Origin: a virus
Taxonomy: Duplodnaviria; Heunggongvirae; Uroviricota; Caudoviricetes
Reading direction: 5' to 3' (one strand)
IMG/VR virus record: IMGVR_UViG_2695420676_000008
DNA length: 10,916 nucleotides
A program made the position numbers and the translations under genes. The stretch's first letter is position 1. Each line of letters begins with the position of its first letter. Below the pieces are notes generated by a model. The model did not search any database. It was not told where the DNA came from and saw nothing but the letters and a program-made list of their open reading frames with translations. This document shows positions 1 to 10,916 of this stretch, piece by piece.

Positions 1-189
1 CCACCCATAGGTTTTACGCAGAATGGCAAGCAGCACTTTAAACTGTCGCTTGGTCAGATCTGCGCCCGAATAAGCCTCAAGCAGCATATTTGATAGTCTG
101 GCGTAACCATCATCGAGATCTGCCACATTACGCTCCTGTCCGGCAAAGTTACCTCTGCCGAAGTTGAGTATTTTTGCTGTATTTGTCAT
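1..189 (-). CDS. O: Replication initiator O, N-terminal part only (gene continues beyond window start)
   Basis: Reverse-complement translation from the ATG at 189..187 reads MTNTAKILNFGRGNFAGQERNVADLDDGYARLSNMLLEAYSGADLTKRQFKVLLAILRKTYGW, which matches lambda O N-terminus as I recall it. AGGAG Shine-Dalgarno about 6 nt upstream on the minus strand. Position downstream of cII is as in lambda. Confidence 0.85.
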   Translation of the reverse strand, partial: MTNTAKILNFGRGNFAGQERNVADLDDGYARLSNMLLEAYSGADLTKRQFKVLLAILRKTYGW

Positions 190-221
190 AATGACTCCTG
201 TGGATTGATCCAGTAATGACC

Positions 222-518
222 TCAGAATTCCATCTGGATTTGTTCAGAACGCTCGGTTGCCGCCGGGCGTTTTTTCTTTGTGATTTCATCAAGCGCATAC
301 TTAAAAGCCCTACTAATCGGACTGATGTCTGATGCCATTCCGAAAGCACACAAGACCGAAGCAATAAACCTCCAGTCTGTTCTGCTTATCTTCGATTCAT
401 GACAGCCAATCATCTTTGCCAGACCGCGCTGGGTAAGCGTTGACAGGTTGATGAGTAAATCTGTTTCTGCGCGATCAACGTCGCGCTGTGATAGTTTGCT
501 GTAACTTGTTTGTGTCAT
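222..518 (-). CDS. cII: cII-like transcriptional activator (98 aa)
   Basis: ORF track 222..518 minus. C-terminus KKKRPAATERSEQIQMEF matches lambda CII as recalled; the N-terminal part with an HTH-like segment (QRGLAKMIGCHESKISR) differs from lambda. Lies between cro and O on the same strand. Confidence 0.8.
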   Translation of the reverse strand: MTQTSYSKLSQRDVDRAETDLLINLSTLTQRGLAKMIGCHESKISRTDWRFIASVLCAFGMASDISPISRAFKYALDEITKKKRPAATERSEQIQMEF

Positions 519-551
519 TTCTTACTATTCCCATAGGTAAATAATCACTAA

Positions 552-571
552 CACTCATCTTTCGATGAGTG
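552..571 (-). terminator. Stem-loop in the cro-cII intergenic region, candidate tR1-like terminator
   Basis: On the transcribed (minus) strand: CACTCATC GAAA GATGAGTG, an 8-bp perfect stem with a GNRA-type loop, followed by a moderately U-rich stretch (TTAGTGATTATTT). No clean U-tract, so intrinsic termination is uncertain. Confidence 0.3.
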
Positions 572-582
572 CTTAATTAGTT

Positions 583-617
583 ACCGCGTTGTCGGCGGTG
601 CAGATTGATAAAGAGCG
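583..617 (-). promoter_or_regulatory. nutR-like site: boxA (609..617) plus boxB-like hairpin (583..599)
   Basis: Minus strand reads CGCTCTTTA (boxA consensus), then 9 nt, then ACCGC CGACAAC GCGGT (5-bp stem, 7-nt loop with a GACAA core resembling P22-type boxB). Located just downstream of cro, as nutR is in lambda. Confidence 0.45.
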
Positions 618-624
618 GTGTTAC

Positions 625-852
625 TTATGCAGCCAGAAGGTTCTTTTTGCTTATTTCAAGCATTTCGCTTGCTTGATATTTGCCACCAGAAATCTCTTCG
701 ATTTTTGATGCGTATTTAGTTTTCCCAAAAAACTCAGTCTTAGGGAGGAAGCCGTTTTTGAGCCACTTATAGACAGCCCTTTCGCTAACTCCACAAGCCT
801 TCGCAACTTCAGGGATGCCGACACCTTTAATCGGCTCATCAAGATTTTGCAT
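625..852 (-). CDS. cro: Cro-like HTH repressor (about 75 aa; alternative upstream start at 885 gives 86 aa)
   Basis: ORF track 625..885 minus; HTH segment IPEVAKACGVSERAVYKWLKNG. The ATG at 852 has an AAGGG Shine-Dalgarno and leaves a 78-bp divergent control region before cI. The ATG at 885 would sit inside the predicted pR -10, so the shorter form is preferred. Confidence 0.7.
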   Translation of the reverse strand: MQNLDEPIKGVGIPEVAKACGVSERAVYKWLKNGFLPKTEFFGKTKYASKIEEISGGKYQASEMLEISKKNLLAA

Positions 853-868
853 AGGAATACCCTTTTTC

Positions 869-937
869 GTACTTTCAGTACGCATTATGATTGAACTGAA
901 AGTTTTTGCAAGTGCTTTAGTATCGTACTCATGGTTC
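869..937. promoter_or_regulatory. oR region with divergent pR/pRM: three copies of a 13-bp dyad operator
   Basis: Sites GTACTTTCAGTAC (869..881), GAACTGAAAGTTT (893..905) and GTACTCATGGTTC (925..937) fit G[TA]ACT-N3-[AG]GT[AT]C. Candidate pR on the minus strand: -35 TTGCAA (906..911), 16-bp spacer, -10 CATAAT (884..889). cI starts at 931 with no Shine-Dalgarno, consistent with a leaderless pRM transcript as in lambda. Confidence 0.5.
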
Positions 938-1638
938 AGAATGAAAAAGTGCGCAAAGAATTCGCCCAGCGGCTAGCGCAAGCCTGTAAAGAAGCTGGTC
1001 TTGATGAACATGGTAGGGGAATGGCCATAGCCCGTGCCCTTTCTCTTTCGTCCAAAGGCGTTAGCAAATGGTTTAATGCTGAGTCTTTACCACGCCAGGA
1101 AAAAATGAATGCGCTTGCGAAATTTCTAAACGTTGATGTTGTTTGGCTTCAGCACGGCACTTCGTTAAATGGAGCGAATGATGAAGATACTTTTTCAATT
1201 GTTGGCAAATTAAAAAAAGGGTTAGTGCGCGTGGTTGGTGAGGCAATTCTTGGTGTTGATGGTGCCATCGAGATGACCGAAGAGCGCGATGGGTGGCTCA
1301 AGATTTATAGCGATGATCCAGATGCCTTTGGTCTTCGTGTAAAAGGAGACAGCATGTGGCCCAGAATTAAATCAGGAGAATATGTACTCATTGAGCCTAA
1401 CACCAAAGTATTCCCAGGTGATGAAGTGTTTGTCAGAACCATTGAAGGGCACAACATGATCAAGGTTCTTGGCTATGACAGAGACGGAGAATACCAATTT
1501 ACAAGCATCAATCAAGACCACAGGCCAATAACGTTGCCTTATCATCAAGTAGCAAAGGTGGAGTATGTGGCTGGTATTTTGAAGCAATCTCGCCACCTAG
1601 ATGACATCGAGGCAAGGGAATGGATTAAAAGTTCGTGA
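931..1638 (+). CDS. cI: cI-type prophage repressor, N-terminal HTH plus C-terminal S24 (LexA-like) autopeptidase domain, 235 aa
   Basis: ORF track 931..1638. Ser/Lys dyad motifs (GDSMWP; K in MIKVL) typical of LexA/cI self-cleaving repressors. Divergent from cro across the operator region. Sequence is not lambda cI, so this is a different immunity specificity. Confidence 0.9.
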   Translation: MVQNEKVRKEFAQRLAQACKEAGLDEHGRGMAIARALSLSSKGVSKWFNAESLPRQEKMNALAKFLNVDVVWLQHGTSLNGANDEDTFSIVGKLKKGLVRVVGEAILGVDGAIEMTEERDGWLKIYSDDPDAFGLRVKGDSMWPRIKSGEYVLIEPNTKVFPGDEVFVRTIEGHNMIKVLGYDRDGEYQFTSINQDHRPITLPYHQVAKVEYVAGILKQSRHLDDIEAREWIKSS

Positions 1639-1735
1639 CTTCATCGTCACATAGCTGGTAACCAATGGCCTGAAGAGACGTTTGGGTGACAAGAAGCATA
1701 GGTATTAACAATAACTTTCATGGTGATACGAATCA

Positions 1736-2278
1736 GTGGCTAAAAAAGGCGACTTTAAGCCTACCCAGAAAGAGGTTGACCAAGCTATTACTCGCTTGAA
1801 AAAAGTAACTTTTAGCGGAGTTTCGTGGACCGGAAGTGAGGGACGAACCCCAATCTGGTTTAAATTGGATCTCAAAGCTTTTGATGAAATTGGCAACCCA
1901 ATCACAGGCATAAGATTTATGCTTCACTGGCGTTCTCCTATCGTTGAAGGGGTGGATATAGTGAAGCTTTCATTTGTGATGTTTCTTCATGACAGGCGCA
2001 TTTACGCGCTTGACCCGTACCCTGCGCATAACAAGTCACACCGTAATAAATCTATAGTGCACCATCCAGATTTTGTTGAGGTGGCTCGAGGTCCTCACTA
2101 TCACATGTACTTCGAATCAGCTGGGGAAGAAATTGCACTCAAGCTTGAAACGAACATCAAGCCAGATGATTTTTTTGGCTACTGGAATTATTTTTGCGAG
2201 GCGCTTAATATCATATATGAAGGCAGCCCACCTTTACCGAATCAAGATAAATCAGGTCAGCTATCATGGGAAATGTAA
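1736..2278 (+). CDS. Hypothetical protein, gene A of an uncharacterised two-gene cassette downstream of cI (180 aa with GTG start; start uncertain)
   Basis: Long open frame 1736..2278 with no recognisable lambda homolog. Same strand as cI, with no terminator between. No clear Shine-Dalgarno for the GTG at 1736; first in-frame ATG is at 1919. 3' end overlaps the next ORF. Confidence 0.5.
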   Translation: MAKKGDFKPTQKEVDQAITRLKKVTFSGVSWTGSEGRTPIWFKLDLKAFDEIGNPITGIRFMLHWRSPIVEGVDIVKLSFVMFLHDRRIYALDPYPAHNKSHRNKSIVHHPDFVEVARGPHYHMYFESAGEEIALKLETNIKPDDFFGYWNYFCEALNIIYEGSPPLPNQDKSGQLSWEM

Positions 2279-3042
2279 CGTGTTCAACAGTCATATCTAA
2301 GCTCGGGTTTGAATGCCACCCAATGAGCGACACGTTGCTGCGCGTTATTAGTCCCTTCACATACTACGATGATTGTGAGCAGATAAGCGTATTCGTTCAA
2401 GAGATGAGTGGTCAGTATAGGGTTACAGACTACTGCGATACATTGATGAATATTGAATCACGCGGCATCCACCTGACTAAAAAGAAAATTGATCTGATCA
2501 GGTCATCACTCGCTTCGCAAGGAATTTCATTAAATGACTCTGGAGAGATATCTGCGTGGGCAGATGAGTCGTCCGTTGGACAGGTAACTGCAAATGTTAT
2601 TCGTGGTGGGATTCTTGCATCCGCCCAAACTGCTGATTGGTATGCTGAGGTCAAAGACGATAAGTTCGAAAAATGTGTAATCAGTTACTTAAAATCAGCA
2701 GGGCTTGGGAAGCGACTAGCCTTAAAGGAAAAAGTGAAAGGTATTAGTGGGCATAACATTACTGTTCCGTTAACGCTAAGGAATGAGTCTCGACTAATAC
2801 CACCAAAACGCGGGTTTACGGTAAGCCTTGCCAGCAGTAAAGGATGGAATACTGCCCACTCAACAGTTGGGAAGATTGTTGACTTAAGTCAGGTCGTTCC
2901 TGACATAAACAATAGATTTGTAATAGTTGACAGCGATGGGTTAACACCTGAGCTACAGCAACTATCACTACTATTTAATGATACCGCACGAGTGTTGCCA
3001 TTCCATACCAGAGACTCTTGGATTGACTCTCTGGTAGCCTAG
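2266..3042 (+). CDS. Hypothetical protein, gene B of the same cassette (258 aa; alternative start at 2323)
   Basis: ORF track 2266..3042. Overlaps gene A by 13 nt, suggesting translational coupling. No transmembrane-like hydrophobic stretch noticed. Followed directly by a strong terminator. Confidence 0.6.
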   Translation: MGNVTCSTVISKLGFECHPMSDTLLRVISPFTYYDDCEQISVFVQEMSGQYRVTDYCDTLMNIESRGIHLTKKKIDLIRSSLASQGISLNDSGEISAWADESSVGQVTANVIRGGILASAQTADWYAEVKDDKFEKCVISYLKSAGLGKRLALKEKVKGISGHNITVPLTLRNESRLIPPKRGFTVSLASSKGWNTAHSTVGKIVDLSQVVPDINNRFVIVDSDGLTPELQQLSLLFNDTARVLPFHTRDSWIDSLVA

Positions 3043-3073
3043 AAAAACCCGGCCTCTGCGCCGGGTTTTCTTT
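3043..3073. terminator. Rho-independent terminator, potentially bidirectional, ending the cI/cassette transcription unit
   Basis: AAAAA CCCGGC ctctgc GCCGGG TTTTCTTT: 6-bp GC stem (3048..3053 / 3060..3065) flanked by an A-run upstream and a T-run downstream. Confidence 0.7.
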
Positions 3074-3231
3074 ACCTCACGTTCGCCTCCCCTATTTAAC
3101 ATCCGCATATGTGCTAACCCACGAACTAACACGCCAGCAATACAGTCCTTTCTCCCCTACAGACCAATCTTCAATCTTTGCAAAAATAAATTTCATTACA
3201 TATCAAAAACTTATCTAATAAAATTAAAGAG

Positions 3232-3280
3232 TTGCAAAATCTCGTACTTACAGTTCTTGATAATATCGAACTATTAGTTC
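3232..3280 (+). promoter_or_regulatory. oL/pL region: two operator dyads and a candidate extended -10 promoter
   Basis: GTACTTACAGTTC (3244..3256) and GAACTATTAGTTC (3268..3280, perfect palindrome) share the oR consensus and the same 24-bp centre spacing as the first two oR sites. TGATAATAT (3258..3266) is an extended -10-like element between them; TTGCAA at 3232..3237. Exact -35/-10 assignment is uncertain. Confidence 0.5.
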
Positions 3281-3390
3281 ATTATTATCGCCGTCAGCAG
3301 CAAGCCACGCAGTGAAATGGGTGTGACTTGCTCAGGCCGCCAGAAGCAACGCGGAAAATCAATTCCAGCTTATTACGATTGAGGTGAGCC

Positions 3391-3507
3391 ATGCTCAAGA
3401 AAGTCAAACGCCGACTTTACAAAGAAGGTAGATATTCATGCCAGTTGCAAAAATGCGACACAACAAAATGGAGTGTCGATGATTGGTGTAACTGGATAGA
3501 TAGATAG
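3391..3507 (+). CDS. Small hypothetical protein (38 aa), first ORF downstream of pL
   Basis: ATG at 3391 preceded by GAGGTG Shine-Dalgarno; translation MLKKVKRRLYKEGRYSCQLQKCDTTKWSVDDWCNWIDR. Too short for an N-like antiterminator and no resemblance to one. Could be non-coding. Confidence 0.3.
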   Translation: MLKKVKRRLYKEGRYSCQLQKCDTTKWSVDDWCNWIDR

Positions 3508-3586
3508 ATACGGAACTTGGTGGGATAAATAACAGGTAACTTAAGCGTATTTACTTTCGCAGCAAACAACTTATTTGAGGTGATAT

Positions 3587-3673
3587 ATGGAAGAAGAATT
3601 TGAAGAGTTCGAAGAGCATCCTCAGGATGTGATGGAACAATACCAGGACTATCCGTATGACTACGACTATTGA
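3587..3673 (+). CDS. Small acidic protein (28 aa), positionally equivalent to lambda orf28
   Basis: ATG at 3587 with GAGG Shine-Dalgarno; translation MEEEFEEFEEHPQDVMEQYQDYPYDYDY. Overlaps the ral start by 17 nt, the same overlap as I recall for lambda orf28/ral. Confidence 0.55.
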   Translation: MEEEFEEFEEHPQDVMEQYQDYPYDYDY

Positions 3674-3857
3674 TAAAAATCAATGGTGTGGACAATTCAA
3701 GCGATGCAATGGATGCAAGCTGCAATCGGAATGCATGGTTAAGCCTGAAGAAATGTTTCCTGTAATGGAAGATGGGAAATATGTCGATAAATGGGCAATA
3801 CGAACGACGGCAATGATTGCCAGAGAACTTGGTAAACAGAACAACAAAGCTGCCTGA
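3657..3857 (+). CDS. ral: Ral, restriction alleviation protein (66 aa)
   Basis: ORF track 3657..3857; sequence MTTTIDKNQWCGQFKRCNGCKLQSECMVKPEE... matches lambda Ral as recalled. Correct synteny between pL and ea10. Confidence 0.85.
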   Translation: MTTTIDKNQWCGQFKRCNGCKLQSECMVKPEEMFPVMEDGKYVDKWAIRTTAMIARELGKQNNKAA

Positions 3858-3993
3858 TAGTGACCTTTATTTTTGGCATAAATAACAGAATAAACACTGC
3901 ACTGTGTATTCATTCCAACGAGTGAATACACGGAGCAATGTCGCTCGTAACTAAACAGGAGCCGACTTGTTCTGATTATTGGAAATCTTCTTT

Positions 3994-4019
3994 GCCCTCC
4001 AGTGTGAGGGCGATTTTTT
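3994..4019 (+). terminator. Rho-independent terminator between ral and ea10
   Basis: GCCCTC cagtgt GAGGGC followed by GATTTTTTA: 6-bp stem, 6-nt loop, T6 tract. Confidence 0.6.
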
Positions 4020-4039
4020 ATCTATGAGGATATGAATAG

Positions 4040-4408
4040 ATGTCAAACATCAAAAAATACATCATTGATTACGACTGGAAAGCATCAATGGAAATTGAAA
4101 TCGACCATGACGTAATGACAGAGGAAAAACTTCACCAGATTAATAATTTCTGGTCAGACTCTGAATACCGACTCAATAAACACGGCTCTGTATTAAATGC
4201 TGTATTAATCATGCTGGCGCAACATGCTCTGCTTATAGCAATTTCAAGCGACTTAAATGCATATGGTGTTGTGTGTGAGTTCGACTGGAATGATGGAAAT
4301 GGTCAGGAAGGATGGCCTCCAATGGATGGTAGCGAAGGAATAAGAATTACCGATATCGATACATCAGGAATATTTGATCCAGATGATATGACTATCAAAG
4401 CCGCCTGA
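4040..4408 (+). CDS. ea10: Ea10 early protein (122 aa)
   Basis: ORF track 4040..4408; length and sequence (MSNIKKYIIDYDWKAS...) agree with lambda Ea10 as recalled. Synteny between ral and cIII. Confidence 0.8.
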   Translation: MSNIKKYIIDYDWKASMEIEIDHDVMTEEKLHQINNFWSDSEYRLNKHGSVLNAVLIMLAQHALLIAISSDLNAYGVVCEFDWNDGNGQEGWPPMDGSEGIRITDIDTSGIFDPDDMTIKAA

Positions 4409-4480
4409 GCGCGGCGTTACCGCATACCAATTACGCTTCACTCGAGGCGTTTTTCGTTATGTATAAATAAGGAGCACACC

Positions 4481-4621
4481 ATGCAATATGCCATTGCAGG
4501 GTGGCCTGTTGCTGGCTGCCCTTCCGAATCTTTACTTGAACGAATCACCCGTAAATTACGTGACGGATGGAAACGCCTTATCGACATACTTAATCAGCCA
4601 GGAGTCCCCAAAAATGGATAA
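4481..4621 (+). CDS. cIII: CIII, FtsH-inhibiting regulator stabilising CII (46 aa here)
   Basis: AAGGAG Shine-Dalgarno at 4468..4473, ATG at 4481; translation [46 protein letters not shown] then TAA. Matches lambda CIII but appears to stop about 8 codons earlier than the lambda protein as I recall it. Confidence 0.85.
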   Translation: MQYAIAGWPVAGCPSESLLERITRKLRDGWKRLIDILNQPGVPKNG

Positions 4622-4757
4622 AAAACTTATGGCTATCCAGACAAAATTCACTATTGCCACTTTTATTGGCGATGAAAAGATGTTTCGTGAGGCCGTCGAC
4701 GCTTATAAAAAATGGATATTAATACTGAAACTGAGATCAAGCAAAAGCATTCACTAA
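4614..4757 (+). CDS. kil: Kil, host cell-division (FtsZ) inhibitor (47 aa)
   Basis: Internal start within ORF 4488..4757; [47 protein letters not shown] matches lambda Kil with two N-terminal substitutions. Overlaps the cIII end and the gam start (46 nt) as in lambda. Confidence 0.85.
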
Positions 4758-5128
4758 CCCCCTTTCCTGTTTTCCTAATCAGCCCGGCATTTCGCGGGCG
4801 ATATTTTCACAGCTATTTCAGGAGTTCGGCCATGAACGCTTATTACATTCAGGATCGTCTTGAGGCTCAGAGCTGGGCGCGTCACTACCAGCAGATCGCC
4901 CGTGAAGAGAAAGAGGCAGAACTGGCAGACGACATGGAAAAAGGCCTGCCCCAGCACCTGTTTGAATCGCTATGCATCGATCATTTGCAACGCCACGGGG
5001 CCAGCAAAAAAGCCATTACCCGTGCGTTTGATGACGATGTTGAGTTTCAGGAGCGCATGGCAGAACACATCCGGTACATGGTTGAAACCATTGCTCACCA
5101 TCAGGTTGATATTGATTCAGAGGTATAA
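4712..5128 (+). CDS. gam: Gam, RecBCD inhibitor (138-aa long form; short form from internal ATG at 4832)
   Basis: ORF track 4712..5128; sequence matches lambda Gam as recalled. The internal ATG at 4832 (MNAYYIQ...) is preceded by a strong CAGGAG Shine-Dalgarno, consistent with the known short Gam form. Confidence 0.95.
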
Positions 5129-5133
5129 AACGG

Positions 5134-5919
5134 ATGAGTACAGCACTCGCAACGCTGGCTGGGAAGCTGGCTGAACGTGTCGGCATGGATTCTGTCGACC
5201 CACAGGAACTGATCACCACTCTTCGCCAGACGGCATTTAAAGGTGATGCCAGCGATGCGCAGTTCATCGCATTACTGATCGTTGCCAACCAGTACGGCCT
5301 TAATCCGTGGACGAAAGAAATTTACGCCTTTCCTGATAAGCAGAATGGCATCGTTCCGGTAGTGGGCGTTGATGGCTGGTCCCGCATCATCAATGAAAAC
5401 CAGCAGTTTGATGGCATGGACTTTGAACAGGACAACGAATCCTGCACATGCCGTATTTACCGCAAGGACCGTAATCATCCGATCTGCGTTACCGAATGGA
5501 TGGATGAATGCCGCCGCGAACCATTCAAAACCCGCGAAGGCAGAGAAATCACGGGGCCGTGGCAGTCGCATCCCAAACGGATGTTACGGCATAAAGCCAT
5601 GATTCAGTGTGCCCGCCTGGCCTTCGGATTTGCTGGTATCTATGACAAGGATGAAGCCGAGCGCATTGTCGAAAATACCGCATACACTGCAGAACGCCAG
5701 CCGGAACGCGACATCACTCCGGTAAACGATGAAACCATGCAGGAGATTAACACTCTGCTGATCGCCCTGGATAAAACATGGGATGACGACTTATTGCCGC
5801 TCTGTTCCCAGATATTTCGCCGCGACATTCGCGCATCGTCAGAACTGACACAGGCCGAAGCAGTGAAAGCTCTTGGATTCCTGAAACAGAAAGCCGCAGA
5901 GCAGAAGGTGGCAGCATGA
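5134..5919 (+). CDS. bet: Bet (Red-beta) single-strand annealing recombinase, 261 aa
   Basis: ORF track 5134..5919; [38 protein letters not shown]... matches lambda Bet as recalled. Confidence 0.95.
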
Positions 5920-6596
5920 CACCGGACATTATCCTGCAGCGTACCGGGATCGACGTGAGAGCTGTCGAACAGGGGGATGATGCGTGGCACAAATTACGGC
6001 TCGGCGTCATCACAGCTTCAGAAGTTCATAACGTAATAGCAAAACCCCGCTCCGGAAAAAAGTGGCCTGACATGAAAATGTCCTACTTCCACACCCTGCT
6101 TGCTGAGGTTTGCACCGGTGTGGCTCCGGAAGTTAACGCTAAAGCGCTGGCCTGGGGAAAACAGTACGAGAACGACGCCAGAGCCCTGTTTGAGTTCACT
6201 TCCGGCGTGAATGTTACTGAATCACCGATCATCTATCGCGACGAAAGTATGCGTACCGCCTGCTCTCCCGATGGTTTATGCAGTGACGGCAACGGCCTTG
6301 AACTGAAATGCCCGTTTACCTCCCGGGATTTCATGAAGTTCCGGCTCGGTGGTTTCGAGGCCATAAAGTCAGCTTACATGGCCCAGGTGCAGTACAGCAT
6401 GTGGGTGACGCGAAAAGATGCCTGGTACTTTGCCAACTATGACCCGCGTATGAAGCGTGAAGGACTGCATTATGTCGTGGTTGAGCGGGATGAAAAGTAC
6501 ATGGCGAGTTTTGACGAGATGGTGCCGGAGTTCATCGAAAAAATGGACGAGGCACTGGCTGAAATTGGTTTTGTATTTGGGGAGCAATGGCGATGA
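5916..6596 (+). CDS. exo: Exo (Red-alpha) 5'-3' dsDNA exonuclease, 226 aa
   Basis: ORF track 5916..6596; [43 protein letters not shown]... matches lambda Exo. 4-nt ATGA overlap with bet, as in lambda. Confidence 0.95.
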
Positions 6597-6775
6597 CGCA
6601 TCCTCACGATAATATCCGGGTAGGCGCGATCACTTTCATCTACTCCGTTACAAAGCGAGACTGGGTATTTCCCGGCCTTTCTGTTATCCAAAATCCACTG
6701 AAAGCCCAGCGGCTGGCTGAGGAGATAAATAATAAACGAGGGGCTGTATGCACAAAACATCTCCCGTTGAGTTAA
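6593..6775 (+). CDS. orf60a: Lambda orf60a-like small protein (60 aa)
   Basis: Start ATG overlaps the exo stop (ATGA at 6593..6596), the same coupling as in lambda. Position, length and sequence are consistent with lambda orf60a as recalled. The ORF track extends to 6587 (MAMT...). Confidence 0.7.
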
Positions 6776-6939
6776 GGACGAGTATCGAGATGGCACATAG
6801 CCTCGCTCAAATTGGAGTCAGGTTTGTGCCAATACCAGTAGAAACAGACGAAGAATTTCATACGTTAGCCACATCCCTTTCACAAAAGCTGGAAATGATG
6901 GTGGCGAAAGCAGAAGCAGATGAGAGAGACCAGGTATGA
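6748..6939 (+). CDS. orf63: Lambda orf63-like small protein (63 aa)
   Basis: ORF track 6748..6939. Overlaps the orf60a end as in lambda; length matches lambda orf63. Confidence 0.7.
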   Translation: MHKTSPVELRTSIEMAHSLAQIGVRFVPIPVETDEEFHTLATSLSQKLEMMVAKAEADERDQV

Positions 6940-7015
6940 CAACCACTGAATGCATTTTTCTGGCAGCGGGCTTCATATTCTGTGTGCTTATGCTTGCCGA
7001 CATGGGACTTGTTCA

Positions 7016-7231
7016 ATGACACCTCAGCAAGAAAACGCCCTTCGCAGTATTGCCCGTCAGGCTAATTATGAAATCAAAAAAGCCAGACAGCAGTTTCCGG
7101 ATAAAAACGTCGATGACATTTGCCGTAGCGTACTGAAAAAGCACCGCGAAACGGTAACGCTGATGGGATTCACACCGACTCATTTAAGCCTGGCGATCGG
7201 CATGTTAAACGGCGTCTTTAAGGAACGGTGA
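7016..7231 (+). CDS. Hypothetical small protein (71 aa)
   Basis: Internal ATG of ORF 6950..7231 at 7016 (MTPQQENALRSIARQ...) with GGGA Shine-Dalgarno-like motif 8 nt upstream. Immediately preceded, with ATGA overlap, by a 27-codon hydrophobic ORF at 6936..7019. Followed by a terminator. Confidence 0.5.
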   Translation: MTPQQENALRSIARQANYEIKKARQQFPDKNVDDICRSVLKKHRETVTLMGFTPTHLSLAIGMLNGVFKER

Positions 7232-7253
7232 ACATGAAAAACAAAATCATCAT

Positions 7254-7276
7254 GGAGCTACAGGCTCCTTTTTTAT
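7254..7276 (+). terminator. Rho-independent terminator
   Basis: GGAGC tacag GCTCC followed by TTTTTTATT: 5-bp stem, 5-nt loop, T6 tract. Confidence 0.6.
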
Positions 7277-7329
7277 TGTTCGCATTCACCCTCAAGCGTA
7301 TTAACCAACAATTCAGGGATTAATGGAAG

Positions 7330-7551
7330 ATGGCAGACATCATTGATTCAGCATCAGAAATTGAAGAATTACAGCGCAACACAGCAATAAAAATGCGCCG
7401 CCTGAACCACCAGGCTATATCTGCCACTCATTGTTGTGAGTGTGGCGATCCCATAGATGAGCGAAGACGCCTGGCCGTTCAGGGTTGTCGGACTTGTGCA
7501 AGTTGCCAGCAAGATCTGGAGCTTATCCGCAAACAAAGGGGGATTAAGTGA
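7330..7551 (+). CDS. TraR/DksA-family C4 zinc-finger protein (73 aa)
   Basis: ORF track 7330..7551; CxxC-N17-CxxC motif (CCECGDPIDERRRLAVQGCRTCASCQ) typical of phage TraR/DksA-like proteins. Confidence 0.75.
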   Translation: MADIIDSASEIEELQRNTAIKMRRLNHQAISATHCCECGDPIDERRRLAVQGCRTCASCQQDLELIRKQRGIK

Positions 7552-7835
7552 TGGCTAACCTGCAACTTGCTGTTAAAAGTGAATACTTCGATGCCATGAT
7601 TCGCGGAGAGAAAACGGAAGAGTATCGCCTTGTTAATGACTACTGGAAAAAGCGCCTCGTTAACCGCGAGTATGGCAGTCTGATCATCACGAAGGGGTAT
7701 CCGAAGCGCGACGATTCCAGCCGCAGAATTGATGTTCCGTATGGCGGATATGAAATCAAGACAATCACACATCCGCACTTCGGCGATAAACCGGTAAAGG
7801 TATACGCGATAAAGGTGAATATCGGCAATGAATAA
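7548..7835 (+). CDS. Small conserved phage protein, ASCH/DUF3850-like (95 aa; assignment tentative)
   Basis: ORF track 7548..7835. ATGA overlap with the preceding TraR-like gene suggests coupling. The N-terminal pattern (LQLAVKSEYFDAMIRGEKTEEYR) resembles ASCH/DUF3850 proteins as I recall them. Confidence 0.55.
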   Translation: MMANLQLAVKSEYFDAMIRGEKTEEYRLVNDYWKKRLVNREYGSLIITKGYPKRDDSSRRIDVPYGGYEIKTITHPHFGDKPVKVYAIKVNIGNE

Positions 7836-7839
7836 CAAT

Positions 7840-7866
7840 CCTCGCATTGGCGGGGATTTCTTTTAT
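7840..7866 (+). terminator. Rho-independent terminator after the TraR/ASCH pair
   Basis: CCTCGC attg GCGGGG (6-bp stem including one G-U pair) followed by ATTTCTTTTAT. Confidence 0.55.
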
Positions 7867-7884
7867 CTGAAAAGGACAGAATAC

Positions 7885-8628
7885 ATGATTAACAATATTG
7901 CAAATCAGTCTTCGTTTCCGGCTGCAACAATTGACAGCCAGATGCTGTTGAAAATGGTTAATGAGGCGCGGAGACTGTGAGGCGAAAAAGAAGTACGCAA
8001 CAACGACTTCATTGCACGCATCAAAGATGAGCTTGAGGGGGAGGGTTACGAAATTTTCGTAACCCCCATGGATAAGAAAAAAGGCGGAGCGGATCAGGTG
8101 GTTATAGTGATGACCTACAAGCAAGCCCTGCGCGTCGCCGCACGTGAGTCGAAAGCCGTCCGTCGTTCGCTGGTCGACAAACTTGAATCAATGCAACAGC
8201 AGTTGCAACAAAAAACGACCACGAAGAAATCACCGGATGGCCTTGAAGAATTCCGTAAGGCACGCGCATTGAAAATGACCGTCGACACAATGAAAGACCT
8301 CTTCGACTTCCTCCCTCACCTCGCACCGGAAGCTAAACAGGTCGTTGCCGCCAGCCTGATTAATCCCGTCGTCGGCTTTAGTGCAATCCCTCTTCCGGTC
8401 ATTGATGAACATCACTACTCTGCGTCGGAGGTTGGCACCATGCTTGGCATTTCAGCCAACAAGGTAGGGCGCATTGCCAACACCTACATGCTCAAAACAG
8501 AAAAGTACGGGAAGTGGTTCATCGACAAATCGGCGCACAGTGACAAGCAGGTCGAGACATTTCGCTACAACGAGGCGGGAGTGCACAAGATCGAGGAACT
8601 CATCGAAGGAGAACGAAAGGCTGCATGA
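7885..8628 (+). pseudogene. Antirepressor/Rha-like regulatory protein gene interrupted by an in-frame TGA at 7978..7980 (the ORF track calls only the downstream part, 8068..8628)
   Basis: ATG at 7885 has a good Shine-Dalgarno (AAAGGACAG) and is in the same frame as ORF 8068..8628. The frame is open for 247 codons except for one TGA after codon 31 (..NEARRL*GEKEVRNNDFIARIKDEL..). The internal ATG at 8068 has no Shine-Dalgarno. The C-terminal half has an antirepressor-like character (tentative). Confidence 0.55.
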
Positions 8629-8642
8629 TTTTGACAAGATAG

Positions 8643-8665
8643 TTTTCCCCAAATCTGGGGGAAAA
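8643..8665. repeat. Perfect 8-bp inverted repeat (hairpin) just after the stop of the antirepressor-like gene
   Basis: TTTTCCCC aaatctg GGGGAAAA; no U-tract follows on either strand, so it is not a canonical intrinsic terminator. Confidence 0.4.
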
Positions 8666-8707
8666 GACCGAATGGCGCGGCTTACAGCAAGATAAAGACC
8701 ACATGAT

Positions 8708-8737
8708 TTGACAAATCCGCATTAACGGGGCTATATT
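8708..8737 (+). promoter_or_regulatory. Candidate sigma70 promoter upstream of the AntA-like gene
   Basis: -35 TTGACA (8708..8713), 18-bp spacer, -10 TATATT (8732..8737); predicted start near 8744. Confidence 0.45.
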
Positions 8738-8775
8738 CCGCTTCATGGTGCTGAACACACCTTGCAAAGCGGAAA

Positions 8776-8805
8776 CCGCACCCGTCAGTCATGCGGCTTT
8801 TTTAT
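8776..8805 (+). terminator. Candidate intrinsic terminator or attenuator about 35 to 60 nt downstream of the predicted promoter
   Basis: CCGCA ... TGCGG stem (5 bp, 11-nt loop) followed by CTTTTTTAT. Alternative small stem GCGG aaa CCGC just upstream. Confidence 0.4.
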
Positions 8806-8950
8806 GTCCATTTCTCAGATATGGTCGGGTAGCGCGTATACCGAAAAACAACCGAAAGGTTAAGGATACGGGCCGACTTTGCACGGTGTTCAAGTACCTG
8901 ACCGCCCTGCTGAACACAGGGCTATCTGAACAAATGCAAAGGACATAAAA

Positions 8951-9574
8951 ATGACCAGTCAACTCATCCCCGTATTCAACGGCACTATCGCCAACGAAAC
9001 AGCCCTACTCTGCAATGCCCGCGATCTGCATGCTTTTTTAGGCGTGAAAAAGGTGTTTGCGGCATGGATTACAAATCGCATTTCAGAATACGAATTCATT
9101 GAAAATCAAGACTATATTTTGCTTTCCAATTTGGGAAAGCAAACATCTGGTAGAGGCGGTCACAACCGCAAGGATTACCACCTCACCCTCGACACAGCCA
9201 AAGAGCTGGCAATGGTCGAGCGCAACGAAAAAGGCCGCCAGATACGCCGATACTTCATCGAGTGCGAAAAGAAACTTCGCAGCATGCAACCAGCGCAGCA
9301 ATTCACAGACGAGGAAATCATCCTCCTCTGCTACATGCAGGTACAGATGGAGAAAGCACAGGACATCAGCAAACGCCTGTATCCGATATTGAAGGAACTG
9401 AACTCATCATACTCGAGCAAGCTGTATGACATCGCGTTTGAGACTTTCTACACGGTGACGAAAAACAGAGACGCACTGCTCAGGGAGGCGACACGACTTG
9501 ACCAGACAAGCGCCCTTTTCGAACGGGCAAGACCAATGCTGAAAAGCCTTCGGGCGAGACAATTCGAATTTTAA
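8951..9574 (+). CDS. AntA-domain antirepressor-like protein (207 aa)
   Basis: ORF track 8951..9574; AAAGGA Shine-Dalgarno 7 nt upstream. N-terminal region (DLHAFLGVKKVFAAWITNRISEYEFIENQDY...GGHNRKDYHLTLDTAKELAMV) fits the AntA/AntB antirepressor domain pattern as recalled. Confidence 0.75.
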   Translation: MTSQLIPVFNGTIANETALLCNARDLHAFLGVKKVFAAWITNRISEYEFIENQDYILLSNLGKQTSGRGGHNRKDYHLTLDTAKELAMVERNEKGRQIRRYFIECEKKLRSMQPAQQFTDEEIILLCYMQVQMEKAQDISKRLYPILKELNSSYSSKLYDIAFETFYTVTKNRDALLREATRLDQTSALFERARPMLKSLRARQFEF

Positions 9575-9580
9575 TCATCA

Positions 9581-9605
9581 AAGGAGCTTCGGCTCCTTTT
9601 TTGTT
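9581..9605 (+). terminator. Rho-independent terminator after the AntA-like gene
   Basis: AAGGAGC ttcg GCTCCTT followed by TTTTGTT: 7-bp stem with a UUCG tetraloop and a T-rich tail. Confidence 0.7.
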
Positions 9606-9658
9606 GGAGAAAATCAACCACTGCTCGCTCCCTTGCGAGTAATTGCGGAGACTTTGCG

Positions 9659-9877
9659 ATGTACTTGACACTTCAGGAGTGGAACGCACGCCAGCGACGC
9701 CCAAGAAGCCCTGAAACAGTTCGTCGATGGGTACGCGAGTGCAGGATATTCCCTCCTCCGGTTAAGGATGGAAGAGAGTATCTGTTCCACGAATCAGCGG
9801 TAAAGGTTGACTTAAATCGACCAGTAACAGGTAGCCTTTTGAAGAGGATCAGAAATGGGAAGAAGGCGAAGTCATGA
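9659..9877 (+). CDS. xis: Excisionase Xis (72 aa)
   Basis: ORF track 9659..9877; MYLTLQEWNARQRRPRSPETVRRWVRECRIFPPPVKDGREYLFHESAVKVDLNRPVTG... matches lambda Xis with a few substitutions. 23-nt overlap with int as in lambda. Confidence 0.95.
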   Translation: MYLTLQEWNARQRRPRSPETVRRWVRECRIFPPPVKDGREYLFHESAVKVDLNRPVTGSLLKRIRNGKKAKS

Positions 9878-10916
9878 GCGCCGGGATTTACCCCCTAACC
9901 TTTATATAAGAAACAATGGATATTACTGCTACAGGGACCCAAGGACGGGTAAAGAGTTCGGATTAGGCAGAGACATCACTGAAGCAATACAGGCCAACAT
10001 TGAGTTACTCTCAGACAGCGGACGGGAGTCACTGATAGACAGAATTAAAGGCGCTGACACAATCACTCTTCATACGTGGCTTGACCGATATGAAACAATC
10101 CTCACCGAAAGGGGTATCAGACCGAAAACTCTACTCGACTACGCCAGCAAAATCAGGGCAATCCGAAGAAAATTGCCGGACAAACCGCTCACTGACATAT
10201 CAACGAAAGAGGTGGCTGCAATGCTAAACACCTACGTCGCAGAAGGTAAAGCAGCGTCCGCAAGAGTAATCAGGTCAACCCTTGTTGACGTTTTTCGTGA
10301 GGCAATAGCCGAGGGGCATGTGGCAACGAATCCGGTAACAGCAACCCGCGCAGCAAAGTCAGAAGTAAGGCGCTCAAGGCTGACAGCTAATGAGTATGTC
10401 GCGATTTACCATGCAGCCGAACATCTCCCAATCTGGCTGAGGCTGGCAATGGATTTGGCTGTCGTTACAGGGCAGAGAGTAGGCGATTTATGCAGAATGA
10501 AATGGTCAGACATAAACGACAACCATCTTCACATTGAGCAGGGTAAAACAGGGGCTAAGCTCGCCATTCCGCTGACGCTAACGATTGACGCGCTCAATAT
10601 CTCATTGGCTGATACACTACAGAAATGCAGGGAGGCCAGCGGCAGTGAAACAATAATTGCATCAACGCATCACGAACCGCTTTCCCCGAAAACAGTATCT
10701 AAGTATTTTACAAAGGCGAGAAATGCATCTGGACTCTCATTTGATGGAGACCCGCCAACATTCCATGAACTGCGTAGCCTGTCGGCGAGGCTATACCGGA
10801 ATCAGATTGGCGATAAGTTTGCTCAACGTCTTCTCGGGCATAAATCAGATTCAATGGCGGCGCGGTATAGGGACAGCCGAGGGAGAGAATGGGACAAAAT
10901 TGAAATCAATAAATGA
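9855..10916 (+). CDS. int: Lambda-family tyrosine integrase Int (353 aa, complete including stop)
   Basis: ORF track 9855..10916. N-terminus MGRRRSHERRDLPPNLYIRNNGYYCYRDPRTGKEFGLGRD and C-terminal catalytic region (..HELRSLSARLY..LLGHKSDSMAARYRDSRGREWDKIEI) match lambda Int with moderate divergence. attP would lie beyond the window end. Confidence 0.95.
   Translation: MGRRRSHERRDLPPNLYIRNNGYYCYRDPRTGKEFGLGRDITEAIQANIELLSDSGRESLIDRIKGADTITLHTWLDRYETILTERGIRPKTLLDYASKIRAIRRKLPDKPLTDISTKEVAAMLNTYVAEGKAASARVIRSTLVDVFREAIAEGHVATNPVTATRAAKSEVRRSRLTANEYVAIYHAAEHLPIWLRLAMDLAVVTGQRVGDLCRMKWSDINDNHLHIEQGKTGAKLAIPLTLTIDALNISLADTLQKCREASGSETIIASTHHEPLSPKTVSKYFTKARNASGLSFDGDPPTFHELRSLSARLYRNQIGDKFAQRLLGHKSDSMAARYRDSRGREWDKIEINK

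Follow-up and report, generated by a model that had tools for sequence, protein, structure and literature searches.

What occupies the interval between the repressor gene cI and oL/pL in this lambda-like prophage of E. coli, and what could it do for the lysogen? The window, i.e. the whole stretch of 10,916 nt that was analysed, carries two genes at this place, here called A and B. The question is of some weight, as few regions of a prophage are transcribed in the lysogen, the interval downstream of the repressor among them, and the tenants known from this interval, rexAB and bstA, serve as models of abortive infection. The initial annotation had proposed an uncharacterised two-gene cassette and a candidate exclusion or defence module. 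The explanation that we find best, with a probability of about 0.5, is that the cassette is a lysogen-expressed prophage defence module, which would exclude other phages or abort their infection of the lysogen. The locus is arranged as follows.

868-882, no strand assigned: oR operator between cro and cI, with the exact palindrome-like sequence CGTACTTTCAGTACG
931-1638, + strand: cI-type prophage repressor of 235 aa, with HTH_3 and Peptidase_S24 domains
1639-1689, + strand: conserved post-cI sequence, left flank of the cargo slot, with homology to H-19B and SfI
~1690-3040, + strand: exchangeable cargo cassette (genes A and B), bounded by the flanks of phages with other cargo
1736-2278, + strand: gene A, GTG start, 180 aa
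2266-3042, + strand: gene B, ATG start, 258 aa
2266-2278, + strand: overlap of 13 nt, the end of A with the start of B
3043-3073, + strand: intrinsic terminator closing the cI-A-B unit, a GC-rich stem and then UUUUCUUU
3243-3285, + strand: oL operator copy and pL-like promoter, TTGATA-17-CATTAT at 3257-3285
3298-3382, + strand: truncated N antiterminator gene, of which only about the final 28 codons are left, outside the cassette and given as context

The two overlapping reading frames and their 13-nt overlap were recovered just as they had been called. Of the 92 B-bearing sequences (the window and 91 loci), 91 retain an overlap of 13 or 4 nt, the sole exception being one disrupted copy, and judging from the sequence the 13-nt overlap is an arrangement of the translational-coupling type. 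The gene upstream had been taken for cI, and this agrees with its domains (Pfam Peptidase_S24 at 3.5e-16 and HTH_3 at 1.2e-5). The C-terminal half of the repressor is of the H-19B/Stx-phage type, with window positions 1185-1689 being 94% identical to the H-19B cI gene and 50 nt after it.

Both A and B are encoded on the cI strand. As first described, there is no terminator after cI, only a hairpin of 5 bp (GTGAC...GTCAC, 1636-1651) which spans the cI stop codon, has a folding energy of about -8 kcal/mol and is not followed by a T-tract. The strong terminator that had been seen before oL is found after B at 3043-3073, where the stem CCCGGC/GCCGGG followed by UUUUCUUU folds at -17 kcal/mol. The cassette would thus be made in the lysogen by read-through from cI, with pRM as the probable promoter of A and B. 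An operator-like copy at 3243-3257, similar to the oR palindrome at 868-882, and the promoter-like site at 3257-3285 together place oL/pL just downstream of the terminator; the scan for operator sites gave three matches, as compared to 0.2 expected by chance. Further downstream only the end of N is left. The 98% identity to SfI begins within N, and as far as 3300 the window and E. coli D1 are collinear, D1 having approximately 445 nt extra at the N site, with the 5' part of N. The cassette is intact in the present N-truncated prophage, and it is also intact, and 100% identical, in the degraded prophage of E. coli D1.

The position of the cassette had been compared to that of rexAB in lambda, and this is borne out by flanks in common with the rexAB locus of phage SfI: window positions 1663-1689 and 3041-3090 match the sequences on either side of rexA-rexB. 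In the same way, 1185-1689 and 3047-3094 match the flanks of a HigB-toxin module in H-19B, where the cargo at this slot is the HigB toxin and an HTH protein. The homology on the left side thus runs up to 1689 in H-19B and covers 1663-1689 in SfI. The terminator sequence is also present after SfI rexB (90% identity) and after the H-19B cargo (87.5%). The cassette is exchangeable cargo in a slot with conserved flanks. The cI-N interval has been described as a hotspot of mosaic diversity, where lambda has rexAB and BTP1 has bstA, a defence gene expressed in the lysogen (PMC8585504). Unrelated to either of these, the cassette adds a third tenant to the slot.

The cassette had also been called more AT-rich than bet, exo and int, which was seen as a mark of a horizontally acquired moron. 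The difference is there, with a GC content of 43.1% for A and 43.6% for B as compared to 52.4, 52.1 and 48.5% for bet, exo and int, but the local neighbours have the same composition (cI 44.8%, cro 41.8% and the stretch 3043-4408 39-41%). Since the cassette cannot be told from these neighbours by GC, a compositional island was rejected, and composition gives no signature of acquisition. Purifying selection on A and B is strong (dN/dS 0.02-0.11), which marks them as real genes: with a relative of about 90% identity the values are 0.059 for A and 0.016 for B, and with a 74% relative the value for B is 0.11.

The initial annotation had suggested checking whether A and B always occur together, and they are adjacent wherever either was found, whichever gene was used as anchor. 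A lies directly upstream of B in 92 of 92 sequences fetched through B, and B adjoins A in all 48 A-bearing sequences with room downstream; the A-anchored loci were gathered by a scan with a degenerate DNA pattern. There is much redundancy among the B-anchored loci, as clustering at 80% identity reduces 140 B sequences to 18 clusters. An HTH+S24 repressor is encoded directly upstream in 88 of the 92 B-anchored sequences, and these repressors form nine different sequence clusters. The order repressor-A-B was also found in a Helicobacter prophage, and in Pseudomonas and Burkholderia phages A-B is placed in immunity regions with no repressor directly upstream. A sister clade in E. coli, of the ev207 type, has proteins 39.5% (A) and 51% (B) identical to those of the window. 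More distant members adjoin a Type III R-M system, and also TIR and PDC-M14A-like genes. The largest distant clade, 38 metagenome loci, adjoins a gene for a Zn-peptidase and has no obvious defence or prophage context.

The product of gene A has little likeness to known proteins. Pfam DUF6978 was matched with 21.1 bits (E 4e-4), below the gathering cut-off of 29.6 and over the C-terminal 60 residues only, and 8 of 34 members of the A family matched it at E <= 0.01; A is a divergent relative of DUF6978, outside its curated membership. The predicted structure is β-rich, and no fold match was found in PDB or BFVD, the Foldseek search against viral structures being empty. There is a conserved cluster of residues, K22, R88, D93, H102, N104 and H121-x-H123, and H110 is conserved as well. 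The C-terminal tail is disordered (pLDDT 41) but conserved, and ends in Q-hydrophobic-x-hydrophobic-x-hydrophobic. It was considered whether this tail is simply the ribosome-binding site of B. This was rejected, since synonymous codon changes leave the amino acids as they are, and the Gly codon is not shared by all members.

A possible HEPN RNase motif of the form R-x5-H had been pointed out in A, RNKSIVH, corresponding to residues 103-109. The motif is present, but in homologues R103 is replaced by S or T and H109 by N, D, I or S, and the model is β-rich and not all-α, which rules out the HEPN reading; A had no match to a HEPN family in Pfam or PADLOC either.

The product of gene B consists of two domains. 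The N-terminal domain is a DUF1828 (residues 30-112, 40.9 bits as compared to a Pfam cut-off of 22) and is structurally similar to secretion chaperones and their relatives, of the type III secretion chaperone-like kind. The C-terminal domain has, in the predicted structure, the α-β-β-β-α-β core of the PD-(D/E)xK fold and may be DUF1829-like, with defence nucleases (Can2, NucC) and restriction enzymes as its closest structural matches. Of the polar residues of this domain, S161, H163 and D206 are the ones that do not vary among the 18 non-redundant B proteins, and the canonical catalytic D...(D/E)xK motif is lacking. H163 immediately precedes the second of the predicted core strands, which is where the first acidic residue of a PD-(D/E)xK fold is expected. 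No conserved acidic-x-Lys was seen in the third strand of the same 18 proteins, K181 being restricted to the enterobacterial clade. With the canonical residues missing, the nuclease-fold domain may be catalytically inactive. When solved structures were searched by sequence with profiles of A and B there was no match at E <= 10. That neither protein has a transmembrane segment, as first noted, agrees with Kyte-Doolittle hydropathy, where the maximum 19-residue mean was 1.22 for A and 0.79 for B, and no signal peptide was found in either.

The family itself has been catalogued before. It is present in PHROGs, it overlaps Pfam DUFs, and it is flagged by two prediction resources; the cassette is a divergent new member of it. 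Against the PADLOC models, a comparison which had been suggested, the proteins of the window matched PDC-M24A (1.5e-3, 16.9 bits) and PDC-M24B (6.3e-7, residues 5-104 only). Such weak matches make the cassette a divergent branch of PDC-M24. The relatives are closer to it: the ev207 B protein matches PDC-M24B at 7e-10 over positions 2-248 of 256, the sister and distant B proteins match it in full length at 7e-10 to 1e-10, and one distant A protein matches PDC-M24A at 5.8e-6. The PDC systems of PADLOC are unpublished candidates without demonstrated function (PMC11811056).

DefensePredictor lists the E. coli sister pair WP_001062368.1 / WP_000968518.1 as 'Predicted novel defense gene', with log-odds of 5.64 and 4.90. 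The overall validation rate of this resource is 45%, and the pair that was scored belongs to the sister clade and is not the cassette of the window. No entry for the sister pair was found in Tables S6-S8 of DefensePredictor, taken here as the lists of tested and validated systems. NCBIfam gave no match to A or B at all. The literature on DUF1828, DUF6978, PDC-M24 and the protein accessions was searched without finding a characterisation of the family or experimental evidence on it, and the preprint of Payne et al. 2024 does not mention PDC-M systems. The label 'uncharacterised' was therefore correct as far as this search reached. The proposal of a candidate defence module now stands on other ground than it did at first, having gained independent computational support from PADLOC, DefensePredictor and the R-M and TIR neighbours, and having lost the arguments from the AT-rich moron and from HEPN.

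If the cassette is a defence module, it is conceivable that it works in the following way. Coupled translation would yield A and B together and lead to an A-B complex, in which the C-terminal tail of A docks as an added β-strand on the secretion-chaperone-like N-terminal domain of B. A product of an infecting phage would disturb this complex, and the disturbance would free a hydrolytic activity, either of the PD-(D/E)xK-fold domain of B (Ser-Gly-His and Asp) or of the His/Asp site of A. The freed activity would then halt the replication of the phage or kill the infected cell. It is also conceivable, but doubtful, that this amounts to a new sensor-effector mechanism with a phage protein competing for the chaperone groove as the trigger. 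A would then have a new fold and a His/Asp site that binds metal or is catalytic, and would be tethered by B via an 'addiction' tail, and the restriction-enzyme-fold domain of B would use Ser-Gly-His and Asp instead of D...(D/E)xK. If this is true, it would represent a new sensor-effector logic and a general tenant of repressor-adjacent prophage slots, from Enterobacterales to Helicobacter.

With its two overlapping genes in a compact operon, and with their obligate pairing, the cassette could also be a toxin-antitoxin-like addiction module, which stabilises the prophage or its immunity region by post-segregational killing and has no anti-phage role. The slot does hold a genuine HigB toxin with its HTH partner in H-19B, and the cassette stays intact in degraded prophages as an addiction module might. 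We nevertheless find this unlikely, as A and B had no match to a toxin or antitoxin family when compared to Pfam, NCBIfam and PADLOC, and neither of them has a DNA-binding antitoxin domain. Many prophage toxin-antitoxin modules act in defence too, which implies that this explanation overlaps with a defence module and does not exclude it.

The tight linkage to the repressor gene, repeated across immunity types, is what would be seen if A and B served the life cycle of their own phage, either by tuning the lysis-lysogeny switch or induction, as reported for RexA, or by processing DNA in excision or recombination, for which the nuclease-fold domain of B would be suitable. Phages with the same flanks, however, have the slot filled by unrelated cargo (rexAB, HigB), which implies that its content is dispensable for the core life cycle. 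Furthermore, the cassette is carried by only 61 of 5,426 complete E. coli genomes (about 1%), and distant members are found away from prophage repressors, beside R-M, TIR or Zn-peptidase genes; a role of this kind is less probable still than an addiction module. The least probable explanation, and a very unlikely one, is a moron co-expressed with the repressor which benefits the host in a way unrelated to phages, by stress tolerance, virulence or metabolism. Lysogen-expressed cargo can have roles other than defence, bstA was initially linked to virulence phenotypes (PMC8585504), and the conserved His/Asp cluster of A could suit an enzyme acting on a small molecule. On the other side, A and B have no signal peptide or membrane segment and no match to a metabolic or virulence family in Pfam or NCBIfam, and the pair is found at the repressor or immunity region in prophages of very different hosts, a spread more in keeping with a function directed at phages than with a host-specific trait.

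The pair makes a small target that could be tested cheaply in E. coli. It is encoded behind repressors of many different immunity types, a prophage of another phylum has it as well, and it is strictly a unit of two proteins, of which A is without a known fold and B combines a nuclease fold with a conserved site that is non-canonical. A defence role is indicated by two independent computational resources, and no published test was found. A positive result could reveal a new mechanism of sensing or effector action, and a negative one would calibrate the rule that a repressor-adjacent slot means defence.

Among known systems, the cassette shares its layout with lambda RexAB, in the copy found in SfI, which is likewise made up of two genes on the repressor strand in the cI to oL/pL slot, with the same flanks and terminator. 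The rexAB genes are co-transcribed with cI in lysogens (PMC8585504). The likeness does not extend to the proteins. The initial annotation had recognised no resemblance to RexA or RexB, and BLASTP of A and B against the SfI proteins accordingly gave no homology, with 0.84 as the best E-value; the folds are also different, and A-B is without a membrane protein, in contrast to RexB, a reported ion channel (PMC8585504). BstA of the Salmonella prophage BTP1 is another defence gene directly downstream of a prophage repressor. It is highly expressed in lysogens, and its repressor-adjacent site is conserved across diverse Gram-negative prophages (PMC8585504). In contrast to A-B it is a single protein, unrelated in sequence. 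It has a DNA-based self-immunity element (aba).

The ligand-gated nucleases Can2/Card1 and NucC, to which the C-terminal domain of B is similar in structure, carry CARF or SAVED domains, whereas the N-terminal domain of B is secretion-chaperone-like. There is no cyclase or other signal-generating partner at A-B, and B is without the canonical catalytic residues. In toxin-antitoxin-chaperone (TAC) systems, according to a preprint (bioRxiv 10.1101/2024.02.24.581848), a chaperone recognises the chaperone-addiction element of its partner, and the systems mediate antiphage defence. A-B resembles this, as an analogy only, in that B has a chaperone-like domain and A a tail that is disordered but conserved. 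The TAC chaperone is SecB-like and the domain of B type III secretion chaperone-like, and A-B has no recognisable toxin or antitoxin.

In its proteins the cassette resembles the two candidates from the prediction resources. PDC-M24 has the same two-gene A+B architecture, with a B-type protein of about 255 aa and a small A-type protein. The ev207-type pair listed by DefensePredictor, whose B protein carries the annotation DUF1828 + DUF1829 (DUF1829 belonging to the PDDEXK clan), is the same two-gene unit and is found at the same place after the prophage repressor in ev207-type phages.

The stretch comes from a lambdoid prophage of E. coli, of which it covers the immunity and early-left region in the lambda leftward orientation, and two overlapping genes, A and B, lie 3' of cI. 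The features are:

222-518, minus strand: cII
625-852/885, minus strand: cro
931-1638, plus strand: cI, with HTH_3 and Peptidase_S24 domains
1736-2278, plus strand: gene A, GTG start, 180 aa
2266-3042, plus strand: gene B, 258 aa
3' of B, in order: terminator, oL/pL, ral, cIII thermoregulator RNA, bet, exo, xis, int
3243-3285: operator-like sequence resembling the oR palindrome, with a promoter-like site

The initial annotation had described A and B as overlapping reading frames with no obvious transmembrane segment, predicted to be expressed together with cI, and the sequence features it gave hold, apart from two corrections. The overlap is 13 nt, and neither protein has a hydrophobic stretch of membrane-spanning length. 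No terminator follows cI, only a 5-bp hairpin lacking a T-tract, and a strong one follows B, a GC-rich stem and then UUUUCUUU, with a folding energy of -17 kcal/mol. The dN/dS ratios show strong purifying selection on both genes (A 0.059 and B 0.016 against a relative about 90% identical; B 0.11 against a 74% relative). The proposal that the cassette is AT-rich stands only in part: at 43-44% its GC content is below the values for bet, exo and int but no different from those of cI, cro and the 1.3 kb that follow, and a compositional island is ruled out. The RNKSIVH motif in A, seen as a hint of HEPN, is not conserved among the homologues.

The region beyond the cassette has features of its own. 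The N antiterminator gene, of SfI/Sf6 type, is truncated to roughly its final 28 codons (3298-3382, junction at about 3300). E. coli D1 carries the same cI-A-B-pL block with about 445 nt extra at this junction, in which the 5' part of N is found, presumably together with nutL. An N-defective prophage is probable, yet cI-A-B is intact. As in SfI and Sf6, two tiny ORFs of 38 and 28 aa come between the N remnant and ral. A 66-aa ORF (3657-3857, plus strand), similar to lambda Ral by eye, lies where the window is about 98% identical to SfI, in a stretch that includes the ral (restriction alleviation) gene annotated in that phage. The lambda cIII thermoregulator element (RF01804, 4468-4526, plus strand, 88.5 bits) was also found, as one would expect at a lambda-like cIII start region. 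Further on, a 73-aa ORF (7330-7551, plus strand) has two CxxC pairs and by eye resembles a TraR/DksA-type zinc finger, and an sRNA-Xcc1 match (RF02221, 8823-8911, plus strand, 69.3 bits, gathering score 53) is placed between two early-left ORFs, upstream of xis and int.

Protein A has a strong match to phrog_2017 and weak ones to PADLOC PDC-M24A and to Pfam DUF6978, the latter under the cut-off. Its profile found just 42 relatives among 1.84 billion representative proteins, nearly all of them stand-alone and at most 180 aa. K22, R88, H121 and H123 are invariant in the family, and W31, D93, H102, N104, F153, P168 and Q175 nearly so. In the model of A, about nine residues at the C-terminus are disordered (172-180, pLDDT < 50), with a conserved ending, Q-hydrophobic-x-hydrophobic-x-hydrophobic. 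This ending is preserved despite synonymous codon changes, which implies constraint on the protein and rules out that it is conserved merely as the ribosome-binding site of B. In protein B a DUF1828 domain scores above the Pfam cut-off; B also matches phrog_1960 and has a weak PDC-M24B match. It is modelled as two domains (pLDDT 82), and the C-terminal one resembles PD-(D/E)xK nucleases (Can2 10.5, NgoMIV 9.3, PspGI 9.2, NucC 7.4), in agreement with DUF1829, of the PDDEXK clan, which was detected in relatives and also appears in DefensePredictor Table S5. The canonical PD-(D/E)xK catalytic residues are absent from this domain; of the polar residues of B, D36 and D55 (N-terminal domain) and S161, H163 and D206 (C-terminal domain) are invariant.

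The cassette was found in 61 of 5,426 complete E. coli genomes (query coverage at least 80%), annotated as 'hypothetical protein' and 'DUF1828 domain-containing protein', and in E. coli D1 the identical cI-A-B block lies within another, degraded prophage. A sister pair, with 39.5% (A) and 51% (B) identity, is placed between cI and N in ev207, ev017, PhiR57_1, PhiR63_2 and an Stx1a phage. The initial annotation had asked whether the genes always co-occur, and in the loci compared they do. An A homologue lies directly upstream of B on the same strand in all 92 B-fetched sequences (the window and 91 loci), with an overlap of 13 or 4 nt and one copy disrupted. From the A side, a degenerate pattern for a distant A clade gave 58 A-bearing sequences, one already fetched prophage locus included, and B adjoins A in all 48 with room downstream. 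An HTH+S24 repressor is upstream in 88 of the 92, across nine sequence clusters. The B-anchored loci are very redundant, with only 18 (B) and 24 (A) clusters left at 80% identity; the locus counts represent lineages and not independent events.

The order repressor-A-B recurs in a Helicobacter pametensis prophage (A recognised by hhalign, 98% probability), and the pair is gp48-gp47 in Burkholderia phage phi644-2. Pseudomonas phage VB_PaD_phPA-G (L002) has an unannotated A-like ORF (3420/3546-4004) overlapping the B-like gene downstream by 4 nt, and one additional gene, of 216 aa with a weak PDC-S48 match, separates A from the CI-like repressor. Among distant pairs without a repressor neighbour, two (L116, L133) adjoin a Type III R-M system and one (L149) a TIR-domain protein and a PDC-M14A-like gene. 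In the largest distant clade, 38 metagenome loci from high-GC genomes (cluster 0, range L094-L152), a Zn-metallopeptidase gene (PF04228) precedes A-B by about 184 nt (L134 3999-5386, for instance) and no repressor is adjacent; the context of this clade is chromosomal.

The best-supported reading is that A-B is an anti-phage module expressed in the lysogen, to which we give about an even chance (0.5). It is suggested by the slot position and expression logic, the repeated placement behind repressors of unrelated prophages, the retention in decaying prophages, the obligate pairing, the defence-type genes beside distant members, and two independent computational flags. The pair may instead be a pure addiction module, or serve the host in a function unrelated to phage. 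A third rival is a role in the switch or the DNA transactions of the phage itself, but the content of the slot is interchangeable, which argues against a core life-cycle role. For the anti-phage module, one rather unlikely mechanism would be that the tail of A docks onto a chaperone-like domain of B, and that a phage product perturbs this complex, freeing a hydrolytic activity of the nuclease-fold domain of B or of a His/Asp site of A. This is by analogy with chaperone-effector binding and toxin-antitoxin-chaperone systems.

The cassette, called uncharacterised in the initial annotation, is real and conserved, and no paper characterising the family was found in the literature searched, which may miss earlier tests; the family itself is already catalogued, in PHROGs, under DUF1828/DUF1829, as a distant relation to DUF6978, and among the candidates of PADLOC, whose PDC systems are unpublished (PMC11811056). 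For its E. coli sister clade a defensive role has been predicted before: the ev207-type pair appears in DefensePredictor, within a single transcription unit, as 'Predicted novel defense gene', with log-odds of 4.90 (WP_001062368.1) and 5.64 (WP_000968518.1). Overall, 45% of its predictions were validated, and that study also validated another DUF1829-containing protein, DS-6B of HipAD; the pair was not found in the tables we took as tested or validated lists. A candidate defence cassette between cI and oL/pL would not surprise specialists, and the remaining interest is in the fold of A without a known match, the non-canonical site of B and how widely the pair is linked to repressors.

The proposed rexAB position is borne out, as 1663-1689 and 3041-3090 match SfI on either side of rexA-rexB. 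The 3' half of cI and 50 nt beyond (1185-1689) are 94% identical to H-19B, and 3047-3094 is 87.5% identical to the sequence directly past the H-19B cargo. With flanks in common and the cargo differing, the cargo of the window is about 1690-3040, and by sequence comparison the slot is a site of cargo exchange. The H-19B counterpart (L154, 2674-4016) is blank between cI and N in the old annotation. The cI-N interval is described as a hotspot of mosaic diversity: lambda has rexAB there, and BTP1 has bstA, a defence gene expressed in the lysogen (PMC8585504). Between the shared flanks SfI has RexA/RexB, H-19B has a HigB-family toxin (PF09907, 4.5e-30), an HTH protein and two small ORFs, and the window has A-B.

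Follow-up and report, generated by a model that had tools for sequence, protein, structure and literature searches.

A private 445-bp deletion of nutL and most of the N gene in the early-left region of a lambda-like Escherichia coli prophage

The left operon of the prophage studied here raises the question of why a lambda-like element should lack the N antiterminator gene downstream of pL: was the gene lost, or does the element work by a mechanism that does not need it? The stretch of DNA that was analysed (10,916 nucleotides, referred to as the window throughout) comprises the immunity and early-left region of a lambda-like E. coli prophage, with pL transcription running on the plus strand. 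Only about 300 nt separate pL from orf28. The original prediction, made from the letters of the window, was that the interval from pL to orf28/ral is devoid of an N gene, and that either a segment with N, nutL and sieB had been deleted or antitermination proceeds without N. Our analysis indicates that N and nutL are absent as the result of a recent, strain-private, illegitimate deletion of 445 bp, and that the consequence would be an N-negative, probably non-excising prophage. We give this reading a probability of about 0.88.

Layout of the immunity and early-left region

The features of the window are collected in Table 1. The terminator that follows the two open reading frames (ORFs) in the rexAB position occupies the position that the post-rexB terminator has in lambda. 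The pL region is bounded upstream by this terminator, whose letters are unchanged in related prophages, as seen by alignment and pairwise comparison. The oL dyads are of the same kind as the oR dyads, and their position and this similarity suggest that they are operators; the stretch that holds them is intact and identical to that of the sister prophage CD45 (NZ_CP182220.1). The pL promoter is also intact and aligns without differences with that of the N-bearing relatives. Its predicted transcription start, near 3292, is followed after about 8 nt by the deletion junction described below. Two SNPs relative to the sister prophage MB06102 (NZ_CM129889.1), at 884 (in the -10 element of pR) and 3250 (in oL), were considered as regulatory mutations and discarded: CD45 has the window alleles at both positions, so that they are polymorphisms of MB06102.

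Table 1. Coordinates of features in the window
Feature	Position	Strand	Basis and remarks
cII	222-518	-	
tR1-position hairpin	550-573	-	Terminator scan; between nutR and cII, role assigned from position
nutR, P22 type	581-625	-	Alignment with annotated P22 and phage L nutR; boxA CGCTCTTTA, 9-nt spacer, boxB ACCGCCGACAACGCGGT
cro	852-625	-	
oR/pR/pRM	between cro and cI		oR dyads at 868-882 and around 893-905
cI	931-1638		
Two ORFs in rexAB position	1736-2278 and 2266-3042	+	
Terminator	3046-3070	+	Read from sequence; hairpin and T-run aaaaacccggcctctgcgccgggttttctt; ends the cI / 180-aa ORF / DUF1828 operon
oL operator-like dyads	3243-3256; 3268-3280		Read from sequence; CGTACTTACAGTTC; GAACTATTAGTTC
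pL promoter	3257-3285	+	Consensus scan; -35 TTGATA, 17-nt spacer, -10 CATTAT
Orphan 3' end of N	3302-3382	+	tblastn; codons 88-113 (KPRSEMGVTCSGRQKQRGKSIPAYYD) and TGA stop
DUF5484 small ORF, 38 aa	3391-3507	+	Pfam PF17583, E=6.8e-10
orf28, lambda lambdap47-like, 28 aa	3587-3673	+	SfI annotation and ORF list; overlaps ral start
ral	3657-3857	+	RefSeq Ral annotation in relatives
First strong intrinsic terminator of pL operon	3992-4019	+	Scan; 8-bp stem, 5 G-C pairs, T6 tail
ea10-like, cIII, kil, gam, bet, exo	downstream of terminator 3992-4019, in that order		
Further consensus terminator-like sites downstream of pL	4433-4450, 7254-7268	+	Terminator scan
xis	9659-9877		
int	9855 to window end		
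Private 12-bp in-frame deletion in int	9974/9975	+	Removes Arg-Arg-Ile-Ala (RRIA, residues 41-44)

Several other observations concern the regions around the pL segment. The 180-aa protein of the first rex-position ORF has a weak match to DUF6978, below the Pfam cut-off, and a match to the PADLOC model PDC-M24A (E=1.5e-3). The 258-aa protein of the second, which matches DUF1828 and PDC-M24B (E=6e-7), is widespread, being indexed in 1,955 blocks of the protein collection. The pair is a candidate prophage-encoded defence pair in the rexAB slot and is likely to be co-transcribed with cI. In the sister prophage of E. coli ECO2947, a gene with transposase domains (rve, HTH_Tnp_1) separates the 3' end of cI from the 180-aa ORF (117-1330 of our locus L011); it may reflect a further way, independent of the deletion described here, in which members of this prophage family decay. 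A strong plus-strand terminator at 246-279 (12-bp stem, T-run) is antisense to the 3' end of cII, and resembles the terminator of lambda oop RNA in both position and sequence.

A scan of the whole window against Rfam (E<=1) returned only two RNA families, neither of them in 3043-3660. The lambda cIII thermoregulator (RF01804) matches at 4468-4526 on the plus strand with 88.5 bits, over the start of cIII, so that the translational control of cIII is conserved. The second is sRNA-Xcc1 (RF02221), which matches at 8823-8911 (+) over the full length of the model with 69.3 bits (gathering threshold 53, E=3e-11), between the ORF at 8068-8628 and an Ant-like ORF at 8951-9574. In addition, the counterpart in MB06102 (L006 7375-8118) of the gene at about 7828-8628 (+) is a RefSeq pseudogene with an internal stop. 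The window is the same as MB06102 here, and this lesion is therefore lineage-wide and older than the deletion of N.

The 445-bp deletion and its content

When the window is aligned with MB06102 and CD45, it matches them up to ...GCCGTCAGCAG (3300), then has a clean gap, and matches them again from CAAGCCACGCAG (3301). The junction at 3300/3301 (+) corresponds to 445 bp of the relatives (4259-4703 of locus L004) that are missing from the window; its microhomology is 1 nt (G3300), and there is no flanking repeat. The missing segment consists of 185 nt of pL leader, the ribosome-binding site of N and codons 1-86 of its 113 codons. The nutL site sits in this leader and comprises boxA GCTCTTTAA, a 9-nt spacer and boxB GCGCTGACAAAGCGC. 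When 3043-3660 was compared with phages by megablast, the query split at about 3298-3300: the left part (window 3047-3300) matches the pL region of the Lambda_2E9 group, and the right part (from 3298) matches Sf6 and SfI, beginning inside the annotated N, 85 nt before its stop. Among complete E. coli genomes, 13 hold the full 618-bp query at 99.2-99.4% identity, in two pieces that span 1,059 bp. The 445 bp that these near-identical prophages have in addition at 3300/3301, including nutL and the larger part of N, bear out the suggestion that an N/nutL segment had been deleted.

What remains of N is a 3' end that has no start codon, no arginine-rich motif and no ribosome-binding site. In tblastn searches with three N proteins (those of the MB06102 relative, Sf6 and Lambda_2E9), the sole match in the 10.9-kb window was to residues 88-113, at 3302-3379, where identity to WP_001504518.1 is 100%. 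The list of plus-strand ORFs of at least 30 aa in 3043-3657 contains nothing besides 3111-3218 (35 aa, upstream of pL) and the 38-aa ORF. Thus, the ORF list and tblastn agree with the original prediction that no N gene lies between pL and orf28/ral; the search for an N homologue in the interval, which might have overturned it, found just this C-terminal remnant, with no other N-like match across the window. The first gene of the pL operon is accordingly not an N gene with an arginine-rich motif.

The relatives encode a full N of 113 aa (WP_001504518.1) that matches Pfam PF25694 (N_peptide, E=5.2e-26) and contains the arginine-rich motif GNAKTRRHERRRKLAIER. We take this motif, and the nutL boxB of the relatives, to be those of P22 gp24 and P22 nutL, respectively. 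An N_peptide gene (111-139 aa) is also located downstream of the DUF1828 gene in 10 of the 10 distinct places sampled (25 contigs read) for this check. The N proteins themselves, compared from L004 4444-4785, L001 2253-2585 and L003 3939-4247, are mosaic. The last ~27 residues (KPR(S/C)EMGVTCSGRQKQRGKSIPAYYD) are common to the N of this lineage, with its P22-type motif, and the N of Sf6 and SfI, with a lambda-type motif, and the N of Lambda_2E9 has the same N-terminal 70 residues and a different C-terminus.

The two nut sites of the prophage have had different fates. A nutR-like element had been noticed near cro, and it is genuine: it aligns with the annotated nutR sites of P22 and phage L, its boxB is identical to the boxB of both, it folds at -6.7 kcal/mol, and its boxA and boxB lie between cro and tR1/cII. 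This nutR is intact, yet the window has lost the gene for the cognate N. A search of the window for the nutL boxB, allowing 2 mismatches, gave no match; the pL leader of the window has no nutL, and the site is present in 12 related loci. A hairpin at 3337-3354 (+) had been put forward as a possible remnant of nutL. Its stem is 4 bp long and its loop 10 nt, and the fold is not more stable than expected by chance (-5 kcal/mol, z = -0.57). Its letters are unchanged in relatives, whose real nutL is ~380 nt upstream. Since the hairpin lies inside the retained reading frame of N, it is not a nutL remnant.

The sister prophages in CD45, MB06102 and 11 other complete genomes are 99.8-100% identical to the window on both sides of the junction. 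The regions shared with CD45 and MB06102 at this level include cII, cro, cI, the 180-aa ORF, DUF1828, pL and nutR, and, to the right of the junction, DUF5484, orf28, ral, ea10, cIII, kil, gam, bet and exo; xis and int are likewise 99.8-100% identical in MB06102, CD45 having been compared over the first 7.6 kb only. Over that length, CD45 differs from the window by the 445-bp deletion, an extra GATA unit at 3495-3498 and 1 SNP. Over all 10.9 kb, MB06102 differs by the same two indels, the 12-bp int deletion and 2 SNPs. Unlike the window, the sister prophages have the 445 bp, and with them nutL and a complete N of 113 aa, as well as the 12 bp of int and three GATA units. The MB06102 prophage is integrated next to mdtA and is a full-length lambda-like element with O, P, nin genes, Q and lysis, head and tail genes, so that the ancestor of the window prophage was plausibly functional.

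The deletion is recent and private. It is recent because there are almost no substitutions relative to CD45, and it is absent from every related copy sampled. None of 5,426 complete E. coli genomes searched by megablast contains the junction, every full match of the probe being split over ~524 bp. The exact junction is also absent from GTDB (one genome per species), IMG/VR and JGI metagenome contigs, and from 19 fetched loci.

The gene that now follows the N remnant is the small ORF of 38 aa, which encodes a DUF5484 protein homologous to Sf6 gene 36 and SfI_0044. An exact look-up of the protein found no record. It is 38 aa long in the window and 45 aa in most relatives, owing to a frameshift caused by the fourth GATA unit at 3495-3498; the repeat (3487-3502) has four units in the window and three in most relatives. 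The four-unit allele is also found in strain PSS-11, which has an intact N, and is therefore a slippage polymorphism. The encoded protein is basic at its N-terminus (MLKKVKRRLYK), the ORF has a good Shine-Dalgarno sequence, and it had been regarded as a candidate antiterminator. However, in Sf6, SfI and PSS-11 the N gene upstream of it is intact, and the role of a substitute for N is rejected on these grounds. The supposed loss of sieB is not upheld either. The Lambda_2E9 group has sieB between N and ral, unlike the sister prophages of this lineage; these are intact and have no sieB there, so it was not lost along with N.

Alternative explanations for the missing segment

Three other explanations of the gap can be considered, and each can be weighed against the features of the junction and its relatives. 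The first is that the gap is an artefact of assembly collapse, or a deletion engineered in a laboratory strain. The junction is unique to the window in every collection searched, and the window has a second private in-frame deletion, in int, both of which would fit such an origin. However, an assembly could not have collapsed on flanking repeats, as there are none and the microhomology is 1 nt, and deletions of 445 bp and 12 bp are atypical as sequencing errors. The junction has no scar, cassette, restriction site or recombination site. We consider this explanation unlikely.

A still smaller probability attaches to the view that the junction is an ordinary boundary between mosaic modules, produced by recombination of two lambdoid phages. 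The switch in phage homology at the junction, with the Lambda_2E9 group on the left and Sf6/SfI on the right, is what such a boundary would look like, and mosaicism is also seen in the N proteins, which have lambda-type or P22-type arginine-rich motifs ahead of a common C-terminus. Against this, the sequences to the left and right of the junction are 99.8-100% identical to those of a single lineage (CD45, MB06102 and the 11 others), with the 445 bp as the sole difference at the joint. In addition, a reading frame is broken there, and the homology at the joint is no more than 1 nt. This makes a module boundary very unlikely.

Least probable of all, and scarcely credible, is native antitermination without N, through a cis-acting put-type RNA as in HK022/HK639 or through the 38-aa protein, which the original prediction had kept as its second possibility: no N gene is present and the 38-aa ORF has the basic N-terminus and ribosome-binding site noted above, but the last 26 codons of N persist, still in frame with the stop codon, as is typical of a truncated gene, near-identical prophages hold N and nutL at the exact spot, all ten sampled places with this immunity module encode an N_peptide protein, nutR is a P22-type target of N, the 38-aa ORF is a DUF5484 gene that coexists with intact N, and the new pL leader (3290-3400) contains no Rfam match (although put is perhaps not an Rfam family) and folds no better than shuffled sequences (z = 0.08).

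Predicted consequences and comparison with known systems

The deletion of N and nutL, which remains the preferred reading, has consequences for transcription that are predicted here from the established biology of lambda and P22. The deletion begins ~8 nt after the predicted pL start and fuses pL to the last 26 codons of N, followed by the DUF5484 ORF, orf28 and ral. When pL is derepressed, transcription would start near 3292 and proceed through the untranslatable N remnant and these three genes. With neither nutL nor N available, the polymerase from pL could not become termination-resistant; it would stay unmodified and stop at the terminator at 3992-4019, which matches a site annotated as tL2A-like in Sf6. 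The terminators were called by consensus, and their strength is thus a predicted one. The genes beyond, namely ea10, cIII, kil, gam, bet, exo, xis and int, would not be induced from pL. On the other arm, nutR is intact, but with no N the polymerase from pR would terminate at tR1 and in the nin region and would not reach Q and the late genes, a block that holds unless the nin region, which is outside the window, is free of terminators; an N-independent (nin-type) configuration of the parts of the prophage outside the window is possible. The expected product is an N-negative, non-killing and probably non-excising ('grounded') prophage that would still express cI immunity and the two genes in the rex position. 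The prophage is very probably crippled and is probably non-inducible.

A P22-type N may be encoded by a further prophage of the host. If a co-resident P22-type phage provided N in trans, rescue would be limited to the pR arm, since nutL is deleted in cis.

The second private lesion, in int, removes four residues that presumably fall in the N-terminal arm-binding domain, as in lambda Int. The 12 bp are kept in all ~1,950 E. coli genomes that have the same int segment. With the nutL/N deletion and the deletion in Int, the window carries loss-of-function lesions relative to intact relatives, as is characteristic of a defective prophage. Two private deletions, affecting induction and excision functions, against 0-2 substitutions fit the early stage of prophage decay or grounding. 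That the two deletions were jointly selected to give a permanently locked-in element, which keeps cI immunity and the candidate defence pair, seems quite improbable to us. On that reading, P22-type N from a co-resident phage, acting at the intact nutR, could still allow in situ replication from pR; the element would then be helper-dependent and non-excising, and might bring about, for example, lateral-transduction-like amplification of the neighbouring mdt region. Our literature search on N lesions in O157 defective prophages found no relevant text.

For annotation, the prophage should be called defective (N-negative, nutL-negative, altered Int), and it provides no evidence for a new antitermination mechanism. 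This is ordinary decay of a kind already known, with nothing new in kind relative to current views of prophage grounding and domestication and of defective prophages (PMC6379469). The window does offer a clean, datable case of the first steps of prophage inactivation, with three indels against 0-2 substitutions in ~11 kb, and the lesion hits the very regulator whose loss makes induction non-lethal to the host.

Three known systems can be compared with the window. In lambda, loss of N blocks delayed-early expression from both pL and pR, as established by the genetics of N- and nutL- mutants, and induction does not kill N-defective lysogens, since kil and the lysis genes remain silent in them. 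The window prophage would behave like such a classical N-, nutL- defective prophage, with the difference that one natural deletion removes both N and its cis site nutL here. The put phages HK022 and HK639 likewise have no N gene downstream of pL. Unlike them, the window has no structured two-stem leader RNA of the put type, contains a 3' remnant of N and a P22-type nutR, and has sister prophages that use N. The closest counterpart is the gene 24 (N)/nutL/nutR module of P22, also found in phage L: the boxA and boxB of its nutR match those of the window, boxB being identical. In contrast to P22, the window encodes neither the N protein nor the left site, the rest of the phage is lambda-like and not P22-like, and the C-terminal half of the N of this lineage is shared with the N of Sf6 and SfI. 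The window copy is a deletion mutant of a P22-type N/nut module, which lacks the N gene and nutL and keeps nutR.

Follow-up and report, generated by a model that had tools for sequence, protein, structure and literature searches.

A probable RNA-RNA pairing cassette built on an sRNA-Xcc1-family RNA in the antirepressor leader of an Stx2a-type prophage

The window, as the whole stretch of DNA analysed here is called, comprises 10,916 nucleotides, and its segment 8705-9605 is best read as a self-contained regulatory cassette within the PL arm of a lambdoid (Stx2a-type) prophage. The 261 bp queried (8700-8960) are 100% identical to Stx2a-converting phages. A tRNA/tmRNA search of the window found none. 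The features of the cassette are the following:

8708-8737, + strand: sigma-70-type promoter, TTGACA at 8708-8713, an 18-nt spacer and TATATT at 8732-8737, with a predicted start at ~8744
8747-8761, + strand: hairpin 1, GGTG 8747-8750, loop CTGAACA 8751-8757, CACC 8758-8761
8751-8757, + strand: box a1, CTGAACA, in the loop of hairpin 1; its extended form TGAACAC, 8752-8758, is the complement of a' GUGUUCA 8886-8892
8763-8769, + strand: box b1, TGCAAAG, followed by CGG (to 8772); complement of b' CUUUGCA
8751-8769, + strand: upstream two-box site, CTGAACAC..TGCAAAG, complementary to b' and a'
8776-8803, + strand: intrinsic terminator, CCGCA 8776-8780 and TGCGG 8792-8796, T6 8798-8803
8823-8911, + strand: sRNA-Xcc1-family RNA (RF02221), a match to the Rfam covariance model
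8877-8883, + strand: segment b', CUUUGCA, the complement of b1 and b2, located in the second hairpin's loop
8886-8894, + strand: segment a', GUGUUCAAG, the complement of the CTGAACA(C) boxes, at the end of the second hairpin and in the junction that precedes the closing stem
8904-8922, + strand: hairpin 2, GCCCTG 8904-8909, loop CTGAACA 8910-8916, CAGGGC 8917-8922
8926-8943, + strand: downstream two-box target, a2 CTGAACA 8926-8932, AA, b2 TGCAAAG 8935-8941
8951-9574, + strand: antirepressor-type gene, 207 aa, with an AntA N-terminal domain and P22AR_C
9580-9605, + strand: module-closing terminator, AAAGGAGCTTCGGCTCCTTT and a T-run, from the terminator scan

The product of the gene at 8951-9574 matched the Pfam domains AntA (1.6e-26) and P22_AR_C (1.9e-08), as well as PHROG 377, 'anti-repressor Ant' (3.4e-93). 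An open reading frame of 67 aa running across the leader (8745-8948) was discarded as a gene, its frame and length not being conserved in 21 related leaders and its product having no Pfam match. In a promoter scan, the site at 8708-8737, with 11 of 12 consensus matches, was the top promoter-like site of the whole window, and TTGACA-type -35 hexamers occupy the same relative position in related leaders, those of Xanthomonas included; from this promoter, transcription would be expected to begin at ~8744. The promoter, both hairpins and the T6 terminator of the preliminary description were found in place when the sequence was read directly, and the promoter-proximal transcript of ~60 nt that it proposed, bounded by the terminator, is supported as a prediction. 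The terminator was missed by the automatic scan, because the scan's loop limit was 8 nt and the terminator loop has 11 nt (containing CCCGTCAG), and was read directly from the sequence. In an alignment of 22 leaders its stem was 92% paired, with compensatory changes and an invariant T-run; the stem sequence varies by lineage, and the loop motif and the T-run persist. Positions 8776-8803 are an IsrK-like end for the predicted RNA of ~60 nt. Moreover, the layout of promoter (8708-8737), boxes (8751-8769), terminator (8776-8803) and structured RNA (from 8823) is conserved in related leaders. The terminator stem is short (5 bp), an alternative hairpin formed by GCGG 8769-8772 and CCGC 8776-8779 competes with it, and for the short RNA in isolation RNAfold prefers this alternative.

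Downstream of the short leader, positions 8823-8911 match RF02221 on the + strand only, with 69.3 bits against a gathering score of 53 (E = 3e-11), over model positions 1-87 of 87. The RNA is composed of a closing stem (8823-8831 with 8895-8903), a first hairpin (8835-8870), a second hairpin (8872-8887) and the 3' tail GCCCUGCU, on which hairpin 2 is built, with an a-box copy in its loop (8910-8916). The family occupies the same position in related loci. In the 22-leader alignment, the closing stem was 95% paired, with 4 pairs changed on both sides, and the inner helix of the first hairpin was 100% paired, while the covariation score reached 0.161, compared with 0.092 in shuffles (0 of 500 reached 0.161) and 0.034-0.098 with slid partners. 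Only intramolecular helices were counted for covariation, the remaining helices of the RNA being blurred by the MAFFT alignment, and RNAalifold recovered only 11 pairs from a MAFFT alignment of 35 scaffolds. These compensatory changes indicate that the three-way-junction fold, made of the closing stem and the two hairpins, has been kept. Inspection by eye of the interval from the T-run to 8823 showed no promoter-like hexamers, which is consistent with, although not proof of, processing of the RNA.

In Xanthomonas campestris, sRNA-Xcc1 was identified by Northern and RACE as a discrete 88-nt RNA (PMC2996969). It appears in the literature as a trans-acting, virulence-linked sRNA under HrpG/HrpX, and its reported settings include an integron cassette upstream of symE and an APSE phage, upstream of an ORF6N gene (PMC2996969; bioRxiv 10.1101/2025.06.18.660453; 10.1101/2020.03.17.996009). 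No link of sRNA-Xcc1 to flanking complementary boxes or to C4 was found in the literature searched, and a full-text literature search for the sequence of the window RNA gave no match. The window RNA is a full-length, above-threshold member with the same three-way-junction fold, and Xanthomonas loci also have a leader with promoter, a1 hairpin, b1 and terminator before the RNA. The window copy differs, nevertheless, in that the gene that follows encodes an AntA-type antirepressor, in an E. coli Stx2a-type prophage, and in that it has downstream boxes over the Shine-Dalgarno sequence, while most loci of Xanthomonas and its relatives are without them.

The boxes are not confined to the two hairpin loops. 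A third copy of CTGAACA (8926-8932) lies outside any hairpin, a second box, TGCAAAG, is repeated at 8763-8769 and 8935-8941, and the complements of both boxes (CTTTGCA 8877-8883, GTGTTCA 8886-8892) lie inside the sRNA-Xcc1 match, b' CUUUGCA and a' GUGUUCA being exact complements of b1/a1 and of b2/a2. The preliminary description had missed these repeats and complements, together with the 89-nt structured RNA. Through the CGG found 3' of b1, the complementarity reaches into the second hairpin of the RNA, on its 5' strand, and at the other end of the cassette b2 overlaps the Shine-Dalgarno sequence AAGGA (8939-8943), 8 nt before the ATG start codon at 8951. When 8738-8950 was shuffled 5000 times with preservation of dinucleotides, a 7-mer occurring at least 3 times appeared in 1.3% of the shuffles, and the arrangement flank, complement in the centre, flank, with at least 2 different k-mers, in 0.4% (4 k-mers were observed in the window). 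The comparative evidence for the boxes is much stronger than these statistics within the window.

The comparison set consisted of 88 distinct specificities from gamma-, beta-, alpha- and delta-proteobacteria, in which cognate and non-cognate flanks were compared by means of exact complements of at least 7 nt. Such a complement was present for b1 in 81% of cognate versus 3.5% of non-cognate cases, for a1 in 73% versus 3.0%, for b2 in 48% versus 2.5% and for a2 in 28% versus 2.9%. These tests replaced a column-wise b':b2 covariation, since loops of unequal length put the columns out of register and MAFFT breaks the loop up. The geometry is also constrained: cognate b1 is placed 4-5 nt 3' of a1, the box order, a then b with a 3-5-nt spacer, mirrors the order b', stem strand, a' in the sRNA-Xcc1 RNA, and of the 39 loci with a called ORF and a b2 no shorter than 7 nt, 32 have b2 ending 5-11 nt short of the start codon. 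Furthermore, 78% of the 88 loci have an a-box copy in the upstream hairpin loop (4% for non-cognate pairings), and 31% have one in the loop of the hairpin just 3' of the RNA (1.3% non-cognate).

Written as flank box/RNA loop, the b sets are TGCAAAG/CTTTGCA in the window, ATACAAG/CTTGTAT in L002, TCGAAAG/CTTTCGA in L013, GCGATAG/CTATCGC in L003, AATATAGG/CCTATATT in L008 and ACAAACAG/CTGTTTGT in L018, among others, and a' co-varies with the a-boxes in the same manner (UUUUGAG with CTCAAAA in L003, UUUCGAG with CTCGAAA in L045). The b' segment is hypervariable among otherwise near-identical scaffolds, with at least 12 distinct b specificities in enteric prophages, and its own flanks always match; in fact, all box copies, upstream and downstream, change jointly with the RNA segment in relatives. 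The second box, which lies outside both hairpins and over the Shine-Dalgarno sequence, co-varies like the first, and this is the pattern of RNA-RNA recognition. Among 22 enteric leaders, the duplex between the RNA and the start region had an energy of -21.1 kcal/mol for cognate and -12.0 (sd 3.5) for non-cognate combinations, the cognate start region being the best partner in 16 and among the top three in all 22. In the window, pairing between 8744-8775 and the 3' half of the sRNA-Xcc1 RNA gave a duplex energy of -30.6 kcal/mol, and when the whole leader is folded, the minimum-energy structure has a1-b1 paired with b'-a'.

A strand-asymmetry test of the box duplexes gave no RNA-specific signal, 5 of the 73 interior mismatches flanked by further pairing being G-U and 12 A-C; because there is no G-U bias, the evidence for pairing consists of exact Watson-Crick seeds, which a DNA inverted repeat would equally give. 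A scan of viral contigs with the pattern CTGAACAN{1,5}TGCAAAG returned, among the matches listed, single and chance-like ones. Moreover, in about half of the family, mainly in members from Xanthomonas and relatives, a1/b1 and the terminator are retained and b2/a2 are not detectable near the downstream gene, so occlusion of the Shine-Dalgarno sequence cannot be the sole function of the family, and perhaps not the ancestral one either.

The layout matches the antisense modules of P1/P7 C4, P4 CI and Gifsy-1 IsrK, on a different RNA scaffold. In C4 of P1/P7 (immI: a1b1 - c4 - a2b2 - icd/ant) and CI of P4 (seqA - CI - seqC), which belong to RF01695 and clan CL00128, the RNA is likewise embedded in the leader of an antirepressor gene, with a closing stem and two hairpins, recognition segments in the loop of the second hairpin and the next junction, and a CaCCC-type tail. 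The window also shares with them the complementarity of a'/b' to two-box targets upstream and downstream in one transcript, a downstream b box that lies over the ribosome-binding site of the antirepressor operon's first gene, and the compensatory box changes between related phages that are the basis of P1/P7 heteroimmunity. The Rfam consensus plan common to both scaffolds has a closing stem, a first hairpin, a GCCG...CGGU second hairpin with the b' loop, a U-rich a' junction and a CaCCC tail, and in C4-type leaders a2 lies in a hairpin analogous to hairpin 2 of the window. In addition, AntA homologues of ~72% identity have isrK (RF01394) and C4 (RF01695) exactly where closer homologues have the sRNA-Xcc1 leader, and in L001 and L002, where ORF6N and BRO genes lie side by side, the two genes are preceded by an isrK+C4 leader and an sRNA-Xcc1 leader, C4-type and sRNA-Xcc1 leaders being interchangeable at the same position before AntA, ORF6N and BRO genes. 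In contrast to C4, with its closing stem of 17 bp, sRNA-Xcc1 has one of 9 bp, a long first hairpin with conserved AAUACAA...GAAUA internal loops, and no Rfam clan. The Rfam models of C4, isrK and c4-a1b1 gave no match in 8600-9000, even at E <= 10, so the kinship with C4 is architectural rather than a demonstrated homology; by comparison, related loci contain true C4 copies with scores of 61-75 bits. For C4, Hartmann 1995 and Biere 1992 reportedly showed RNase P processing and Rho-dependent polarity. As reviewed in PMC12197685, C4 blocks ant translation at the ribosome-binding site.

The IsrK / STnc1160 / anrP locus of Salmonella Gifsy-1 (RF01394 and a C4-type RNA) resembles the window in its short promoter-proximal RNA with a partly read-through intrinsic terminator, in a read-through RNA that folds with the short-RNA region paired to the downstream structured RNA, and in the antirepressor-like gene downstream (PMC4825925). 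There, short IsrK activates the antirepressor-like downstream gene anrP in trans, and an ~80-nt RNA is processed from the IsrK read-through transcript (PMC4825925). The predicted leader fold of the window resembles the inactive 'structure A' shown experimentally for isrK-orf45 (PMC4825925), and 8744-8803 takes the position of IsrK, carries the upstream target boxes and ends at a terminator just before the antisense RNA. Two differences beyond the missing isrK match are to be noted: for Gifsy-1 a small orf45 and translational coupling are invoked, whereas the 67-aa leader ORF of the window is unconserved in relatives, and activation by the short RNA has been demonstrated for IsrK only.

Our reading, to which we assign a probability of about 0.7, is that the locus is an RNA-RNA pairing cassette, a switch in the style of P1 C4 and IsrK which probably keeps the antirepressor untranslated, the hairpin loops being most likely docking sites for the sRNA-Xcc1-family antisense RNA encoded between them. 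The riboregulatory leader that the preliminary description offered as one way of controlling the antirepressor is supported by the RNA match, the co-varying boxes and the placement of b2 on the Shine-Dalgarno sequence. For the window locus we infer that the promoter at 8708-8737 would give two products, a short RNA (~8744-8803) ending at the T6 terminator and a read-through transcript, from which the 89-nt RNA (8823-8911) would probably be cut as a stable small RNA, by analogy with P1 C4, P4 CI and Salmonella STnc1160. This RNA would expose two segments, b' within a hairpin loop and a' within the junction next to it, and their pairing with a2-b2 at the ribosome-binding site would block translation of the antirepressor, keeping it silent, for instance, in a lysogen. 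The upstream boxes could serve in any of three ways: a1/b1 may sequester a'/b' in cis within the unprocessed transcript, the short RNA may act as a trans decoy relieving repression, by analogy with short IsrK, or leader termination may be made dependent on the antisense RNA, by analogy with P4. In all cases the box sequences would set the specificity, and would differ between related phages for this reason.

A tentative alternative, possible though distinctly less probable, takes the last of these roles as primary: as with P4 CI, the antisense RNA would stop transcription at 8798-8803 by pairing on a1/b1, and ant would be controlled mainly at the transcriptional level, with Shine-Dalgarno pairing secondary. 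The members from Xanthomonas and relatives, which keep promoter, a1/b1, terminator and RNA, usually without b2/a2, speak for it, since in them the upstream interaction must function alone. It is also favoured by the CGG after b1, which lengthens the pairing with the RNA, the GCGG at 8769-8772 being otherwise able to pair with CCGC 8776-8779, the 5' strand of the terminator; this GCGG/CCGC alternative is found in L012-type leaders too, but is not conserved in L045-type or Xanthomonas-type leaders. Furthermore, PMC4825925 describes the P4 CI RNA as causing premature termination by pairing with the flanking seqA and seqC. The precise position of b2 over the Shine-Dalgarno sequence nevertheless argues for translational control in the window. 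The two readings are compatible, not mutually exclusive.

It is improbable that the ~60-nt RNA (8744-8803) chiefly acts in trans on host transcripts, as an sRNA or anti-sRNA like AgvB and AsxR, its likeness to the boxes being incidental to the control of ant. A strong promoter and a U-tailed terminator are typical of Hfq-binding sRNAs, IsrK is an Hfq-binding RNA in its Rfam description, and EHEC prophages encode many such RNAs (PMC4104026, as reviewed in PMC12197685); in the text of PMC4104026, the terms antirepressor, C4, IsrK and Rfam were not found. In 73-81% of loci, however, the variable boxes of the short RNA change with the cognate antisense RNA, a sign that the target lies inside the cassette.

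The preliminary description had taken the identical loops on differing stems as the sign of a loop-binding protein, the CTGAACA stem-loops being RNA operators of the boxB/N or coat-protein kind. Such operators, too, belong to early phage transcripts and are short stem-loops whose loop is defined, and N-type antitermination, which we take to operate elsewhere in the same operon of the window phage, as in lambdoid phages generally, would lend this idea some plausibility. Nevertheless, the loops of lambda boxB and of coat-protein operators are conserved because a protein reads them, whereas loops of the window type vary and track a complementary RNA. The conservation that the same description expected in relatives fails, CTGAACA being replaced by CTCAAAA, CTCGAAA, GTCGAAA and others in step with the RNA segment between the hairpins, a second co-varying box lies outside the hairpins, and the third CTGAACA is in no hairpin at all. 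Moreover, the proteins encoded downstream of the cassette are many and unrelated, and it is also found outside phages, for example in integron cassettes (bioRxiv 10.1101/2025.06.18.660453); thus it has no constant protein partner. The comparative data already largely refute the protein operator, which we consider very unlikely.

Least probable of all is a DNA-level element, in which the repeated and inverted boxes would be operator or recombination sites recognised as double-stranded DNA: inverted DNA copies would give the same exact complementarity, and the G-U versus A-C test showed no RNA-strand bias, but the boxes lie within a transcribed leader with the promoter on one side and the gene on the other, their central copies coincide exactly with the unpaired loop and junction of an RNA fold that covariation supports and that matches on the + strand only, b2 is locked to the Shine-Dalgarno distance, and the boxes are hypervariable beside neighbour proteins of many families, with which a DNA-binding partner would have had to co-evolve each time.

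The pairing cassette proposed for the window may extend to the family as a whole. The genes found 3' of 48 representative sRNA-Xcc1 copies are mostly of the antirepressor type (Bro-N 8, KilA-N 5, Rha 4, AntA 3, ORF6N 2, P22_AR_N 1), with the SymE toxin in 3 cases. The wider proposition, which we regard as evenly balanced, is that sRNA-Xcc1 RNAs, instead of being free-standing trans-acting virulence sRNAs, lie at the heart of antisense 'immunity' cassettes that are programmable and share a very widespread scaffold, a second one beside that of C4/CI and either analogous or distantly related to it. A cassette of this kind would be a three-RNA switch, composed of an a1/b1 decoy or attenuator, a processed b'/a' antisense RNA and a2/b2 over the Shine-Dalgarno sequence. 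If this were true, the hypervariable 7-9-nt boxes would provide many orthogonal specificities, without cross-talk among co-resident prophages, integron cassettes and islands, each cassette would gate its own antirepressor or toxin (AntA, Bro-N, KilA-N, ORF6N, Rha, SymE), and the literature on the 'virulence sRNA' of Xanthomonas and Xylella would have to be re-interpreted.

Antirepressors decide whether a prophage remains silent or is switched on, Shiga-toxin phages included, and the present results suggest that in Stx2a-type phages what gates Ant synthesis is not a protein operator but an RNA-RNA lock programmable by sequence. A testable function is thereby offered for an Rfam family whose annotation, for 15 years, has been that of a trans-acting sRNA with an unknown mechanism, and the sRNA-Xcc1 family is tied to the classical C4 / CI / IsrK paradigm. 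The naturally orthogonal box sets might, in turn, be ready parts for synthetic translational control. In this context, the cassette model would explain the presence of the family before antirepressor-type and toxin genes across Proteobacteria.

Read on the + strand, the window represents the PL arm of an E. coli prophage of the lambdoid type, and the cIII thermoregulator element confirms its lambda-like PL operon context.

Prophage setting
4468-4526, lambda cIII thermoregulator RNA (RF01804, 88.5 bits)
5916-6596, exo
between exo and the antirepressor-family remnant, DksA/TraR zinc-finger gene
8629-8950, intergenic region of the finding, between that remnant and the AntA gene
8951-9574, +, antirepressor-type gene (207 aa, AntA + P22AR_C)
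3' of the AntA gene, xis, then int

Positions 8700-8960 are 100% identical to Stx2a-converting phages (e.g. Stx2a_WGPS6, Lyz12581Vzw), and 351 of 5426 complete E. coli genomes match 8629-8950 at least in part. Among the matches listed, the full-length ones carry no annotated feature in the region, and some partial ones fall beneath annotated genes. As for the neighbourhood, the upstream gene (7885-8628) belongs to an antirepressor family (PHROG 1726, 9.9e-82), its product sharing 70% identity across 240 aa with the intact homologue at the related locus L003; since an in-frame stop occurs at about codon 32, the frame is open only at 8068-8628, and the gene resembles a degenerate copy from a tandem pair of antirepressor cassettes. 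An 84-bp block directly 5' of the promoter (8637-8720) recurs in about 255 E. coli genomes at about 93% identity, where it precedes several different leader types; it contains a perfect palindrome, a TTTTCCCCCAAATCTGGGGGAAAA-like hairpin (8643-8665), plus CCGAATGGCGCGGCTTACAGCAAGATAA, and could be the terminator of the upstream gene, an UP element or a regulator site.

The preliminary description had drawn attention to a promoter, a terminator and two hairpins with identical loops, all of which are present where it had placed them. It had overlooked a third copy of the loop sequence, a second repeated box, and the reverse complements of both boxes between the two hairpins. In fact, the stretch holding these complements matches the sRNA-Xcc1 family over its full length; the recognition segments of this RNA are named a' and b' below, the flanking boxes being a1/b1 (upstream) and a2/b2 (downstream).

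Parts of the leader (RNA helices from the Rfam alignment)
8708-8737, promoter TTGACA-18-TATATT, 11/12 matches, the window's best promoter-like site
8747-8761, hairpin 1, GGTG-CTGAACA-CACC; its loop and 3' strand hold a1, reading CTGAACAC
8763-8769, b1, TGCAAAG, 4 nt 3' of a1
8776-8803, terminator, CCGCA / TGCGG stem, 11-nt loop, T6
8823-8911, sRNA-Xcc1 (RF02221), 69.3 bits against a gathering score of 53, E = 3e-11
8823-8831 / 8895-8903, closing stem of the RNA, 9 bp, followed inside by a long first hairpin
8872-8887, short second hairpin, GCCG / CGGU
8877-8883, b', CUUUGCA, in the second-hairpin loop, which reads ACUUUGCA
8886-8894, a', in the junction after the second hairpin, reading GUGUUCAAG
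8904-8922, hairpin 2, GCCCTG-CTGAACA-CAGGGC, resting on the RNA's own 3' tail, a further a-box in its loop
8926-8932 and 8935-8941, a2-b2, CTGAACA-AA-TGCAAAG, ending within the Shine-Dalgarno AAGGA, 8 nt 5' of ATG

One of the two boxes thus occurs three times, the identical loops being two of its copies, and the RNA that lies between the box copies exposes segments complementary to both. In the minimum-energy fold of 8744-8950, a1-b1 is paired with b'-a' (-30.6 kcal/mol) and the start region past hairpin 2 is predicted to be unstructured.

Close relatives of the leader and of the AntA gene, from E. coli and viral contigs, keep the scaffold almost unchanged and differ in the boxes, every copy changing together.

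The b sets of the window and related leaders (upstream and downstream box / RNA loop)
window, TGCAAAG / CTTTGCA
L002, ATACAAG / CTTGTAT
L013, TCGAAAG / CTTTCGA
L003, GCGATAG / CTATCGC
L008, AATATAGG / CCTATATT
L018, ACAAACAG / CTGTTTGT
L019, ATCTATG / CATAGAT
L021, AAATAAG / CTTATTT
L030, ACGTCAG / CTGACG
L045, CCCAAAAG / CTTTTGGG
L080, CTCAGTG / CACTGAG

The a-box co-varies likewise, L003 having C/TTCAAAA in both hairpin loops and the linear copy, and TTTTGAG at the RNA junction. When each RNA recognition region was paired with each translation-initiation region of 22 enteric leaders, the mean duplex energy was -21.1 kcal/mol for cognate pairs (RNA and own flanks) versus -12.0 (sd 3.5) for non-cognate ones (flanks of another locus); the cognate partner ranked first in 16 of the 22 and within the top three in all.

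This behaviour extends across the family. A pattern search through one genome per species gave 120 loci; the scaffold was parsed without reference to the flanks, and 88 distinct specificities were retained. The 80 loci listed come from gamma-, beta-, alpha- and delta-proteobacteria, together with one Holophaga and one Chitinophagaceae assembly.

Loci whose longest exact complement of b' or a' is at least 7 nt (88 specificities)
b1 (upstream), cognate 81%, non-cognate 3.5%
a1 (upstream), cognate 73%, non-cognate 3.0%
b2 (downstream), cognate 48%, non-cognate 2.5%
a2 (downstream), cognate 28%, non-cognate 2.9%

The geometry is fixed, with a 5' of b and a spacer of 3-5 nt, which mirrors the RNA's own order of b', a stem strand of 4-5 nt, and a'; the distance from b1 to the RNA is about 80 nt, and of 39 cases with a b2, 32 have its end 5-11 nt ahead of the start codon. 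Moreover, an a-box occupies an upstream hairpin loop at 78% of loci and a hairpin loop directly 3' of the RNA at 31%, against 4% and 1.3% in non-cognate pairings, so that the pair of hairpins with the same loop and different stems, first noticed in the window, is a recurrent family trait. In Xanthomonas and relatives a1/b1 and the terminator are usually kept and b2/a2 usually absent, which argues that the upstream interaction matters by itself. Such loci (L086, L088, L104 and L147, from Xanthomonas, Rhodanobacter and Luteimonas) have a complete upstream half (promoter, a1 hairpin, b1, terminator), usually with no b2/a2 close to the downstream ORF; the product of that ORF is often acidic, of about 200-250 aa, starting MS.F..DD.E..GYFLPEDSQ.RL and with no Pfam domain. 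The genes 3' of 48 representative copies encode Bro-N (8), KilA-N (5), Rha (4), AntA (3), SymE (3), HTH_3 (3), ORF6N (2) and P22_AR_N (1), plus unknowns.

A separate observation concerns the terminator loop (8781-8791 in the window; also L045, L086, L111 and others), where a CCCGTCAG / CCCGATAG-like motif persists from E. coli through Pasteurellaceae to Xanthomonas while the stem sequence varies; conservation of this kind suggests more than a plain terminator loop, namely one recognised by something.

The logic of C4, CI and IsrK is classical, and sRNA-Xcc1 is already in Rfam. As reviewed in PMC12197685, C4 of P1/P7 pairs around the ant-operon ribosome-binding site and blocks antirepressor synthesis, box differences accounting for P1/P7 heteroimmunity. 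In P4, as PMC4825925 summarises, processing of the leader yields CI RNA, which causes termination by pairing with seqA and seqC on its two sides. Transcription from the isrK promoter of Gifsy-1 yields a terminated short RNA and a read-through mRNA, and pairing of the IsrK region with structured RNA further downstream keeps the latter translationally inactive; STnc1160, of about 80 nt, is released by processing, and the antirepressor-like anrP is activated by short IsrK supplied in trans (PMC4825925). The window resembles this arrangement in silico, its upstream a1-b1 being likewise paired with downstream structured RNA (b'-a'). Furthermore, in two related loci (L001 and L002) the ORF6N gene ahead of the sRNA-Xcc1 leader has its own leader, matched in Rfam by isrK, c4-a1b1 and C4. 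Read from the sequence, the parts of that leader follow the same order: a promoter, a hairpin whose loop contains ATTGGAAC, a terminator, and the C4 RNA, in which both the second-hairpin loop UCGGUUUC and the junction GUUCCAAC are box complements; after it come a hairpin bearing ATTGGAAC and, between that hairpin and the start codon, a second box, GAAACC within TTTAGAAACC, whose complement lies in the C4 loop. AntA homologues about 72% identical have isrK and C4 exactly where closer homologues have the sRNA-Xcc1 leader (C4 at 1367-1451, sRNA-Xcc1 at 1370-1461, AntA gene at 1501). The two consensus structures have in common the closing stem, the GCCG(G)...C(C)GGU second hairpin, the U-rich junction and the CaCCC tail. 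Nevertheless, the C4, isrK and c4-a1b1 covariance models gave no match in the window at E <= 10, so the RNA is filed under sRNA-Xcc1; by analogy, the cassette may be described as working like a C4/CI-IsrK module without being a C4 member.

Among the rejected readings (ALTERNATIVES), DNA operators would also explain repeated boxes, and a G-U versus A-C asymmetry test of the box duplexes (5 versus 12) gave no RNA-strand signal. The case for RNA draws on the strand-specific match to the covariance model, RNA helices that covary, the orientation of terminator and promoter, the Shine-Dalgarno-locked position of b2, and experimental precedent, and on this evidence DNA operators were rejected. Protein-bound loops of the boxB/N type, as proposed in the preliminary description, were not borne out, the loop sequences not being conserved in relatives. 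A leader peptide was discarded, its 67-aa ORF not being conserved, and no tRNA or tmRNA was found.

In the mechanism proposed, the promoter would be active constitutively or in the lysogen, with the majority of transcripts stopping at 8803 and a minority reading through. The read-through transcript would release the 89-nt RNA (Northern and RACE show sRNA-Xcc1 of Xanthomonas to be 88 nt long; PMC2996969), which would pair with a2/b2 over the Shine-Dalgarno, so that Ant, the AntA-gene product, would not be made. The a1/b1 copy could be a cis-sequestering partner, a trans decoy (IsrK-like) or an antisense-enforced termination site (P4-like). With regard to the last, the end of b1 overlaps GCGG (8769-8772), and this tetranucleotide is able to pair with the 5' strand of the terminator stem at CCGC (8776-8779). 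The resulting small hairpin, GCGG-AAA-CCGC (8769-8779), excludes the terminator stem, and RNAfold favours it when the short RNA is folded by itself. It may serve as an anti-terminator under antisense control; antisense RNA bound to b1-CGG would then free the terminator. This pairing occurs in the window and L012-type leaders and not in every lineage, which makes the antisense-freed terminator speculative.

In published work sRNA-Xcc1 appears as a trans-acting sRNA under HrpG/HrpX control, or is noted simply for its position upstream of symE or an ORF6N gene (PMC2996969; bioRxiv 10.1101/2025.06.18.660453; 10.1101/2020.03.17.996009). That it is part of a C4-type cassette whose flanking boxes co-vary with it was not found in the searchable literature and seems new. 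In L001 and L002, which belong to other E. coli prophages, the isrK + C4 leader (ORF6N) stands back to back with the sRNA-Xcc1 leader (BRO) at 1540-2750, within the nin region, and the window's cassette lies next to xis-int; the same kind of cassette has thus been inserted at different lambdoid sites. Two sRNA-Xcc1 copies occur in L045 (836-925 and 1376-1461) and L052 (840-924 and 1375-1460), where all that follows the first cassette is the 5' part of an AntA gene, joined to the promoter of the next cassette, as well as in L195 (about 1.8 kb apart) and L113 (opposite strands). In the latter two the b' loops differ between copies, each L195 copy matching its own flanking boxes, and paired cassettes of this kind suggest, judging from their sequences, orthogonal locks in one genome.
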